Part shown: one piece after another, positions 1 to 64,000 of the stretch
Layout: every line of letters begins with the position of its first letter
How positions within the stretch are numbered: the stretch's first letter is position 1
Assembly (NCBI GenBank): GCA_016934315.1
Contig: JAFGSY010000011.1
Span: 493-64,492, forward strand
Direction: 5' to 3'
Source: Candidatus Anaeroferrophillus wilburensis
GTDB lineage: Bacteria; Desulfobacterota; Anaeroferrophillalia; Anaeroferrophillales; Anaeroferrophillaceae
DNA length: 64,000 nucleotides
Notes under the pieces: generated by a model
What the model saw: only the letters and a program-made list of their open reading frames with translations
Databases searched by the model: none
Told to the model about the DNA's origin: nothing
Position numbers and translations under genes: made by a program

Positions 1-1059
1 AACAATTATGGTGATGTGGTTGGGGAGGGGCTGAACTATGTTTTCAGCCAGGCGACAACCTATGCAATTGGTGTAGAGCCAACCGGTAATCCCGATGGTG
101 ATGGCGATGGTTTGGGGGTTAAATTTGTTCTCGGGGGCAATAACTCTAGAGATACCTATGTGACCGGATTGGTGCTGCCGGCAATTGCTGCCACGGGGAC
201 TCCCGGTGCCGTGGTCACCACCGGGGCGCTTTCCGGGATGACGTATGCGGAAGTTGTTCAGGATACGGTGGATTATTTTGCCTATGGCCAAGCAGATCCC
301 GGAAATGTTTACCGGGGTGGTTGGCGCTACTATGCTGACTATGGTCAAGCTGATAATTCCACTGCCCAATGGCCGGTGATTGCCAGCCTGTTTGCCGGCG
401 ACATGGGCGTCAGCGCACCTCAGTTTGTCCGTGATGAGCTGCAATATTGGATTGACTATGTCCAGTATAGAGATGGAAGTGGGACTGGTCTTGATGGTTC
501 ATCTGGGTATGATAGACCTTTAATGTATAATAATGCAGCGAAAACTGGCGGCCTGCTGGTTGAGATGGCCTTTGCCGGCGAGGATCTTGGGGGGACGGCG
601 TATGACCTGTTACATCCGGATCTCTTGGCAGCTTTAGCGTATCTTGATCGTGAGTGGCAGGGTACCCCATCTGGCACCTGGTATGGAAATTTTGGCCATC
701 CCTATGCCATGTGGAGTGTCTACAAGGGTCTGGAAACGACTATTGGTCTTGATGATACCACCTATATCACCAACTATTTCTATGACCCGACTACTGTGAC
801 CCTTGATGTAGGGGATACCTACACTTGGTGGGAGGATTACTGTGAGTGGTTGGTTTTAAATCAAGGTGCTAGTGGTGCATGGACGGGCTACAGCTACTGG
901 GATGGAGCGTTGTCCACCGCCTGGAACATCAATATCCTGGCGGCTACCGAGATCCCCAATGGTAATGAACCGGTTCCTGAGCCGGCAACCATGGTCCTGT
1001 TCGGTGTCGGGCTTCTGGGGCTGGGTATGATCAATCGGCGGCGGAAAAAAGATCAGTAA
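1..1059 (+). CDS. PEP-CTERM sorting-domain protein (5'-truncated at window edge)
   Basis: The frame is open from nt 1. The C-terminus VPEPATMVLFGVGLLGLGMINRRRKK* has the PEP motif, a hydrophobic helix and a basic cluster, which is the exosortase sorting signal. The body is rich in GGW/WY/YG repeats. Confidence 0.75.
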   Translation, partial: NNYGDVVGEGLNYVFSQATTYAIGVEPTGNPDGDGDGLGVKFVLGGNNSRDTYVTGLVLPAIAATGTPGAVVTTGALSGMTYAEVVQDTVDYFAYGQADPGNVYRGGWRYYADYGQADNSTAQWPVIASLFAGDMGVSAPQFVRDELQYWIDYVQYRDGSGTGLDGSSGYDRPLMYNNAAKTGGLLVEMAFAGEDLGGTAYDLLHPDLLAALAYLDREWQGTPSGTWYGNFGHPYAMWSVYKGLETTIGLDDTTYITNYFYDPTTVTLDVGDTYTWWEDYCEWLVLNQGASGAWTGYSYWDGALSTAWNINILAATEIPNGNEPVPEPATMVLFGVGLLGLGMINRRRKKDQ

Positions 1060-1156
1060 CCTCGCTGGCTGATAGAAAAGAGCAGGTGCAGGCCTGCTCT
1101 TTTCTTGTTGGCTGCAGGATAAAATAGGTATGTGTTCTGTGTGCGTGGGAGGGAAT

Positions 1157-2887
1157 ATGAACGGTTTTTTATCTGCCAGCCCCGGCCGGTTGATGGTCCG
1201 CTTGCCACTGGTTGCGGTGTGTGCTGTTGCTCTGGTCTTTTTCTTTGCCACTCCGGCCAGTACCGTTGTCATTGATAGCAGCTCTGAGGTGCTGCCCGAG
1301 AATGACTTTTCCGTCCATCAGGACCTGCTTTCCCTGCTCCAGACCGATCCCACAGAGGAACTGCTGACCCTGGCCGAGATCCAGCTAGCTAGGGGTGCCT
1401 GGCAGGAAGCCAAAGAGTATCTCAACGCCGTGCTGGTACGCAAAGAGGGACATCAGCAGGCCCGGGGGTTATTGGGGGTGCTGGCGGCTCTCGGCGGCTC
1501 CAGTGATGAGGCGGCAAAGCAGCTTGAAATGCTGGGCGACCATCAAGCGCAGGAGGTCAACCGGCAGCTGATCAGGGCGATTCTGGCCGCCCAGCGGCAG
1601 GATTTTAGCCGGGCGCAAACATCTCTTGATGCGGTGCTGCAACAGCAGCCGGAAAACCTTATCGGTCTTTATTACCAGGGCAGTCTGCTGCTGGCCCAGG
1701 AAAAATTGCCCCAAGCCGAAGTGTTTTTAGGCCGGGTCCGGGACGCGTATCCCAACTTTCCGCCGGCTGCCGCCGGCCTGGCCCAGGTGTACCGGGGCCA
1801 GTGTAATGCTGCCAAAGCGATTGATTTACTCCGGCAGGCCGTTACGCTGGATCCGGATAATATTCTCTACCGCCGCCAGCTGGTGGAACTGTACCGTCAG
1901 GCCGGCAACCAGGAAGCGGCCAATCAGGAGACCATCACGATGGTCTATTACGCCCCCGGGGTGAAACAGGCAACCATCGAACAGGGGATGAAACTGCTGG
2001 CGGTGGGTGCCTATGACGCGGCCATCGAGCGGATGGCAAAAGCACTCCAGGTGTATGGCCATATTCCCGAGGCCCATTATATCACGGCGGCGGCCTTGAT
2101 CAATCAGGGTGGCAGTGAGAAGCGGGCCCTCGATCACCTTGATACCTTCCTGGCGGGCCGCAAGGGGCTGCCCCTCAGTCATCACTATGCCGGCATTGCC
2201 TATCTGTCCCTGCAGCAATTGGATCAGGCGGAAATCCAGTTTAAGAAGGCTATCAGCCTGAATCCGCGCCTGGGCCGGAGTTTCATCCCGCTGGTGATCA
2301 TTGAGCAGGTGAAGGGCAACTATGATGTTGCCTTGGGCGGCCTGGCCCTGGCGCGCAGATGGGGTGAACCGGCGCCGCTGGTGGATTATTTGACCGCCCA
2401 TGTGCTGCTGGCCAGGGGTGATACTGAGGGTTTTCAGGTAGCAATAAAAGGGGCGGCAGCATTGCTGCCAAAGATCCAGGAAACGGCGGCTTTTATCCTG
2501 CCTGCCAAAAAGGATCGGGAAGCCTTCTGCCGGGCGCGCAATCTGCTGGCTCTCCTGTTTTACAACGGCTGGTATGGCAGCGCCGGAGAGGTTGCGTCCA
2601 GTCTTATACATAAAAATCGTGATGATCGGTTTGCCTGGTACTTCACCCTGCTTGTTTCCGAAACTACCAATCAGCATGCCCGCGGGATGAGCGCGGCGCG
2701 GGAACTGGTGCGGATAGATCCGTTGACACCGGCCTGGTGGCAGCAGCTGGGATTGCTTGCCCGGCAGGAGGGTAATCTTCAGGAGGCAGAAAATGCCTAT
2801 AAAAAAGTGGTGGAACTCGATCCAGCTTCAGAGCCGGCACGGACCGAACTGAGTAAAATCACCCTTGAAAGACAGAGAAAGGAGTAG
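1157..2887 (+). CDS. TPR-repeat protein with N-terminal signal peptide
   Basis: ATG at 1157 is preceded by GGGAGGGAA. A hydrophobic N-terminal helix is followed by multiple TPR-like helix pairs (AxxYxxA patterns). It is adjacent to the PEP-CTERM cargo gene. Confidence 0.7.
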   Translation: MNGFLSASPGRLMVRLPLVAVCAVALVFFFATPASTVVIDSSSEVLPENDFSVHQDLLSLLQTDPTEELLTLAEIQLARGAWQEAKEYLNAVLVRKEGHQQARGLLGVLAALGGSSDEAAKQLEMLGDHQAQEVNRQLIRAILAAQRQDFSRAQTSLDAVLQQQPENLIGLYYQGSLLLAQEKLPQAEVFLGRVRDAYPNFPPAAAGLAQVYRGQCNAAKAIDLLRQAVTLDPDNILYRRQLVELYRQAGNQEAANQETITMVYYAPGVKQATIEQGMKLLAVGAYDAAIERMAKALQVYGHIPEAHYITAAALINQGGSEKRALDHLDTFLAGRKGLPLSHHYAGIAYLSLQQLDQAEIQFKKAISLNPRLGRSFIPLVIIEQVKGNYDVALGGLALARRWGEPAPLVDYLTAHVLLARGDTEGFQVAIKGAAALLPKIQETAAFILPAKKDREAFCRARNLLALLFYNGWYGSAGEVASSLIHKNRDDRFAWYFTLLVSETTNQHARGMSAARELVRIDPLTPAWWQQLGLLARQEGNLQEAENAYKKVVELDPASEPARTELSKITLERQRKE

Positions 2888-3089
2888 CGGCGGAGCCTTT
2901 CTGCATCCAAAAATGATCATTTCTTTGTTTTTCCAGTGAAGAAGAGCCACAGATTGTGGCTCTTCTTTTGGTGATGGGGATTGTTTTTCATTCCGATAAT
3001 CTGCTACAATGGAAACAATGTTCCATAACAGCAGCGCCAATAGGTTCTACCCATTGAGTCACTCTCCTCTTGCCAAAGCCACAGTGTGC

Positions 3090-3752
3090 ATGATGACGGC
3101 TTTATTGTTGTTTTCCGGTGCCTGTAGCCGTCAGCTGGCGGCAACCAGACAGCGGTTGGGGGAGGCGGTGGTCCCCACCGACGTGAAGATGATCAATCAT
3201 CACATGGAGCAGCACTACCAGGAATTGGAGGAGTTTACCCGCCGGCTGTATGCGAAGAATCCCAAATATGAACCGGATCTGGTGCTGCGGGAAGAGAAGA
3301 TCAAGGCGATCTTCCATGGCGGCGAACCGCCGGAGCGTTATTTTTACGGTCAGCCTTCCCATGAAATTCTGCGGGCCGCTTTTGATCCCGTCACTGACTA
3401 TGGCGATCGGGTTTATCTGCTGAGTCTTGGCCTGGTGAAAAGTGTCAGGGAAGCCTATGGGGTGGAGGATGGACAGTTATTCAGCAGCCTGCAGCTGCCG
3501 CTGGAAAAGCTGGAGACGCTTTATCACAATATCAGCCAGGTGAACTGGCGGCTGAAGGTCTATCGCGATGACCTGGGGGAGCTCTTGTTTCTCACCAATG
3601 AAGCAGCAGCGGACGGCTACCTGAATATGGGCTATGAGGTGATCATGACCCGGGTGCTCACCAGAATAGCTGACGATATTTTTCTGCGCGGCGGCTCGCC
3701 ACCGAAGTTTTTCTTCAATATGTCCACCATGTTTCTGGCAATTCTGTTCTGA
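3090..3752 (+). CDS. hypothetical lipoprotein
   Basis: The N-terminus MMTALLLFSGAC carries a lipobox-like signal. No recognisable catalytic motif. Confidence 0.5.
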   Translation: MMTALLLFSGACSRQLAATRQRLGEAVVPTDVKMINHHMEQHYQELEEFTRRLYAKNPKYEPDLVLREEKIKAIFHGGEPPERYFYGQPSHEILRAAFDPVTDYGDRVYLLSLGLVKSVREAYGVEDGQLFSSLQLPLEKLETLYHNISQVNWRLKVYRDDLGELLFLTNEAAADGYLNMGYEVIMTRVLTRIADDIFLRGGSPPKFFFNMSTMFLAILF

Positions 3753-3761
3753 GTCCTTGAC

Positions 3762-5999
3762 TCAGATGTTGTCGATCAGGACCTTGCGTGGTTTGCTGCC
3801 TTCGGCCGGGCCGATGACCCCTTCTGCTTCCATGGTTTCAATGATTCTGGCGGCCCGGTTGTAGCCGATCCTGAATTTCCGCTGGATCAGCGAGGCGGAG
3901 GCGGTTTTTACTTCAGCGACGAAGGCCACCGCCTGGTCATACAATTCATCGTAACCCTCCTCGTCACTTTCCCCGCCGTCAACGGCAAGGGCGGCTTTAT
4001 TGCGTTCTTTGCGCGATTTGGCCAGCTCCTCCTCCTGTTTTTTCAGCATGTCGTCATCATACTGGGGTTTGCCCTGTTTTTTGAGGAAGTCGGTGACCCT
4101 CCTGATCTCCCTGTCGTTAAGAAAGGAGCCATGGAGGCGGGTGAAATTAGAGGTTCCCGAGCCGGGCTGGAGAAACAGCATGTCGCCGTTGCCCAGCAGG
4201 TGTTCGGCGCCCATGGCGTCAAGGATGGTGCGGGAGTCCACCCGGGATGAAACCCGAAAGGAGATGCGGGCCGGAAAATTGGCCTTGATCAGGCCGGTGA
4301 TCACATCAACCGACGGCCGCTGGGTCGCCAGCACCAGGTGGATGCCGGCCGCCCTGGCCATCTGGGCCAGGCGAGTGATGGATTCTTCCACATCCTTGGC
4401 GGCAACCATCATCAGGTCGGCCAGTTCATCGATGACCACGACAATATAGGGTAGCATTTCGGTATGCTGCTGCTCGTCCTCATTCTGCTGCTGGGCCTGT
4501 TTGCGGACCAGTTTGTTGTAGGCCAGGATGTTGCGGGTGCCGCTTTCCGACATCAGGCTGTAGCGACGTTCCATCTCATCAACGGCCCAGCGCAGGGCGG
4601 CCGCGGCCCGTTTCGGGTTGGTGACCACCGGCAGCAGCAGGTTGGGAATGTTGTCGTAGATGGACAGCTCCAGCATTTTGGGATCCACCATGATAAAGCG
4701 AACCTGTTCGGGGGTCGATTTGAACAGAATACTGCAGATCATCGTATTGATGGCCACGCTTTTGCCGGACCCGGTGGAGCCGGCAATCAGCAGGTGGGGC
4801 ATTTTGGTCAGATCGCTGACGAACGGGGCGCCGCCGATGTCTTTCCCCAGGGCCAGGGGCAGGAGAGACCTGTTGGTCTGGAAGGCGTCGGAGACGATCA
4901 GCTCCTTGAAATAGACATCCTCCCGTTCAAGGTTGGGAATCTCGATGCCGACCACCGATTTGCCCGGGATGGGGGCGACAATCCTCACTGACATGGCACT
5001 CAGGGCCAGGGCCAGGTCATCTGCCAGGGAAACAATTTTATTCAGTTTGGTGCCGGCTGCCGGCCTGAATTCAAACATGGTCACCACCGGGCCGGGGTAA
5101 ACCTCGGTAACCTGGCCTTCAACCCCGTAATCCAGCAGCTTCTTCTCCAGAATCTGGGACTGCATCAGCAGGCTTTTATCATTGTGGGAGACCTTCTTTT
5201 TAGGCGGTGGATCATCAAGCATGGAGGTCCGGGGCAGAGTTATCTTGCCTGATTCCTGGAAAAAAGGCAGGATCTCCTGCTGAAGGATCTCCTTTTCCGG
5301 GGCGGGGGCTTTGGGTTTTTTTTCAATTTTGATTACCGGTTTGGCTGGCGCTGACCGGTCTTTGGCTTTCTTCTGCTGCCTGGCTGCCATCTGCCGGAGA
5401 GAGACCAGCATGGCTAGACAGGCTCTGGAAAGCATCTGGCTGGAGTTCAGAAAGCCCTCGGCGACAATCGCCATCAACTTCAAAGGCGAAATATGAGTGG
5501 TGACGATAATGGCCAGGGAGAAAATGACCAGCATCAAAAGGCAGGTTCCCACCTGGTTGAGATAGGAGAGAAAAAGGGCGGCCATCAGGTAGCCGAATAC
5601 CCCCCCTGATTTGAGCGCCTGCTGATGGTAGGTAAAGGTCGGGCTGATCAGTGATGTCCAGATGGAGGTACTCAGCAGCAGCAGCACGGCTCCCGGATAG
5701 CTGCTCCATGGGGGCGGTTTTTTGCTGGCCAAGAGGGTCAGGAATATGCCGAACAGATAGAGAGGGATGACTACTGCCGCCAAGCCGAAAGCCTGCACCA
5801 GCAGATCGGCAATGATCGCCCCCAGCCGGCCGCTGAAGTTGTGAATCTCCCGGCCGGGGATGGCGGCGGTGTTCCATGAGGGATCTTGTGGCGAAAAGGA
5901 CACCAGGCAGATGAGCAGAAAGACGGCAAGGCCGAGCACCAGAATGCCGCTTATCTCATACTTCCATTCCTGACGATCCAGTTGCAGTCGTTTTAACAT
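3762..5999 (-). CDS. ftsK: DNA translocase FtsK/SpoIIIE
   Basis: N-terminal multi-TM segment, a Pro/Lys-rich linker, Walker A GSTGSGKS, and a C-terminal gamma-domain-like tail. Confidence 0.93.
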   Translation of the reverse strand: MLKRLQLDRQEWKYEISGILVLGLAVFLLICLVSFSPQDPSWNTAAIPGREIHNFSGRLGAIIADLLVQAFGLAAVVIPLYLFGIFLTLLASKKPPPWSSYPGAVLLLLSTSIWTSLISPTFTYHQQALKSGGVFGYLMAALFLSYLNQVGTCLLMLVIFSLAIIVTTHISPLKLMAIVAEGFLNSSQMLSRACLAMLVSLRQMAARQQKKAKDRSAPAKPVIKIEKKPKAPAPEKEILQQEILPFFQESGKITLPRTSMLDDPPPKKKVSHNDKSLLMQSQILEKKLLDYGVEGQVTEVYPGPVVTMFEFRPAAGTKLNKIVSLADDLALALSAMSVRIVAPIPGKSVVGIEIPNLEREDVYFKELIVSDAFQTNRSLLPLALGKDIGGAPFVSDLTKMPHLLIAGSTGSGKSVAINTMICSILFKSTPEQVRFIMVDPKMLELSIYDNIPNLLLPVVTNPKRAAAALRWAVDEMERRYSLMSESGTRNILAYNKLVRKQAQQQNEDEQQHTEMLPYIVVVIDELADLMMVAAKDVEESITRLAQMARAAGIHLVLATQRPSVDVITGLIKANFPARISFRVSSRVDSRTILDAMGAEHLLGNGDMLFLQPGSGTSNFTRLHGSFLNDREIRRVTDFLKKQGKPQYDDDMLKKQEEELAKSRKERNKAALAVDGGESDEEGYDELYDQAVAFVAEVKTASASLIQRKFRIGYNRAARIIETMEAEGVIGPAEGSKPRKVLIDNI

Positions 6000-6090
6000 A
6001 GTTGAGGTCTTTTTACGCTGTGCCGATGATGTTGTGGCAGGTTATTACCCTCTATTTGGTTCATTCTCAATTCCTTGTACCCTGCCTTAT

Positions 6091-7761
6091 CTATAGTTCA
6101 ATGATGACCGGCAGAATAATTGGACTACGCTGTAAATTGCGCTTGAAAAACCTTTTTAGACTGGTGCGGACTGTTGTTTTCAGCTCGATCCAGTCGGTTC
6201 GCTCAGCGGCCGGAATGTTTGCCAGCGTTTCGGTGACAACCGCCAGCGCTTGGGCGAGAATCTCTTCCTTCTCATCCTCAAAAATCAGACCTTTAGTAGT
6301 GATATCAGGCCCGTAGACCACGTCCCCGGTTGACTCATTAATGGCAATAACCACCAGTGCGACCCCATCTCGGGATAGGTGTTTACGGTCATGGAGGATG
6401 ACATCCTTTACTTCGCCTACCCCTTTGCCGTCAATGAGGATTTTACCGGTTTCAACAGTGCCGGTGCAACGGATGCCGTCTTGGTCCAGGGAGATAATAT
6501 CACCGTCGCCGGCAATGACGATGTGGTCGGCAGTAATCCCCTGTTCCTTGGCCAACTGGGCATGCTGAACCAGGTGGCGATATTCACCGTGGATGGGAAT
6601 GAAATTCTCCGGTTTCACCAGGTTGAGCAGCAGACGCAGCTCATCACGGTGAGCATGGCCGGAGGTATGGGTAAATGCGATCGGTTTGTAGAGTACCCTG
6701 GCGCCGCGACGGTAGAGGCGGTTGATCAGGTTGTTGATTGCTTTTTCATTGCCGGGAATGAACCGTGAGGAAAAGATGATCGTATCTCCGGGAATGACCT
6801 GCAGCCATTTATTGCCCCCGGCGGCCAGGAGCGAGAGGCCGGAGAACGGTTCCCCCTGGCTGCCGGTGGTGATCAGCAGCAGCTGCTCAGGATTGTAGGC
6901 ACCGGTTTCCTGGATGTCGATCAGGGTGTTGTCGGGAATGACAAGATATCCCAGTTCCCGGGCCACCATGACGTTGTTCAGCAGGCTGCGGCCGTACAGT
7001 GCTACCTTGCGCTGCTGCCGGTGAGCCAGGTTGATAAGTTCATGAATGCGCAGCAGATTGGAAGAGAACAATGAAATGATGATTCTCCCGGGACAGGTGG
7101 GGAAAAGTGCTGCCATGGCCTCTTTTACCCGCCGCTCAGGGGCGGAAAAGCCTTCCTGCTCAACGTTGGTGCTGTCCGAGAGCAGCAGCTTGACTCCGTT
7201 TTCGCCGCGCCGGGCAAATTCAGCCAGGTCGGTATGATCGCTTCCCAAAGGAGTGGAGTCGATCTTGAAATCCCCGGTATGGATGATGTTGCCGGCTTCG
7301 GTGGTGATGTGCAGGGCAACGCCATCGGGAATTGAGTGAATCACCCGGATAAATTCAACAATGAAATGGTTGGTGACCAGGCTTTCCCCCGGTTTGACCG
7401 TCACAAACCGGGTGCTTTCATGGAGGGAAAACTCCTTAAGCTTATTTTTGATCAACCCGAGGGTGAACGGGGTACCGTAGACGGGAACCTGCAGGTCAGG
7501 CAGTACGAAGGGCAGGGCACCGATGTGGTCTTCGTGCCCATGGGTGATAATGATTCCCTTGATCCGCTGCCGGTTTTCCTTCAGGTAGGTGGTGTCGGGG
7601 ATAACCAGATCTACCCCCAGCATGTAGGGTTCAGGGAACATCAGGCCGCAGTCGATGACCAGAATTTCATCATCGCACTCAATGGCCATCATATTCATGC
7701 CGATCTCCCCCATCCCGCCAAGGGGAATCAACCGGACTTCAGGTGAGGGTTGTGCCATCAT
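6091..7761 (-). CDS. rnj: ribonuclease J (metallo-beta-lactamase/beta-CASP RNase)
   Basis: HGHEDHIG motif, beta-CASP architecture, about 555 aa. Confidence 0.88.
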   Translation of the reverse strand: MMAQPSPEVRLIPLGGMGEIGMNMMAIECDDEILVIDCGLMFPEPYMLGVDLVIPDTTYLKENRQRIKGIIITHGHEDHIGALPFVLPDLQVPVYGTPFTLGLIKNKLKEFSLHESTRFVTVKPGESLVTNHFIVEFIRVIHSIPDGVALHITTEAGNIIHTGDFKIDSTPLGSDHTDLAEFARRGENGVKLLLSDSTNVEQEGFSAPERRVKEAMAALFPTCPGRIIISLFSSNLLRIHELINLAHRQQRKVALYGRSLLNNVMVARELGYLVIPDNTLIDIQETGAYNPEQLLLITTGSQGEPFSGLSLLAAGGNKWLQVIPGDTIIFSSRFIPGNEKAINNLINRLYRRGARVLYKPIAFTHTSGHAHRDELRLLLNLVKPENFIPIHGEYRHLVQHAQLAKEQGITADHIVIAGDGDIISLDQDGIRCTGTVETGKILIDGKGVGEVKDVILHDRKHLSRDGVALVVIAINESTGDVVYGPDITTKGLIFEDEKEEILAQALAVVTETLANIPAAERTDWIELKTTVRTSLKRFFKRNLQRSPIILPVIIEL

Positions 7762-8886
7762 GAGTCTCGGTTTTCAGGCTGCAGGTTCATCTGGTTCAGC
7801 AGATAGGCTTCGACAAATGAATCGAGATTGCCGTCGAGAACCTGGGTGACATTGCCGGTTTCATGGTCGGTGCGGTGATCTTTGACCATTTGGTAGGGGT
7901 GGAGAATGTAGGAACGGATCTGGCTTCCCCAGGCAATCTCCTTTTTGGTGCCTTCCACTTTGTCAATCTCTTCCTGGCGCTGGGCCATTTCCGCTTCATA
8001 GAGCCTGGCCTTGAGGATTTTCATGGCCATGGCCTTGTTTTTGTGCTGCGACCGTTCATTCTGGCACTGGACAACAATGCCGGAAGGCAGATGGGTGATG
8101 CGGACAGCAGAATCGGTCTTGTTGACATGCTGACCGCCGGCGCCGCTGGCCCGGTAGGTGTCGATGCGCAGATCCTTGTCGTTGATTTCAATCTGCACAT
8201 CGTCATCAATCTCGGGAAAGACAAAAACCGAAGCAAACGACGTATGGCGGCGGCTGCCGGCATCAAAGGGGGATATCCTCACCAGACGGTGGATGCCGAT
8301 TTCGGAACGGAAATTGCCGTAGACATAATCGCCGCTGACCGTAAAGGTGGCACTCTTGATGCCCCCTTCGTCCATTGCCAGAATATCAACGATCTCGGTT
8401 TTCCAGCTTCTTTTCTCGGCCCAGCGCAGATACATGCGCAAAAGCATCTCGGCCCAATCCTGAGCCTCGGTTCCGCCGGCGCCGGCGTTGATGCTGACGA
8501 TGGCGTTTCGCCGGTCATGTTCGGCGGCCATCATCTTTTCCAGTTCAATAAGGGAAAAGCTTTTTTCCAGAGAGCTGAGACGCTGCTTCAGCTCGGCAGC
8601 ACCTTCCGCATCCTCCTCTTCTTTGAGCAATTCGGCCAACAGGGTTATCTCTTCCAGTTCATGCTCCACCTGTTGCCAACGTTCTTTTTCCTGGGTCAGG
8701 GCGGTGCGCTCCTTGAGGATTTCAGTCGCCTGCTGCTGATCCTGCCAGAAATCTTCCCTGGCACTGATCCGCTCAATCTCTCCCAGTCGTTTTTCCAGGC
8801 TGGCTACATCAAAGATACCCCCGGTATTTATCTATTTTTGCGGCTAGTTGTTTTATGGTGTCAAGTGTTTCGGGTGTCAAAATCAT
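7758..8886 (-). CDS. prfB: peptide chain release factor 2 (requires programmed +1 frameshift)
   Basis: The SGAGGQHVNKTDSAVR/GGQ motif lies in the main ORF 7758..8669. A 25-codon upstream ORF starts at ATG 8886 (MILTPETLDTIKQLAAKIDKYRGYL) and ends in the classic CGGGGGTATCTTTGA recoding site. A +1 shift joins it to the main frame. Confidence 0.9.
8809..8826 (-). other. prfB +1 ribosomal frameshift site (internal SD GGGGG + CTT TGA)
   Basis: Minus-strand sequence cgGGGGGtatCTTTGAtg. The in-frame TGA is at 8811..8809, and the downstream frame continues DVASLEKRLGEIER... Confidence 0.85.
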
Positions 8887-8930
8887 CAGTGAAGCCTCCG
8901 TCACAGTATCTGCAATGGATTAATTGTTTT

Positions 8931-10019
8931 TTATTTTTTTCTCTGGATCAGTCCCAACCCGGCAACCCCGTAGAGCAGGTGGGGCAGCAAGGCGGCCGGT
9001 GCCGGCGACATAACGCCGCCTTTGCCCAATGCCAGTGAAAAGGAGAGAATAAACCAGAAAGAAAAGCCAATCACCAGGCTTAAGCCGATCCCTCTGGCTG
9101 TGCCGCCGCTGCGCCGGCCGCCAAGGGAAAAAGGGATGCCGAGCAGCACCATAATCGGGCAGGCAAGGGGAAAAAAGAGCTTGTGGTACCGTTGAACCTC
9201 ATATTCTGTTACATCAATGCCAATGTTTTTTACTTTGTCAATATAATGCTGTAGTTCCCGGAAATTCATCTCCTCAACCGCTTTCTGGGGAATGAGAAAA
9301 TCTTTCGGCTGTTCACTGATTGCCAGAGAAACCTGTTGCTGTCGGTTAAATTCCTGCAGATCTGAACGTCCTTCATGGTAGGAAAAGGTGCGGCTGTTTA
9401 CCGCAAAACCGGTCCATATGCCATGCTGATAGACGATTTTTTCCGCATCAACCCGACGTATAAGGCAGGACTGCTCATCCAGCTGATAGATGGTTGCCCC
9501 GCGAATGGTGTCTTCTTCCGGGATCAACTCTTTGAAATGATAGATATAATCCTGCCCCGTATACCATACGTTCTGCAGATTGAAAAGTTTCTTTTCCTTT
9601 TTCTGCTTGATGATCACGGTCTTGATATGCTTGGCCCGGGCGAAGGTTGCGGGTACCAGGTATTCGGTCATGGCAAAGGTGAGCAGGGCTGCGCAGATGC
9701 CGACGATAATCAGCGGCAGGCTCAGCTGGCGCAGGGTGAAGCCGCAGGCCCGGAAAGCGACCAGTTCGTTGTTTTGTCCCATGCTGCCTAAAGTGAGCAT
9801 GGTAGCCAGCAGAAGCGACAGGGGAATAAACTGTGAGGCATAGAATGGCAGCTGGTTGAACAGGTAGACGATGATAATAAATGGTCCCACATGATTTTCA
9901 ATGAAATCATCAAGGCTGCCGAAAAACTCGAGCAGGAGATAGATCGAAAGGAGGGCCAACAGACTCAGGGTGAAAATCTGCAGGAATTCTTTGGTGAGAT
10001 AACGTTGATAAAGCCGCAT
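8931..10019 (-). CDS. LptF/LptG-family LPS export permease (YjgP/YjgQ)
   Basis: Start trimmed to ATG 10019 (MRLYQRYLTKEFL...), the typical LptF/G N-terminus. It has multi-TM ends and a periplasmic beta-jellyroll middle. The track's longer ORF would overlap the tRNA at 10232..10308. Confidence 0.8.
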   Translation of the reverse strand: MRLYQRYLTKEFLQIFTLSLLALLSIYLLLEFFGSLDDFIENHVGPFIIIVYLFNQLPFYASQFIPLSLLLATMLTLGSMGQNNELVAFRACGFTLRQLSLPLIIVGICAALLTFAMTEYLVPATFARAKHIKTVIIKQKKEKKLFNLQNVWYTGQDYIYHFKELIPEEDTIRGATIYQLDEQSCLIRRVDAEKIVYQHGIWTGFAVNSRTFSYHEGRSDLQEFNRQQQVSLAISEQPKDFLIPQKAVEEMNFRELQHYIDKVKNIGIDVTEYEVQRYHKLFFPLACPIMVLLGIPFSLGGRRSGGTARGIGLSLVIGFSFWFILSFSLALGKGGVMSPAPAALLPHLLYGVAGLGLIQRKK

Positions 10020-10182
10020 ACTGTCCCGTGGGAAGACAAGCGTAACAGAAGATAAACAGTGCCGGATCATAGCAAAAAAAACCATCCGGGGCAATCTATC
10101 AATGCAAAGCGAAAAGACTCCGGAGCTTTTCCCCTGTTTGCAGGAAAGGATGGCATTGCAACAGGCTGGTTTGTAATAGCTG

Positions 10183-10211
10183 TTGACAACTGAAGCTATT
10201 TGTATTATAAG
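10183..10211 (+). promoter_or_regulatory. sigma70-like promoter for tRNA-fMet (TTGACA-17-TATAAG)
   Basis: TTGACA at 10183-10188, a 17-nt spacer, then TATAAG at 10206-10211, about 20 nt upstream of the tRNA 5' end. Confidence 0.45.
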
Positions 10212-10231
10212 TCCAGGCATATGTACCGTGT

Positions 10232-10308
<77 letters not shown>

Positions 10309-10317
10309 AACATTACC

Positions 10318-10356
10318 GAGGGGTTGCGTTGGAAAAGCGCAACCCCTCTTTCTATC
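10318..10356 (+). terminator. Rho-independent terminator after tRNA-fMet
   Basis: Stem GAGGGGTTGCG / CGCAACCCCTC followed by TTTCTATCT. Confidence 0.7.
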
Positions 10357-10491
10357 TGCCCCAAGGTGTAATCCCTGCCTGAATAAGGAGCTTCACGCAC
10401 TCATACACTGCTGTGTTCACATCGCCGCTCATTCTAGCCGGCAAATCTGGTCGCTTACAAGGCGTTCAACGTCTTATCTTATTCATGCTCA

Positions 10492-11187
10492 TCAGTGATC
10501 CGAAAAATAGATGTTCCCGTAGTAGGAAGTTGCCTTTCCCTTGCTGTTGTCGGTGTCGGTCATCAAAGCAATGGCGTCGATGTAGCGAATATCCTTGGCG
10601 AACAACTTTTTGAAATCATCCTTCAGGTTGCGTTTTTCACCATACCAGGTTGCAGCTTTGTCTTCTGTCGACCGCAGGGCCAGCATCATGGCATTTGGGC
10701 CAGCAAAAGCGTTGGGCCAGAAATGATCTTTGGGGGAGCTGGCGGCCCAGACATAGTTGATTGCCAGAGTTTTCCAGAAGAGCAGGCCGCCGTCGACAAC
10801 CACATAGACCCTGGCGGCATAATCGTTGCCGGCCTTGCTTTGTTCATTGAGCGGCGGGAGGCGGTTTTCGATGCGCCACTGCCAGCTGAGGTAGGGGGTT
10901 TGCTCCAGATCAATCCTGACCTTTTTAAACAGTCCCGAAGCACTGGCCAGGCTCTCGGCTTTGAGGGCGGTGACTTCGTCAATGGGGCACAGCCGGTAGC
11001 TGGTGGTGCCGGAAAATACCTTGGTCTGCCAGCCGTCCAGCTGGCTGGCGGAAAAATGGCCGACGGTGACTTTTTCCGCATGGGCCAGGCTGGCGGCGCA
11101 GAGGCATAAGAGCAGTGTCAGGGTAAGGATCGGCCGGGCAGCCGATTGAACTGGCTTTGAAAAGAGGATGGTTGTTGTCTGAAACAC
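10492..11187 (-). CDS. DUF3047-like secreted protein
   Basis: Signal peptide (ARPILTLTLLLCLCAASLAHA) followed by a beta-rich domain. GTG 11187 is chosen as the start because the track's ATG at 11346 would overlap the upstream ATPase gene by 155 nt. Confidence 0.55.
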   Translation of the reverse strand: MFQTTTILFSKPVQSAARPILTLTLLLCLCAASLAHAEKVTVGHFSASQLDGWQTKVFSGTTSYRLCPIDEVTALKAESLASASGLFKKVRIDLEQTPYLSWQWRIENRLPPLNEQSKAGNDYAARVYVVVDGGLLFWKTLAINYVWAASSPKDHFWPNAFAGPNAMMLALRSTEDKAATWYGEKRNLKDDFKKLFAKDIRYIDAIALMTDTDNSKGKATSYYGNIYFSDH

Positions 11188-11191
11188 CGGG

Positions 11192-12079
11192 TCAGTAGCC
11201 CAGCATGCCGGCGATCTGCAGCAGCTTTTCCTGGTCGGAGACGTCGCCAACCAGTTCCGGAATGACCTTGATCGTTTCAGCTGTCCGGTCGGCCAGGCTT
11301 TTCTGCCAGCGCAGCTGGTTGTCCCGCTTGGCTTCGAGAAAAGCATTGTCCTGGCAGACTGCCGCCGGCAGCATTTTGTTCATGATGTAGCCGTTCAGGG
11401 AGATGCCGAATTCCTGCAGCGACCTGCCGATGAACAATGACTGCTCAACCGGCAGCCGTTCGGGATTGGTGACTACCCAGGCGGTGGCATCTGTGCGCAG
11501 CATGGTCATGACTTCTTCCGTCAACAGCCGCCAGTTTTGAATCAGCTCCAGAGGGTTGACCTGGTTGAGAACCCCTTTGACCTTCAGGTAGAGTTTCTGC
11601 GCCTGGGTCAGATGGGTGTAGAAGAGCTGCTGGACAAAGAGGAGATTGAGGGTGGTGGTAGTGGGGGCGGTATCCCAGATGATCATGTCATGGCTTCCCG
11701 ATTTGCAGAGCGTCAACACATAATCAAGCATAAACTCTTCGTCGATTCCCGGCGCCCCCTCGATATAGTCGATGATATCCCTGCCCACCGGCAGAAAGGA
11801 GGAGATGACCGTATAGATCTCATCAGCAAACTTTTCCCGCCAGAGCTTCAGGACAACATCGCGGGTCAGTTCCACCACGTCGAGATTATCGGCAACCGAG
11901 GTGATGCCGTGGGCGAAATCCCGGTGAAAAATTTCCTTCAGGGAGCCCGCCGGATCGGTGGAAACGATGACGGTCTTGCAGGTCTGGGCATAATGGAGGG
12001 CGGTGGCCACCGACATGGTGGTTTTACCAACGCCGCCCTTGCCGGTAAACATGATAATTTTAGTGTGCTGGCTAGCCAT
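11192..12079 (-). CDS. ArsA/GET3-family P-loop ATPase
   Basis: N-terminal deviant Walker A FTGKGGVGKTT, about 295 aa, single domain. Confidence 0.75.
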   Translation of the reverse strand: MASQHTKIIMFTGKGGVGKTTMSVATALHYAQTCKTVIVSTDPAGSLKEIFHRDFAHGITSVADNLDVVELTRDVVLKLWREKFADEIYTVISSFLPVGRDIIDYIEGAPGIDEEFMLDYVLTLCKSGSHDMIIWDTAPTTTTLNLLFVQQLFYTHLTQAQKLYLKVKGVLNQVNPLELIQNWRLLTEEVMTMLRTDATAWVVTNPERLPVEQSLFIGRSLQEFGISLNGYIMNKMLPAAVCQDNAFLEAKRDNQLRWQKSLADRTAETIKVIPELVGDVSDQEKLLQIAGMLGY

Positions 12080-12157
12080 TGCCTTTAATCCGTTTTGCGT
12101 TCGAGATGTGGCTACCGGCTTGTTTTCCCGGCCGCCACATCCCGGACAACAGAGATG

Positions 12158-12733
12158 TTAGTAGTTCTCTCCCAGCAGTTCAAAATGGGCCTGGGGATGG
12201 GCACAGGCGGGACATTCTTCCGGAGCGCCACTGCCTTCGTGGAGGTAGCCGCAGTTCCGGCATCGCCAGACAACCGCCTGATCCCGTTTGAAAACCCGGC
12301 CGGCGTCGATATTATTCATCAGATCAAGGTAGCGTTTCTCATGCTGTTTTTCGGCCACGGCAATGGCGGTAAAAATATCGGCGATTGCCGGGAACCCCTC
12401 TTCCCGGGCGATGACCGCAAACTCAGGATACATCACCAGATGTTCATGGTTTTCACCGGCGGCGGCATCCTTGAGATTGTCGATGGTGGAGCCGACAACG
12501 CCGGCGGGAAACGCGGCGGTCACTTCAACGTCGCCGCCTTCAAGGAGCTTGAAGAGCCGTTTGGCGTGCTCTTTCTCCTGGTTGGCGGTTTCCTCAAAAA
12601 TGGCGGAAATCTGAACATAGCCTTCTTTTTTCGCTTTGCTGGCGTAGTAAGTATAGCGGTTGCGGGCCTGGCTTTCGCCGGCAAAGGCGGTGAGAAGATT
12701 TTTTTCGGTTTGGGTTCCTTTCAGACTGCTCAT
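12158..12733 (-). CDS. rbr: rubrerythrin
   Basis: Ferritin-like di-iron E..H motifs plus a C-terminal rubredoxin domain CRNCGY...CPAC. Confidence 0.92.
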   Translation of the reverse strand: MSSLKGTQTEKNLLTAFAGESQARNRYTYYASKAKKEGYVQISAIFEETANQEKEHAKRLFKLLEGGDVEVTAAFPAGVVGSTIDNLKDAAAGENHEHLVMYPEFAVIAREEGFPAIADIFTAIAVAEKQHEKRYLDLMNNIDAGRVFKRDQAVVWRCRNCGYLHEGSGAPEECPACAHPQAHFELLGENY

Positions 12734-12887
12734 ATCAACCTCCTGTGGTCTTTTTATGTAAAGAGTTATGGATGGCGCAAGCCATGGTCATTCAATTAAT
12801 AGAGAATGCCTTCCTGAGCGTCAAGTGTTATTTTGGCCGGTGGGCACGCTGGTCATCCGGCGGCTGAAATTTCGTCCAACGCATAAA

Positions 12888-13015
12888 GCCGTCGGGATAT
12901 GGTTTCCGCTCATTCTCGCCAGCCATCCCTGGCTGGCTCCGAGGTGCCCGCCGCGAATCACCATCCAGGTGATTCGTCCGGCACCCAAAACCGCTCGAAA
13001 CCATATTCCGACGGC
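12888..13015 (+). other. structured inverted-repeat element (candidate ncRNA or MITE)
   Basis: A 19-bp closing helix (12888-12906 with 12997-13015), extendable to 21 bp, has one G·U on the + strand. It encloses perfect 8-bp hairpins at 12918-12937 and 12955-12975 plus a 6-bp internal stem 12943-12948/12980-12985. Confidence 0.35.
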
Positions 13016-13066
13016 TTCATTCAGTGCAGACAGGAGGTTTCGACCTGCCTGGCAGGCGTTTCGTGC

Positions 13067-13459
13067 TCAGACGGTGCCAAGATAGGCAATGCAGGAGATC
13101 TCCACCAGGGCTCCTTTCGGCAGCCGGGCGGCTTCGATGGCCTGGCGGGCCGGCTGCGGGTCTGTGGTGAAATAGCTGCCATATACCTCGTTCATGGCGG
13201 CGAAATCCTCCATGCTTTGGAGAAACACCTCTGTTTTGACCACCTGTGACAGCCCGGCGCCGGCGGCCTTCAGCACTGCCTGCAGGTTTTCCAGCACCTG
13301 CCGGGTCTGTTCCTGGATGCCGCCTGCCACCAGCCGGCCGCCGGCTGGATCCATCGGAATCTGGCCGGCCAGAAAGAGAAAATCACCGGCCCGGATGCCC
13401 TGGGAATAGGGCCCGATAGCCTGGGGGGCGCTGCTGGTTGCTATCCTGCTGATTGTCAT
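13067..13459 (-). CDS. ridA: RidA/YjgF-family reactive-intermediate deaminase
   Basis: 130 aa with the typical RidA core (GPYSQ...AGDFLFLAGQIP...KTEVFL). Confidence 0.88.
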   Translation of the reverse strand: MTISRIATSSAPQAIGPYSQGIRAGDFLFLAGQIPMDPAGGRLVAGGIQEQTRQVLENLQAVLKAAGAGLSQVVKTEVFLQSMEDFAAMNEVYGSYFTTDPQPARQAIEAARLPKGALVEISCIAYLGTV

Positions 13460-13586
13460 TCTGTCTGCCTCCTCTTTTCATTTTCAATCTCTTTTTCTTC
13501 AGCCTTTAACCTTTAACCTCGATCCACATACCATAAATTCCATCCCCCGGCTTGATTATTTATCCGGCATCCATTATACCGTAAGG

Positions 13587-15185
13587 ATGAATTATCAGTC
13601 TCTGATTCCTTATTTGGCGCCACCATTGGTGGGGGCGGCTATCGGTTATTTTACCAACTACCTTGCCATCCGTATGCTGTTTCGGCCGCTGGAGCAGAAG
13701 AAGTTTTGTGGCATCCCGGTTCCCATGACCCCCGGGATTATCCCCGCCAAGCGGAAAGAACTGGCCACCAATATCGGCCGCATGATCGGTGATCACCTGC
13801 TGACCCATGAGGTGATTGTTTCCCGGCTGCAGCGCCGCGATTTTCAGGATGGCATCTATCTGGCCATAGCCCGGCGTTTTCAGGATGTTTTTGAACAGGA
13901 CTTGGGGACCCTCAGCTCGCTCTTCCCGGCTGATTTTCACGGGGATATGGAGCACCTGGTGGACCGCAGCCGCCATTACCTCTATGGTATGGTCGATCAG
14001 CTGGTTGAGCATCCAGCCACTGACCGGCTGGTTGATGATTTCGTCCGGCAGTTAGGCGACCAGCTGCTGGCGGCCAACCTATCGTCGATCATTGATGTAG
14101 ATGCCTATGCCCGTTTTCGTCTGCGTCTGCGGGATGGGTGTGGCAACTGGCTGCGGTCGGACGCTGTCAAAGGCTGGGTCGCCAAAGAATTCGATCAGGG
14201 TTTTTCCCGTCTGCTGGCGACGTCCAAACCCCTGGCCCAGGTTATTCCGAGTGATCTGCGCGAACTGCTGATTGGACAGTTGAAACAGGAACTTCCCGGA
14301 CTGATGGCCAGCCTGAGCCGGCTGCTCTATGATCCCAATATCCGCCAACGGATTAAAAACCGGATCCACCAGGCCATCGATGCCTATGTGAGCAAAATGG
14401 GCTTCTGGAAAAAGTTGCTGGCCAGCTGGGCTTTACAGGAGGACCTACTGGCCAGAAAAATTGATGAGCTGGTAGATGTGGCTGGCGAAGATATTGCCGC
14501 GGCCCTCCAGCAGCCGCAGGTGCAGGAAAAGGTGATGCAGCTGATTGCCGATCGTTTTGATGCTTTTCTGCAGATACCGGTCAATGAGTTGGCAAAGAAA
14601 GTCTCTTATCAGAAGCTGGCGGGCATACGGGACTATCTCAAGGGGAAGTTTCTTGATCTTCTTGGCCGCCAGGAAACGACTGAGCGCTGCTTCACCCTTT
14701 TTGAGCAGCTGCTGATGACTATCCGCGACCGGTCTTTTTCGCAGCTGGCCGAGGCTGTTGGATTTGAAGGGGTTTCGGCGGCGATGGGCTCCCGGATTGG
14801 TGCGCGACTGATTGCCGAGCTGCGTTCATCCCAAGTCAAACGCCACCTGACCAACCATTTCCATGAACTGGTGTGTAACTATTTCTACCAGACGCCGATT
14901 GGCAAACTTTCACTGAAGATTCCCTATGAGGTGCTGGAGCGGGGAATTGCCTTTACCCACCGGAAAGCCTGCAACCTGATGGAAACGGAGCTGCCCAACC
15001 TGACTGACCGGATAGACATTCCGGCCATGGTTGAGGAGCGGATCAACGCCCTGCCGGTTTTACAGGTGGAGGCCCTGCTGATGGATATCATGCGGGAGCA
15101 CTTCACTTATATAAATATATTTGGTGGTGTCCTGGGGGCCATGATCGGCGGCTTCCAGGTTGTTTTTATGCGTTTTTTCTATTGA
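13587..15185 (+). CDS. DUF445-family membrane-associated protein
   Basis: N-terminal TM helix followed by a long alpha-helical domain typical of the DUF445/YjiN-like family. Confidence 0.6.
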   Translation: MNYQSLIPYLAPPLVGAAIGYFTNYLAIRMLFRPLEQKKFCGIPVPMTPGIIPAKRKELATNIGRMIGDHLLTHEVIVSRLQRRDFQDGIYLAIARRFQDVFEQDLGTLSSLFPADFHGDMEHLVDRSRHYLYGMVDQLVEHPATDRLVDDFVRQLGDQLLAANLSSIIDVDAYARFRLRLRDGCGNWLRSDAVKGWVAKEFDQGFSRLLATSKPLAQVIPSDLRELLIGQLKQELPGLMASLSRLLYDPNIRQRIKNRIHQAIDAYVSKMGFWKKLLASWALQEDLLARKIDELVDVAGEDIAAALQQPQVQEKVMQLIADRFDAFLQIPVNELAKKVSYQKLAGIRDYLKGKFLDLLGRQETTERCFTLFEQLLMTIRDRSFSQLAEAVGFEGVSAAMGSRIGARLIAELRSSQVKRHLTNHFHELVCNYFYQTPIGKLSLKIPYEVLERGIAFTHRKACNLMETELPNLTDRIDIPAMVEERINALPVLQVEALLMDIMREHFTYINIFGGVLGAMIGGFQVVFMRFFY

Positions 15186-15204
15186 GAACGGGAGCGTGCC
15201 CCTT

Positions 15205-15984
15205 TTAAGGAGCGGCGGTAAAAGTCTGAAGGTTGTGTTCGATTGTTTTACGGGCCTGCTCAGCCAGGGGAGCGATATCTGCAGGCTTGGCATAATCCGG
15301 CGGCATGAGGGGTGCATCGATCTTCAGAGTGATGCTTCCCGGTTTAATGGCCATCGCCCCTTTGGGCTGCAGTTCCCCGGCCCCGACAATGGTTACCGGC
15401 AGGATGGGCAGGCCCAGCTGAGCTGCCAGAATAAAGGCGCCTTTCTTGAAATTGCCGAGTTCTTTTCTGCCGGTTGATCTGGTGCCTTCGGGGAAAACCA
15501 CGATGGAGAGCCCCTTTTCTTTGAGCAACTTACCCCGCTGACGCATGGTGGCGATGGCCTGCTCCCGGTTTTGCCGGTCAATGACGATGCTGTCGCTGTA
15601 GCGCAGGAGTAGACCAAACACCGGGATTTTGGTAAGTTCTTTTTTGGCGACCATTCGACAGTGCAGGCCGGAAGCGGTCAGTAGAATGTAGATGTCGAGG
15701 AAACTGCGATGGTTGGCGATAACCATATACTGGGTGCCGGGTTTCAGGTTTTCGCTGCCGACAACCCGCACACTGATGCCGCTGCCCCTGAGAATCCATG
15801 TTCCCCAGTAATGGGCGCAGAGATTGTGTCCTTTCAGTTTCCAGGCCGGGGGGAGAAGACAGAAAAGGAGGCCCAGGGTGGACCAGAGCAGGGTGCTGAT
15901 TCCCACCAGGAGATTCGAATAGGTGCCGAGTACAAGTTTTTTCAGTAGCTTCATGGAGGTTCCGTGGTAGTTTATTGGTGCCAA
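15205..15984 (-). CDS. plsC: 1-acyl-sn-glycerol-3-phosphate acyltransferase
   Basis: HX4D motif (NHRSFLD) and FPEGTRS motif, with an N-terminal TM helix. Confidence 0.85.
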   Translation of the reverse strand: MAPINYHGTSMKLLKKLVLGTYSNLLVGISTLLWSTLGLLFCLLPPAWKLKGHNLCAHYWGTWILRGSGISVRVVGSENLKPGTQYMVIANHRSFLDIYILLTASGLHCRMVAKKELTKIPVFGLLLRYSDSIVIDRQNREQAIATMRQRGKLLKEKGLSIVVFPEGTRSTGRKELGNFKKGAFILAAQLGLPILPVTIVGAGELQPKGAMAIKPGSITLKIDAPLMPPDYAKPADIAPLAEQARKTIEHNLQTFTAAP

Positions 15985-16095
15985 CTGTTGTCTATACCGT
16001 GAGCTGTTGCATATTGAAAGAAAAAACTTGCTTTTCGTGAATAATAGTGGTAGCTTCCTCTCGTTAATTGGGCTCAGACATGCGGAGTTTTCTCA

Positions 16096-16134
16096 AAGTG
16101 GGCTAGGACTGGCCCACTTTTTTTTTCTTTTTCG
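16096..16134 (+). terminator. intrinsic-terminator-like hairpin immediately upstream of rimP
   Basis: AAGTGGGC-(taggactg)-GCCCACTT followed by TTTTTTTTTCTTTTT. No + strand CDS lies within 900 nt upstream. Confidence 0.5.
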
Positions 16135-16151
16135 CCATGGTTGAACATTGA

Positions 16152-16721
16152 TTGCCCATCCGCTGCTTCGGCATTCCGGATGGCAACGGGAAAGGAATTG
16201 GAACACTGGGCGTCCCAGAAAAGAGAATAGCGCAGGCGTTGGAGAGTATCAGTTTGCTGAGCGGAGAGTTGCTCGAATCCCTTGGCTATGAGCTGGTGGA
16301 CCTCGAGTACGTGACCTCCGGCTCCCGCGGAATTTTGCGGCTTTATATTGATCAGCCGGGTGGGGTTACCCTTGGTGACTGTGCAACGGTCAGCCGGCAG
16401 CTGGGGGCCCTGCTGGAAGTTGAGGATGTCGTGCCCTTCAGCTATATTCTTGAGGTGTCATCCCCGGGGTTGAATCGGCCCCTGAAACGGGCCAAGGATT
16501 TTCTTGCCCATTACGGTCGAAAAATTAAGATTAAAACGAAAGTGCCGGTTGAGGGGCGCCGGCGATTTATTGGCACATTGCAGGAATATGACCAGGAGAA
16601 TAATCGCCTGGTGCTGGCTGCGGATGACGGGTGTCATACACTTGAAGTAGCTAATTTCAGCAAATGTAATCTGGTGTATGAATTTCCAGAGGCGGGTAAA
16701 ACAAAAACAGGTAGGGGATAG
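16152..16721 (+). CDS. rimP: ribosome maturation factor RimP (start uncertain)
   Basis: RimP-like core (LESLGYELVDLEY...LRLYID...VSSPGLNRPL) in its conserved position before nusA. The true start may lie downstream of 16152. Confidence 0.8.
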   Translation: MPIRCFGIPDGNGKGIGTLGVPEKRIAQALESISLLSGELLESLGYELVDLEYVTSGSRGILRLYIDQPGGVTLGDCATVSRQLGALLEVEDVVPFSYILEVSSPGLNRPLKRAKDFLAHYGRKIKIKTKVPVEGRRRFIGTLQEYDQENNRLVLAADDGCHTLEVANFSKCNLVYEFPEAGKTKTGRG

Positions 16722-16725
16722 GTTT

Positions 16726-18141
16726 ATGTCTTCCAGTTTGAAATTTATTCTTGATCAGGTCAGCAAGGAAAAGGGTATTCCCAAAGAGATCCTGATTGAG
16801 GCCATTGAATCTGCCATGGTGACTGCTTCCCGTAAGAAGCTGGGCCAGGGGAGAGATATTGAAGCCAGTTTCAACGAAGAGAGCGGTGAAGTCGAGCTGT
16901 TTGAGTTTGTTGAAGTGGTTGAAAATCCAGAGAATTCCTATACTGACATCTCGCTGGAAGAAGCCAGGGAGTTTGATCCTGACGCTGAGTATGGTGACAG
17001 CTTGGGGCTGAAACTGGATACGTCTGAATTTGGCCGCATTGCCGCCCAGACTGCCAAACAGGTCATCATGCAGAAGATCAGAGAGGCGGAGCGGGAAAGT
17101 ATTTTTGAAGAGTTTCATGAACGGATTGGTGAAATTGTCAGCGGTACCGTTCAGCGGATGGAGCGGGGCAACCTGATTGTTAATCTCGGCAAGACCGAGG
17201 CCATCCTGCCTCGGGCGGAAACCATTCCCCGGGAAACGTTTCGCCAGGGTGAACGGGTGCGGGCGCTGCTTCTGGATGTTGAAATGACCGTCAAGGGACC
17301 GAAAATTGTCCTTTCCCGGACGCACCCTAAATTTCTGATTAAATTATTTGACGCTGAAGTGCCGGAAATCTTTGAAGGGATTATCACTGTCCAGGGTGCC
17401 GCCCGTGAACCCGGCATACGGGCAAAAATTGCCGTTTTTACCAATGATCATGATGTGGATCCGGTGGGTGCCTGCGTCGGGGTTCGCGGGTCCCGGGTGC
17501 AGAATGTCGTCCAGGAGCTGAAGGGTGAGAAGATTGATATTATCCGCTGGAATCCGGATGATGTCCGTTATGTCTGCAATGCCGTATCGCCGGCCCAGAT
17601 CAGCAAGATTATTCTCGATGAGAACAATCAGGCGATGGAGATTATCGTTCCCGATGATCAGCTTTCGCTGGCTATCGGGCGAAAAGGGTTGAATATTCGT
17701 TTGGCTGCCAAGCTGACCGGCTGGCATCTTGATGTAAAATCCGTTTCAAAAGTAGCTGGTGATTTTGAGCGGCTCTATGAATCGTTGCAGGAGGTTGAAG
17801 GCCTTGATAATGTGACCATGGAGCTGCTTTATGATAATGGTTATCGGCAGCTGGAAGACCTTGTTGCCGCTTCCCCGGAGGAGCTGGAAGAGGTGATTGG
17901 TACCGATGGGGCTGATGCCAAGCAGCTGGTTGCCTGCGCCCAGCGGGCCATAGAGCAGGCCCGCCTGGCGGCTGAACAGCAACGGGAGGAAGAACAGGCG
18001 GCGGCTGAAGCTGCCCTGGAGGTTTCTGAAACTGCTGGTGCCGTTGGTAATCAGGATCCTGTTGCCGATGCCGAGAGTGGTGCAGAGATATCTGCAGAGG
18101 GCGAAGCGGATGTTTTGCCAGCCGAGGGTGATGAACGGTAA
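16726..18141 (+). CDS. nusA: transcription termination/antitermination factor NusA
   Basis: ATG 16726 is preceded by GTAGGGGA. It has S1 and tandem KH domains and an acidic C-terminal repeat region. Confidence 0.93.
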   Translation: MSSSLKFILDQVSKEKGIPKEILIEAIESAMVTASRKKLGQGRDIEASFNEESGEVELFEFVEVVENPENSYTDISLEEAREFDPDAEYGDSLGLKLDTSEFGRIAAQTAKQVIMQKIREAERESIFEEFHERIGEIVSGTVQRMERGNLIVNLGKTEAILPRAETIPRETFRQGERVRALLLDVEMTVKGPKIVLSRTHPKFLIKLFDAEVPEIFEGIITVQGAAREPGIRAKIAVFTNDHDVDPVGACVGVRGSRVQNVVQELKGEKIDIIRWNPDDVRYVCNAVSPAQISKIILDENNQAMEIIVPDDQLSLAIGRKGLNIRLAAKLTGWHLDVKSVSKVAGDFERLYESLQEVEGLDNVTMELLYDNGYRQLEDLVAASPEELEEVIGTDGADAKQLVACAQRAIEQARLAAEQQREEEQAAAEAALEVSETAGAVGNQDPVADAESGAEISAEGEADVLPAEGDER

Positions 18142-18417
18142 ATGGCGGTGCATAGCGCAGAGCGAACCTGCCTGATCTGCCGTCGGCGAAAACTAAAAGC
18201 CGAGCTTTGCCGTTTTGTCCGCAGTGCTGATGGCCAGCTGATCTATGATCCTGCAGCGCGGGCTTCGGGACGGGGATTTTATTTGTGTTGTTCCGCTGCG
18301 TGCATCGGCAGTTTTGTTAAAAAAACTCAGCACAAGTCGTTGACCAGGTTTCACCTGCGGGGTTTTACCCCCGAAAGTATTCATCTTTTATGTAACAGCC
18401 ACCTGTTGGAGCAGTAA
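18142..18417 (+). CDS. ylxR: YlxR/DUF448 family RNA-binding protein
   Basis: CLICRRRK...GRGFYLC motif, in its conserved position between nusA and infB. Confidence 0.8.
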   Translation: MAVHSAERTCLICRRRKLKAELCRFVRSADGQLIYDPAARASGRGFYLCCSAACIGSFVKKTQHKSLTRFHLRGFTPESIHLLCNSHLLEQ

Positions 18418-18487
18418 CCAACTTGTTGACAGCAGACAATACCTATCCATGTAGTTCAGCATCTTCCGGTGAAAGGGGTGACGCGTT

Positions 18488-21184
18488 TTGATTTTGGGGG
18501 AACAGGTTAAAATAAAGGTTTATGAGCTTTCCAGAGAACTGAATCTCAAGGATGCCGATCTGTTGGAGATTATTGCCAGCCTGGAGATTGGAGCCAGTAG
18601 TAAATTCAGTTCTCTGAAATATGAAGATGTTGAGAAAATCAAGACTTATTACCGTGAGCACCAAGGGCCGGCGGTAGTTGAAAAGCGTATTGCTTCTGGG
18701 GCTGTGCGCCGGCGACGGAAAGCTGCCAAGCCAGCGCCGGTAGAAGTACCTGTTGCCGGTGAAGCTCCGGCTGAAGAGCTGCCAGCGGAAGAAGTCCTGC
18801 CAGAAAGTGCTGCCAAGCAGGCCGCCGAGGAGGTTTCTGTCCCTGAACAGGAGGTTCTTGAACCGGTTGCCGAAGAGGTTGCCGCGGAATCGACAGCTGC
18901 CGAGGAAGAGATTGGCGAGCTTGAAGTTGAGCCTGTGCCGCCGGCAGGGGAAGTCACGGTTGAACCGGAGGTCTCAGCCGCCGATGAGGTGAAACCGGAA
19001 ACTCCTCCCGCACCTGAGGCGGTGGAAAAATCGGCCAAAGGTAAAGCCAAGGGAGCACGGGTTATCGGCCGGATTGACCTTGAAAAACTTGAAAAGAAGA
19101 CTGCCGGTCCGGGGCGCCAGCGACCGGTTCGTGAAGCGGCAAAACCTGCTGCCGGGACACGCCAGCGACCGGCTGCGGCAGCCCCCGATGTCGTGGCGCA
19201 GCCTGAAGTGCCGATTGAGGCCAAAAAAATTGGTCGCAAAGGCAAAAAGAAGGCTGAGGTTGTCGAAGAACAGGCTGTTGACGGGCGCCGGAAGAAGCAA
19301 AGCCTGAAAAAATCGGTGATCAAGGATCTGGACCAGCTGGATGGCGCCGGGATGCGTGGTCGTGGTAGAGGTAAAAAAGCCAAAGGCGGCAAAAAGCTTG
19401 GCCAGCAAACGGAAATTACTACTCCCAAGGAGAGCAAACGGGTTGTCAAGATAACGGATGTGGTGTCTGTCGGTGAACTGGCCAAGCGGCTTGGGGTGAA
19501 AGCTTCTGAGGTTATTGCCAGGTTGATGGGGTTGGGAATCATGACCACCATCAATCAGATGATCGATATTGATACCGCTGAACTGATCGCTTCGGAATAC
19601 GGCCATTCGGTGGAGAATGTTGCTTTTGACGAACAGATTCTGCTGGAACAGGCTCCGGATGAGGAAGGATCGCTGCAGCCGCGTCCGCCGGTGGTTACGG
19701 TCATGGGGCATGTTGACCACGGCAAGACATCGCTGCTGGATGCTATTCGGGAAACCAGTGTTGCGGACCGCGAAGCCGGCGGCATTACCCAGCATATCGG
19801 GGCGTACTCGGTAGAATTGCCGAAGGGGAGGATATCCTTTGTTGATACCCCCGGCCATGAGGCCTTTACGACGATGCGCTCCCGTGGGGCCAGTATTACC
19901 GATATCGTTATTCTTGTTGTGGCTGCCGATGACGGGGTGATGCCCCAAACCATCGAATCGATCAATCACGCCCGGGCGGCGCAAGTGCCGATCATTGTGG
20001 CGGTCAATAAAATTGATAAAGCCAACGCCCAGCCTGATGAAGTGAAACGCCAGTTGAGCGAGCATGGTATTGTTGCTGAGGATTGGGGCGGCGATGCCAT
20101 CTTTGTCGAGGTGTCGGCAAAGAAGCTGACTAATATTGATACGTTGCTGGAAATGGTTCTCCTCCAGGCTGAGATGATGGAATTGAAGGCAAATCCCGAT
20201 AAAGCCGGCAAGGGGGTTGTACTTGAGTCAAGGCTCGATAAAGGGAAGGGTCCTGTGGCTACCGTACTGGTTAAGGAAGGGACCCTGCGAGCCGGTGATT
20301 ATATCGTTGCCGGACTTTACAGTGGCCGGATCCGGGCATTAATTGATGACCGCGGCGTCCCGGTTGATACTGCCGGTCCTTCTATTCCGGTGGAAATTCT
20401 TGGTCTGTCGGGAGTGCCGTCTGCCGGTGATGACTTCAATGTTGTCAAGTCGGAAAAAATTGCCAAGGAGCTGGCTGATAATCGCCAGCATCAGTTCAGG
20501 GAACGGGAAATTTCCAAAACCAGTAAAATATCCCTGGAAGATCTTTTTGAACAGATCCAGGAAGGCGAAGTTGAGAAACTTAACGTTATTGTTAAGGCCG
20601 ACGTCCAGGGGTCCCTTGAAGCGGTTACCGATTCATTGAAAAAACTGTCCACCGATAAGGTTAAGGTTGAACCGCTGCATGCGGCGGTGGGCGGCATCAA
20701 GGAAGCTGACGTCATGCTGGCGTCCGCTTCCAATGCAATTATTATTGGTTTTAATGTGCGTCCTGACATGAAGGCCCAGATGCTGGCCGAGCAGGAACAA
20801 GTTGACCTCAGGATGTATTCCATTATCTATGATCTTATTGATAATGTGAAAAAAGCAATGGAAGGTCTGCTGCAGCCGGAGATTAAAGAGATTCATCTGG
20901 GGCGGGCCGAGGTTAAAGAGGTCTTTTCCATCACCAAGATCGGTACTATTGCCGGTTGCCGGGTAACGGATGGCAAAATAAGCAGAAATGCCGGAGTTCG
21001 TCTGCTCCGTGACGATGTGGTGGTCTACGAAGGCAAGATCAGTTCCTTGAAAAGGTTCAAAGATGACGTTAAGGAAGTGCTGAACGGTTACGAGTGCGGC
21101 ATCGGCATTGAAAAGTATAACGACCTGAAAGTTGGCGATGTGATCGAGGCCTACACCACCGAGGAAGTGGCGGCCACGTTATAA
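18488..21184 (+). CDS. infB: translation initiation factor IF-2
   Basis: TTG start at 18488 preceded by a GAAAGGGG SD-like sequence. Low-complexity Ala/Glu/Pro N-terminal region, G-domain GHVDHGKT...DTPGH...NKID, and C-terminal beta-barrels. Confidence 0.93.
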
Positions 21185-21246
21185 ATCAACGGTATACGGT
21201 TTGTGGTACGGAGTGTCAGGACAAGCCGTGAATCTTCAGACTGTCT

Positions 21247-21549
21247 GTGCCCATGCATGTCGGTGTCTGCCAGGTAGAGCTCTTCCTGCCTGAGAATCGC
21301 TCCCTGAAGGGGAAAAGGCGGGTGCTTAAATCGCTGATTCAGCGGATCAGAAACACCTTTAATGTGTCGGTGGCTGAAACCGGCGGCCATGATGATTGGC
21401 AACGTTCGGTGCTGGCCCTGACCATAGTCAGCAAAGACCAGGCCTATGTTAACCGGGGGTTGGATAAAATCCTCGATTTTATTGAGGATGCCGGGACGGT
21501 CGTGGTTGGTGACTCTTCCCTGGAAATAGTATCCTTCCACGACTGCTGA
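21247..21549 (+). CDS. DUF503 (YlxP-like) protein
   Basis: About 95 aa, in its conserved position between infB and rbfA. Confidence 0.75.
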   Translation: MPMHVGVCQVELFLPENRSLKGKRRVLKSLIQRIRNTFNVSVAETGGHDDWQRSVLALTIVSKDQAYVNRGLDKILDFIEDAGTVVVGDSSLEIVSFHDC

Positions 21550-21591
21550 CCAGGATTGCTGGCCAGCCTTCATGCTTCTTGAGAAAACGAT

Positions 21592-21933
21592 ATGAGAAAT
21601 CAGACCGTGCGCTGCCGTCGGGTTGCCGATTCTCTGAAAAAAGAGATTTCGTGTATGCTTTTGCAGGAGGTCAAAGACCCGCGGATTTCATTGGTGACGA
21701 TTCTTGATGTTGCCGTCAGCCCCGACTTGAGTTTTGCCCAGGTTTACTACACGCTCCATGGTTCTGATGTCGACAAACGGAAAACCCAGGAGGGGTTGCA
21801 GAGTACCGCTGGTTTTCTGCGCCGCGAACTGGGTCGGCGTCTCCGTTTGAAGCGGATTCCGGAACTGCATTTTCGTTATGATGATACCGTTGATCGCGGT
21901 TTTGAGCTGGAACAGCTGCTGGATAGATTGTAG
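21592..21933 (+). CDS. rbfA: ribosome-binding factor A
   Basis: KH-like RbfA fold, about 113 aa, RVADSLKKEIS...V...VSPDLS..VYY motif. Confidence 0.9.
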   Translation: MRNQTVRCRRVADSLKKEISCMLLQEVKDPRISLVTILDVAVSPDLSFAQVYYTLHGSDVDKRKTQEGLQSTAGFLRRELGRRLRLKRIPELHFRYDDTVDRGFELEQLLDRL

Positions 21934-21992
21934 CAGAGCGGTGCTTGTGCCGGCAGATGTTTCCCGGTACCGTATGATTTTGTTAACGTTTC

Positions 21993-23027
21993 TTGAGGAT
22001 AGTTGTCGTGTCTCTAGATCAACAACAGCTGCAGACAATGATCCGGGTATGCTCCGAGGCCAGGACCGTTCTCATTGCCACCCATGTCAACCCTGATGGT
22101 GATGCGGTTGGTTCGTCGTTGGCTCTTGCCGCCACCCTGCAGAAATTGGACAAGCAGGTTGTTGTCTATGATCCTGATCCGGTGCCCTATATGTTCAGAT
22201 TTTTGCCGGGGGCGGATTTAGTTGTCAATACCTTGCCTGAGCATGAGACGTTTGACCTGCTGATCCTCCTGGACTGCAGTGAACCGGGCCGGGCAGGCAG
22301 GGAGATGGCCTCTTTTTCCGGTTATCGCCGGACAGCCTGTATTGATCACCATATTACCAATGATCATTTTGCCCAGTTCAACCTCATAGACCCCCAGGCA
22401 AGCGCAACGGCTGAGCTGGTGTATGAGGTTGTTGCGGCTCTTGATGCTGATTTTTCCCGTGATGTGGCTGTTAACCTCTATACGGCAATTCTGACGGATA
22501 CCGGATCGTTCCACTATGAGAATGCCGGCCCTCGCTCCTTTGCAGTTGCCGGAAAACTGGTGGCCAAAGGGGTTGATCCCTGGATGGTGGCCCAGCATGT
22601 CTATGAAAGCGAGCCGCTCAACCGCTTGCAGTTGCTGGCCTATACCCTGCAGACGCTGCGCATCTCTGCAAATGGCAAGGCTGCCTGTGTCACGGTAACC
22701 CGGGAGATGTATGCCAAAACCGGGACGAATGCTGAGCATACGGACCGGTTGGTAAATTACCCTCGTTCCATCGATGGGGTGGAAGTGGCTTTCATGCTCA
22801 GGCAGACAGGTGAGCGGTCCTATAAGCTGAGTTTTCGTTCCCGGGGCATGGTGGACGTTGCATCCCTGGCACAGGAGTTTGGCGGTGGCGGCCATAAGAA
22901 TGCCGCCGGCTGCCACCTCGATGGTTCTGCCGATGACATTATTGCCATGGTTTTTGCAAAACTGGATGATCTGCTGGAGGTGACCCGGGGGGCAGGCGGT
23001 TTCGCGGCTGTTTCACCAAAGGCCTGA
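21993..23027 (+). CDS. nrnA: DHH/DHHA1 phosphoesterase (NrnA-like oligoribonuclease/pAp phosphatase)
   Basis: DHH motif region (THVNPDGDAVGS, CIDHH) and a DHHA1 C-terminal GGGH motif. Confidence 0.85.
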   Translation: MRIVVVSLDQQQLQTMIRVCSEARTVLIATHVNPDGDAVGSSLALAATLQKLDKQVVVYDPDPVPYMFRFLPGADLVVNTLPEHETFDLLILLDCSEPGRAGREMASFSGYRRTACIDHHITNDHFAQFNLIDPQASATAELVYEVVAALDADFSRDVAVNLYTAILTDTGSFHYENAGPRSFAVAGKLVAKGVDPWMVAQHVYESEPLNRLQLLAYTLQTLRISANGKAACVTVTREMYAKTGTNAEHTDRLVNYPRSIDGVEVAFMLRQTGERSYKLSFRSRGMVDVASLAQEFGGGGHKNAAGCHLDGSADDIIAMVFAKLDDLLEVTRGAGGFAAVSPKA

Positions 23028-23935
23028 TGGACGGCTTCCTGGTAATTGATAAACCTGCAGGGATGACTTCCCAGGGGGTTGTTTCGCGGGTCAAACGCCT
23101 GCTGTCAGTCCGTAAAGCCGGTCACACTGGGACGTTAGATCCCCTGGCTACGGGGGTTCTGCCCGTTGCTCTTGGTAAGGCAACCAGGCTGATTCCCTTT
23201 CTTGACGAGTCGATCAAGGTGTATCAGGGTGAGATGCAGCTGGGGATCGAAACCGATACCTATGATATCCAGGGTGCCGTTGTTTGTCGGCACAAGGGGC
23301 GGCTGAACTTTTCCCGGGCCGAGATAGAACAGGCTTTCATGTGTTTTACCGGCACCTTTCTCCAGGTGCCGCCGGTCTATTCGGCACTCAAGCACCAGGG
23401 AAGACCTTTGTATGCCCTGGCGCGCAGCGGCAATCCGGTGGTGCCACCACCCCGGGAGATAACGGTTTCCTCCTTTGTGCTGCTGGCAGTTGAGCTGCCG
23501 AACGTGGTGTTCAGGGTCCACTGTGTTCGCGGGACCTATGTTCGTTCTCTGGTTCACGATCTGGGGCATTATCTCGGCTGCGGTGCAACACTGACCGGTC
23601 TTCGCCGTGAACAAAGCGGCCCCTTTACCCTGAATCAGGCAATTGATCTTGAAAGGTTGCAGGATCTAGGTGAGCCGGAGGGATTTCCGGCTATGTTGTC
23701 CATGAGCAGCGTTCTTGGATCCATGCCGTCCGTAACGATTGCCGATCCTGGGCAGCTGGCTTTGGTTAAAACCGGTTCACCCCTGTCGGTACAGGAGGTG
23801 GAACAAAATTTTGAGCAGCCGCCGGGTACTTTCTGCCAGATTCTTGATCCGGTGGGAAGATTGTTGGCCATCGCCTGCCTGGTTCTTGAAGATGATCACC
23901 GTAAACTGCGGATGAAACGGGTTTTTTGGCAATAA
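23027..23935 (+). CDS. truB: tRNA pseudouridine(55) synthase
   Basis: GHTGTLDPLATGVL catalytic Asp motif and a C-terminal PUA-like domain. Confidence 0.92.
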   Translation: MDGFLVIDKPAGMTSQGVVSRVKRLLSVRKAGHTGTLDPLATGVLPVALGKATRLIPFLDESIKVYQGEMQLGIETDTYDIQGAVVCRHKGRLNFSRAEIEQAFMCFTGTFLQVPPVYSALKHQGRPLYALARSGNPVVPPPREITVSSFVLLAVELPNVVFRVHCVRGTYVRSLVHDLGHYLGCGATLTGLRREQSGPFTLNQAIDLERLQDLGEPEGFPAMLSMSSVLGSMPSVTIADPGQLALVKTGSPLSVQEVEQNFEQPPGTFCQILDPVGRLLAIACLVLEDDHRKLRMKRVFWQ

Positions 23936-24028
23936 ATTCTTTACATTACCATGGTCCTGTGGTAGGCAAAAAGTGCATATGTGGCCTTGGTTAGGACAGT
24001 ATTACAGTTTGGAGGAAGAGAAGAGACA

Positions 24029-24298
24029 ATGGTTATGGAAAATGAGCAGAAAAAGACAGTTATTGAAAAGTACAGACTTCATGATAGTGATACCGGATCT
24101 CCTGAGGTTCAGATTGCTTTGTTAAGTGAGAGGATTACCTATCTTACCGAGCATTTCAAAACCCATAAAAAGGATTTCCATTCGCGTCGGGGGCTTTTGA
24201 AGTTGGTCGGCCAGCGCCGTCGCCTGCTTGATTATCTGAAAAAGAAAGAGTTTCAGCGTTATAAGAATGTTATTGGCAGTTTGGGCCTGCGGCGTTAG
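24029..24298 (+). CDS. rpsO: 30S ribosomal protein S15
   Basis: Start trimmed to ATG 24029, which lies after GGAGGA. The 87-89 aa S15 helical core matches (...[40 protein letters not shown]). Confidence 0.92.
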
Positions 24299-24339
24299 GT
24301 CGGGCTTCTGTTGTGACATGTTGGCTGGCAGACAGACGA

Positions 24340-24365
24340 GCAGGGGGATTCCCCTGCTTTTTGTT
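24340..24365 (+). terminator. rpsO terminator/attenuator hairpin in the pnp leader
   Basis: GCAGGGGG-att-CCCCTGC followed by TTTTTGTT. Further leader hairpins precede pnp. Confidence 0.6.
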
Positions 24366-24462
24366 AAATCAAAAAACGCAATTGCAGGAAGGCTTGAGTT
24401 CATTGGAGAACTTCATTGCAGTCCCTTCCTAGCTTGCACAAACGAAAAAAATAGGAATCTGA

Positions 24463-26544
24463 ATGCAGAATTTTTGTCAAATCGAAGTTGAAAAGAGTAG
24501 TGTTACCCTGGAAACGGGAAAAATGGCCAAGCAGGCCAGTGGTGCTGTTGTGGTCAGAGCCGGTGATACGGTTGTTCTGGTGACCGCAGTGGCTGAACGA
24601 AAGGGGCGGGAAGGAATTGACTTCTTCCCTTTGACGGTCGATTACCGTGAAAAGACCTATGCTGCCGGCAAAATACCAGGAGGATTTTTCAAGCGTGAAA
24701 GTCGCCCTTCTGACCGGGAAACATTGACTTCCAGGCTCATTGATCGGCCAATCCGGCCCCTGTTTCCCAAAGGATTTTCTTGCGAAACCCAGGTGATCGC
24801 GACGGTACTTTCTGTTGACGGCCAGCATGATGCTGATGTGTTGGCACTGACGGGGGCTTCAGCAGCTTTGATGATCTCTGATATCCCCTTTGCCGGACCG
24901 GTGGCCGGTGTCCGCGTCGGCCGGATTGATGGTCGGTTGATTGCCAATCCATCCGTCGACCAGATGGCTGAGAGTGATCTGGATCTGGTGATGGCCTGCA
25001 GCCGTGAAGCAGTGGTTATGGTTGAGGGTGGCGCCCATGAACTGGCTGAAGAAATTGTTGTTGAAGCCTTGGAGTTCGGCCATCAGGCCGCTCAACCATT
25101 CCTGCAGGCTCAGCAACAGATGGCGGCAAAGGTTGGTCGGCAGAAACGCCAAGTGGTGGCCCCCCAGCTCAATGAGCAGGTGTCCGCGCTGGTGCAGGGT
25201 GACTATGGTCCACGTTTTTCAGAAGGACTTGCCATCAATGATAAACTGGAGCGCCGGGATTATTTCAGTGATTTGAAAGGTGAGATCGCTGAAAAACTGG
25301 GTGCCCTGGAGATTCCGGTAAATGATTTGGGGGAAATCTTTGAACATCAGTTGGCGGCTGCCATCAGAAAGCAGATCCATCGGCAGGGGGTCAGGATTGG
25401 TGGGCGGTCCGTCGATGAAGTAAGACAAATTACCACCGAGGTGGGGCTGCTGCCCCGGGTCCACGGTTCAGCCCTCTTCACCCGCGGTGAAACCCAGGCA
25501 CTGGTTACGGTGACTCTGGGAACATCGTCGGATGAGCAGCGGATAGATGCCCTTTTGGGGGAGAGTTTCAAGCGGTTTATGCTGCATTATAATTTCCCTC
25601 CTTACAGTGTCGGTGAAGCCCGTTTCCTCCGTGGTCCCGGGCGGCGGGAAATCGGCCATGGGACGCTGGCCGAGCGGGCCTTGACGCCGGTTCTTCCCGC
25701 TGCCGAGCAGTTCCCCTATACCATCCGTGTTGTTTCCGAGGTGCTGGAATCAAACGGTTCATCGTCCATGGCAACCGTTTGTGGCGGTTCCCTGTCGCTG
25801 ATGGATGGCGGTGTTCCCATCAAGGCGCCGGTAGCCGGTATTGCCATGGGTCTGGTTAAAGAAGGGGATGATTTTATCGTTCTCACTGATATCCTTGGTG
25901 ATGAAGATCATGTTGGTGACATGGATTTCAAGGTGGCAGGTACCCGGGAAGGGATAACGGCCATCCAGATGGATATAAAAGTTACCGGTATCAGTCAGGA
26001 GATTATGAAAAAAGCTCTCAGCCAAGCCAGGGAAGGAAGATTGAAGATCCTTGGGGTGATGGAGCAGAGCCTGGCTGAGTCCCGGGCTGATATCTCTACC
26101 TATGCCCCCCGCATCCTGACAATTACGGTTCATCAGGATAAAATCCGTGACGTCATCGGGCCGGGAGGCAAGAATATCAGGGCGATTGTTGAAAAAACCG
26201 GAGCCAAGATTGATATCGAGGATAGCGGCGAGATCAAGATTGCTTCCGCCGATGAAAAAGCATCAGCAATGGCCATTGCCATGATTCGTGACCTGACCCA
26301 GGAGGCTGAAGTAGGTAAAATCTATCTGGGGAAAGTCCAGAAAATTATGGATTTTGGCGCCTTTGTTGAAATTTTCCCAGGAACTGACGGGCTGGTGCAT
26401 ATTTCCCAACTGGCTCACGAACGGGTCCGTGATGTGCGGGATATTCTCAAGGAAGGCGACGAGGTACTGGTGAAGGTGCTGGAAATTGATCGCCAGGGAA
26501 AAATCAAGCTTTCCCGTAAGGATGCTCTGGACAGCCAGGCATAA
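24463..26544 (+). CDS. pnp: polyribonucleotide nucleotidyltransferase (PNPase)
   Basis: Two RNase PH domains followed by KH and S1 domains, about 693 aa. Confidence 0.95.
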
Positions 26545-26583
26545 GCTAGGTGCTGTTAAAGGATATGTGTCGGTGACGTAAAA

Positions 26584-26612
26584 GGCGGGGGTATCACCCC
26601 CGCTTTTTTTTG
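26584..26612 (+). terminator. Rho-independent terminator after pnp
   Basis: GGCGGGGG-tatca-CCCCCGC followed by a T9 run. Confidence 0.85.
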
Positions 26613-26799
26613 TGGCGGCCGCCATTGATGCCGCTTTACAAAATTTCAGCTGATGACTATACTGAAAAGTGATTGTACGATGGAAACACTGCTGTATGCG
26701 GGGTTTGATCAAGGTTGTTGGCAAGCGAACTCTATGGATTGGTTGATGGTCTGCAGATTGTCCATGGAGACTGATAGCGGGTGAGGAAAGGATTGTTCT

Positions 26800-27717
26800 G
26801 TGGCTGGAAAAGATTACTATGCCGTACTTGGCGTCGATAAAAAGGCTTCTGAAGAGGAGATTAAAAAGGCATTTCGCCGGTTAGCCCGCAAATATCATCC
26901 TGATATGAATAAAGATGATGCTGAATCGGAAAAGAAGTTCAAGGAGATTAATGAGGCCTATGAGGTTCTGGGAGATCAGCAGAAACGTAAAGAATATGAT
27001 ATGTATGGTGCTACCTTCCAGCAGCCCGGAGGCTTTCATGGCCATCCGGGAGCTGGTGATTTTGGCTTTGATCTCAATGACCTCTTTGGCGGCCGTGCGG
27101 GTGGTCGATCACGTACCTTTACCCCCGGAGGCGGTGACTTTTCCCATGTTTTTTCCGACCTCTTTGGCGGTTCCGGTGGCGGTGGTTTCCAGCAGGGACC
27201 GCACAAGGGCCATGATATCAGCTATGAAGTGGAAATCAGCTTTGCAGATGCGGTTCATGGGACAGAACTTGTTCTGCAGATTAATAACCGCAAAGTAACG
27301 GTGCGCATTCCCCCTGGGATCAGCAACAACGGGAAATTGCGGGTTAAGGGCAAAGGCCAGCCGGGAATCCACGGCGGCCCTCCGGGGGACCTGTTGCTGC
27401 GCGTTAAGGTGCTGCCCCATGAAATTTTTGCCATGAATGGTTACAACCTCCATTGTCAAGTGAAAATCCCAGTGACCTTGGCGATGCTTGGCGGCCGGGT
27501 TGATGTTCCCACCTTTGATGGTAAGGCGGTGCTTAGCCTGCCGCCCGGAACTCAATCGGGTCAGAAATTTCGCCTGCAGGGTAAGGGGGTAAAAAAAGGC
27601 AAGTCCGGTGCCCATGGTGATGAGATCGTCGAGATTGAGGTCCAGATTCCCAAAAAACTTACGCCTGAGGCCAGGAAACTGGTTGAACAGTTGGCAGCGG
27701 CCATCTCCGCCGCCTGA
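26800..27717 (+). CDS. DnaJ-class co-chaperone, CbpA-like (J-domain, G/F region, no Zn-finger)
   Basis: J-domain with HPD (KYHPDMN), a Gly/Phe-rich linker, two C-terminal beta-sandwich domains, and no CxxCxGxG repeats. Confidence 0.85.
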
Positions 27718-27750
27718 TGGCCGGCAGCATCCGGAACTGGTGTCTGACCG

Positions 27751-30267
27751 GTGAAGAGTTTTGCTTTCCGACCTCTGGTCCTACCCTTTTTGCAGATGTT
27801 GGCGGCGGTTGCCTGGCCGGTGCTGCTGCCGGCGGGCTGGCTTTATCCTTTGTTTGCCGTCTTAGCTGCCTGGATTTACTATCGATTAAGTCGATACTAT
27901 AACCCCCAGGCCGAAATTCGAAAAACGGTTGTTTTTTCCTTCCTATTTTTTTCCACCCTGCTTTCCTCTCTCGTTGCTCTGCGGGTGGCAGCAAGAGTTT
28001 CCTCCTTTTCTGTCCGGCAGGAAGCAATGCCGTCAGCCCCATCAGAGAAAACTTTTTTAACGGTAGTAATTACCGGCTTCCCGGAAGGGTATTATGATTC
28101 CTGGATGGTGCCGGCAGCCATGGTCGGTGAAGCTGGCCATGCTGCTGGCGGGGATTCTGCCGGGGGGGTGAAGCTTTTGCTGCGCCTGCCGGCTGCTTCC
28201 TATGACGACCCTCGTCTGCCGCTTGTTGGTGATCTGGTGCGCCTTGAAGCGTCGTATCGTTCTTACCGCCCGCCAAAACATCCATTTCTGGCATTCCGGG
28301 CCTATCAATGGATGGCGAGTGACCGGCGTGTCTTTGTCCGGGTGGATGATTGGTCCGGTAGTGCTGTTATTGCAGAACGTTCTACCGGCAGTTGGTTGCG
28401 GCCCGTCGATCGGTTGCGCCGCTGGATATACGGTAAGGTCGCTTCAAGAGCCGCGCCGGAACATGTCATGGGTATCGTACAGGCCATGCTGCTGGGTACC
28501 AGGGATAAACTGACTCCGGAGATAAAAGATCTGTTTCTTGATCTTGGTGCCTACCATTTGTTTGCCATCTCCGGTTTGCACGTCGGCATTGTGGTTGCTT
28601 TTCTTTTTGCCGTTTCCTGCCAGCTTTTCAACCGCCTGTTCCCGTGCCTTTTTGTTGCCGGCCCGCGCAAGGTTGCCGCCGGCATTGCCTTGCTGAGCTG
28701 CTGGTTCTATGTTCTGATCACCGGTATGCACCTGCCGGCGGTGAGGGCTGGGATCATGGCCAGTGTTTTTCTCCTGTCGATCATGGTGGATGCGGCTGAT
28801 GACCCATTCAGCTCTCTGCTGGCAGCAGTGATCATTATTCTCGCTCTCTGGCCTCAAGCTCTCTTTCAACTCTCGTTTCAGTTGTCGGTGGCTGCGGTTG
28901 CGGCAATCCTGTTGGCGTTAACGGTCTATTATCGGACAGCGGCCGGCTGGTTGACACTGGCAGCAGATAAGGGAGGGTGGGGAACGTGGCTGTCTGCGGG
29001 CACCACCTGGACTGCATTGATCCTGGTTATCGGCTTGGCAGCCTGGCTGGCCACCGGGCCACTGCTGCTCAACCGGGTCCATTTTCTGACACCTTTTTCC
29101 TTGGTCAGCAGCCTGATACTGGTTCCTGTTTTCTCCTGTCTTATTCTCCCCCTGGGGTTTGTAACCCTGCTGTTGTTGCCATTGCCGTTGCTGGGCACCG
29201 CTTGCCTTGGGCTTTTGACTATGGTGACCGGAATAATGATCAATGGCTGTCAGTGGGTCCATTCCCTGCTGCCTGGTCTCCGCTGGTATGCTGCTTCTTT
29301 TACTGCCGTTGAACTGATACTCTACTATGCTTTCTGGCTCATCGTCGGGATGCTGTGTTGTCGTCGTAAAAAAGTTGTTCCCCTGCTGCTGCTCGCTCTC
29401 CTGATGTTTGTCATGATGGTGGATGGTATTGTCTGGTATGATCGTCGCTTCCAACGGGATCATATCGCTATTTCAGCTTTTGTCGGCGGTTTTTCCCAGG
29501 CAATGATTGTTGAAATGCCAACGGGGGAGGTGCTGCTGGTTAATGGCGGCAGTTTTGCCAACCAGGATTTTTCCATGGTGGAATCAATTATTGCCCCTTT
29601 CTGCTGGTCACGCAAAATTGGTCATATTGATGTTCTGATATTGACCAACCCTCAACGTGGGGCGGTGGCCGGGCTTGATTTTATGATTGAACATTTCGGT
29701 GTCAGGGAAATCTGGTACAACGGCCTGTGGACCGGCTACCCGCCTTTTCGTGACTTTTATGCCAGGAGCAAAGAAAAAGGGGTCCGTTGGCGGAAGTTGA
29801 CCGACTTTTCCCGAGCCTGGATATTCAACCGGGTAACCCTGAAGGCGGTGGCTCCCCCGGCTAACGATATTCAGCTGCTAGCGCCCTGGCGGACGTTTCT
29901 TGATGAGATGGCTTTATCCATGACCATACAATTTGGCGACTGCCAGGCATTGATATGGGGTGGATCGCCGACCGGGCTGCAGCGCTACGGTGTCCCGGAA
30001 GGGCAAGGTCAGCTTGATCTCCTATTTTGCATTCAGTCTCAGCCTGCTTCGGTGCCGATGGACGCTCAAGCACCGATGGTTGTGGTTCTCCCCAGCGTGT
30101 TCGCCGGCGGTAACGTTGACAAGTGGCCGAAAGGATCGCTTGTCTGGCAGACCAGGTCAGACGGTTTTATTGAGTGTCATCTGTTTGCTGACGGCAAAAT
30201 CCGTATCAATAAAAAGACGTCCTTCTCCCAGGTGTCCCCATCCAGACATACGCCGGCTGCTAGGTAA
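27751..30267 (+). CDS. comEC: DNA internalization competence protein ComEC/Rec2
   Basis: N-terminal TM segments, the competence core (FAISGLHVGIV) and a C-terminal metallo-beta-lactamase-like domain. Confidence 0.85.
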   Translation: MKSFAFRPLVLPFLQMLAAVAWPVLLPAGWLYPLFAVLAAWIYYRLSRYYNPQAEIRKTVVFSFLFFSTLLSSLVALRVAARVSSFSVRQEAMPSAPSEKTFLTVVITGFPEGYYDSWMVPAAMVGEAGHAAGGDSAGGVKLLLRLPAASYDDPRLPLVGDLVRLEASYRSYRPPKHPFLAFRAYQWMASDRRVFVRVDDWSGSAVIAERSTGSWLRPVDRLRRWIYGKVASRAAPEHVMGIVQAMLLGTRDKLTPEIKDLFLDLGAYHLFAISGLHVGIVVAFLFAVSCQLFNRLFPCLFVAGPRKVAAGIALLSCWFYVLITGMHLPAVRAGIMASVFLLSIMVDAADDPFSSLLAAVIIILALWPQALFQLSFQLSVAAVAAILLALTVYYRTAAGWLTLAADKGGWGTWLSAGTTWTALILVIGLAAWLATGPLLLNRVHFLTPFSLVSSLILVPVFSCLILPLGFVTLLLLPLPLLGTACLGLLTMVTGIMINGCQWVHSLLPGLRWYAASFTAVELILYYAFWLIVGMLCCRRKKVVPLLLLALLMFVMMVDGIVWYDRRFQRDHIAISAFVGGFSQAMIVEMPTGEVLLVNGGSFANQDFSMVESIIAPFCWSRKIGHIDVLILTNPQRGAVAGLDFMIEHFGVREIWYNGLWTGYPPFRDFYARSKEKGVRWRKLTDFSRAWIFNRVTLKAVAPPANDIQLLAPWRTFLDEMALSMTIQFGDCQALIWGGSPTGLQRYGVPEGQGQLDLLFCIQSQPASVPMDAQAPMVVVLPSVFAGGNVDKWPKGSLVWQTRSDGFIECHLFADGKIRINKKTSFSQVSPSRHTPAAR

Positions 30268-30578
30268 ATTTTTCCTATTGCTAATTCCGGGGTCCTGCGT
30301 TATCAACAAAGATCAGCGAATAAAGAGGGCTGCTGCTCGATCATTAAATGGCCCAAAGACAAGAACCTGGTTGACTGATTCTCACTTCCTGGAGCTGCCA
30401 AGGTTCATGTTCTGAGCGGCTTTGGGTGTCTGGAGGACATCTCGGAGTCGGCTGCAAGTGGCCGGTAAGAACGAGCGGGAATCTGAACTCTGGTGCTTGC
30501 CGGCCCTGGCATTCCTCAACGGAGAAAAAAGTTGCTTGATACGATAAAGACGTTCATGAAAGATCGAAATGATGGAGA

Positions 30579-31853
30579 GTGGTTGTGGGACTAAATGCCA
30601 TAAAAGGTTTCAATGATATTTTGCCGACTGAGACCCAAGCCTGGCAGTGGATTGAGCAGGCTTTTCGCCAGCTGCTGGCATCATATGATTACGGCGAGAT
30701 TCGTCTGCCGATCCTGGAGTATACGGAACTGTTTTCCCGTAGTATCGGTGATGATACCGATATCGTTGAAAAAGAGATGTATACCTTTGCTGATCGTTCG
30801 AACCGGAGTTTGACTCTGCGGCCTGAAGGCACGGCTTCGGTGGTGCGGGCTTTTATTCAGCACGGGTTGGCAGCGACCAGGGAAATCAATAAGCTGTATT
30901 ACCTCGGCCCTATGTTTCGCTATGAAAGGCCCCAGAAAGGCAGGTATCGGCAATTCTATCAGTTGGGGGCGGAAGTGTTTGGCGAGGAGTCTTTTTGCCA
31001 GGATGCTGAGATGCTGATCATGTTGGCACGATATTTTCATGTTCTTGGTATTAGCTCGGCAAAATTGCACCTGAACTCTCTTGGTTGCGAACTGTGCCGT
31101 CCGGCCTATCGGCAAGCATTGCAGGGTTATCTCGAGCAGCGAATGACCGCTCTCTGTGCTGACTGTCACCGGCGGGTGCCCCAGAATCCCCTACGGGCTC
31201 TGGATTGCAAGCAGTCATCATGCCGGGCGGTGATGGCTGAAGCACCGAAAATTTCCGATTATCTTGGTGATGCCTGCCGGGAACATTTTGCTGGTCTTAC
31301 AGGCCTGTTGGATCAATCAGGGCTTGAGTATACGATTGATCCTTTCATGGTCAGGGGGTTGGACTATTACACTCGGACAACGTTTGAATTTCTTGCCGGT
31401 GACCTGGGAGCTCAGAATGCTGTTGCTGCCGGCGGCCGGTATGATCGTTTGGTGGAGGCGTTGGGGGGGTGTGCAACCCCTGCCATTGGTTTTGCCATAG
31501 GTCTGGAACGACTCAATATGCTGGTTGATAACGCTGACGTTCCCGAATCGGATCCATTTATAGCCTTGGTGGCTCTGGGAGAAACAGCGGCAACGTTCCT
31601 GTTTCCTTTGCTGCATCAGCTGAATCAGGAGGGGATCAGGGCGGTGATGAGTTTTAAGGAGAAAAGCCTCAAGAGTTTGTTGAAAAAAGCCGATAGGGAT
31701 AAGGTGAGCTACGCCCTCCTTGCCGGTGACCAGGAGCTCAAAGAGGGTGCCGCAATCTTGCGTAACATGATGACTAAAGAGCAGCAGTCGATACCCCTGT
31801 CGCTGCTGGTTGAATCTATCAGGGAGGTTTTCCATGGGCATCAAAATAACTGA
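30579..31853 (+). CDS. hisS: histidine--tRNA ligase
   Basis: Class II aaRS motifs (FRYERPQKGRYRQFYQ, GGRYD), about 420 aa. The start is GTG at 30579 or 30585. Confidence 0.93.
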   Translation: MVVGLNAIKGFNDILPTETQAWQWIEQAFRQLLASYDYGEIRLPILEYTELFSRSIGDDTDIVEKEMYTFADRSNRSLTLRPEGTASVVRAFIQHGLAATREINKLYYLGPMFRYERPQKGRYRQFYQLGAEVFGEESFCQDAEMLIMLARYFHVLGISSAKLHLNSLGCELCRPAYRQALQGYLEQRMTALCADCHRRVPQNPLRALDCKQSSCRAVMAEAPKISDYLGDACREHFAGLTGLLDQSGLEYTIDPFMVRGLDYYTRTTFEFLAGDLGAQNAVAAGGRYDRLVEALGGCATPAIGFAIGLERLNMLVDNADVPESDPFIALVALGETAATFLFPLLHQLNQEGIRAVMSFKEKSLKSLLKKADRDKVSYALLAGDQELKEGAAILRNMMTKEQQSIPLSLLVESIREVFHGHQNN

Positions 31854-32316
31854 TCCGTCAGCAGTCCCTGCTACCGGTGGTTCCGGAAAAAATCGTCCGG
31901 TATCGGAACAAAATGCTGCGGGTAATTTTCAGGATCTGCTTCGCAGCCGGATTGATGCTTCGCACCAGCAGAGCCAGGGGGTCCAGAAGGTTGCTGTTCC
32001 CCAAGCACCGTTTCCCGTCTATGAAATTGATGAATTGCCGGAGCTGCCCCAGGGGTTTGATTTGCGGGAAAAGGGTATTGCCGATACGGAGCGATTAATT
32101 GGGATTATGGATGCCTATCATGACAAGTTGGATAAGGGAACTGCCAACCTTTTTGACAAGCGAAGGCTGATAGAAGATATGGAGGCGGTGTCCCGCAACA
32201 TGCTTGGCTATATGGCTCACTTGACATCTGCGGACAAGTTGTATACGCTAATGAGAGATTCGGTCGTTATGGCTCGCGTTGAGATTGAAAAATATGTCCG
32301 TGGTGACTATGGGTAA
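31834..32316 (+). CDS. hypothetical protein (160 aa, ends ...RGDYG)
   Basis: ATG 31834 overlaps the hisS 3' end by 20 nt. The protein is helical and acidic in the middle. The next gene starts 1 nt after its stop, which suggests translational coupling. Confidence 0.5.
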   Translation: MGIKITDPSAVPATGGSGKNRPVSEQNAAGNFQDLLRSRIDASHQQSQGVQKVAVPQAPFPVYEIDELPELPQGFDLREKGIADTERLIGIMDAYHDKLDKGTANLFDKRRLIEDMEAVSRNMLGYMAHLTSADKLYTLMRDSVVMARVEIEKYVRGDYG

Positions 32317-33828
32317 ATGAGCCTTTTTTTTCCCAACCAGTATAATGATACTCCCTACCGGCAACTGTATGAGCGCCTGACGACGGTTGAACGTCTGAGG
32401 CTCCTGCGCGAGTTTGTCGGTGTCACCTATGAACGCCGATTCCGTTTTCTGCAATCAACCAACTCCAGCCAGCGTTTTAAAGAGAACCTTGTCCTTGCCG
32501 GCAAGAGTCTGCATGAAAAACAGACTATCAGCCGTTTGACCTGGCGTCATCGCGACCTGCTGCCGGGTTATCTGCCGCTCATCTTTCGTCACTACCTGTT
32601 CGGTTTTCTGGTGCAGTTGACCAGGGCCAGTCATCGTGCTCGTCTGCCGCAACCATCGCCATCCTGTTATTGGGAAACGCCGGTAAACCTGATCGTTCTC
32701 CGTTGGATTAACCGCCATTGGTCGCTCTGTCAGCAGGCCATAGCCCCCCATGTTGAACGGGTTATCGAAGAGAAGGTCAGGCATTTGTATATCTATTGCC
32801 TGCTTGCCTTTGAGGCCGCCCGCAGTATTTTTGATGAGGAGGAGCTGGCTGCCGAAATTGAGCTGTATCGGGCTTCTCAGATGCCAGGTGGAACCCCCAT
32901 CGGCCTTGAGATGGAATTCAGCAATCTCGGTCGTTATGCCACCTTTGACAAGCTTGGTCGTCATGGTGTCGATGCTGATCCATTCCACAATATGGAATAT
33001 TACAGCGCTTTCATGCTTGAGGATGTGACCTGGAGACTGGGAGGCTATGTCGATACCCATGTTCGCGGCCGTCGCCTATTTACCCTTTCCCGCTTTGGCG
33101 GGTTTTATGAATATTCGCTGGTGCGGGTGGATTATCCCCGACATTACAGTCTGCCTTTGACCACCGATCCGTGGGTGGCGAGCGCCATGATTGGTGAGAC
33201 CATCGATTTTGTCCGTGAGATCAAGCCCCACAGCCTGCATGTGAATCTTGAAAATCGGGGGTTGGGGGTTGTCCGCCCCCAGCTTGATGATTATTTGTGT
33301 CTGCTGATGCTGGGTGGGGACCTGGGGAAGGATGAAAACGGCAGAATGCTCGAAAAGCGTTTTGGTGGCAACGAATTGCGGGGGGTTATTCAGCGGCGGA
33401 AACACCTGTCTCTTTTGGCCGAGAAGAAAAAGGCGGTGGTGGAATATTCTTTTCTCCGCCTCTGGCGTGCCGGTGATCGGGAGTATGGTTATTTGCCGGT
33501 GATTATGGCTCTGAAAGGTTTTCAGCATGGCTATAATCTCGATTTGAGTTGCCGTGATCAGGTGCAGGGGATGCTGCACTGGGCGCAAAATCCCCGGCCA
33601 CTGGCGGAGAGTTCCCTGCATCGATTTGTGGAGACGGTCAAAAGCGGCCTGAGGAGTGAAGAGGCCTATGGCGAGAGGGAGATCGGTACATGGGGAGACC
33701 AGATTATGACCATCCTCAAGGACTGGAATCGGATACTCTCCTGTGTCATTATCCTAGAAATTTTCGATCCGTTTCCTGCTGTTATGCTGGCAGAGGTGGG
33801 GGTTTTTACAAAATTTTTCACAGGCTAA
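32317..33828 (+). CDS. hypothetical protein with glutamine-synthetase-fold amidoligase-like motifs
   Basis: GLEMEF matches the GxExEF metal-binding strand of GS. PHSLHVNLEN matches the HxH region. ENGRMLEKRFGGNELRGVIQRR matches the E/R-rich region of the GS/GCS2 fold. The N-terminal roughly 190 aa is of unknown function. Confidence 0.4.
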   Translation: MSLFFPNQYNDTPYRQLYERLTTVERLRLLREFVGVTYERRFRFLQSTNSSQRFKENLVLAGKSLHEKQTISRLTWRHRDLLPGYLPLIFRHYLFGFLVQLTRASHRARLPQPSPSCYWETPVNLIVLRWINRHWSLCQQAIAPHVERVIEEKVRHLYIYCLLAFEAARSIFDEEELAAEIELYRASQMPGGTPIGLEMEFSNLGRYATFDKLGRHGVDADPFHNMEYYSAFMLEDVTWRLGGYVDTHVRGRRLFTLSRFGGFYEYSLVRVDYPRHYSLPLTTDPWVASAMIGETIDFVREIKPHSLHVNLENRGLGVVRPQLDDYLCLLMLGGDLGKDENGRMLEKRFGGNELRGVIQRRKHLSLLAEKKKAVVEYSFLRLWRAGDREYGYLPVIMALKGFQHGYNLDLSCRDQVQGMLHWAQNPRPLAESSLHRFVETVKSGLRSEEAYGEREIGTWGDQIMTILKDWNRILSCVIILEIFDPFPAVMLAEVGVFTKFFTG

Positions 33829-34458
33829 TGATTGGGACCAGCGCTCGTGCAGATGTTCATCGATGCATAGCGCCGGTTCAATATGGACGTGCTGCGGTTC
33901 GGGTACTTTTTTCATCCGTCTGAACAGATTCCGTATGCGTTGCGCCTCCTTGATCTGGGGCTGTTCAGAGAGCAATTTCCAGCTGCCGCAGGAGATAAGG
34001 AACTCTTTCTGGTGCTCCGGGGTCAGATGTTCTATGGGGTAGGTATAGACCCAAGCTTCCTCCTCCTGGAATTCCCGCGGATTGGTATTCGTTTCAACTA
34101 CGATGGACAGCTTTTTCCTGATATAGATGCTTTTCTGGAAGTTGTCTGGGTAGTAGCTCTCCAACTGGTCCAAAGCCTTCATGGTTTTTTCCGGCCTTTT
34201 AAAAGTCATCAGTTCACCAAAAACGATATCTTGGCAGCCATCAAGGATAATGAGGCCGGGGAAGCCGATTGGCAGGTGGTAGAGCAGCCCTTGGCAGTAG
34301 GCCGGCTGGATGCTGGTTACCTGCCTGCGGATAAAGCGGTTGAAATTCTTGTAGCGTTCCATCAGACTGCCATAGACAAAAAAATAGGGCGTCGTGAGGA
34401 CGTCTGCTTTTCTTAATTCAGCCAAGGCTTTGAGTCGCAAGGCGAGTTTATCGCTCAT
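33754..34458 (-). CDS. gamma-glutamylcyclotransferase (GGCT/AIG2-like) family protein with Cys/His-rich C-terminal extension
   Basis: Start trimmed to ATG 34458 (MSDKLALRL...). It has the YFFVYGSLM signature and the catalytic-Glu motif VFGELMTF. Its C-terminal tail is CIDEHLHE...CEKFCKNPHLCQH. Its 3' end overlaps the convergent gene by 75 nt. Confidence 0.65.
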   Translation of the reverse strand: MSDKLALRLKALAELRKADVLTTPYFFVYGSLMERYKNFNRFIRRQVTSIQPAYCQGLLYHLPIGFPGLIILDGCQDIVFGELMTFKRPEKTMKALDQLESYYPDNFQKSIYIRKKLSIVVETNTNPREFQEEEAWVYTYPIEHLTPEHQKEFLISCGSWKLLSEQPQIKEAQRIRNLFRRMKKVPEPQHVHIEPALCIDEHLHERWSQSLACEKFCKNPHLCQHNSRKRIENF

Positions 34459-34854
34459 GGTGATCCGTGAGGTTTGCCCAAAAAAGAGGTTGGCGCACAA
34501 CCAAACGATATCCTCTTCAGAGTTTTTCCTGAATGCCGGTGGTGCTGAAATGTTTGGTGTCGCAGGGGAATGCTGGAGCCTTTCAGGAAAAGGCCGGGGG
34601 ATAATAGCACGGAGACTGACTGAAATCAAGCTGATATTTTTTCCTGATGGTGCCTTTTGTTGGCAGGTTGTGATTGTCTGGACCTGACGCCAACACCGTA
34701 ATGTTTTGGGGGAGTACGTTCTGTCGTGTGGGGTTGTCTGGCGCTGCGGTGTTTCGGCTTTCTGGCTGAAAACTGAGTTCGTTTGCTGCGGTCAACTGCA
34801 GCTCTCCAGAAAGTTGCATGGGTTGGCTTCCCCCCATTTTTTGATGAGGATATC

Positions 34855-35148
34855 ATGTCTGAAAATAGTAAAAAGCCAGAGGTGAAGAAGGAAAGGGCTG
34901 CCGCAGCGCTTACCTACGAACGGAGCAAACAGAAAGCGCCGACGGTGGTTGCCAAAGGTTCCGGCTTGATGGCGGAAAAGATTATCGAGGTGGCCAGGGA
35001 ACATGGCATTCCCCTGAGAGAAGATCCGGCATTGGTGCAGGTGCTGATGACCCTCGATATCAACCAGGAAATTCCCCCCGAAGTGTATCATGTTGTTGCC
35101 GACATCCTGGCGATGATTTACCGGGCCCACCAGAAGTACGATTCCTGA
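34855..35148 (+). CDS. FlhB C-terminal-domain (EscU/YscU/HrcU-like) stand-alone protein
   Basis: ATG 34855 lies after GAGGA. AAALTYERSKQKAPTVVAKGSGLMAEKIIEVAREHGIPLREDPALVQVL...PPEVYHVVADILA matches the FlhB cytoplasmic autocleavage-domain pattern. Confidence 0.7.
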   Translation: MSENSKKPEVKKERAAAALTYERSKQKAPTVVAKGSGLMAEKIIEVAREHGIPLREDPALVQVLMTLDINQEIPPEVYHVVADILAMIYRAHQKYDS

Positions 35149-35414
35149 AACACTCCCAGCCTCACATTCCGTTGCTGTTGACTGAAAGACTGTCTTGCAA
35201 AAATGCCTTTTTGCCCGTTTGCCGTCTTATGATAAACGGGTACTCCCTCCAACTATGACGGGATTGATGAGGTTGCAATGCTCACCTACCTCTGCCTTGA
35301 ATAATCTATTTTTCTCAAGACTGCCTAAAAAATCCTTTTGATCTTGACAATCAAAAAAGCAGTATTATCTTTATATTGTAGATGGAACGACCACATGAAT
35401 AATGAGGAGGAAGG

Positions 35415-35816
35415 ATGAAAGAAAACATCTTTTCCCAGCCAAGCTGGCAGCCATGGGGAGAGGACTACACCGGCAGTTATGAGTTTACCCCCCATGTCGA
35501 TGTGATTGAAGGGCCATTGGCTTACAGACTGCTGCTGATGATTGCCGGGGTTGAGCCTGACCAGCTGACAGTTGAAGTCGATGATAATGTTCTTGTTCTT
35601 GCCGGGGAGCGTCGCCGGCCGGCGCTGGAACATGGAGAACTATTTGCCAGAGCTGAAAACCATTACGGTGTTTTTGAGCGGCGTTTTATCCTTCCGGATT
35701 CAGCTGATAAAAACGGGGTGCGGGCTCGCTATGAACATGGTGTGCTGGAGGTAGCCATTGCCAAAAAAGCTGCAGGGCCAGCACGATATATCCCGGTTGC
35801 CGGGGGAGATGGATAA
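35415..35816 (+). CDS. Hsp20/alpha-crystallin family small heat-shock protein
   Basis: Alpha-crystallin domain with the typical ...GVLEVAIAKK C-terminal motif. Confidence 0.88.
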   Translation: MKENIFSQPSWQPWGEDYTGSYEFTPHVDVIEGPLAYRLLLMIAGVEPDQLTVEVDDNVLVLAGERRRPALEHGELFARAENHYGVFERRFILPDSADKNGVRARYEHGVLEVAIAKKAAGPARYIPVAGGDG

Positions 35817-35877
35817 ACGTAGCATGTGATGACGAAAACATTTTTTAACAACGTAGTGAATGAGGAGGTAATGAATC

Positions 35878-36321
35878 ATGGCATTGGTAAAATGGACCCC
35901 ATTTCGTGATTTGATGACGATTCAGGATCAGATTAATCGTTTGTTTGAAGACAGTCTGCAGCGGACCGATGAAAAGAGGCTGATGGCTCCGTCCTGGCAG
36001 CCGCTGGTGGACATTTATGAGGATGGCCAGGCAATCATTATCAAGGCTGAACTGCCGGAGGTTGATGAAAAGGATATCCAGCTCAATATCGAGAATAATA
36101 CCCTGACCATTAAAGGTGAACGGAAGTTGGAGCAGGAGGAGAAAAAGGATAATTATCACCGGGTTGAGCGATTCTATGGTTCTTTTACCCGTTCCTTTGA
36201 CTTGCCGACAACGGTCGATCAGGATGGCATCAAGGCGAGCTATGATAAAGGGGTTTTGAAAATAACTCTGCCGAAAAAGGAGGAAGTGAAGCCCAAAAAA
36301 GTGCAGATTCAAGTGCAGTAA
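35878..36321 (+). CDS. Hsp20/alpha-crystallin family small heat-shock protein
   Basis: Alpha-crystallin domain (DIYEDGQAIIIKAELPEV...GVLKITLPK). Confidence 0.9.
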   Translation: MALVKWTPFRDLMTIQDQINRLFEDSLQRTDEKRLMAPSWQPLVDIYEDGQAIIIKAELPEVDEKDIQLNIENNTLTIKGERKLEQEEKKDNYHRVERFYGSFTRSFDLPTTVDQDGIKASYDKGVLKITLPKKEEVKPKKVQIQVQ

Positions 36322-36352
36322 CCAATCCGGTGACAGGTTGCGTTTAAGCAAA

Positions 36353-36379
36353 GGGGGCACTATCTGCCCCCTTCTCTAT
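36353..36379 (+). terminator. terminator-like hairpin after the second hsp20
   Basis: GGGGGCA-ctatc-TGCCCCC followed by TTCTCTAT, a weak T tract. Confidence 0.4.
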
Positions 36380-36426
36380 GGCAGATGATAAAAAAGATGT
36401 GATCCGCAGATAAGGAGTTTTGCCGG

Positions 36427-39024
36427 ATGGATTTGAATAAATTGACCCAAAAAGCCCAGGAAGCAGTGCAGGATGCCCAGAATATCGCACTCCGGCGCAA
36501 CCATCAGCAGGTTGATGGTGAGCATCTGCTGCTGGCCCTGCTGCAGCAGGAACAGGGCCTTATTCCGAGAATCATTGAAAAAATTGGTTTGGTGCCGGAT
36601 ACCATCGGCCGGGAGATTGAAAAACGGCTGGCCGCTTTTCCCTCGGTCACCGGTACCGGCGCGTCCGCTGGCAGTATCTACATTACTACCCGGTTGAATA
36701 AACTGTTTCTGGGAGCTCAGGATGAAGCCAGTCGCCTGAAGGATGAGTATATCAGCGTTGAACATCTGCTTCTCAGCCTGCTCAATGACACCGCAGATCC
36801 CCTGGCGGCAATGTTTGTCGGCTATGGTGTCACCCGCGATAAAGTGCTCCAGGTGCTCAGCGAGGTGCGGGGGGCGCAGCGGGTGACCTCCCAGAATCCT
36901 GAAGAAACCTATCAGGCTCTGGAGAAATACGGTGTTGACCTTACCCGGTCAGCCAGCCAGGGAAAACTGGACCCGGTTATTGGCCGGGATGACGAAATTC
37001 GTCGGGTGATTCAGGTCCTCTCCCGGCGGACGAAGAATAATCCAGTGCTGATCGGTGAGCCGGGAGTGGGAAAAACAGCCATTGTTGAAGGCTTGGCCCA
37101 GAGGATCATCCGTCAGGATGTGCCGGAAAATCTGAAGCAGAAAAAGCTCGTTTCACTCGACATGGGAGCCCTGATTGCCGGTGCTAAATTCCGCGGTGAA
37201 TTTGAGGAACGGCTGAAAGCGGTACTCAAAGAAGTGCAGGAATCCCATGGTCAGGTTATTCTTTTCATCGATGAGATGCATACGGTGGTCGGCGCCGGCA
37301 GGGCCGAAGGGTCGATGGATGCCGGCAATTTGCTGAAGCCCATGCTGGCCCGGGGCGAGCTTCATTGTATCGGTGCCACAACCCTGAATGAGTATCGCCG
37401 GCACGTGGAGAAGGATGCCGCTCTGGAGCGGCGCTTCCAGCCGGTATTGGTAAAGCAGCCGACGGTTCCCGACACCATCTCTATCCTGAGGGGGTTGAAG
37501 GAACGCTATGAGGTCCACCACGGAGTAAGAATTAAGGATGCCGCTCTGGTGTCGGCGGCGGTTCTTTCCCACCGCTATATCAACGACCGGTTTCTGCCCG
37601 ACAAGGCCATCGATCTCATTGATGAGGCGGCTGCCCGGCTGCGGACTGAAATTGACAGCATGCCTGCTGATCTGGACGAGGTGACCAGAAAAACTATGCA
37701 GCTGGAAATTGAGCGCGAAGCCTTAAAAAAAGAGAAGGATGACGCCTCCCGCAAGCGTCTGGGGATACTTGAAAAGGAACTGGCTGATCTGCAGGAGAGC
37801 AGCGCCGCTCTGCTGGCCCAGTGGCAGGTTGAAAAAGAGCAGATCAGCCGTCTCCAGGAGCTGAATAAGCAGTTGGAAGAAACCAAACGGGAGATTGAAA
37901 AGGCGGAGCGCAACTACGATCTCAACCGGGCGGCGGAATTGAAGTATGGTGTCCTGACCAAGCTTGAGCAGGAAAAGGCTGCAGCGGCACAGTCGGTTGC
38001 CGGCCCGAAAGGCGGCAGCCGTTTGCTCAAGGAGGAGGTTGATGAAGAAGATGTGGCTGCCATTGTCAGCCGCTGGACCGGTATTCCGGTGAACAAACTG
38101 ATGGAGGGGGAGCGGGAAAAGCTTGTCCACCTGGAGGAGATGCTCCATCGCCGGGTTGTGGGCCAGGATGAAGCAGTGCAGACGGTTGCCGATGCGGTTC
38201 TCCGGGCTCGGGCCGGGATCAAGGATCCCAATCGACCAATCGGCAGCTTTATTTTCCTTGGTCCAACCGGGGTCGGCAAAACGGAGCTGGCCCGGTCACT
38301 GGCTGAATTTCTTTTTGATGATGAAGAGAATATGACCCGTATTGATATGTCGGAGTATATGGAAAAACACGCGGTTGCCCGCCTGATCGGGGCGCCGCCA
38401 GGATATGTCGGTTTTGAAGAGGGTGGCCAGCTTACCGAGGCCGTCCGTCGCCGGCCTTACTCGGTGCTGCTGTTTGACGAAATAGAAAAGGCCCATCCCG
38501 ATGTCTTCAATATTATGCTGCAGATTCTTGATGACGGCCGGCTGACCGATGCCCACGGTCGGACGGTGGATTTTAAAAATACCGTCATTATCATGACCTC
38601 TAACATCGGCAGCCAGCATATTCTGGAATACCAGGGAGATGAACAGCAGTATGGCAGGATGAAGGACCGGGTGCTGGCCGACATGCGCGCCCAGTTCAAG
38701 CCGGAGTTTCTCAATCGGGTGGATGATATTGTTGTTTTTCACTCACTGAATAAGGTTCAGCTGCAGTCTATTGTTGATATTCAGCTGCGGCGATTGTTTG
38801 AGCGCTTGGCTGAGCGGGAGATCGTCCTGGAGCTTACTCCCGAGGCCAGGGGATTCCTGGCTGAAAAAGGTTATGATCCCGCCTATGGCGCCCGGCCGCT
38901 GAAACGCTCTATCCAGCATTATTTGGAAACGCCGCTGGCCCGTGAAATCATGCAGGGGAAGGTGAAAAACGGCAGCCGGGTGAGGGTGCGGCCGGAAGGT
39001 GATCACCTGATTTTCATGAATTAA
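36427..39024 (+). CDS. clpB: ATP-dependent chaperone ClpB
   Basis: Two AAA+ modules ([16 protein letters not shown]) and a long coiled-coil M-domain, 865 aa. Confidence 0.95.
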
Positions 39025-39129
39025 GAGAGTGCCGGTGCAATCGTGGAGCATGGTCACCGGCGGCTTTGGCCGCCCAGAGCTTTATCCAAACAATGCCTGA
39101 TTCTGGGGCAGCTTAGCGGTTGAAGCATT

Positions 39130-40998
39130 TCAATTCCGCACCTTTTCCGGTTTGATCAACACCATCAGCATCATAGGCTGATGGAAACTGACCAGTTGCC
39201 GGCGAAACTGCTGGTAGGTGGAATCTGCCGGCAGGATGGTGCGTTTCAGTTCAATGGTTCTGTTGTAGAGCAGGTGATTGCCAGCCATGGCGGCGGTTGT
39301 TTCCCATGTGATGCCGGGCAGTTCTCCGGCAGTGGATAAGGGGATCGTGCTGCAGGTGCTCATGGCCGGCAGGGAGATGGTGAGCTCCAGGTTGTCGGCG
39401 AAAGGGGTGTCAATCATCAGAGCTGTCCGCCGATCCGGCAGGCAGGTTGTGAATTCCCCTGGCAGCGCCGGCGTTGGAATGGTGAAGAGGGAGTATCCGC
39501 CGACCATGGGAAGTGTCCGGGGAATGGTGAAACGGCACTCGATGATAACCGGTTGCTGCAGCTCCTCAAGGCCGCTGGTGGTTAATGACCCGTCTATGAC
39601 CGCCAGCGGATCAATGGCATGGAGAAACCGGGAGGCAGTAATCTGGCGTTCCTCTGGTGACAGATAGCGCCATTGCTTTCTGGCATCCACTGCCGCCTCT
39701 CCGCTAAGTACCGTTTTTATGCTGCCGGCAAGCTGGTTTTCGGCGGTCAGGGAGATGTCCATCTTGGTATGCTGCTGGTTAGGGTAAGAGGTGATGACTG
39801 GCACCAGACTGCCGTCGGCCATGCTCAGTGCCAACTGATCTTCGCAGCCGGTAAAGCCGGGTGGCAGTTCCTGCCGCTCGAAGGAGTAGTCTTTGCTGCG
39901 GCAGCGAACCAGGGGATTGCTCAGCAGTTCCGGAGAGGGGGCGGCTGAAAGATCAGTCAAAAAAATACCGGAGGTGTTGCTCCACAGCAGTGTGGCCGGA
40001 ATCCGAAGGTGCTGGAGGACCTGGTAGAAAAGCAGGGCCAAGTCGGCCGGCGTGCCATATCCCTGGGCCAGCGTTTCTGCTGCTGGCTGTGGGGTCAGGT
40101 CGGTTGCCAGAAAACTGATGGGGTTGGGCGTTATCTGGCGCATCAGCGATTCATACAGCCGGTCGACGGTGGATATCTCCAGGGCAAAGGGCTCCAGGTT
40201 GAGAGCTGTCAAGGTGCCGGCTGATGGGGCGATGCGGTCTGCATACCATGAGGAAACCTGTTGCCAGCTGCCAAAGGTGGAAAGCAACAGGCTGAAGTCC
40301 TGGTTTTCGCTCCGGGGTGTCAGTTGTTCAGGGACCTGTTTGGGCAGCATGACGGCTTCCCAGCAATAGGTGGTCGTTTCGTTTTCGTGCCGCTGTTTTG
40401 TGCCGCTGATGCCTGCGGGTTCCCGAAAATAGAGAGAGAGGCTGTCAGGGACGGTTACGGATACACTTTTTTTGCTGATTGGATCGTCAAGGCGAAACAG
40501 CTCTTCAGCCCAGAACCCGAGGCGGGAGTGGAGGGTCAGTTCAATATCTATGGTGGCCCCGGGAACCACCGACGGCAGGTTGACGATTTTTTGCCGGCTG
40601 TGGGAATGGATGGAAGCATTGGCAGTCCAAGGAGCCAGAATATCATGCACCTCCCCGGTGTCGGCGGCAATCACCGATCCCTCAGGCGTGGTGGTTTCAG
40701 CCTTCTCGATGGTGACGCTCTGGTAACTGTCATTGTAGGCAAGTTTGAAGTCGGCATAGTTCTTTTTACCCTTGTAGGTGATGATTTTACGAACCACATG
40801 AATTTGGAGATCATAACTGCCATTCTGGTTGACCGTGTACCGTTTGTCAATCAACAGGGTTAGGGCGTCGGCATCCTGCAGCCAGTCGGCTGGTGGGGAG
40901 GATGTTGTGCCCCGGGCTGCCGACGTCCCAAGGGTTGCAAAGAGCAGGATGACAAACACGAGCCGTAAAAAATAGTTGCTGTGTCGCTGGGGATGCAT
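39130..40998 (-). CDS. DUF3857 / transglutaminase-like domain protein (catalytic Cys apparently absent)
   Basis: Start trimmed to ATG 40998 (MHPQRH...), followed by a signal peptide. It is a paralogue of the gene at 41949..43934, but the transglutaminase-like segment lacks the GxCxD cysteine. Confidence 0.55.
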   Translation of the reverse strand: MHPQRHSNYFLRLVFVILLFATLGTSAARGTTSSPPADWLQDADALTLLIDKRYTVNQNGSYDLQIHVVRKIITYKGKKNYADFKLAYNDSYQSVTIEKAETTTPEGSVIAADTGEVHDILAPWTANASIHSHSRQKIVNLPSVVPGATIDIELTLHSRLGFWAEELFRLDDPISKKSVSVTVPDSLSLYFREPAGISGTKQRHENETTTYCWEAVMLPKQVPEQLTPRSENQDFSLLLSTFGSWQQVSSWYADRIAPSAGTLTALNLEPFALEISTVDRLYESLMRQITPNPISFLATDLTPQPAAETLAQGYGTPADLALLFYQVLQHLRIPATLLWSNTSGIFLTDLSAAPSPELLSNPLVRCRSKDYSFERQELPPGFTGCEDQLALSMADGSLVPVITSYPNQQHTKMDISLTAENQLAGSIKTVLSGEAAVDARKQWRYLSPEERQITASRFLHAIDPLAVIDGSLTTSGLEELQQPVIIECRFTIPRTLPMVGGYSLFTIPTPALPGEFTTCLPDRRTALMIDTPFADNLELTISLPAMSTCSTIPLSTAGELPGITWETTAAMAGNHLLYNRTIELKRTILPADSTYQQFRRQLVSFHQPMMLMVLIKPEKVRN

Positions 40999-41105
40999 GA
41001 TTTTCTTCCTTTTCCTATTGACAATTTCAATGTGAATTACTAAGGTAATAGCGATTATCAATTCAAAAGCCTGATCTTTCTTCAGGTGCAAAACAGGAGG
41101 CGTAC

Positions 41106-41429
41106 ATGTTTGAAGTTACCGAGGCGGCGCAAAAGGAGATTGCCGCGTATTTTCAGGGAAAAGAATCGTTGCCGATCAGGGTGTTTCTCCAAGAAGGCGG
41201 GTGAAGCGGCCCAGCGATATCGATGGCCATCGATAAGGACAAAAAAGAGAGTGATCATGTGTATGAGATTGCCGGGTTTGAATATCTGGTCGATAAGGAT
41301 TTTATGGTGAAAGCTGCCCCGATCAAGGTAGATTTCAACGGTTTTGGTTTTCAGCTTACCTCCAATGTTCCCATTGCTGGTGGTGGTTCCTGCGGCGGTT
41401 GCGGCTCCAGCAGCTCCTGCTGCAGCTGA
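41106..41429 (+). CDS. IscA/HesB-like Fe-S cluster protein, selenocysteine-containing (in-frame TGA at 41202-41204)
   Basis: Read-through translation gives MFEVTEAAQKEIAAYFQGKESLPIRVFLQEGG-U-SGPAISMAIDKDKKESDHVYEIAGFEYLVDKDFMVKAAPIKVDFNGFGFQLTSNVPIAGGGSCGGCGSSSSCCS. It aligns over its full length with IscA. The TGA sits at the first conserved Cys (IscA ...GCSG...) and a hairpin follows 14 nt downstream. Confidence 0.75.
41215..41238 (+). promoter_or_regulatory. candidate bacterial SECIS hairpin
   Basis: The palindrome TATCGATGGCCATCGATA forms a 7-bp stem with a GGCC loop. It starts 14 nt 3' of the in-frame UGA, within the GCGATATCGATGGCCATCGATAAGG context. Confidence 0.4.
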
Positions 41430-41517
41430 TCCAGATTGCGTGCCGGGTTGTGGCAAAGAGGCAGCACCTGTACAGGTGCTGCCTCTTTTATTGTGTAGTT
41501 GCCGGTTGTGAGGCATA

Positions 41518-41892
41518 TCAGGTAATGATCTTGCCGATATCCTTAGCTCCGGGGACAACAATCCTCGAAGACTGCTGTCGCTGATATTCCTTGGCTTCTT
41601 CGATCATTTTTTCAACGGCGTCATTGACCGCCTGGGGAAAGTTTGTCATTGCTTCTTCCAGGGTTCGGCCGGCAATGGGGCATTGTACCGGCAGCATGCC
41701 GGCCTGGGTCAGCAGCTGGGTGTGGCCGATGAAGATGATTTCTCTGGTTTCATCCACCGTGCCATCGCTTTTGACCGGGATGAGTTTTTTAATCGTTGCC
41801 ATCTGTAAATCGGAAAAAGTTTCTTCGCGATAAAGGTTACTCCGGTCAACAGAGATCTGGTCGGTGAGGTTGGGTTGATTTCCGCTAAACAT
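41518..41892 (-). CDS. hypothetical protein
   Basis: 124-aa ORF with a plausible start and spacing. No recognisable motif. Confidence 0.45.
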   Translation of the reverse strand: MFSGNQPNLTDQISVDRSNLYREETFSDLQMATIKKLIPVKSDGTVDETREIIFIGHTQLLTQAGMLPVQCPIAGRTLEEAMTNFPQAVNDAVEKMIEEAKEYQRQQSSRIVVPGAKDIGKIIT

Positions 41893-41948
41893 GGTTCTCC
41901 TTTTCTGTCATGTGAGGTTTGAAGTTGCCTTATTGCCTTGTTGCCGTA

Positions 41949-43934
41949 TCATGGCTTTCTGGTAATCAGAATGGGTAGCAGTACCTCCTGGTTGCGGTCA
42001 TGCTGGAGGGAGGTAATTTCCTGGTACGAGGCAGCTGGGACCTCCAGTTGCTTGAGGGCAAAGGTGCGGGTGATGGTCAGCTGTTCTTCCCCTTTGCCGA
42101 CATAGAGAGTTTGGTAGTTGAAATACTTAGTGTCAATTGCCGTAGCGGGTGGCAGTTCCAGCTGCTGTAACAGAGGGTTGGCGGCAATCTGTTCCTCGAC
42201 AACCGTGCTGTAGGTGTATCCCAGGCGGAGCGGGTAGCTTCTGGTGGTCATATCCGCTTTGCCAAGAATCCAGCGGTCCAGGATGCCGGGGTCGGCCATA
42301 TTGCTGGCCGGCAGGAAAATGCCTCTCTGCTGGTCCAGCCAGCGGATAGCGTCGGGAAGACTGAATGAACAGGAAAAGGTGAACAGAGTTGCCCGGTCAG
42401 CCGGGTCTGACCAGTTGAGATTGGTGACCTTTATTTCCGGCCGCCGCCGCAAAATCATCTGCTCAAGGAAATCTTTCTGTTCTTCCCGGCTGCGGCGCAT
42501 GAGGAGTGAGCGCATGGCGGTGTCGGCGAAACCACGACAGGTGGCGGTGATCGTTCCGGCAAGGCTGTTATCCGGCTGGATCCGGTCATTGATGTGGAGG
42601 GAGAACCGGTTTTCCTCCGGCAGTACCGGCGGTATCAGACTCAGGGAGGTGCCCTGCTGGTCGGCGATCAGATAGGAGGCATCCCGTTCATAATCAGGCA
42701 GCAACTGCCGACTGGTTTCCGATGTAGGATCCATAAACCAGGCCGGTTCACCCTTGCTGTTGCTGGCCACCGTGATGGCATGGTTGAAATAGGGCAGGGG
42801 AATTTCACGATCCAGCTTTTCGTCAAGGCTTATCAGGACCGGGTTGGCTGCAAAACCGGCCAGCCTCAGCATGCTGACCAGCAGGGCGGCCTTGTCGCGG
42901 CACACCCCATGCCGACGGCTGAAAGTCAGGCCAACGTCGTGGGGTTCAAAGCCGGGCCGGTCGGTTTCAGTGGTGATTCCCATATAGCGGACCTGCTGGG
43001 CAACAAAATAGTAGACGGCGGTTATTTTTTCCTCGGCAGTGTGTTTCCCGGCCGTCAAGGTTGCAACCATTTCCGTCATTTCAGGGGTCGGTTTCAGTTT
43101 GGGTTCCACCAGCTCATGGTACCAACGTGATATTTGTTCCCATGAATCAAGGGATGAAAACAGCAGACGCATTGCTACCTGTCTGAGGGGCGGCATCGAG
43201 GGTTCGGGAACCACTGGTGGTACGTCTTTGAAAGTCCAGTTTCTGATCACCAGATTTTTTTCCTTTTCTTCATGATAGCTGACGCAGCCGGCAACCTCAT
43301 CCTTTATCAGGTGGTTGATGGGCAGTGAAGCGGGTCCCTTCAGGGTGAAATGGTAGGTGCGGATGGGAAAGAGATACTGTCCCAACACCATGCCATACAT
43401 CTGGTCAGGGATGATTGTCTTGAAACGTTCCTGCCTGGTCAGGTAATGAATGGTGTCACCGATCTCCAGACCTGGGAGGAAAATGTTGATTGTCCGCTGG
43501 TTGGGATTGTAGATATTCATCCTGCTGTTGCGGGTTGATGTATCCTCCCGGGAGTTCTTTTCAAAGTCAACCGAAAGCAGCCGGCCGTCCGGCTTGATGA
43601 TCTCCAGGAGGGGGATATCCAACTTTGCATAGGAGCGGTTTACCTGGAAAGATAACACGCCATGTTCCTGTTTTCCCTGCTCATCCAATATGGTGAGGAA
43701 AACCTCGTCTTCAGCTCTGGAAGTGCCGTTGGCCGCATAGGTAATGGTTTCTTTTTCCAAAGCCAGGACAGCATGGGCATGGGGATACTGCCTCCTGGTA
43801 ATCTGGGCCAGAAAAGCAAAGTTTTGCGTTGCTGCCGCAGCCGGATAGCTGATGGCCAGGATGGAAAAAAACACCATGGCCGGCACAATGTTGATGAACT
43901 GCTGCCTCATGTGGGAGCTGAATGGTCTGAGCAT
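41949..43934 (-). CDS. DUF3857 / transglutaminase-like cysteine protease domain protein
   Basis: Signal peptide, a DUF3857-like N-terminal beta region, and a transglutaminase core with GVCRDKAALLVSMLRLAG (catalytic Cys). Confidence 0.65.
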   Translation of the reverse strand: MLRPFSSHMRQQFINIVPAMVFFSILAISYPAAAATQNFAFLAQITRRQYPHAHAVLALEKETITYAANGTSRAEDEVFLTILDEQGKQEHGVLSFQVNRSYAKLDIPLLEIIKPDGRLLSVDFEKNSREDTSTRNSRMNIYNPNQRTINIFLPGLEIGDTIHYLTRQERFKTIIPDQMYGMVLGQYLFPIRTYHFTLKGPASLPINHLIKDEVAGCVSYHEEKEKNLVIRNWTFKDVPPVVPEPSMPPLRQVAMRLLFSSLDSWEQISRWYHELVEPKLKPTPEMTEMVATLTAGKHTAEEKITAVYYFVAQQVRYMGITTETDRPGFEPHDVGLTFSRRHGVCRDKAALLVSMLRLAGFAANPVLISLDEKLDREIPLPYFNHAITVASNSKGEPAWFMDPTSETSRQLLPDYERDASYLIADQQGTSLSLIPPVLPEENRFSLHINDRIQPDNSLAGTITATCRGFADTAMRSLLMRRSREEQKDFLEQMILRRRPEIKVTNLNWSDPADRATLFTFSCSFSLPDAIRWLDQQRGIFLPASNMADPGILDRWILGKADMTTRSYPLRLGYTYSTVVEEQIAANPLLQQLELPPATAIDTKYFNYQTLYVGKGEEQLTITRTFALKQLEVPAASYQEITSLQHDRNQEVLLPILITRKP

Positions 43935-44119
43935 GCTGATCCGCTGATGGAAGTTGGGATAAACAACTTTATTTATCGAAGGAGTTATAGTAGACTAGCC
44001 CGGTTTTTTTTGCAACACTATTGACCGGTTTTGTTCCCGGTGGCCTTGCTGCTGTCGGTTGTCTGCTTTCATTGCAACGCGGTCGCAGGAACCATGCCGT
44101 TTGAGGAGGAAAGGGGAGT

Positions 44120-45022
44120 ATGGAATTTTATGACATTCTCAATGTAATCGGCAATACGCCGATTCTCAGGTTGGCGAAGGTTTCGTCCATTCCCATCTTT
44201 GCAAAAGCCGAATACCTGAATCCTGGTGGCAGCGTCAAAGATCGGGTGGCAAAATACATGATTACCCAGGCTGAGAAAAGAGGTGATTTGCAGCCCGGAT
44301 CGGTGATTATCGAGGCAACATCGGGAAATACCGGCATTGCCGTGGCCTTCGTCGGCATTCACCGCGGTTATCGGGTGATTATCGTCATGCCAGAAGATAT
44401 GAGTGAGGAAAGAAAAAAGATTATTCGGGCCCTGGGGGCCGAACTGGTGCTGACCCCCTCACAAGAGAGTCTGACCGGTTCAGTCAATAAAGTGAAAGAG
44501 CTGGCAGCCGGGATTCCCAATGCCTATGTTGTCGGCCAGTTTGAAAATCCTGACAACCCGGAAGTTCATTACCTAACCACCGGGGCGGAGCTGTGGAAAC
44601 AGTTGGAAGGCAATGTTGATGCTTTTGTCGCCGGGGTTGGCAGCGGTGGAACGTTGGGCGGTGCCGGCAAGTTTCTTAAAGAACAGAATTCCCTGGTGAA
44701 AATTGTTGCGGTGGAGCCGGAAAATTCAGCTGCCCTTCTCGGTCAGGAGCCTGGCCTGCACCAGATTCAGGGCATCGGTGATGGCTTTGTGCCGCCGGTG
44801 CTGGATGTTTCACTGATTGATGAGGTGGTGACCGTCAGTGATGAGAATGCCATTGAGATGGCCCGTAAGCTGGCTGGCTGTGAAGGTACGCTGGTGGGAA
44901 CATCTTCAGGAGCCAACGTTTGGGCGGCCATTAAGGTTGCCCGGGAGCTTGGTCCCGACAAGAGGGTGGTAACCATTCTGCCGGATCGTATTGAGCGCTA
45001 TTTCAGTACCAGCCTGATCTGA
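44120..45022 (+). CDS. cysK: cysteine synthase A (O-acetylserine sulfhydrylase)
   Basis: PLP-lysine region PGGSVKDR, GNTG and GSGGT glycine loops, about 300 aa. Confidence 0.92.
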   Translation: MEFYDILNVIGNTPILRLAKVSSIPIFAKAEYLNPGGSVKDRVAKYMITQAEKRGDLQPGSVIIEATSGNTGIAVAFVGIHRGYRVIIVMPEDMSEERKKIIRALGAELVLTPSQESLTGSVNKVKELAAGIPNAYVVGQFENPDNPEVHYLTTGAELWKQLEGNVDAFVAGVGSGGTLGGAGKFLKEQNSLVKIVAVEPENSAALLGQEPGLHQIQGIGDGFVPPVLDVSLIDEVVTVSDENAIEMARKLAGCEGTLVGTSSGANVWAAIKVARELGPDKRVVTILPDRIERYFSTSLI

Positions 45023-45040
45023 ATCGGGCAAGGAGCTTTT

Positions 45041-46516
45041 ATGGAATTATATGCGCAGACGCTGACCCAGCTGCAGCAGAAGCTGCAGCGCCGTGAGGTT
45101 TCAGCGATGGAGATAACCGAGTCAGTTCTGAGGCGGATAGGTGAGGTTGACCAGCAGGTTGGTTCCTATCTGCTGGTGGATGTGATCGGGGCCCGTGCAC
45201 AGGCCGCTGAGGCCGATCGGCGGCTGGCGGCCGGAGAAGCGGTGTCGCCGGTGACCGGCATTCCCCTTGGTCTCAAGGATTTGTTGTCAACCAAGGGAAT
45301 GCGGACTACCTGTGCCTCCAAAATTCTCGAGCACTATGTTCCCGCCTACGATGCCACCGTGGTTCACCGGCTGCGGCAGGCTGGAGCGGTGCTGACCGGC
45401 AAACTTAATATGGATGAGTTCGCCATGGGGTCATCAACGGAAAACTCAGCATTTCAGCTCACCAGAAATCCTTGGAACCTTGAATGTGTCCCCGGTGGTT
45501 CCAGTGGCGGTTCGGCATCCGCGGTGGCGGCCGATGAATGTATTGCTTCTCTGGGCTCCGATACCGGCGGCTCCATTCGTCAACCGGCGTCCTTTTGCGG
45601 GGTTGTTGGCTTGAAACCCACCTATGGCCGGGTTTCCCGCTACGGCCTGGTGGCTTTTGCCTCTTCTCTGGATCAGATCGGTACCTTCACTAAAACGGTA
45701 GCCGATGCTGCCCTGCTGCTATCGGTTGTCGCCGGCTATGATCACCATGATTCCACATCGGTCAAAGAACCGGTGCCAACCTGGCATACCCTCCTTGATC
45801 GTGATCTTCGTTCCCTGACGGTGGGAATTCCCCAGGAGTATTTTGTCGAAGGGATGGATACCGAGGTGGAACAAGCTGTGCGGCGGGCCATCGGTTTTTT
45901 TGCAGATCAGGGAGCCACTATAAGGGAAGTAAATCTGCCCCATAGCGACTATGCGGTTGCTACCTACTACCTGGTGGCCACCGCTGAAGCAAGCTCTAAT
46001 CTGGCCCGCTATGACGGGGTGAAGTACGGTTATCGGTCACCCGATGCTGACGGTTTGCTAGAGATGTATTGCCAGACCAGGTCCGAGGGTTTTGGCCCGG
46101 AAGTTAAGCGCCGGATTATGCTGGGAACCTATGCCCTATCAGCCGGCTACTACGATGCCTACTATAAAAAGGCCCAACAGGTGCGGACTCTGATCAAGCA
46201 AGATTTTGAAACTGTGTTTTCCTCTTGCGATATCATTGTCTCGCCCGTATCGCCGACACCGGCCTTCAGGATCGGCGAGAAGGTTGATGACCCGCTGCAG
46301 ATGTATCTTACCGATATTCTGACGATTCCGGTAAACCTTGCCGGCCTGCCGGCCCTCTCGCTGCCTTGCGGCTTCAGCAAGTCGGGGCTGCCCATTGGTT
46401 TGCAGATGATTGCCAGGCCGTTTGCCGAAGAATCCCTTTTCCAGGCTGCCCATCAGTATGAACAGGCAACCGACTGGCATCGGGAAAAACCGGTCATTAA
46501 TGGGAGCGCAAACTGA
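45041..46516 (+). CDS. gatA: Asp-tRNA(Asn)/Glu-tRNA(Gln) amidotransferase subunit A
   Basis: Amidase signature GGSSGGSA and the Ser-cisSer-Lys triad context. Confidence 0.93.
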
Positions 46517-46554
46517 TGAGAAACATCTTGCCTTTCTAGGGTTACCCATCCGTT

Positions 46555-48015
46555 ATGGAGAGTCACATGGATTTTGAAGTTGTAATCGGGCTGGAAGTGC
46601 ATGCCCAGCTACGGACGAAAACAAAAATATTCTGCTCCTGCGCCACCTCTTTTGGTGATGAGCCGAACGCCAATACCTGTCCGGTATGTACCGGCCTGCC
46701 CGGAGCCCTGCCGGTTCTTAACCGCCGGGTAGTTGAATATGCGGTGAAAGCCGGTTTGGCTACCAACTGTCAGATTGTCAATGATAGTGTTTTTGCCCGC
46801 AAGAATTATTTTTATCCCGATTTGCCCAAAGGGTACCAGATTTCTCAGTTTGACCGTCCCATCTGTTTGGGTGGTTATCTCGATATCAAGGTTGCCGGCC
46901 AGGAGCAGAAGCGGATTGGCATTACTCGCATCCATATGGAAGAGGATGCCGGCAAGCTGGTTCATCCAGAGCACCTCTACGGGGTTAGTTATGTGGACTA
47001 TAACCGTGCCTGCGTACCATTGTTGGAAATTGTCAGTGAACCGGATATGCGCAGTTCGGCTGAAGCTGTCGCCTACCTCAGGGCACTACGGGATATCCTG
47101 GTCTATCTGGAGATCTGTGATGGCAATATGGAGGAGGGCAGTTTTCGCTGTGATGCCAATGTTTCCATCCGTCCTTTTGGGCAGCAGGAATTTGGCACCC
47201 GGGCGGAACTGAAGAATATGAACTCCTTCCGCAACGTCCAGCGGGCAATTGAGTACGAGGTGGAGCGCCAGCGGAAAGTCATTGCCGGCGGCGGCCAAGT
47301 GGTTCAGGAAACCCGGCTGTGGGATGTTGAGAAAGCCATGACCATTTCCATGAGAGGTAAGGAAGAGGCCCATGACTACCGCTATTTCCCCGATCCTGAT
47401 CTGCTACCGGTTCAGATTCCTGCAGAGTGGATTTCTGATTTGGGTGCGTCATTGCCTGAATTGCCCCAAGCCAAAAAGACCCGTTTTATCAGTACCTATG
47501 AACTTGCCGAGGTGGATGCTGAAGGCTTGACCAGCAGCCGGGCGCTGGCTGATTTTTTTGAAGAAGCAGTGAAACGGTTTGCCAATCCGAAAATGGTCAG
47601 CAATTGGGTCATGTCCGAGCTGCTCCGCTACCTTAACGATGAGAAAACGTCAATTGATGCATGTCCCGTAACTCCGGCCGGCCTGGCCGCGCTGTTGGCC
47701 ATGATTGAGGCCGGGACAATCAGTGGTAAGATAGCTAAAAAAGTTTTTGCCACCATGTACCGGGAGCGGCAGAATGATCCCGCCGCTATTGTTGCCGCCC
47801 AGGGGCTGGTGCAGATTGATGACACCAGCGCCTTGGCGGAAGTTGTCCGGCAGGTGCTGGCGGCCAACCCGGCCGAAGTTGAAAAATACTATGGTGGCAA
47901 ACAGAAGGTGTTTGGTTTCCTTGTCGGACAGGTGATGCGGCAGACCAGGGGCCAAGCAAATCCCGGCCTGGTTAATGAATTGCTCCAGCAGCAGCTTGAT
48001 GCCGGTCGGCCCTGA
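46555..48015 (+). CDS. gatB: Asp-tRNA(Asn)/Glu-tRNA(Gln) amidotransferase subunit B
   Basis: N-terminal [13 protein letters not shown], GatB/YqeY C-terminal domain. The start is ATG 46555 or 46567. Confidence 0.93.
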
Positions 48016-48057
48016 AACGGTAATGCGGCCGGCGGGGCAAGTAACGTCTATCTTTTA

Positions 48058-48077
48058 ATGAGACATTATTGTCTCAT
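48058..48077. promoter_or_regulatory. perfect palindrome ATGAGACA-TTAT-TGTCTCAT upstream of lpxC (candidate operator)
   Basis: 8-bp arms with a 4-nt spacer, about 285 nt upstream of the lpxC start, inside a 343-nt intergenic region. Confidence 0.3.
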
Positions 48078-48361
48078 CTCAAGGACAAAATCGTCTCACT
48101 GGGTAGTTTTCGTCCCGTACCTGAAAGGGCAGCCGGAAGCCGTTGATGGTGATGGGTGTCCTTGTTTTTTTAGTTATAACCTTTTGATATCATAAGCAAT
48201 TAATCTTTTATGGTGGTATATTGACGGCAGTCAATGGTTGGCTGGTTCTTTTTTGGTATAATTTTTGCTTTTGTCTAGAGCCGTGTGGCTGTCCGTATTT
48301 CATTGACTATGATTTCCCGTGATAAGCTTCTTACGGGAGATGACTGATAAAGGAAAGAGTG

Positions 48362-49285
48362 ATGCTTTTTCAAAGAACATTGAAAAAAGAGATCTATGCA
48401 ACGGGTATCGGGTTGCATTCAGGGAAGAAAGTTACCATTGTTCTGCAGCCTGCGCCGGTGGACCATGGCATCCTCTTTGTGCGGGTGGCCGGGGAACAGC
48501 GTATCCTCATCGAGGCGGTTGCCGAACATGTGGTGGCCACCAACTACGCCACCTCATTGGGTAAAGATGGGGTGCAGATCGGAACTGTGGAACATCTGCT
48601 TGCGGCTTTGTACGGTATGGGTGTTGATAACGCCCTTATAGAGGTTCACGGTGATGAGATTCCCATTATGGATGGTAGTGCCAGTCCTTTTGTTTTTCTG
48701 ATCAAAACCGCTGGTATTGTATCCCAGTCTGCACCGAAGAAATTTCTGGTGATCAGGGACAATGTAACCGTTACCGAGGGAGATAAGTGGATTTCTCTGG
48801 AGCCGGCCGCCTCGCTGTCGATTTCCTGCTTGATTGATTTTGCTCATCCGCTGATCCGTAAACAGGCTTATACCCTTGATTTTACCGATCGTCATTTTGA
48901 ACGCCAGATCAGCCGCGCCCGCACCTTCGGTTTCCTGAAAGAGGTTGAGATGCTTAAAGCGCATAATCTGGCTCAGGGTGGATCCCTGGAAAATGCAGTT
49001 GTCCTGGATGACTTCGGGGTGATGAATGAGGGCGGCTTGCGTTTCCCTGACGAGTTTGTCCGCCACAAAGTGCTTGATTGTCTGGGTGATATGAGCCTCT
49101 TGGGGATACCTCTTATTGCCCGGGTAACGGCCCATAAGGCAGGACATGCTCTCAACCATCAATTGGTAAAAGCAGTATGGTCGCAGCCTGAGGCCTGGGA
49201 AATTGTTACTCCCCTGGAAGGCCAGCCAGCCGCCGCCCGGGTTGCCTCTCCCCGGCAGACGGTGGCAGTGCCCCAATTTGCCTGA
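48362..49285 (+). CDS. lpxC: UDP-3-O-acyl-N-acetylglucosamine deacetylase
   Basis: LpxC N-terminus (MLFQRTLKKEI...GIGLHSGK), HKxLD and zinc-binding His motifs. Confidence 0.93.
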   Translation: MLFQRTLKKEIYATGIGLHSGKKVTIVLQPAPVDHGILFVRVAGEQRILIEAVAEHVVATNYATSLGKDGVQIGTVEHLLAALYGMGVDNALIEVHGDEIPIMDGSASPFVFLIKTAGIVSQSAPKKFLVIRDNVTVTEGDKWISLEPAASLSISCLIDFAHPLIRKQAYTLDFTDRHFERQISRARTFGFLKEVEMLKAHNLAQGGSLENAVVLDDFGVMNEGGLRFPDEFVRHKVLDCLGDMSLLGIPLIARVTAHKAGHALNHQLVKAVWSQPEAWEIVTPLEGQPAAARVASPRQTVAVPQFA

Positions 49286-49447
49286 TAGCATGCCGGAATT
49301 TTGAATCGTTGGCTGTTAACGATAAAGCCCCCGGACCAACCTTTGGTCCGGGGGCTTTTTGATGGATATGGTCAATGAAACTTTGCGGAACCAGGGGCGG
49401 ATGTATGTGTTAAGCTGGAGCACAGGTCAGGCGGCTTTGCATGGTTT

Positions 49448-50830
49448 TCAGCTGACCATGGAGAACCCGGCGGCTCGCCAGGCATTCATCCCGCCGATGA
49501 CGCTGTAGGTGTTTTGCCATCCTTGGTTCTTGAGCATCGAGGCGCCGATATTGGAGCGATAGCCGGAACCGCAGATCAGGCTGATATGATCTGCCCGGCT
49601 GTTGCTGATGTCCTTGGCAAGCAGTCGCGGCAGAGGCAGGTGGATGGCTTCAGCCAAGTGACCGGCCTGCCATTCCGCTTCGGTGCGGATGTCGATAATT
49701 GTGTGGTTGGGATATTTTCGCAGGATGTCTTGTAAACTATGGATGGATACCTGAGGGAGAAAGCCGGTTGCATTGCCCGTCAGTATCCAGTCGGACAGGC
49801 CGATGCAGGAACCCACAATCCGGTCATAGCCCACCCGGCGAAACATGGTGGTTGCCATGGTTATCTGCTCCTGCCGGTCTCCCAGCAGGATAATATGCAT
49901 CGCTGGATCCACCACATTGCCTATCCATGAGGCGGAATTTGACGTCATGCCGATGTTGATGCTGCCGGGGATGTGGGCGCCGCCGAAAGCTGCCGCTTCC
50001 CGGAGGTCAACCAGCACATGCTCCTGGGGGTTGCTGAGAAATTGTTTGATGGCAGCCGGACTTTTTGCTCTGACCACCGGCAACGCTTCCTCCACCGAGG
50101 CGCCTTGTTTGTTCGTGGCAATAATGGTTGAAAAATTTTTTGGCCGGTGGGGGATTTCCCGTTTGATGAGCTGTTTGAAATCCTCTCTACTGTGGTTGAA
50201 GTAGGGATTGGTATGCCGCTCATAACCCAGGGTGGAAGAGGGCTTTGCACTCAGTCCGGCACCGCACAGGGAGCCTTCCCCGTGGGCCGGGTAGACCTCA
50301 ACGTAATCGCCGAAACGACTCAGTTTGCTGTACAGACTGTTGTAGAGGTTGGCGATCTGTTCATCAAGCAGTTCGTCGCCGGCCAGGTCTGGGCGGCCGA
50401 TACTGCCGACAAACAGCAGATCGCCGGTCAACAGCAGCTGTGGCATCTTGCCGCGGACAAGATCGGCAACGGCGACTGAGACGGCATGGGGTGTGTGTCC
50501 GGGGGTGGCAATGAACTCCATTTTGACGGCCCCAAGGATCAGTTCATCACCATCATGAAGGGGAATATGATCGTAGGATACCGGGCTGCCGGCGCCGATA
50601 TGAATGGCCGCCCCGGTTGCTTTCCTGAGTTCCATGGCGCCGGAGATGTGATCGGCATGCACATGGGTTTCGATGATGTGGCTGATGACCATTTTCTGCT
50701 CTTTGGCAGCCAACAGGTAATCGGCAATGTCACGTTTCGGATCAACGACAATCACCCGACCATCCCGGGGGCAGCCGATCATGTAGGAGAGGCATCCCAG
50801 ACCATCTACCTTGAATTGTTGAAAAAACAT
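49448..50830 (-). CDS. MBL-fold hydrolase fused to two rhodanese domains (persulfide dioxygenase-like)
   Basis: THVHADH metal motif, then two rhodanese modules. The second has the active-site CGSGYRS loop. Confidence 0.75.
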   Translation of the reverse strand: MFFQQFKVDGLGCLSYMIGCPRDGRVIVVDPKRDIADYLLAAKEQKMVISHIIETHVHADHISGAMELRKATGAAIHIGAGSPVSYDHIPLHDGDELILGAVKMEFIATPGHTPHAVSVAVADLVRGKMPQLLLTGDLLFVGSIGRPDLAGDELLDEQIANLYNSLYSKLSRFGDYVEVYPAHGEGSLCGAGLSAKPSSTLGYERHTNPYFNHSREDFKQLIKREIPHRPKNFSTIIATNKQGASVEEALPVVRAKSPAAIKQFLSNPQEHVLVDLREAAAFGGAHIPGSINIGMTSNSASWIGNVVDPAMHIILLGDRQEQITMATTMFRRVGYDRIVGSCIGLSDWILTGNATGFLPQVSIHSLQDILRKYPNHTIIDIRTEAEWQAGHLAEAIHLPLPRLLAKDISNSRADHISLICGSGYRSNIGASMLKNQGWQNTYSVIGGMNAWRAAGFSMVS

Positions 50831-51090
50831 AGCGTTGTCCCTTTCACTATCAATTAGTATGAATGATATTCATAGCTATGTGTTCATGCTCAGGAAAATG
50901 TCAATAGATTTTCCGGCATTCCAGGTTTTCTGCAAACAGTTCATGGCGTTTGCTGGTTGAATCGCTGAGATGGCCAGTGTTATTTTGTAACACCGTCTTA
51001 TCGGCGGTGTTTTTTTTGACTCGGCCGGCAAGTTGAGGTATAGCTAGAGGGTGCTTTGTGTAGCTAGGAGTACTCAATGTTAGTGGGAAT

Positions 51091-52065
51091 ATGTGTAGGA
51101 ACGATGACATGAATGTTCAGGGACATGAAAATTGTTTTGCCTGCCGGCAGGGTTTTTGCCTGAATACCATCGCTGTGGTTGCCGGTGGATTGGATGCCTC
51201 TCTGCTGATGGAAAAGAGGCATGAGGGCTGGCTGGATATTCCCCATGGGGGGATCGGCATCAGTGCGCTTATTGATCTGGCTGATCTGGCATGGCTTCAG
51301 GAAACCGGCCGGAATCTGCCCTATCCCTGCTCTCTGTCCCTGAAGTTCGGCGATGTCTGTCGCCTAGGTGACCAACTACAGATGACCGCCCGAATGAACC
51401 ATGAACTGCGGCGGGTTGAGTTGCAGATGAAGCGGCAGGGAGAAGAGAAAAATTACCTTGCCGGTGCTGCAGAACCTGTTGCCGACGGTAATGACGACGC
51501 ATGTCTGCCCCTGCCGCCGGTTGCCGAGCTGGAGTCTGCAGGGATGCTCAGGGCCTTGTCTATCTATGAGAACTGTTTTATCTGCGGCAACCAGCGTCAG
51601 GCGCCGGGAATCGGGCGCCGGTTTTTCCAGGGGTCTTTCGCTGGCCAGGACTATATACTGGCCCGATATGGTTTTGCTGCCGCTGACGCTGCAGTTGCCC
51701 ACTGGTTTCAGCAGGGGCAGGAAATGCTCCACCCCGGTGTGATCGGCGCGGTGCTTGATGAGATCTGCGGCTGGTCGGGATTTATTGCCGGCGAACTGTT
51801 TGGGGTTACGGTTCGTTTAGACCTTACTTTTCAGCGTCCCGTGGGAGTGGCTGAAAAGCTGATTTTTGCCTCCCCGACGCCCCGAGTCAAAGGCCGCAGC
51901 AGCAGGCAGGTCTACTATGCCACCGGCCAGGTTCTATCACTGGACAATGATGGTGGTTATGAACTAGTGGCTGCCGCCAGCGGCCAGTGGCTGGTGGTAC
52001 CCCGGTTGCGCCAGCAATTCTATGACACCCGGGTGGAGGAAAAACTGGACCAGGTCAGCTTTTGA
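51091..52065 (+). CDS. hypothetical protein, possible tandem hotdog-fold domains
   Basis: Two PaaI-like HGG...D segments. Uncertain. Confidence 0.4.
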   Translation: MCRNDDMNVQGHENCFACRQGFCLNTIAVVAGGLDASLLMEKRHEGWLDIPHGGIGISALIDLADLAWLQETGRNLPYPCSLSLKFGDVCRLGDQLQMTARMNHELRRVELQMKRQGEEKNYLAGAAEPVADGNDDACLPLPPVAELESAGMLRALSIYENCFICGNQRQAPGIGRRFFQGSFAGQDYILARYGFAAADAAVAHWFQQGQEMLHPGVIGAVLDEICGWSGFIAGELFGVTVRLDLTFQRPVGVAEKLIFASPTPRVKGRSSRQVYYATGQVLSLDNDGGYELVAAASGQWLVVPRLRQQFYDTRVEEKLDQVSF

Positions 52066-52107
52066 TGGACTTTGCGGCTACGTCAGGATGACCCATGAAG
52101 CCGGGAA

Positions 52108-53055
52108 TTGTCATCGTGGGAGTATTATTGCCAAGTGATGCAGCAAGTTTGTGAGGATCTTTTTTTTATTGAGCGGGGATATCTCAATGGCAACCATTTT
52201 GTCTATCGTGGTGCGGCCCCGCTGCTCATTGATAGCGGTTATTTGGGTGATGTCGAACGGACCCTGCAGCTGATTGGTAAACTGGGGGTTGATCCCATGA
52301 AGGTTGGCCTTATTGTCTCAACCCATTGCCATTGTGATCATATTGGGGCTCATAAGCGGATTCAGCAACTGTCTGGGTGTGATATTGCCCTCCATGAGGT
52401 GGGCAAGGCATGGGTTGATGCCGGGGACAACCTGGCCACCTGGTCAGGCTACTATCACCAGGAGGCCGAGTTTTTCCATGCCACCCATTCTCTGGCTGAT
52501 GGCGACCCGGTGACTGTCGGGCCGCATGAATTTCAGGTAATTCATGTGCCGGGCCATTCCGCTGACGGCATTGCCCTCTACAACCGGCGGGAAAAGATTT
52601 TGATTTCATCGGATATCCTGTGGGAGTATGGTCAGGCTGTCCTTACCGAACGGTTGGAGGGTAGCCATGCCTTGAAGGACTGGCAGGAGTCGTTGGAAAG
52701 ACTGGCTCTGCTGGAGGTGAAGAAAGTGTACCCCGGGCACGGGAAGCCTTTCGCCGATTTCACCGGCGCTATTGCCAGGGCACAAAGAAATCTGGCCCAT
52801 TATGAAAAACAGCGTTCAGCCATCGGTGCTGATCTGCTGAAGAAGATAACCGTCTATACGTTATTGATGCACAAATCATTTCCGTCAGATCGTTTTTTTG
52901 ATCACCTGCTGGCAAGCCGGTGGTTTGCCGAAACAGTAGATGCCTATGAACTGGGCGACTATAAGAGCGCCTACGGGGAAACCATGACCAGTCTGCAGAA
53001 ACGGGGGACGATTTATTTGGAAGGTGGCTGCTGGCTGACCTCGGTTGTTCCTTGA
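52108..53055 (+). CDS. MBL-fold metallo-hydrolase
   Basis: THCHCDHIG motif plus downstream His/Asp ligands. Confidence 0.75.
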   Translation: MSSWEYYCQVMQQVCEDLFFIERGYLNGNHFVYRGAAPLLIDSGYLGDVERTLQLIGKLGVDPMKVGLIVSTHCHCDHIGAHKRIQQLSGCDIALHEVGKAWVDAGDNLATWSGYYHQEAEFFHATHSLADGDPVTVGPHEFQVIHVPGHSADGIALYNRREKILISSDILWEYGQAVLTERLEGSHALKDWQESLERLALLEVKKVYPGHGKPFADFTGAIARAQRNLAHYEKQRSAIGADLLKKITVYTLLMHKSFPSDRFFDHLLASRWFAETVDAYELGDYKSAYGETMTSLQKRGTIYLEGGCWLTSVVP

Positions 53056-53117
53056 GCAGTTGCCTTGATCAGCAAATGTGCTGATCAAGGCAGCATTCAC
53101 AAAGCCGGCATTGTTCC

Positions 53118-53693
53118 TTGGCAGTTGTACACGGTTTTTTTTATGTCAGTGTGCGTATGCAGTCAAACAAAAACAATGTCGTTATCTTGTCACATTTTTT
53201 AGCAGAGATTTTGATGATGACCGATGAACCTGTAGACGAGGGCGGCCGGTCGACCGGTCCCCATCAACTGGAGATGCCGGGGTGGATTAGCTGTGCCCCC
53301 TTTGAAGAGTTGCTGGCCATGACCATTGTCGAAGCAGCCAATGGCGAGGCCGTGCTGACAATGCCTTTCTATCGACAATTTGCCCAAGGTGCCGGCTTGC
53401 TCCATGGCGGAGCCCTGGTGAGCCTGGCAGATACGGCAGTGGTCATGGCGATCAAAAGCATTGTGCCGCCCAAAAGCCACTTCGCTACCATTTCGCTGCA
53501 GACCAGGTTTCTCTATCCGGTCAAACAGGGAGTGGTGACCGCGAAAGCCAAGGTCCTCAAGTCTGAGGATCGGCTGCTGCATGGAGAGGCAACGGTGCTC
53601 AACGATGAGGGGCGGCCGGTGCTGGAGTTTGCTTCGGTATTCAAGCTGGCCCGCCGCACCCAGGTGGAGGGAGTTTCCTTTGCTGATCAGTAA
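53118..53693 (+). CDS. PaaI-family hotdog thioesterase (start possibly ~53214)
   Basis: LLHGGALVSLADTA motif. Confidence 0.7.
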   Translation: MAVVHGFFYVSVRMQSNKNNVVILSHFLAEILMMTDEPVDEGGRSTGPHQLEMPGWISCAPFEELLAMTIVEAANGEAVLTMPFYRQFAQGAGLLHGGALVSLADTAVVMAIKSIVPPKSHFATISLQTRFLYPVKQGVVTAKAKVLKSEDRLLHGEATVLNDEGRPVLEFASVFKLARRTQVEGVSFADQ

Positions 53694-53764
53694 AATAATG
53701 GTGCGGATCAGCTGCCGCCTGGCGGCCAGGGCGGCGGCTCCCGGCTCTGTCTGTCTGGCGATGA

Positions 53765-55618
53765 TTGAGAGGCATGATGGGCTATAAAAACCTGCGCGAA
53801 TGCATCCTGGATCTGGAAACTGCCGGCCAGCTTATCCGGATCAGCAACGAGGTTGATCCCTATCTGGAAGTGGGCGCCATCCAGCGGCGGGTATGCCAGG
53901 CTGGCGGGCCGGCGCTGTTTTTCAGCCGGGTCAAAGGCTGCCGTTTTCCCCTGGTTGGCAACCTGTTCGGTACTTTGGAAAGAACCCGGTTCATGTTCCG
54001 TGATACCCTGCGGGATATTGAGCGGCTGGTGAACTTAAAAACGGCACCCGGGAAGCTGCTCAAAGATCCCGGCTGTCTGTTGTCATTGCCCCGGGCAGCT
54101 TGGCATCTGTGGCCCCGAAAGGTTGCCCGCGGCCCCATCCTGAACCATCGGACGACCGTCGACGCCTTGCCCTGGATTCAATCCTGGCCCGGTGACGGCG
54201 GTCCTTTTATTACCCTGCCATTGGTATATTCCGAAAGCCCCGGCAACCCCGGCTGGCAGCACGGCAACCTGGGAATGTACCGGGTGCAGCTGGCCGGCGG
54301 CCGCTATGAGCCAAATCGCGAAGTGGGACTTCATTACCAGCTCCATCGGGGCATCGGCGTTCACCATGCCGAGGCCCTGGAGCGCCGGCAGCCGCTGAGG
54401 GTCAATGTTTTTGTCGGCGGTCCGCCGGCCCTGATGGTGGCTGCCGTTATGCCGCTGCCGGAAGGGATGCCGGAGCTGGCGTTTGCCGGCTTGCTGGGCG
54501 GCCGTCAGATGACCATGGTAGGTCGTCACGGCCAGCTGCCGATGCCGGCGGAAATCGATTTCTGTCTACAGGGAACCGTGAAACCGGGAAAAACGCTGCC
54601 GGAAGGTCCTTTTGGCGATCATCTTGGTTATTACAGCCTGGCCCATGATTTTCCCGTCCTGGACATTGAACGGGTCTGGCATCGGGATGGTGCAATCTGG
54701 CCTTTTACCACCGTTGGCCGGCCGCCCCAGGAAGATACCAGTTTTGGGGCCTTTATTCACCAGCTGACTGGTGAATTGATTGCTGATGTGTTGCCGGGTG
54801 TCAAGGCGGTGAATGCTGTCGATGCTGCCGGGGTCCATCCGTTGCTGTTGGCAATCGGCAGTGAACGCTATGTTCCTTATGCCGATGAGCGCCAGCCCCG
54901 GGAGCTGCTGACCCAGGCTAATGCCATCCTCGGTCAGGGCCAGCTGTCGTTGGCCAAGTATCTGCTTATTGTTGCCGGTCAGGATAATCCGGGGCTGGAT
55001 ATTGATGATATCCCGGCATTTTTCTCCCATTTGCTGGCCCGGGTTGACTGGCGCCGTGATCTCCATTTCCAGACCAGGACAACTATTGACACTCTTGATT
55101 ATTCCGGCAGCGGTTTGCACGAGGGGTCAAAAGTGGTCGTAGCTGCGGCTGGTCCCTGTCGGCGGGAGCTGGCGGTTGAGATTCCGACAGATATTTCCTT
55201 GCCGTCCGGTTTCACCGATCCCCGTATCTGTCTCCCTGGTGTCATGGCTGTTCGGGGTCCGGCATGCACATCATCGTTGCCGGCGAATCAGGACGGAGAT
55301 ATGCTCCGCTTCTGCCAGGGTAATGACTCTCTGGTCTATGATTTTCTGCCCCTCATCGTGGTGGTTGATGACAGCGAATTTGTTTCCCGGAGCCTCAGTA
55401 ATTTCCTCTGGGTTACCTTCACCCGCTCCGACCCGGCCAGCGACATCTATGGTATTGATGCGGTGATTGAGGCCAAACATTGGGGCTGTGGTGGGCCGCT
55501 GATTATTGATGCCCGGCAGAAGCCCCACCATGCACCGCCACTGCTGGATGACCCGGCAGTTGAGAAGCGGGTGGATGACCTTGGAGCTGCTGGCGGTCCC
55601 CTGCATGGTATTATCTAA
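53765..55618 (+). CDS. UbiD-family (prFMN-dependent) decarboxylase
   Basis: About 615 aa with UbiD N-terminal, central and C-terminal regions. No ubiX gene is adjacent. Confidence 0.7.
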   Translation: MRGMMGYKNLRECILDLETAGQLIRISNEVDPYLEVGAIQRRVCQAGGPALFFSRVKGCRFPLVGNLFGTLERTRFMFRDTLRDIERLVNLKTAPGKLLKDPGCLLSLPRAAWHLWPRKVARGPILNHRTTVDALPWIQSWPGDGGPFITLPLVYSESPGNPGWQHGNLGMYRVQLAGGRYEPNREVGLHYQLHRGIGVHHAEALERRQPLRVNVFVGGPPALMVAAVMPLPEGMPELAFAGLLGGRQMTMVGRHGQLPMPAEIDFCLQGTVKPGKTLPEGPFGDHLGYYSLAHDFPVLDIERVWHRDGAIWPFTTVGRPPQEDTSFGAFIHQLTGELIADVLPGVKAVNAVDAAGVHPLLLAIGSERYVPYADERQPRELLTQANAILGQGQLSLAKYLLIVAGQDNPGLDIDDIPAFFSHLLARVDWRRDLHFQTRTTIDTLDYSGSGLHEGSKVVVAAAGPCRRELAVEIPTDISLPSGFTDPRICLPGVMAVRGPACTSSLPANQDGDMLRFCQGNDSLVYDFLPLIVVVDDSEFVSRSLSNFLWVTFTRSDPASDIYGIDAVIEAKHWGCGGPLIIDARQKPHHAPPLLDDPAVEKRVDDLGAAGGPLHGII

Positions 55619-55667
55619 TGTTAACTGGAAGTTTAGTTGTCCCGGTTGTTCTGGCGGGTGACGGTCA

Positions 55668-56162
55668 ATGGAGGCTATGATGCAGGGAAAAACCGCGCGG
55701 GAAAGCAGTGTTACCATTGCTCATGTGATGTTGCCTGTGGATGCCAATCCAGCGGGCAACGTCCATGGCGGGGTGATCATGAAGCTGATTGACACGACGG
55801 CCGGGGTGGTTGCCACCCGCCATGCACGCCGGAATGTGGTTACCGCTTCCATCGACCGGCTTGACTTTCACTATCCAGCGTATATCGGCAACCTGGTATT
55901 TTTTAAAGCCAGCCTAAACCTGACCGGCCGGTCGTCAATGGAGATCGGAGTGCGGGTGGAAAGGGAAGATCTGCTGACCGGTCAGACGAGCCATATAGCC
56001 TCATCCTATCTTACCTTTGTGGCCCTGGACAGCAATGGCAGAGCAGTGGAGGTTCCGCCGCTTATTCTGGAGACTGGAGACGAAAAACGTCGTTATCAGG
56101 AGGCAATGGAACGTTCCCGCTACCGCCAGCAGCAGCGTCAGGAGAAGCGCCGGCAGCAATGA
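55668..56162 (+). CDS. acyl-CoA thioesterase, YciA-like hotdog
   Basis: NVHGGVIMKLIDTTAG motif and a basic C-terminal tail. Confidence 0.7.
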   Translation: MEAMMQGKTARESSVTIAHVMLPVDANPAGNVHGGVIMKLIDTTAGVVATRHARRNVVTASIDRLDFHYPAYIGNLVFFKASLNLTGRSSMEIGVRVEREDLLTGQTSHIASSYLTFVALDSNGRAVEVPPLILETGDEKRRYQEAMERSRYRQQQRQEKRRQQ

Positions 56163-56217
56163 AATGAAGGGCAGTTTTTACGAAGGATTTCCCAACCAGG
56201 AATGATGAAACACGAGG

Positions 56218-57129
56218 TTGATAATGGTTCGTTCACTAGCGGAAATATTTGATCTGGCCCATCAATCAAAGCCGGTAAGAATTGCCATCATTGCTCCTGA
56301 AGACCAGGAGTTTATGCAGGCGATCAAACTGGCCAGCGACCAGTCGTTGATTGAACCGGTGCTCATCGGCAATCCCGTACTGATTGCCCGGGCGGCGGAA
56401 AAGGCCGGTCTGGCCTGTGATGCCCAGGAAATTATCGAGATCAAAGACCGGCAGGAAGTAGCTGACCGGGCGCTGGCCATGCTCTATGATGGTGATGTCC
56501 GGATGGTCAGCAAGGGACAGATTCCCACCAGCTTTATTTATCGCTCAATTATCCGTAAAAAAAAGCAGTATGGCGAGGGTTCCATCGTCAGCGTGATTAC
56601 CGTCTGGGACTTGGAACAATGCAACCATCTGGTGCTGCTTACCGATGCCGGGGCCAACATTTCTCCCAATGAGCAGCAGAAACTGGAAATTGTTGACAAT
56701 GCCGTCAAGGCTGCCCAAGTCCTTGGCTGTTCCAATCCCCGGGTAACCGAGCTGATTTCCGACCCCTCCAATCTGCACCTCAAAAGTGACATTGGACAGG
56801 GATTGAAAACCCCCTCCATCAGGGATCATCGGGGGCGCTATCATCTTACCGATGCAACCTCATTGAAAGAGGTGGTGACGGCCAGCCATGACGGCAGGCT
56901 TGACCTTGACCGGCTGCCCCATATTCTCCTCCTTCCCGACCTGAATACCGGCAACGTGGTGGTCAAACTGGATTTTTTCATCAAAGGCATTGTCCGGGTT
57001 TCCTACAGTCATACCGATCGTGGGCCGGTTCTGCTGCCCTCCAGGGCTGATGGTGCTGATTCCATTTTGCGTGAATTAACCTTCGGGGTAGGCCTGGTGG
57101 CGCTGCAGGAAAGGAGGAACAATGGCTGA
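56218..57129 (+). CDS. phosphate acetyl/butyryltransferase family protein (PTA_PTB)
   Basis: About 300 aa with the PTA/PTB fold pattern. Confidence 0.65.
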   Translation: MIMVRSLAEIFDLAHQSKPVRIAIIAPEDQEFMQAIKLASDQSLIEPVLIGNPVLIARAAEKAGLACDAQEIIEIKDRQEVADRALAMLYDGDVRMVSKGQIPTSFIYRSIIRKKKQYGEGSIVSVITVWDLEQCNHLVLLTDAGANISPNEQQKLEIVDNAVKAAQVLGCSNPRVTELISDPSNLHLKSDIGQGLKTPSIRDHRGRYHLTDATSLKEVVTASHDGRLDLDRLPHILLLPDLNTGNVVVKLDFFIKGIVRVSYSHTDRGPVLLPSRADGADSILRELTFGVGLVALQERRNNG

Positions 57130-58000
57130 AGAGCTTTATCCGGAAATTTTTTCCGCAGCGGCAAAAGCAAAACCCAAAAGGTGCGCGGTGGCCCTGGTTG
57201 AAACCGAAGAACAGGTGGGCCCCTTTGTCCATGCTGAACGTCGAGGGTTGATCAGGCCGGTATTCGTCGGCCGTAAGAAATATGACGGGATGACAACCTT
57301 TATCCGTTCCAAAAGCCTCCATGAGACGATGGCCATGTGCAGTGCCATGCTGGCCGCGGGGGAAGTGGAGATGATTTTCCAGGGCAATGAAAATCGCAAG
57401 CAGTTCCTGTCCTATTTTTTAGAGAACGAGGGGTTGGATAGCGGTTCCACCTATGGAGCGGTTTTTTATGACCGGGAGCGGCGAAAAACATTTTTTGTTA
57501 TTGATCCGCTGGTGGCGGTCAAGCCTGTGTTGGAGCAGAAGGTCAGCCAGGTCAATGCCCTGGCCGGGCTACTTACTTCTCTGCTGCCCCGGCGCAGGAT
57601 TTACGGTGCCGCCCTGGCTCCCATTGAAACCATCAACCCTAAAATACCTTCTACTGTTATTGCTGCAGTGTTAGCCCAGATGAGCACCCGGCAGCAGTTT
57701 GGCCGGCGGCTGGCCATTCATGGGCCGCTGGATGTTGATTGCGCCCTCAGCAAAACGGCTGCCATCCGCAAGGGGGTCTTTTCTGAACAATCCGGTAACT
57801 ATGATTTCTATGTGCTGCCGGATACCAACAGCGCTTATTTTTTTTCAACATTCCTTAAATATATCGGCCAGGTGCCGACCATTGGCGTTTTGCTCCATGG
57901 CGACAATGCCATTGTGCTCAACTCCGGCCCCCTGTGCCAGAAACAGCGGCTGGCAGAAATTGCTCTGGCGGTGGTGGCCCGGGAGGGGAGAAAAGGATGA
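57122..58000 (+). CDS. phosphate acetyl/butyryltransferase family protein (PTA_PTB), second paralogue
   Basis: Overlaps the previous gene by 8 nt. Its stop overlaps the buk start (ATGA). Confidence 0.6.
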   Translation: MAEELYPEIFSAAAKAKPKRCAVALVETEEQVGPFVHAERRGLIRPVFVGRKKYDGMTTFIRSKSLHETMAMCSAMLAAGEVEMIFQGNENRKQFLSYFLENEGLDSGSTYGAVFYDRERRKTFFVIDPLVAVKPVLEQKVSQVNALAGLLTSLLPRRRIYGAALAPIETINPKIPSTVIAAVLAQMSTRQQFGRRLAIHGPLDVDCALSKTAAIRKGVFSEQSGNYDFYVLPDTNSAYFFSTFLKYIGQVPTIGVLLHGDNAIVLNSGPLCQKQRLAEIALAVVAREGRKG

Positions 58001-59067
58001 TTCTGGCGCTCAATGTAGGTTCCACATCGGTAAAGATCGCCCTTGCAGCAGCGGACAAGGTTTTGTGCCAGGAAAGTTTTCCCCTGGCCATCGCTGACCG
58101 GGAGACCCTTTTTCACCAGGATTGTTTTGCTGTCGAGGTGGACCGGCTTGAAGAAGCCGTCTGCCGGTTCCTTTCCAGTTGCGGCCGGTTTTTGGAAGAG
58201 GTTGCCATTGTTGTCAGTCGTGGTGGCTTGCAGCGGCCCGGAGATGCCGGCAGTTACCTCATTACGGAGCCGATGCTTGATGATCTGCGTCGGGGAACGT
58301 ATGGCAAGCATCCCTCCTCCCTGGGGCCGGTGCTGGCTGCCCGCCTGGCCCTCCGAGCCGGTTGTTTGGCTGTTGCTGTTGATCCGCCGTCTACTGATGA
58401 ATTTATTGCCCTGGCCCGCCCCTCCGGACTTCCCGACCTGGAGCGGGTCAGCGCTTTCCATGCTCTCAGTCACAAGGCTGCCGGTCGTCAGGCAGCTGCA
58501 GCGTTGGGGAAGGAGTACGACCACTGTCGGCTGATAGTTGCCCATCTGGGCGGCGGGATAACCGTTGGCGCCCATTGTTTAGGAAAGGTCATTGATTGTA
58601 CCAATGGTCTCAGCGAGGGGCCTTTTTCCCCGGAACGGGCCGGCTCCCTGCCCACTATGGAACTTTTTGTCCTGGCTCTGGCCCATGCCGATTGCCGTGA
58701 ACGATTTGAAAAGCGGCTGGTGGGCGAGGGCGGCCTACAGGCTTATCTGGGAACCAAAGATGCTCTGGTGGTTGAACAGCGCATTGCCGATGGCGACAAT
58801 CAAGCAGCGCTGATTTACGAGACAATGGCCTACCAGATTGCCAAAGATATTGGTTCCATGGCCGCGGTTCTGGCGGGGCAGGTGGATGCTGTGGTGCTGA
58901 CCGGATCGCTGGCCAGATCGGCCATGCTGCTTGGCTGGCTCAGAAGCCGGATCGAATTCCTTGGGCCGCTTTTCATCTACCCCGGCGAATGTGAGATGAC
59001 AGCCCTGCTGGCTACCGCCGACCGTGTCCTTGCCGGTGAGGAAAAACTGCAATCCTATCCACCCTGA
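57997..59067 (+). CDS. buk: butyrate kinase-like (acetate/butyrate kinase family)
   Basis: ATG 57997 lies after GGGAGGGGAG. N-terminal ILALNVGSTSVKIAL phosphate-1 motif and the IVAHLGGGITVGAH motif. Confidence 0.75.
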   Translation: MILALNVGSTSVKIALAAADKVLCQESFPLAIADRETLFHQDCFAVEVDRLEEAVCRFLSSCGRFLEEVAIVVSRGGLQRPGDAGSYLITEPMLDDLRRGTYGKHPSSLGPVLAARLALRAGCLAVAVDPPSTDEFIALARPSGLPDLERVSAFHALSHKAAGRQAAAALGKEYDHCRLIVAHLGGGITVGAHCLGKVIDCTNGLSEGPFSPERAGSLPTMELFVLALAHADCRERFEKRLVGEGGLQAYLGTKDALVVEQRIADGDNQAALIYETMAYQIAKDIGSMAAVLAGQVDAVVLTGSLARSAMLLGWLRSRIEFLGPLFIYPGECEMTALLATADRVLAGEEKLQSYPP

Positions 59068-59080
59068 TCAGGGGGCGGGA

Positions 59081-59374
59081 ATGTCAACAGAGAGCGCCAG
59101 CATCCGGCAGCAGATAATTGAGCTGCTGACCGAAAAGCATCTCGGAGCCTGGGAACTGTCGCAGGACCTGGGGATCAGGGAAGCGGAGGTCTATCATCAT
59201 CTGGACCATGTCGCCCGCTCCCTGGCATCCCGGAACCGGCGGCTGGAGATGGTGCCGGCCAGCTGCTTGGCCTGCGGCTATCAGTTTATTAAACGCCGCC
59301 GCCATACGCCCCCCGGCCGCTGCCCACGCTGCAAAAGCTCCCATCTTTCACAACCGCGCTACCGTGTTCGCTGA
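59081..59374 (+). CDS. putative transcriptional regulator with C-terminal zinc-ribbon
   Basis: Start trimmed to ATG 59081. wHTH-like N-terminus and a C-terminal CxxC...CxxC. Confidence 0.45.
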   Translation: MSTESASIRQQIIELLTEKHLGAWELSQDLGIREAEVYHHLDHVARSLASRNRRLEMVPASCLACGYQFIKRRRHTPPGRCPRCKSSHLSQPRYRVR

Positions 59375-59445
59375 TCTTTTTTGTTTTTGCCCTTGACTTA
59401 TCCCTGTAATTCGCTAAGCTATACCGAAAATGGACCGTATGGGAT

Positions 59446-60027
59446 ATGATGAGCTCGTCTTTATCAATAGTACCAGTTTTTCGATTCTCTGATTTCCGGT
59501 ATCTGCTGACTGGCTTGGCAGTGTTTTTTTTATTTATGCTGTTGCCAGATACCGGGTTGGCAGTTGAGCCCCTGCAGGAATATCCGGTGCCGCCGCCGCC
59601 TTTCAGCGAGGGTATCTTTCCCTGCTCCGACTGTCACCGTGACCTTGAGGTCAATACTAAAAAGCGGCAGCTGGTTGATGAGCATCAGGATATCCGGCTG
59701 CACCATGCGGAGCAGGTGCGCTGGTGTCTTGACTGCCATGATGCCAACGACCGGGACCGGCTGCGGTTGACCTCGGGAGCAACCATCCCCTTCACCGAAT
59801 CCTATCTGCTCTGCGGTCAGTGTCATGGAACCATCTATCGAGACTGGCGGGCCGGTGTGCATGGCAAGCGGACCGGTTTTTGGCGCGGTCCCAAGCGCTA
59901 TCTGCTCTGTGCCCATTGCCATAATCCCCATGCACCGGCTTTTGTTCCCCTTGTTCCTGCACCACCGCCCCTGAAGCCGCGGCCCGGCAATGACCGGGTT
60001 CCTACCCATGAAAAGAGGCCCCATTGA
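59446..60027 (+). CDS. membrane-anchored tetraheme cytochrome c
   Basis: N-terminal hydrophobic helix and four CxxCH motifs (CSDCH, CLDCH, CGQCH, CAHCH). Confidence 0.85.
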   Translation: MMSSSLSIVPVFRFSDFRYLLTGLAVFFLFMLLPDTGLAVEPLQEYPVPPPPFSEGIFPCSDCHRDLEVNTKKRQLVDEHQDIRLHHAEQVRWCLDCHDANDRDRLRLTSGATIPFTESYLLCGQCHGTIYRDWRAGVHGKRTGFWRGPKRYLLCAHCHNPHAPAFVPLVPAPPPLKPRPGNDRVPTHEKRPH

Positions 60028-60947
60028 AGAATGATTCGGCAAAAAGCGTCGAGTTGGATAGGAACGACAGCGTAACGCGGCGGGATTTTCTCAAAAAATC
60101 GCTGGTTGGCGCCGGCCTGCTAACCCTGCCAGGGCTGCTGCCTGGCTGCACGTGGGAGGAGTTTTCCCAGAAGCACTTCAGTGAGTTGGCGCCAGCGGAG
60201 CTTGAACAGGTTCTGCGGCGGCTCAAAGATCAGTACCGCCGCTGCTATGGTCGTGAATTTCAGCTTTCCGCCACCGGCCCGCTGCCGGAAACCGCTTTTG
60301 CCTATGCTCTTGATCTGTCAAAGTGCATCGGCTGCCGCCGGTGCGTCTATGCCTGTGCCGAGGAAAACAACCTGTCTCGCAGCGATCCTCAGATTCATTG
60401 GATCAAGGTTCTGCGGTTTCCCAACGGTTCGATGAACCCTGAAGATGCAGAAAGGTATTATGCTCCCGACAAGGTTCCCGAAGAGGGATATTACTATATG
60501 CCGGTTCAGTGCCAGCAGTGCGCCAATCCCCCCTGTGTCAAGGCCTGTCCGGTACAAGCTACTTGGAAAGAGCCGGACGGTATGGTTGTGGTTGACTACA
60601 ACTGGTGCATCGGCTGCCGCTACTGTATGGCTGCCTGCCCCTACGATGCCCGCCATTTCAACTGGGCCGCGCCGACCCTGCCAATTAATGAAATTAATAC
60701 GCATACTCACTACCTGGGCAACCGTCCCCAGGAGAAAAATGTCGTTGGCAAATGCACCTTCTGCATCCAGCGGGTCCGGGAAGGACGCTACCCGGCCTGC
60801 GTCGAGGCATGTCCGGTAGGGGCGCGCAAATTCGGCAACCTGCTGGATCAGGACAGCGAGATTCGTTATATCCTGGAGCATAAACGGGTGTTTCGCTTCA
60901 AGGAAGAGCTGAACACGCAACCTAACTTCTACTACTATTTTTCCTGA
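60024..60947 (+). CDS. Tat-exported 4Fe-4S ferredoxin-type subunit (NrfC/PsrB-like)
   Basis: TTG start overlapping the upstream stop (ATTGA). Twin-arginine motif TRRDFLKK and four Cys clusters. Confidence 0.85.
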   Translation: MKNDSAKSVELDRNDSVTRRDFLKKSLVGAGLLTLPGLLPGCTWEEFSQKHFSELAPAELEQVLRRLKDQYRRCYGREFQLSATGPLPETAFAYALDLSKCIGCRRCVYACAEENNLSRSDPQIHWIKVLRFPNGSMNPEDAERYYAPDKVPEEGYYYMPVQCQQCANPPCVKACPVQATWKEPDGMVVVDYNWCIGCRYCMAACPYDARHFNWAAPTLPINEINTHTHYLGNRPQEKNVVGKCTFCIQRVREGRYPACVEACPVGARKFGNLLDQDSEIRYILEHKRVFRFKEELNTQPNFYYYFS

Positions 60948-60949
60948 CC

Positions 60950-62164
60950 ATGACTGAACAATCAACCATCAAAGGCTTGCTGCTGCTTCTGGTGAAGGGC
61001 AACCGCTGGTATTATCTCTGGCTGGCCAGCCTTGTCCTGCTGATTTTAACCGGTGCCTGTGCCTACCGGGTTCAGTTCGACCGCGGTTTGATTGTTACCA
61101 ATATGCGTGATCAGGTTTCCTGGGGGTTGTATATTGCCAACTTCACCTACCTGGTGGGTGTCGCCGCCGCGGCGGTCCTGCTGGTGATTCCAGCCTATCT
61201 GTACAACTGGAAACCCATCAAGGAGATTGTGCTCCTGGGCGAATTGCTGGCGGTGGCCGCAATTGTCATGTGTATCACCTTTGTCATGATTGATCTTGGC
61301 CGTCCGGATCGTTTCTGGCATCTGCTGCCGAAAATCGGCCGGCTCAACTGGCCCCAGTCGATGCTGGCCTGGGATGTGGTGGTCCTCAACCTGTATCTGC
61401 TGCTCAACCTGCTGATCTCCTGGTATGTCCTCAGTAATCTTTATCGAGGGACGGCACCCAACAAGACGCTCTTCTGGTTGCTCATCTGCCTTTCGATTCC
61501 CGGCGCGGTTGCCATTCATGCTGTCACCTCTTATCTCTATGGTGGTCTGCCGGCTAGACCGTTCTGGAATGCTTCAATCATGGCCCCCCGGTTTCTGGCT
61601 TCGGCTTTCTGCTCCGGCCCTTCGCTGATCATCCTGATTTTCCAGGTGATCAGAAAATTTTCACCGTTGAAAGTTGCCGATGAAGCGCTCTTCAAGCTGG
61701 CTGAGATGGTCGGCTGGTCGATGTTTGTCAACCTGTTCCTGCTGGGGGCTGAGGTATTTAAGGAATTTTATTCCAATACCTGGCATGTGAGCCATATCCA
61801 ATATCTTTTTTTTGGTCTCCACGGCAAAACACAGCTGGTGCCGTTCACCTGGACGGCAATCGCGTTCAACGTGACCAGTCTCTGCATTCTGATCTATCCG
61901 CGGACCAGGAAGAATCTCTTTACCCTGAACGGTGCCTGCGTCATGATGCTCATCGGGGTGTGGATAGAAAAAGGTCTGGGGTTGGTCAACCCCGGTTTTA
62001 CCCCCACGCCGCTGGGGGAGATATATGAATACCTGCCCAACCTGCGGGAAATCACCATCTCCATCGGGGTGCTGGCCTTCGGTCTGCTGGTTTATACCGT
62101 CTTGCTTGCCATTGCCATTCCAATCCAGACCGGTGATTTTCGTGCCCGCACCGATCCTCCCTAA
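60950..62164 (+). CDS. NrfD/PsrC-family integral membrane quinone-interacting subunit
   Basis: About 400 aa with roughly 10 TM helices, starting 2 nt after the FeS gene stop. Confidence 0.8.
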   Translation: MTEQSTIKGLLLLLVKGNRWYYLWLASLVLLILTGACAYRVQFDRGLIVTNMRDQVSWGLYIANFTYLVGVAAAAVLLVIPAYLYNWKPIKEIVLLGELLAVAAIVMCITFVMIDLGRPDRFWHLLPKIGRLNWPQSMLAWDVVVLNLYLLLNLLISWYVLSNLYRGTAPNKTLFWLLICLSIPGAVAIHAVTSYLYGGLPARPFWNASIMAPRFLASAFCSGPSLIILIFQVIRKFSPLKVADEALFKLAEMVGWSMFVNLFLLGAEVFKEFYSNTWHVSHIQYLFFGLHGKTQLVPFTWTAIAFNVTSLCILIYPRTRKNLFTLNGACVMMLIGVWIEKGLGLVNPGFTPTPLGEIYEYLPNLREITISIGVLAFGLLVYTVLLAIAIPIQTGDFRARTDPP

Positions 62165-62375
62165 AATTCTTTTTGCCCCCTGTTATCATCTCTTTGACTC
62201 TATTTCGGCCCCTTGTTTTGGCGGTAAAGTGTTGTTTTTCGTTTATTTTTTGCTCTAAAAATGATAAAATTAGCGTTTGTTTTAAAGAGGCAGCAGGATT
62301 TTGCTTCATTGCTGGTTCCGATCATTTTGAACCTTCTGTTGTCTATTTGGATAAGGTGGTGAAAAGGAGAACTCT

Positions 62376-63773
62376 ATGCATCCGGAAACGAGGAAAATAA
62401 CTGACATCATTGTCAAGGCGGCGGCGAAGGCCCGCCGGGAAACCAAGAACGAACCAGGCCATCCCCATGCCCAGAAAGTGGTCCGCTGGCCCCTGAATTG
62501 CACTATTGGTCCCGGACTGGAGGGTGCCATTGCCTGTGAGAGCAAGGTGGGTTACGTGAACGGAGCCAAGGGTTGGCTGGTTTACCGGGGCTATGATATC
62601 TTTGATCTCTGCGCTTATTCCACCTATGAGGAGGTCAGTTATCTTCTCCTGCATGGCAGTCTGCCCACTGCCCAGGAGCTGGAGGAGTATAAGCAGAAAC
62701 TGATACAGTATCGTTATCTGAATAAAACCCTGCGTATTCTCATGGGGTTCCCGGTTGAAGAGATGAATTCCATGGCTGCTTTGCGCATGGGGACTCTGCT
62801 CATGCGTCAGGAATTTACCGATCGGGACAAGGAGAGCGGCCGGCCGGCCATTGACGATGCCATCAGCGCCGATGAAGACTCCATTCCCATGGAAACCCTG
62901 CCCACCGGGGAAGAACATGCCATCTATGAGTTCAGTTCCAAAAAGAGGGCGAAAAAACGGAAAATGAGTGGCGAGAAAGCCAGCGGTCTGGAGGCCTGCT
63001 ACCACCTGATTGCCGGGGTGCCGACCATTACCGCGGCCATTGCCCGGGTCCGCCAGGGGAATATGGCCATTGAGCCGGACCCTGAACTCAGCCATGCGGC
63101 CAACCTGCTGTATATGATGAATGGCACCCGTCCGACCCCCCTGCAGGAACGGATCATGGATATTGCCCTGATCCTGCATGCGGACCACGGTATGAATGCC
63201 AGCACCTTCGCGTCCATGGTGGTGGCCTCCACCCTTTCCGACATCTACTTTTCCGTTGGTTCAGGGATTGCAGCTCTCAGCGGCCCGCTCCATGGAGGTG
63301 CCAATGAACAGGTCCTCCATACCCTGAAAGAGATCGGCAGCCCGGAAAAGGTGAAAGCCTGGGTTCGTTCAGCCAGTCGGGAAAGCAGGAAAATTCCCGG
63401 CTTTGGCCACCGGGTCTACAAGGCCTACGATCCCCGGGCCCGGGTTCTCGGACCGATGGCGGCCTACCGCATCAAAAAATTCAACGATGACAACCTCAGA
63501 CTTTTTACCGTTGCCCAAGAGCTTGAAAAACAGGTCCACGATGAGTTCGGCAAGGAAAAGAAGATTTTTCCCAACGTTGACTTCTATTCCGGCATTGTCT
63601 ACAGCCGGATGGGTATTGACCCAGCCATGTTTACGCCGCTCTTTGCCGTCAGCCGGGTGGCCGGCTGGACCGCCAGGGTGCTGGAATACCTGCAGAAGAA
63701 CCGGATCTTCCGGCCCCGGGCCATGTATACCGGTGACTTTGAACAGGAATATGTGCCGCTGGAACAACGCTGA
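62376..63773 (+). CDS. citrate synthase
   Basis: Signature GPLHGGANE and downstream catalytic His/Asp context. An insert of about 50 aa (acidic, then basic KKRAKKRK) sits in the middle. Confidence 0.88.
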   Translation: MHPETRKITDIIVKAAAKARRETKNEPGHPHAQKVVRWPLNCTIGPGLEGAIACESKVGYVNGAKGWLVYRGYDIFDLCAYSTYEEVSYLLLHGSLPTAQELEEYKQKLIQYRYLNKTLRILMGFPVEEMNSMAALRMGTLLMRQEFTDRDKESGRPAIDDAISADEDSIPMETLPTGEEHAIYEFSSKKRAKKRKMSGEKASGLEACYHLIAGVPTITAAIARVRQGNMAIEPDPELSHAANLLYMMNGTRPTPLQERIMDIALILHADHGMNASTFASMVVASTLSDIYFSVGSGIAALSGPLHGGANEQVLHTLKEIGSPEKVKAWVRSASRESRKIPGFGHRVYKAYDPRARVLGPMAAYRIKKFNDDNLRLFTVAQELEKQVHDEFGKEKKIFPNVDFYSGIVYSRMGIDPAMFTPLFAVSRVAGWTARVLEYLQKNRIFRPRAMYTGDFEQEYVPLEQR

Positions 63774-63794
63774 TCAACCGGTCTGTCACGCAGA

Positions 63795-63831
63795 AAAAGC
63801 CCCGCATGAGTGTTTATGCGGGGCTTTTTTT
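63795..63831. terminator. bidirectional Rho-independent terminator between citrate synthase and convergent gene
   Basis: AAAAGCCCCGCAT-gagtgtttat-GCGGGGCTTTTTTT, flanked by A- and T-runs. Confidence 0.8.
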
Positions 63832-63860
63832 ATCTGCCGGTTTTGCTTCAGAAATGCCGC

Positions 63861-64000
63861 TTATGGGGAATGGCGTTCTGGCTGCTCGTGCGGACGCCCC
63901 TTGTCATCCCAGCCGTGCAGCCGGTAGTATGCCGCCAGCATGTCCGCAAGGTGCGCTTCGGTAATGACTTTTCCCGAGTCCTCCAACTGCCGGTGAAGCT
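63861..64000 (-). CDS. 3' end of an aldehyde:ferredoxin oxidoreductase-like gene (partial, runs off window)
   Basis: The minus-strand frame reads ...LHRQLEDSGKVITEAHLADMLAAYYRLHGWDDKGRPHEQPERHSP*, which matches the AOR-family C-terminal pattern. Confidence 0.4.
   Translation of the reverse strand, partial: LHRQLEDSGKVITEAHLADMLAAYYRLHGWDDKGRPHEQPERHSP

What the first reader, a model, noticed from the sequence alone, without database searches (positions are those of the whole stretch)
41106..41429. IscA/HesB-like selenoprotein hidden by an in-frame UGA
Two ORF fragments are in the same frame and separated only by TGA at 41202-41204. Reading through gives a full-length A-type Fe-S carrier. Read-through translation is MFEVTEAAQKEIAAYFQGKESLPIRVFLQEGG-U-SGP..., and the corresponding IscA region is ...LRLGVRTSGCSGM... 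The UGA falls exactly on the first of the three cluster-ligating cysteines. The other two Cys are retained in the GGGSCGGCG tail. Selenocysteine replacing a catalytic Cys is the rule for true selenoproteins, and a HesB-like selenoprotein family is known from deltaproteobacteria. Standard gene callers, and the supplied ORF track, split or miss it. Its presence implies selA/selB/selD/selC elsewhere in the genome and possibly other UGA-interrupted genes.
Basis: partly seen in the sequence, partly recalled or inferred. Interest (0 to 1): 0.7.

Follow-up and report, generated by a model that had tools for sequence, protein, structure and literature searches.

The report
Selenocysteine-containing IscA/HesB protein gene
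A small iron-sulfur-carrier-like gene in this sulfate-reducer-type genome has a UGA "stop" codon that is almost certainly read as selenocysteine; it is real and mis-annotated in GenBank, but it belongs to a selenoprotein family that is already known and curated.

Summary
ORFs 41106-41204 and 41223-41429 share one frame and are separated by a single TGA (41202-41204). Read through, they give a 107-aa protein that passes NCBIfam NF038090 'IscA_HesB_Se' (103.7 bits, cutoff 85) and Pfam PF01521.

The UGA column is Cys (GGCSGP) in all full-length Cys homologues and aligns to the first ligand Cys of solved IscA structures. Of 47 family loci from Desulfobacterota genomes and metagenomes, 33 carry TGA at this codon and 14 carry TGY.

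Every UGA form, and no Cys form, has a clean hairpin just downstream with a G-containing apical loop. In the window it is UAUCGAU-GGCC-AUCGAUA (41218-41235), with the same geometry as the E. coli fdhF SECIS. Compensatory stem changes and frozen synonymous sites (p=0.0016) support it.

TGA is otherwise the commonest stop in the window and also ends this gene, so this is not an alternative genetic code, a sequencing error or a pseudogene. GenBank annotates only the 68-aa C-terminal fragment as 'hypothetical protein'.

HesB-like selenoproteins have been known since 2005-2006, so this is a new, unannotated member of a known kind. The Sec machinery of this genome could not be checked, and none lies in the 64 kb. 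Side finding: the closest Cys forms lie directly next to selC-selB.

The parts
41018..41023 (+). -35 promoter hexamer TTGACA
   Evidence: Invariant in all five orthologous upstream regions aligned (window, L001, L006, L005, L013). The consensus scan did not call a promoter here because the -10 matches only 3 of 6 positions.
41041..41046 (+). -10-like hexamer TAAGGT (TAnnnT), 17 nt after the -35
   Evidence: T, A and the final T are invariant across the five orthologues (TATACT, TATAAT, TATTCT, TAGTAT). Promoter function is inferred.
41095..41100 (+). Ribosome-binding site AGGAGG, 5 nt before the ATG
   Evidence: Read directly from the sequence. GGAGG is conserved in L001 and L006.
41106..41429 (+). 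Full selenoprotein CDS: 107 codons plus stop, Sec at codon 33; IscA/HesB family (NF038090)
41202..41204 (+). In-frame UGA = selenocysteine codon (residue 33, motif GG-U-SGP)
   Evidence: TGA at the same codon in 33 of 47 family loci, TGY (Cys) in the other 14. Aligns to the first ligand Cys of solved IscA structures.
41218..41235 (+). SECIS-like hairpin: 5' arm UAUCGAU (41218-41224), apical loop GGCC (41225-41228), 3' arm AUCGAUA (41229-41235). It starts 13 nt after the UGA.
   Evidence: Fold. The inner 5 bp pair in 100% of register-A Sec forms, with compensatory changes at two pairs. The stem is broken in Cys forms. Synonymous sites are frozen. Geometry matches the E. coli fdhF SECIS.
41223..41429 (+). 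Spurious 68-aa ORF from an internal AUG (Met40), which is what GenBank annotates as hypothetical protein JXO49_06305
41391..41426 (+). Cys-rich C-terminal tail CGGCGSSSSCCS (residues 96-107). Cys96 and Cys99 align to the C-terminal ligand pair of IscA.
   Evidence: C96, C99 and C105 are invariant or nearly invariant. The tail is disordered in the proxy model.
41427..41429 (+). True stop codon, also UGA, with no SECIS-type hairpin in range behind it
   Evidence: TGA is the commonest stop among long ORFs in the window (26 of 45).
41455..41488 (+). Intrinsic terminator: 15-bp stem, 4-nt loop, then a T-rich tail
   Evidence: Sub-threshold Rfam hits to terminator-containing leader families at the same place.

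Best explanation
41106-41429 is one gene, with its own promoter, RBS and terminator, that encodes a 107-residue selenoprotein of the IscA/HesB (A-type Fe-S carrier) superfamily, NCBIfam subfamily NF038090.

Shown or strongly supported: the UGA at 41202-41204 is recoded. The mRNA hairpin 41218-41235 has a 7-bp stem and a GGCC apical loop 20 nt after the UGA, which is what a bacterial SECIS looks like.

Inferred from the established bacterial mechanism: the hairpin recruits SelB-GTP-Sec-tRNA(Sec) to the ribosome when UGA is in the A site, so selenocysteine is inserted instead of termination. The second UGA, at 41427, has no such element and terminates.

Inferred for the protein: Sec33 occupies the position of the first of the three ligand cysteines of A-type carriers. 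Together with Cys96 and Cys99 of the flexible Cys-rich tail, it most likely binds a transient Fe-S cluster, or Fe, in a dimer and passes it to apo-proteins. The selenolate would give a more nucleophilic and more labile ligand than the thiolate of the Cys paralogues.

My confidence that this is a genuine Sec-encoding gene is about 0.95. My confidence that its role is Fe-S cluster carriage is about 0.5-0.6.
For: Family: NF038090 103.7 bits (cutoff 85) and PF01521 38.3 bits (cutoff 26.3). All 30 of 30 representative relatives match NF038090 best. Solved IscA homologues are hit by sequence, 1nwb at E=7e-11, with the Sec column on their GGCSG Cys and C96/C99 on their C-terminal Cys pair. An AlphaFold model of the 59%-identical Cys homologue P0003 (pLDDT 82) matches IscA 1r94/1s98, the [2Fe-2S]-bound IscA 1x0g, and SufA 2d2a.

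Recoding: TGA sits at the same codon in 33 of 47 loci and TGY in 14. Coding sequence is conserved on both sides of it, at 49-75% aa identity with many synonymous differences.

SECIS: every Sec form has at least 5 contiguous loop-closing pairs in one of two registers, and no Cys form exceeds 4. The inner five pairs form in 100% of sequences, with compensatory changes CG<->GC and AU<->GC (register A) and GC/UA/AU and CG/UA (register B). In Cys forms only 56-59% of cells pair, and key pairs are broken in 12 of 14 and 14 of 14 sequences, although a nearly identical peptide is encoded. Hairpin codons are frozen at synonymous sites, 5 of 5 against 4 of 22 elsewhere, Fisher p=0.0016. The loop position and its G match the E. 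coli fdhF SECIS: GGUC at nt 22-25 against GGCC at nt 24-27. Published criteria are met: immediately 3' of the UGA, with a small apical loop containing G (PMC1088965; PMC9312934).

Standard code: TGA ends 26 of 45 long ORFs and this gene itself.

Sec-using lineage: relatives carry tRNA-Sec and SelB beside the Cys paralogue. Deltaproteobacteria are the most selenoprotein-rich bacteria and have HesB-like selenoproteins (PMC1794560). A HesB-like selenoprotein was confirmed by 75Se labelling in Methanococcus maripaludis (PMC11097638).
Against: - No selA, selB, selD or tRNA-Sec lies in the 64 kb, and the rest of the MAG could not be searched, so Sec decoding in this particular genome is inferred.
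- The hairpin's folding energy alone is not distinguishable from shuffled sequence (z = -0.14 to -0.27).
- No curated Rfam SECIS family matches.
- Within the window's own small clade of four sequences the hairpin is invariant, so compensatory changes are seen only against the sister clade.
- Function: the protein falls below the curated cutoffs of the IscA, SufA and ErpA equivalog models. The C-terminal pair is CGGC rather than CGC. The literature states that the function of HesB-like selenoproteins is unclear (PMC11097638; PMC13188914).
Confidence: 0.85

Rival explanations
1. It is a genuine selenoprotein, but not an Fe-S cluster carrier. Sec33 and the Cys-rich tail would instead form a redox-active selenylsulfide (a thiol/selenol oxidoreductase), or handle selenium or sulfur, for example persulfide or perselenide trafficking linked to the selenium-utilisation trait.
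For: The literature calls the function of HesB-like selenoproteins unclear, and most prokaryotic selenoproteins are redox proteins (PMC13188914; PMC11097638). The closest Cys paralogues sit between a 350-aa tandem rhodanese and tRNA-Sec/SelB, next to families that NCBI labels '(seleno)protein'. The tail has four Cys (CGGCGSSSSCC) instead of the canonical CGC. The fold also matches DsrR, an IscA-like protein of sulfur metabolism. The protein is below the cutoffs of all IscA, SufA and ErpA equivalogs.
Against: All three A-type-carrier ligand positions are retained and nearly invariant. There is no UxxC or CxxU redox motif around the Sec. The sel linkage is confined to one Cys-form subclade, so it may reflect a single inherited arrangement, and it is absent from the window and from the other Sec-form loci. 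Several loci instead neighbour MvhD/Hdr-type Fe-S proteins, which fits Fe-S maturation.
Confidence: 0.3
2. It is a pseudogene, or a sequencing or assembly error (for example TGC or TGT read as TGA), so nothing functional spans the stop.
For: The source is a metagenome-assembled genome, where such errors occur. One relative (L048) does carry a frameshifting duplication downstream of the UGA.
Against: The sequence is identical in a second assembly. TGA is at the same codon in 33 loci from different species, with purifying selection on both sides and a co-varying hairpin found only in the TGA forms. The promoter, RBS and terminator are intact.
Confidence: 0.02
3. UGA is decoded by a different route, either as a sense codon under an alternative genetic code (Trp or Gly) or by leaky near-cognate read-through, rather than as selenocysteine.
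For: One database translation of an orthologue (P0002) shows W at this position, which reflects a gene caller using a UGA=Trp table.
Against: TGA terminates 26 of 45 long ORFs in the window, including housekeeping genes and this gene itself. The position is Cys, never Trp or Gly, in all TGY homologues. A SECIS-type hairpin is present. The underlying codon of P0002 is TGA.
Confidence: 0.02
4. Two independent small proteins of 32 aa and 68 aa are made, as annotated.
For: An AUG at 41223 starts the second ORF, and gene callers accept it.
Against: The two pieces align contiguously to single-domain full-length Cys homologues and to one PF01521 domain. No RBS precedes 41223, which lies inside the hairpin. 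The 68-aa piece lacks the N-terminal helix and first strands of the fold.
Confidence: 0.01

Closest known systems
NCBIfam NF038090 'IscA_HesB_Se' (IscA/HesB family protein, subfamily model)
   Same: The window protein scores 103.7 bits against the curated cutoff of 85, over the whole model (1-101 of 101). All 30 relatives tested match this model best. It shares the GG[U/C]xGP motif and the CxxCGSSSSCC tail.
   Different: Nothing substantive; this is the family it belongs to. The copy in this MAG is simply not annotated as such: GenBank has a 68-aa 'hypothetical protein'.
HesB-like selenoprotein as catalogued in selenoproteome surveys (TIGR01911 HesB_rel_seleno; Zhang et al. 2006, PMC1794560; 75Se-confirmed in Methanococcus maripaludis, PMC11097638)
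   Same: Both are small PF01521-type proteins with Sec replacing the first conserved Cys, motif UxGP, a variable Cys/Gly-rich C-terminus, occurrence in anaerobic deltaproteobacteria, mixed Sec and Cys forms, and SECIS remnants in Cys forms.
   Different: The window protein reaches only 23.6 bits on TIGR01911 (cutoff 66.35), so it is a sister subfamily rather than a member of that model.
Canonical A-type Fe-S carriers IscA, SufA and ErpA (PF01521; PDB 1s98, 1r94, 1x0g, 2d2a, 1nwb)
   Same: A single ~100-residue PF01521 domain, the same fold (by proxy model), a first ligand residue in the GGCSG loop, and two C-terminal ligand Cys on a disordered tail.
   Different: The first ligand is Sec rather than Cys. 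The C-terminal pair is spaced CGGC rather than CGC and is followed by a SSSSCC extension. Scores are below the cutoffs of the IscA, SufA and ErpA equivalogs. The gene is free-standing, not in an isc, suf or nif operon.
E. coli fdhF SECIS element (the reference bacterial SECIS)
   Same: A hairpin inside the coding sequence immediately 3' of the UGA, with a 4-nt apical loop beginning with GG. The fdhF loop GGUC is at nt 22-25 from the U of UGA. The window's loop GGCC is at nt 24-27, and the sister clade has exactly GGUC.
   Different: The window has a shorter, perfectly paired 7-bp stem with no bulged U and no long lower stem. Binding to SelB is untested. Within this one protein family the hairpin occupies two registers, 6 nt apart.

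Membership tests
Bacterial selenoprotein gene (SelB/SECIS-dependent UGA recoding) | In-frame UGA aligned with a conserved Cys in homologues | tested here: met
   the column is Cys in all 14 TGY loci and in all full-length database homologues. It aligns to the ligand Cys of 1nwb, 2apn and 1s98.
Bacterial selenoprotein gene (SelB/SECIS-dependent UGA recoding) | UGA conserved among orthologues, with coding conservation on both sides | tested here: met
   33 of 47 loci carry TGA. Orthologues share 49-75% aa identity, with synonymous divergence outside the hairpin.
Bacterial selenoprotein gene (SelB/SECIS-dependent UGA recoding) | Stem-loop immediately downstream of the UGA with a small apical loop containing G (bacterial SECIS) | tested here: met
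   a 7-bp stem and GGCC loop, present in all Sec forms and absent from Cys forms, with compensatory changes, a synonymous-site freeze, and fdhF-like geometry. MFE z-scores alone are not significant, and there is no Rfam SECIS hit.
Bacterial selenoprotein gene (SelB/SECIS-dependent UGA recoding) | selA, selB, selC (tRNA-Sec) and selD present in the same genome | not testable with these tools
   Only 64 kb of the MAG is available and it holds none of them. Relatives have tRNA-Sec and SelB.
Bacterial selenoprotein gene (SelB/SECIS-dependent UGA recoding) | Selenium physically incorporated (75Se labelling or mass spectrometry) | not testable with these tools
   This needs an experiment. It has been done only for the distant M. 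maripaludis HesB-like protein (PMC11097638).
NCBIfam NF038090 IscA_HesB_Se | Whole-protein HMM score at or above the curated cutoff (85 bits) | tested here: met
   103.7 bits, E=5.4e-30, model positions 1-101 of 101 (Sec modelled as Cys).
TIGR01911 HesB_rel_seleno (HesB-like selenoprotein) | Whole-protein HMM score at or above the curated cutoff (66.35 bits) | tested here: not met
   23.6 bits. It is related but not a member of this model.
A-type Fe-S carriers (ATC; PF01521) | A single complete PF01521 domain of ~100 residues (definition in PMC2682760) | tested here: met
   38.3 bits against a gathering score of 26.3; protein residues 3-91 on profile positions 4-102 of 110.
A-type Fe-S carriers (ATC; PF01521) | Three conserved ligand cysteines, C-Xn-C-G-C (motif recalled from established knowledge of IscA/SufA) | tested here: inconclusive
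   position 1 is Sec (Cys in paralogues). Positions 2 and 3 are present as C96 and C99, but spaced C-G-G-C, with one extra residue.
A-type Fe-S carriers (ATC; PF01521) | IscA/SufA fold | tested here: met
   by proxy: the model of the 59%-identical Cys homologue P0003 matches 1r94, 1s98, 1x0g and 2d2a (probability 1.00, TM 0.62-0.71). The window sequence itself could not be submitted.
A-type Fe-S carriers (ATC; PF01521) | Membership of a specific equivalog (IscA TIGR02011, SufA TIGR01997, ErpA NF010147) | tested here: not met
   32.6, 29.7 and 33.5 bits against cutoffs of 150.6, 136.2 and 117.
A-type Fe-S carriers (ATC; PF01521) | Binds and transfers an Fe-S cluster | not testable with these tools
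   This needs biochemistry.

The most novel reading that the evidence does not exclude
The NF038090 branch of the IscA/HesB superfamily may not be a generic Fe-S carrier. It may instead be an accessory of the selenium-utilisation trait, for example a selenium/sulfur or Fe-S(e) chaperone serving Sec-dependent Hdr/Mvh-type enzymes or the Sec pathway itself. The lead is that its closest Cys paralogues are wedged between a tandem rhodanese and selC-selB, inside a cluster of '(seleno)protein' families, in four independent contigs. A smaller, better-supported novelty is that within this single family the SECIS hairpin has moved two codons downstream relative to a fixed UGA. This gives a natural series for testing how much UGA-to-SECIS spacing SelB tolerates.
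Probability: 0.12. Interest if true: 0.6.

Novelty: new member of a known kind. Interest (0 to 1): 0.28.

Why it matters
**Annotation.** The GenBank record calls a 68-aa 'hypothetical protein' where a 107-aa selenoprotein is encoded. The same split recurs in most of the 33 UGA-form loci found here. Metagenome gene catalogues therefore undercount this family and hide the Sec trait of these Desulfobacterota.

**Biology.** It adds a well-controlled comparative set for a selenoprotein whose function is still called unclear: 33 Sec forms and 14 Cys forms, two SECIS registers, and SECIS decay in the Cys forms. In this family selenium would sit as a metal-cluster ligand rather than in a classical redox motif.

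None of this changes current understanding. HesB-like selenoproteins and their Sec/Cys dynamics were described in 2005-2006, and the family has a curated NCBI model.

Tried and rejected
- **Single-sequence folding of the region downstream of the UGA**. The energies are no better than shuffled sequence (z -0.27 and -0.14), so thermodynamics alone does not support a SECIS. The comparative evidence was needed.
- **Rfam, at gathering and permissive thresholds**. No SECIS family hit; only terminator-like matches at 41455-41488.
- **Sec machinery in the window.** Only tRNA-Met was found. Ten ORFs sized like SelA, SelB or SelD are housekeeping genes. tblastn with E. coli SelA, SelB and SelD hits only the IF-2 GTPase domain at 19691-20404.
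- **Other UGA-interrupted genes in the window.** 140 mechanical candidates were listed, and the few outside long ORFs were translated. The best is a RidA-like protein that is already full length at its TGA. The rest read as out-of-frame noise. None was accepted.
It was repeated with a tighter alignment, A3.
The Cys homologue P0003 was used as a proxy.
- **The 124-aa gene downstream (41518-41892, minus strand)** is not related to the 124-aa gene in the sel-linked clusters and has no NCBIfam hit.
- **A second protein-database search with SelB to find this MAG's own SelB** was considered and not run. NCBI titles of named proteins carry no locus tag, so the genome could not be recognised among the hits.
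- **L048** was excluded from the protein sets because a duplication frameshifts it after the UGA.
Full report
**1. The observation**

- An ATG at 41106 is preceded by AGGAGG at 41095-41100.
- It opens a frame that meets TGA at 41202-41204 and continues without any other stop to TGA at 41427-41429.
- Mechanical ORF calling gives a 32-aa piece (41106-41204) and a 68-aa piece that starts at an internal ATG (41223-41429).
- The read-through translation is MFEVTEAAQKEIAAYFQGKESLPIRVFLQEGG-U-SGPAISMAIDKDKKESDHVYEIAGFEYLVDKDFMVKAAPIKVDFNGFGFQLTSNVPIAGGGSCGGCGSSSSCCS.

The window comes from GenBank MAG GCA_016938755.1, contig JAFGTY010000049.1. Only the 68-aa fragment is annotated there, as 'hypothetical protein JXO49_06305'. 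An independent Logan assembly of run SRR13394437 has the identical gene sequence, including the TGA.

**2. What the protein is**

With Sec written as Cys, the protein passes the curated cutoff of NCBIfam NF038090 'IscA_HesB_Se' (103.7 bits against 85, full model length) and of Pfam PF01521 (38.3 against 26.3).

It falls below the cutoffs of several related models:
- the IscA, SufA and ErpA equivalogs;
- TIGR00049 (46 bits against 58.8);
- TIGR01911 'HesB_rel_seleno' (23.6 bits against 66.35).

Against solved structures it matches Aquifex IscA 1nwb (E=7e-11), HI1723 2apn and E. coli IscA 1s98.
- Residue 33 lies on their GGCSG/SGCSG cysteine.
- C96 and C99 lie on their C-terminal Cys pair, with one extra residue between them (CGGC against CGC).

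An AlphaFold model of the closest full-length Cys homologue was used instead (P0003, 59% identical, pLDDT 82, Cys-rich tail disordered). It matches IscA 1r94 and 1s98, [2Fe-2S]-bound IscA 1x0g, SufA 2d2a and DsrR 2k4z.

**3. Is the UGA a selenocysteine codon?**

Homologues.
- Among database proteins, every full-length homologue has Cys in the UGA column (GGCSGP).
- One has W, and its underlying codon proved to be TGA.
- Several others are 67-69-aa fragments starting at the same internal Met. Fetching their DNA showed the same 32+68 split with TGA at the same codon.

A scan of species-representative genomes returned 45 loci, almost all Desulfobacterota. Together with the window and the metagenome loci, 33 of 47 carry TGA and 14 carry TGC or TGT at this codon.

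The genetic code is standard. TGA ends 26 of 45 long ORFs in the window and ends this gene too.

The hairpin. Downstream of the UGA, every Sec form has a clean hairpin in one of two registers (numbering from the U of UGA):
- Register A: stem 17-23 with 28-34, loop GGCC or GGUC. This is found in the window's clade and a Tharpella-like clade.
- Register B: stem 22-28 with 34-40, loop UGGAU or UGGAC. This is found in the other Sec forms.

All 33 Sec forms have at least 5 contiguous loop-closing pairs in their register, and no Cys form exceeds 4.

Pair counts:
- Register A: the five inner pairs form in 100% of sequences, with compensatory changes at 21-30 (CG against GC) and 18-33 (AU against GC).
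- Register B: the five inner pairs also form in 100% of sequences, with compensatory changes at 24-38 (GC/UA/AU/GU) and 26-36 (CG/UA).
- Cys forms: only 56-59% of cells pair. Pair 27-35 is broken in 12 of 14 sequences and pair 19-32 in 14 of 14, although these genes encode almost the same peptide (LALDE).

Further support for the window's hairpin:
- Within the window's own clade of four orthologues, all 5 degenerate codons inside the hairpin are identical, against 4 of 22 elsewhere (Fisher p=0.0016).
- The window's hairpin (41218-41235, UAUCGAU-GGCC-AUCGAUA) has the geometry of the E. coli fdhF SECIS, which I extracted for comparison: the fdhF loop GGUC is at nt 22-25, and the window's loop is at nt 24-27.
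- Only 0.5% of in-frame positions in ten long genes of the window are followed by a comparable hairpin.

Caveats. Folding energy alone is not significant, and no Rfam SECIS model matches.

**4. Gene context**

The gene is a self-contained transcription unit.
- A -35 TTGACA (41018-41023) is invariant in five orthologues, with a TAnnnT -10 element 17 nt downstream.
- A 15-bp-stem terminator lies at 41455-41488.

Its neighbours are two DUF3857/transglutaminase-like genes and a conserved 124-aa gene of unknown function. These are syntenic in the nearest relatives L001, L004 and L007, and none is an isc or suf gene.

No sel gene, no tRNA-Sec and no other credible UGA-interrupted gene lies in the 64 kb.

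**5. Mechanism**

- Shown or strongly supported by sequence comparison: there is one gene, the UGA is conserved, a SECIS-type hairpin is specific to the UGA forms, the Sec occupies the first ligand Cys position, and the protein has the A-type-carrier fold and family.
- Inferred from the established bacterial pathway: SelB bound to the hairpin delivers Sec-tRNA(Sec) to the UGA at codon 33. The terminal UGA lacks such an element and stops translation.
- Inferred from the IscA/SufA precedent: Sec33, Cys96 and Cys99 ligate a transient Fe-S cluster or Fe in a dimer for transfer to client proteins.

In several relatives the gene neighbours MvhD/Hdr-type Fe-S proteins. The function of HesB-like selenoproteins is explicitly called unclear in the literature (PMC11097638). 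I therefore hold the carrier role at about 0.5-0.6 and a redox or Se/S-handling role at about 0.3.

**6. Comparison with what is known, and novelty**

HesB-like proteins are an established selenoprotein family.
- Eleven were listed in 2006, in Desulfovibrio, Geobacter, Syntrophus and Syntrophobacter among others, with Sec-to-Cys conversions and SECIS remnants (PMC1794560).
- The published motif is UxGP (PMC13188914).
- 75Se labelling confirmed one in M. maripaludis (PMC11097638).

NCBI curates a model, NF038090, that this protein passes. The finding is therefore a new, mis-annotated member of a known kind.

**7. Things seen on the way**

(a) selC linkage. In the Cys-form subclade closest to the window's clade, the hesB-like gene is followed within 17-29 nt by tRNA-Sec and then SelB (TIGR00475, 268 bits). 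It is preceded by a 350-aa tandem rhodanese, an OS_HP2 '(seleno)protein', an MvhD/VhuD-like protein and an HmcF/TmcB-like Fe-S protein (L010, L011, L056, L057). In L054/L055 there is no tRNA-Sec and only the C-terminal half of SelB remains. In L010 only the last ~100 residues of SelB remain. This looks like decay of the Sec trait alongside a Cys form.

(b) SECIS shift. A neighbour-joining tree places register A as one derived clade. Cys forms fall in at least three clusters nested among Sec forms (a rough tree, midpoint-rooted). This suggests that the SECIS shifted by two codons once and that Sec-to-Cys changes happened repeatedly.

I found no paper describing the hesB-selC-selB linkage.

Noticed in passing
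L010 6001-6420; L011 664-3000; L056 4902-8380; L057 3677-7155: In the Cys-form subclade closest to the window's clade, the IscA/HesB-family gene lies directly upstream (17-29 nt) of tRNA-Sec, followed by SelB in L011, L056 and L057. It lies directly downstream of a 350-aa tandem-rhodanese gene, within a cluster of an OS_HP2 '(seleno)protein', an MvhD/VhuD-like protein and an HmcF/TmcB-like Fe-S protein. I found no paper describing this linkage.
   Followed up: partly
L054 6486-7469; L055 2189-3172; L010 6426-6722: SelB looks decayed next to Cys forms. In L054/L055 (Dissulfuribacterales) only the C-terminal ~312 residues of SelB remain and tRNA-Sec is absent. In L010 tRNA-Sec is present but only the last ~100 residues of SelB follow it. 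This may be a snapshot of loss of the Sec trait.
   Followed up: partly
Sec-form loci, nt 17-40 downstream of the UGA (alignments A4 and A5): Within one protein family the SECIS hairpin occupies two registers 6 nt (two codons) apart, with the UGA fixed. Loop GGYC is at nt 24-27 in one clade (which includes the window), and loop UGGAU is at nt 29-33 in all the others. A rough tree makes the first register a single derived clade.
   Followed up: yes
Cys-form loci L012, L028, L034, L038-L040, L042, L043, nt 22-40 after the Cys codon: Several Cys forms keep a near-miss of the register-B hairpin. For example GGCCC-UGGAC-GAGCC has a single C·A mismatch, and L028 keeps only the 5' arm. These look like SECIS remnants after Sec-to-Cys conversion, as reported for another HesB-like protein in PMC1794560.
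   Followed up: partly
window 41518-41892 (minus strand): A 124-aa ORF converges on the selenoprotein gene. It is conserved and syntenic in L001/L007 (60% identity) and L004 (75%), and it has no NCBIfam hit and no Pfam hit on record. Function unknown.
   Followed up: partly
window 39130-40998 and 41949-43934 (both minus strand): Two large paralogous DUF3857 / transglutaminase-core proteins (about 620 and 661 aa) flank the selenoprotein gene. The arrangement is conserved in the nearest relative, L001/L007.
   Followed up: no
L048 907-1300: This UGA-form orthologue carries a short duplication (…KDTDYV…KDTDYV…) that frameshifts the gene after the hairpin. It is either an assembly error or a recent pseudogene.
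   Followed up: no
L006 201-488: The orthologue from ENA sample ERZ23499206 ends early (…GGACG, then TAA), so it keeps only one tail Cys. Its database translation (P0002) shows W at the Sec codon, meaning it was called with a UGA=Trp table.
   Followed up: no
window 13070-13459 (minus strand): A RidA/YjgF-like ORF of 130 aa ends at a TGA that is followed by 81 further open codons in frame. The protein is already full length, so the TGA was judged an ordinary stop and not a second selenoprotein. This judgement was made by eye, without a family search.
   Followed up: partly
window 41033-41065: An imperfect inverted repeat (TGAATTACTAA / TTATCAATTCA, 82% complementary, 11 nt apart) overlaps the -10 region and the 5' UTR of the selenoprotein gene. 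It might be an operator, but it is not obviously conserved in the orthologues.
   Followed up: no
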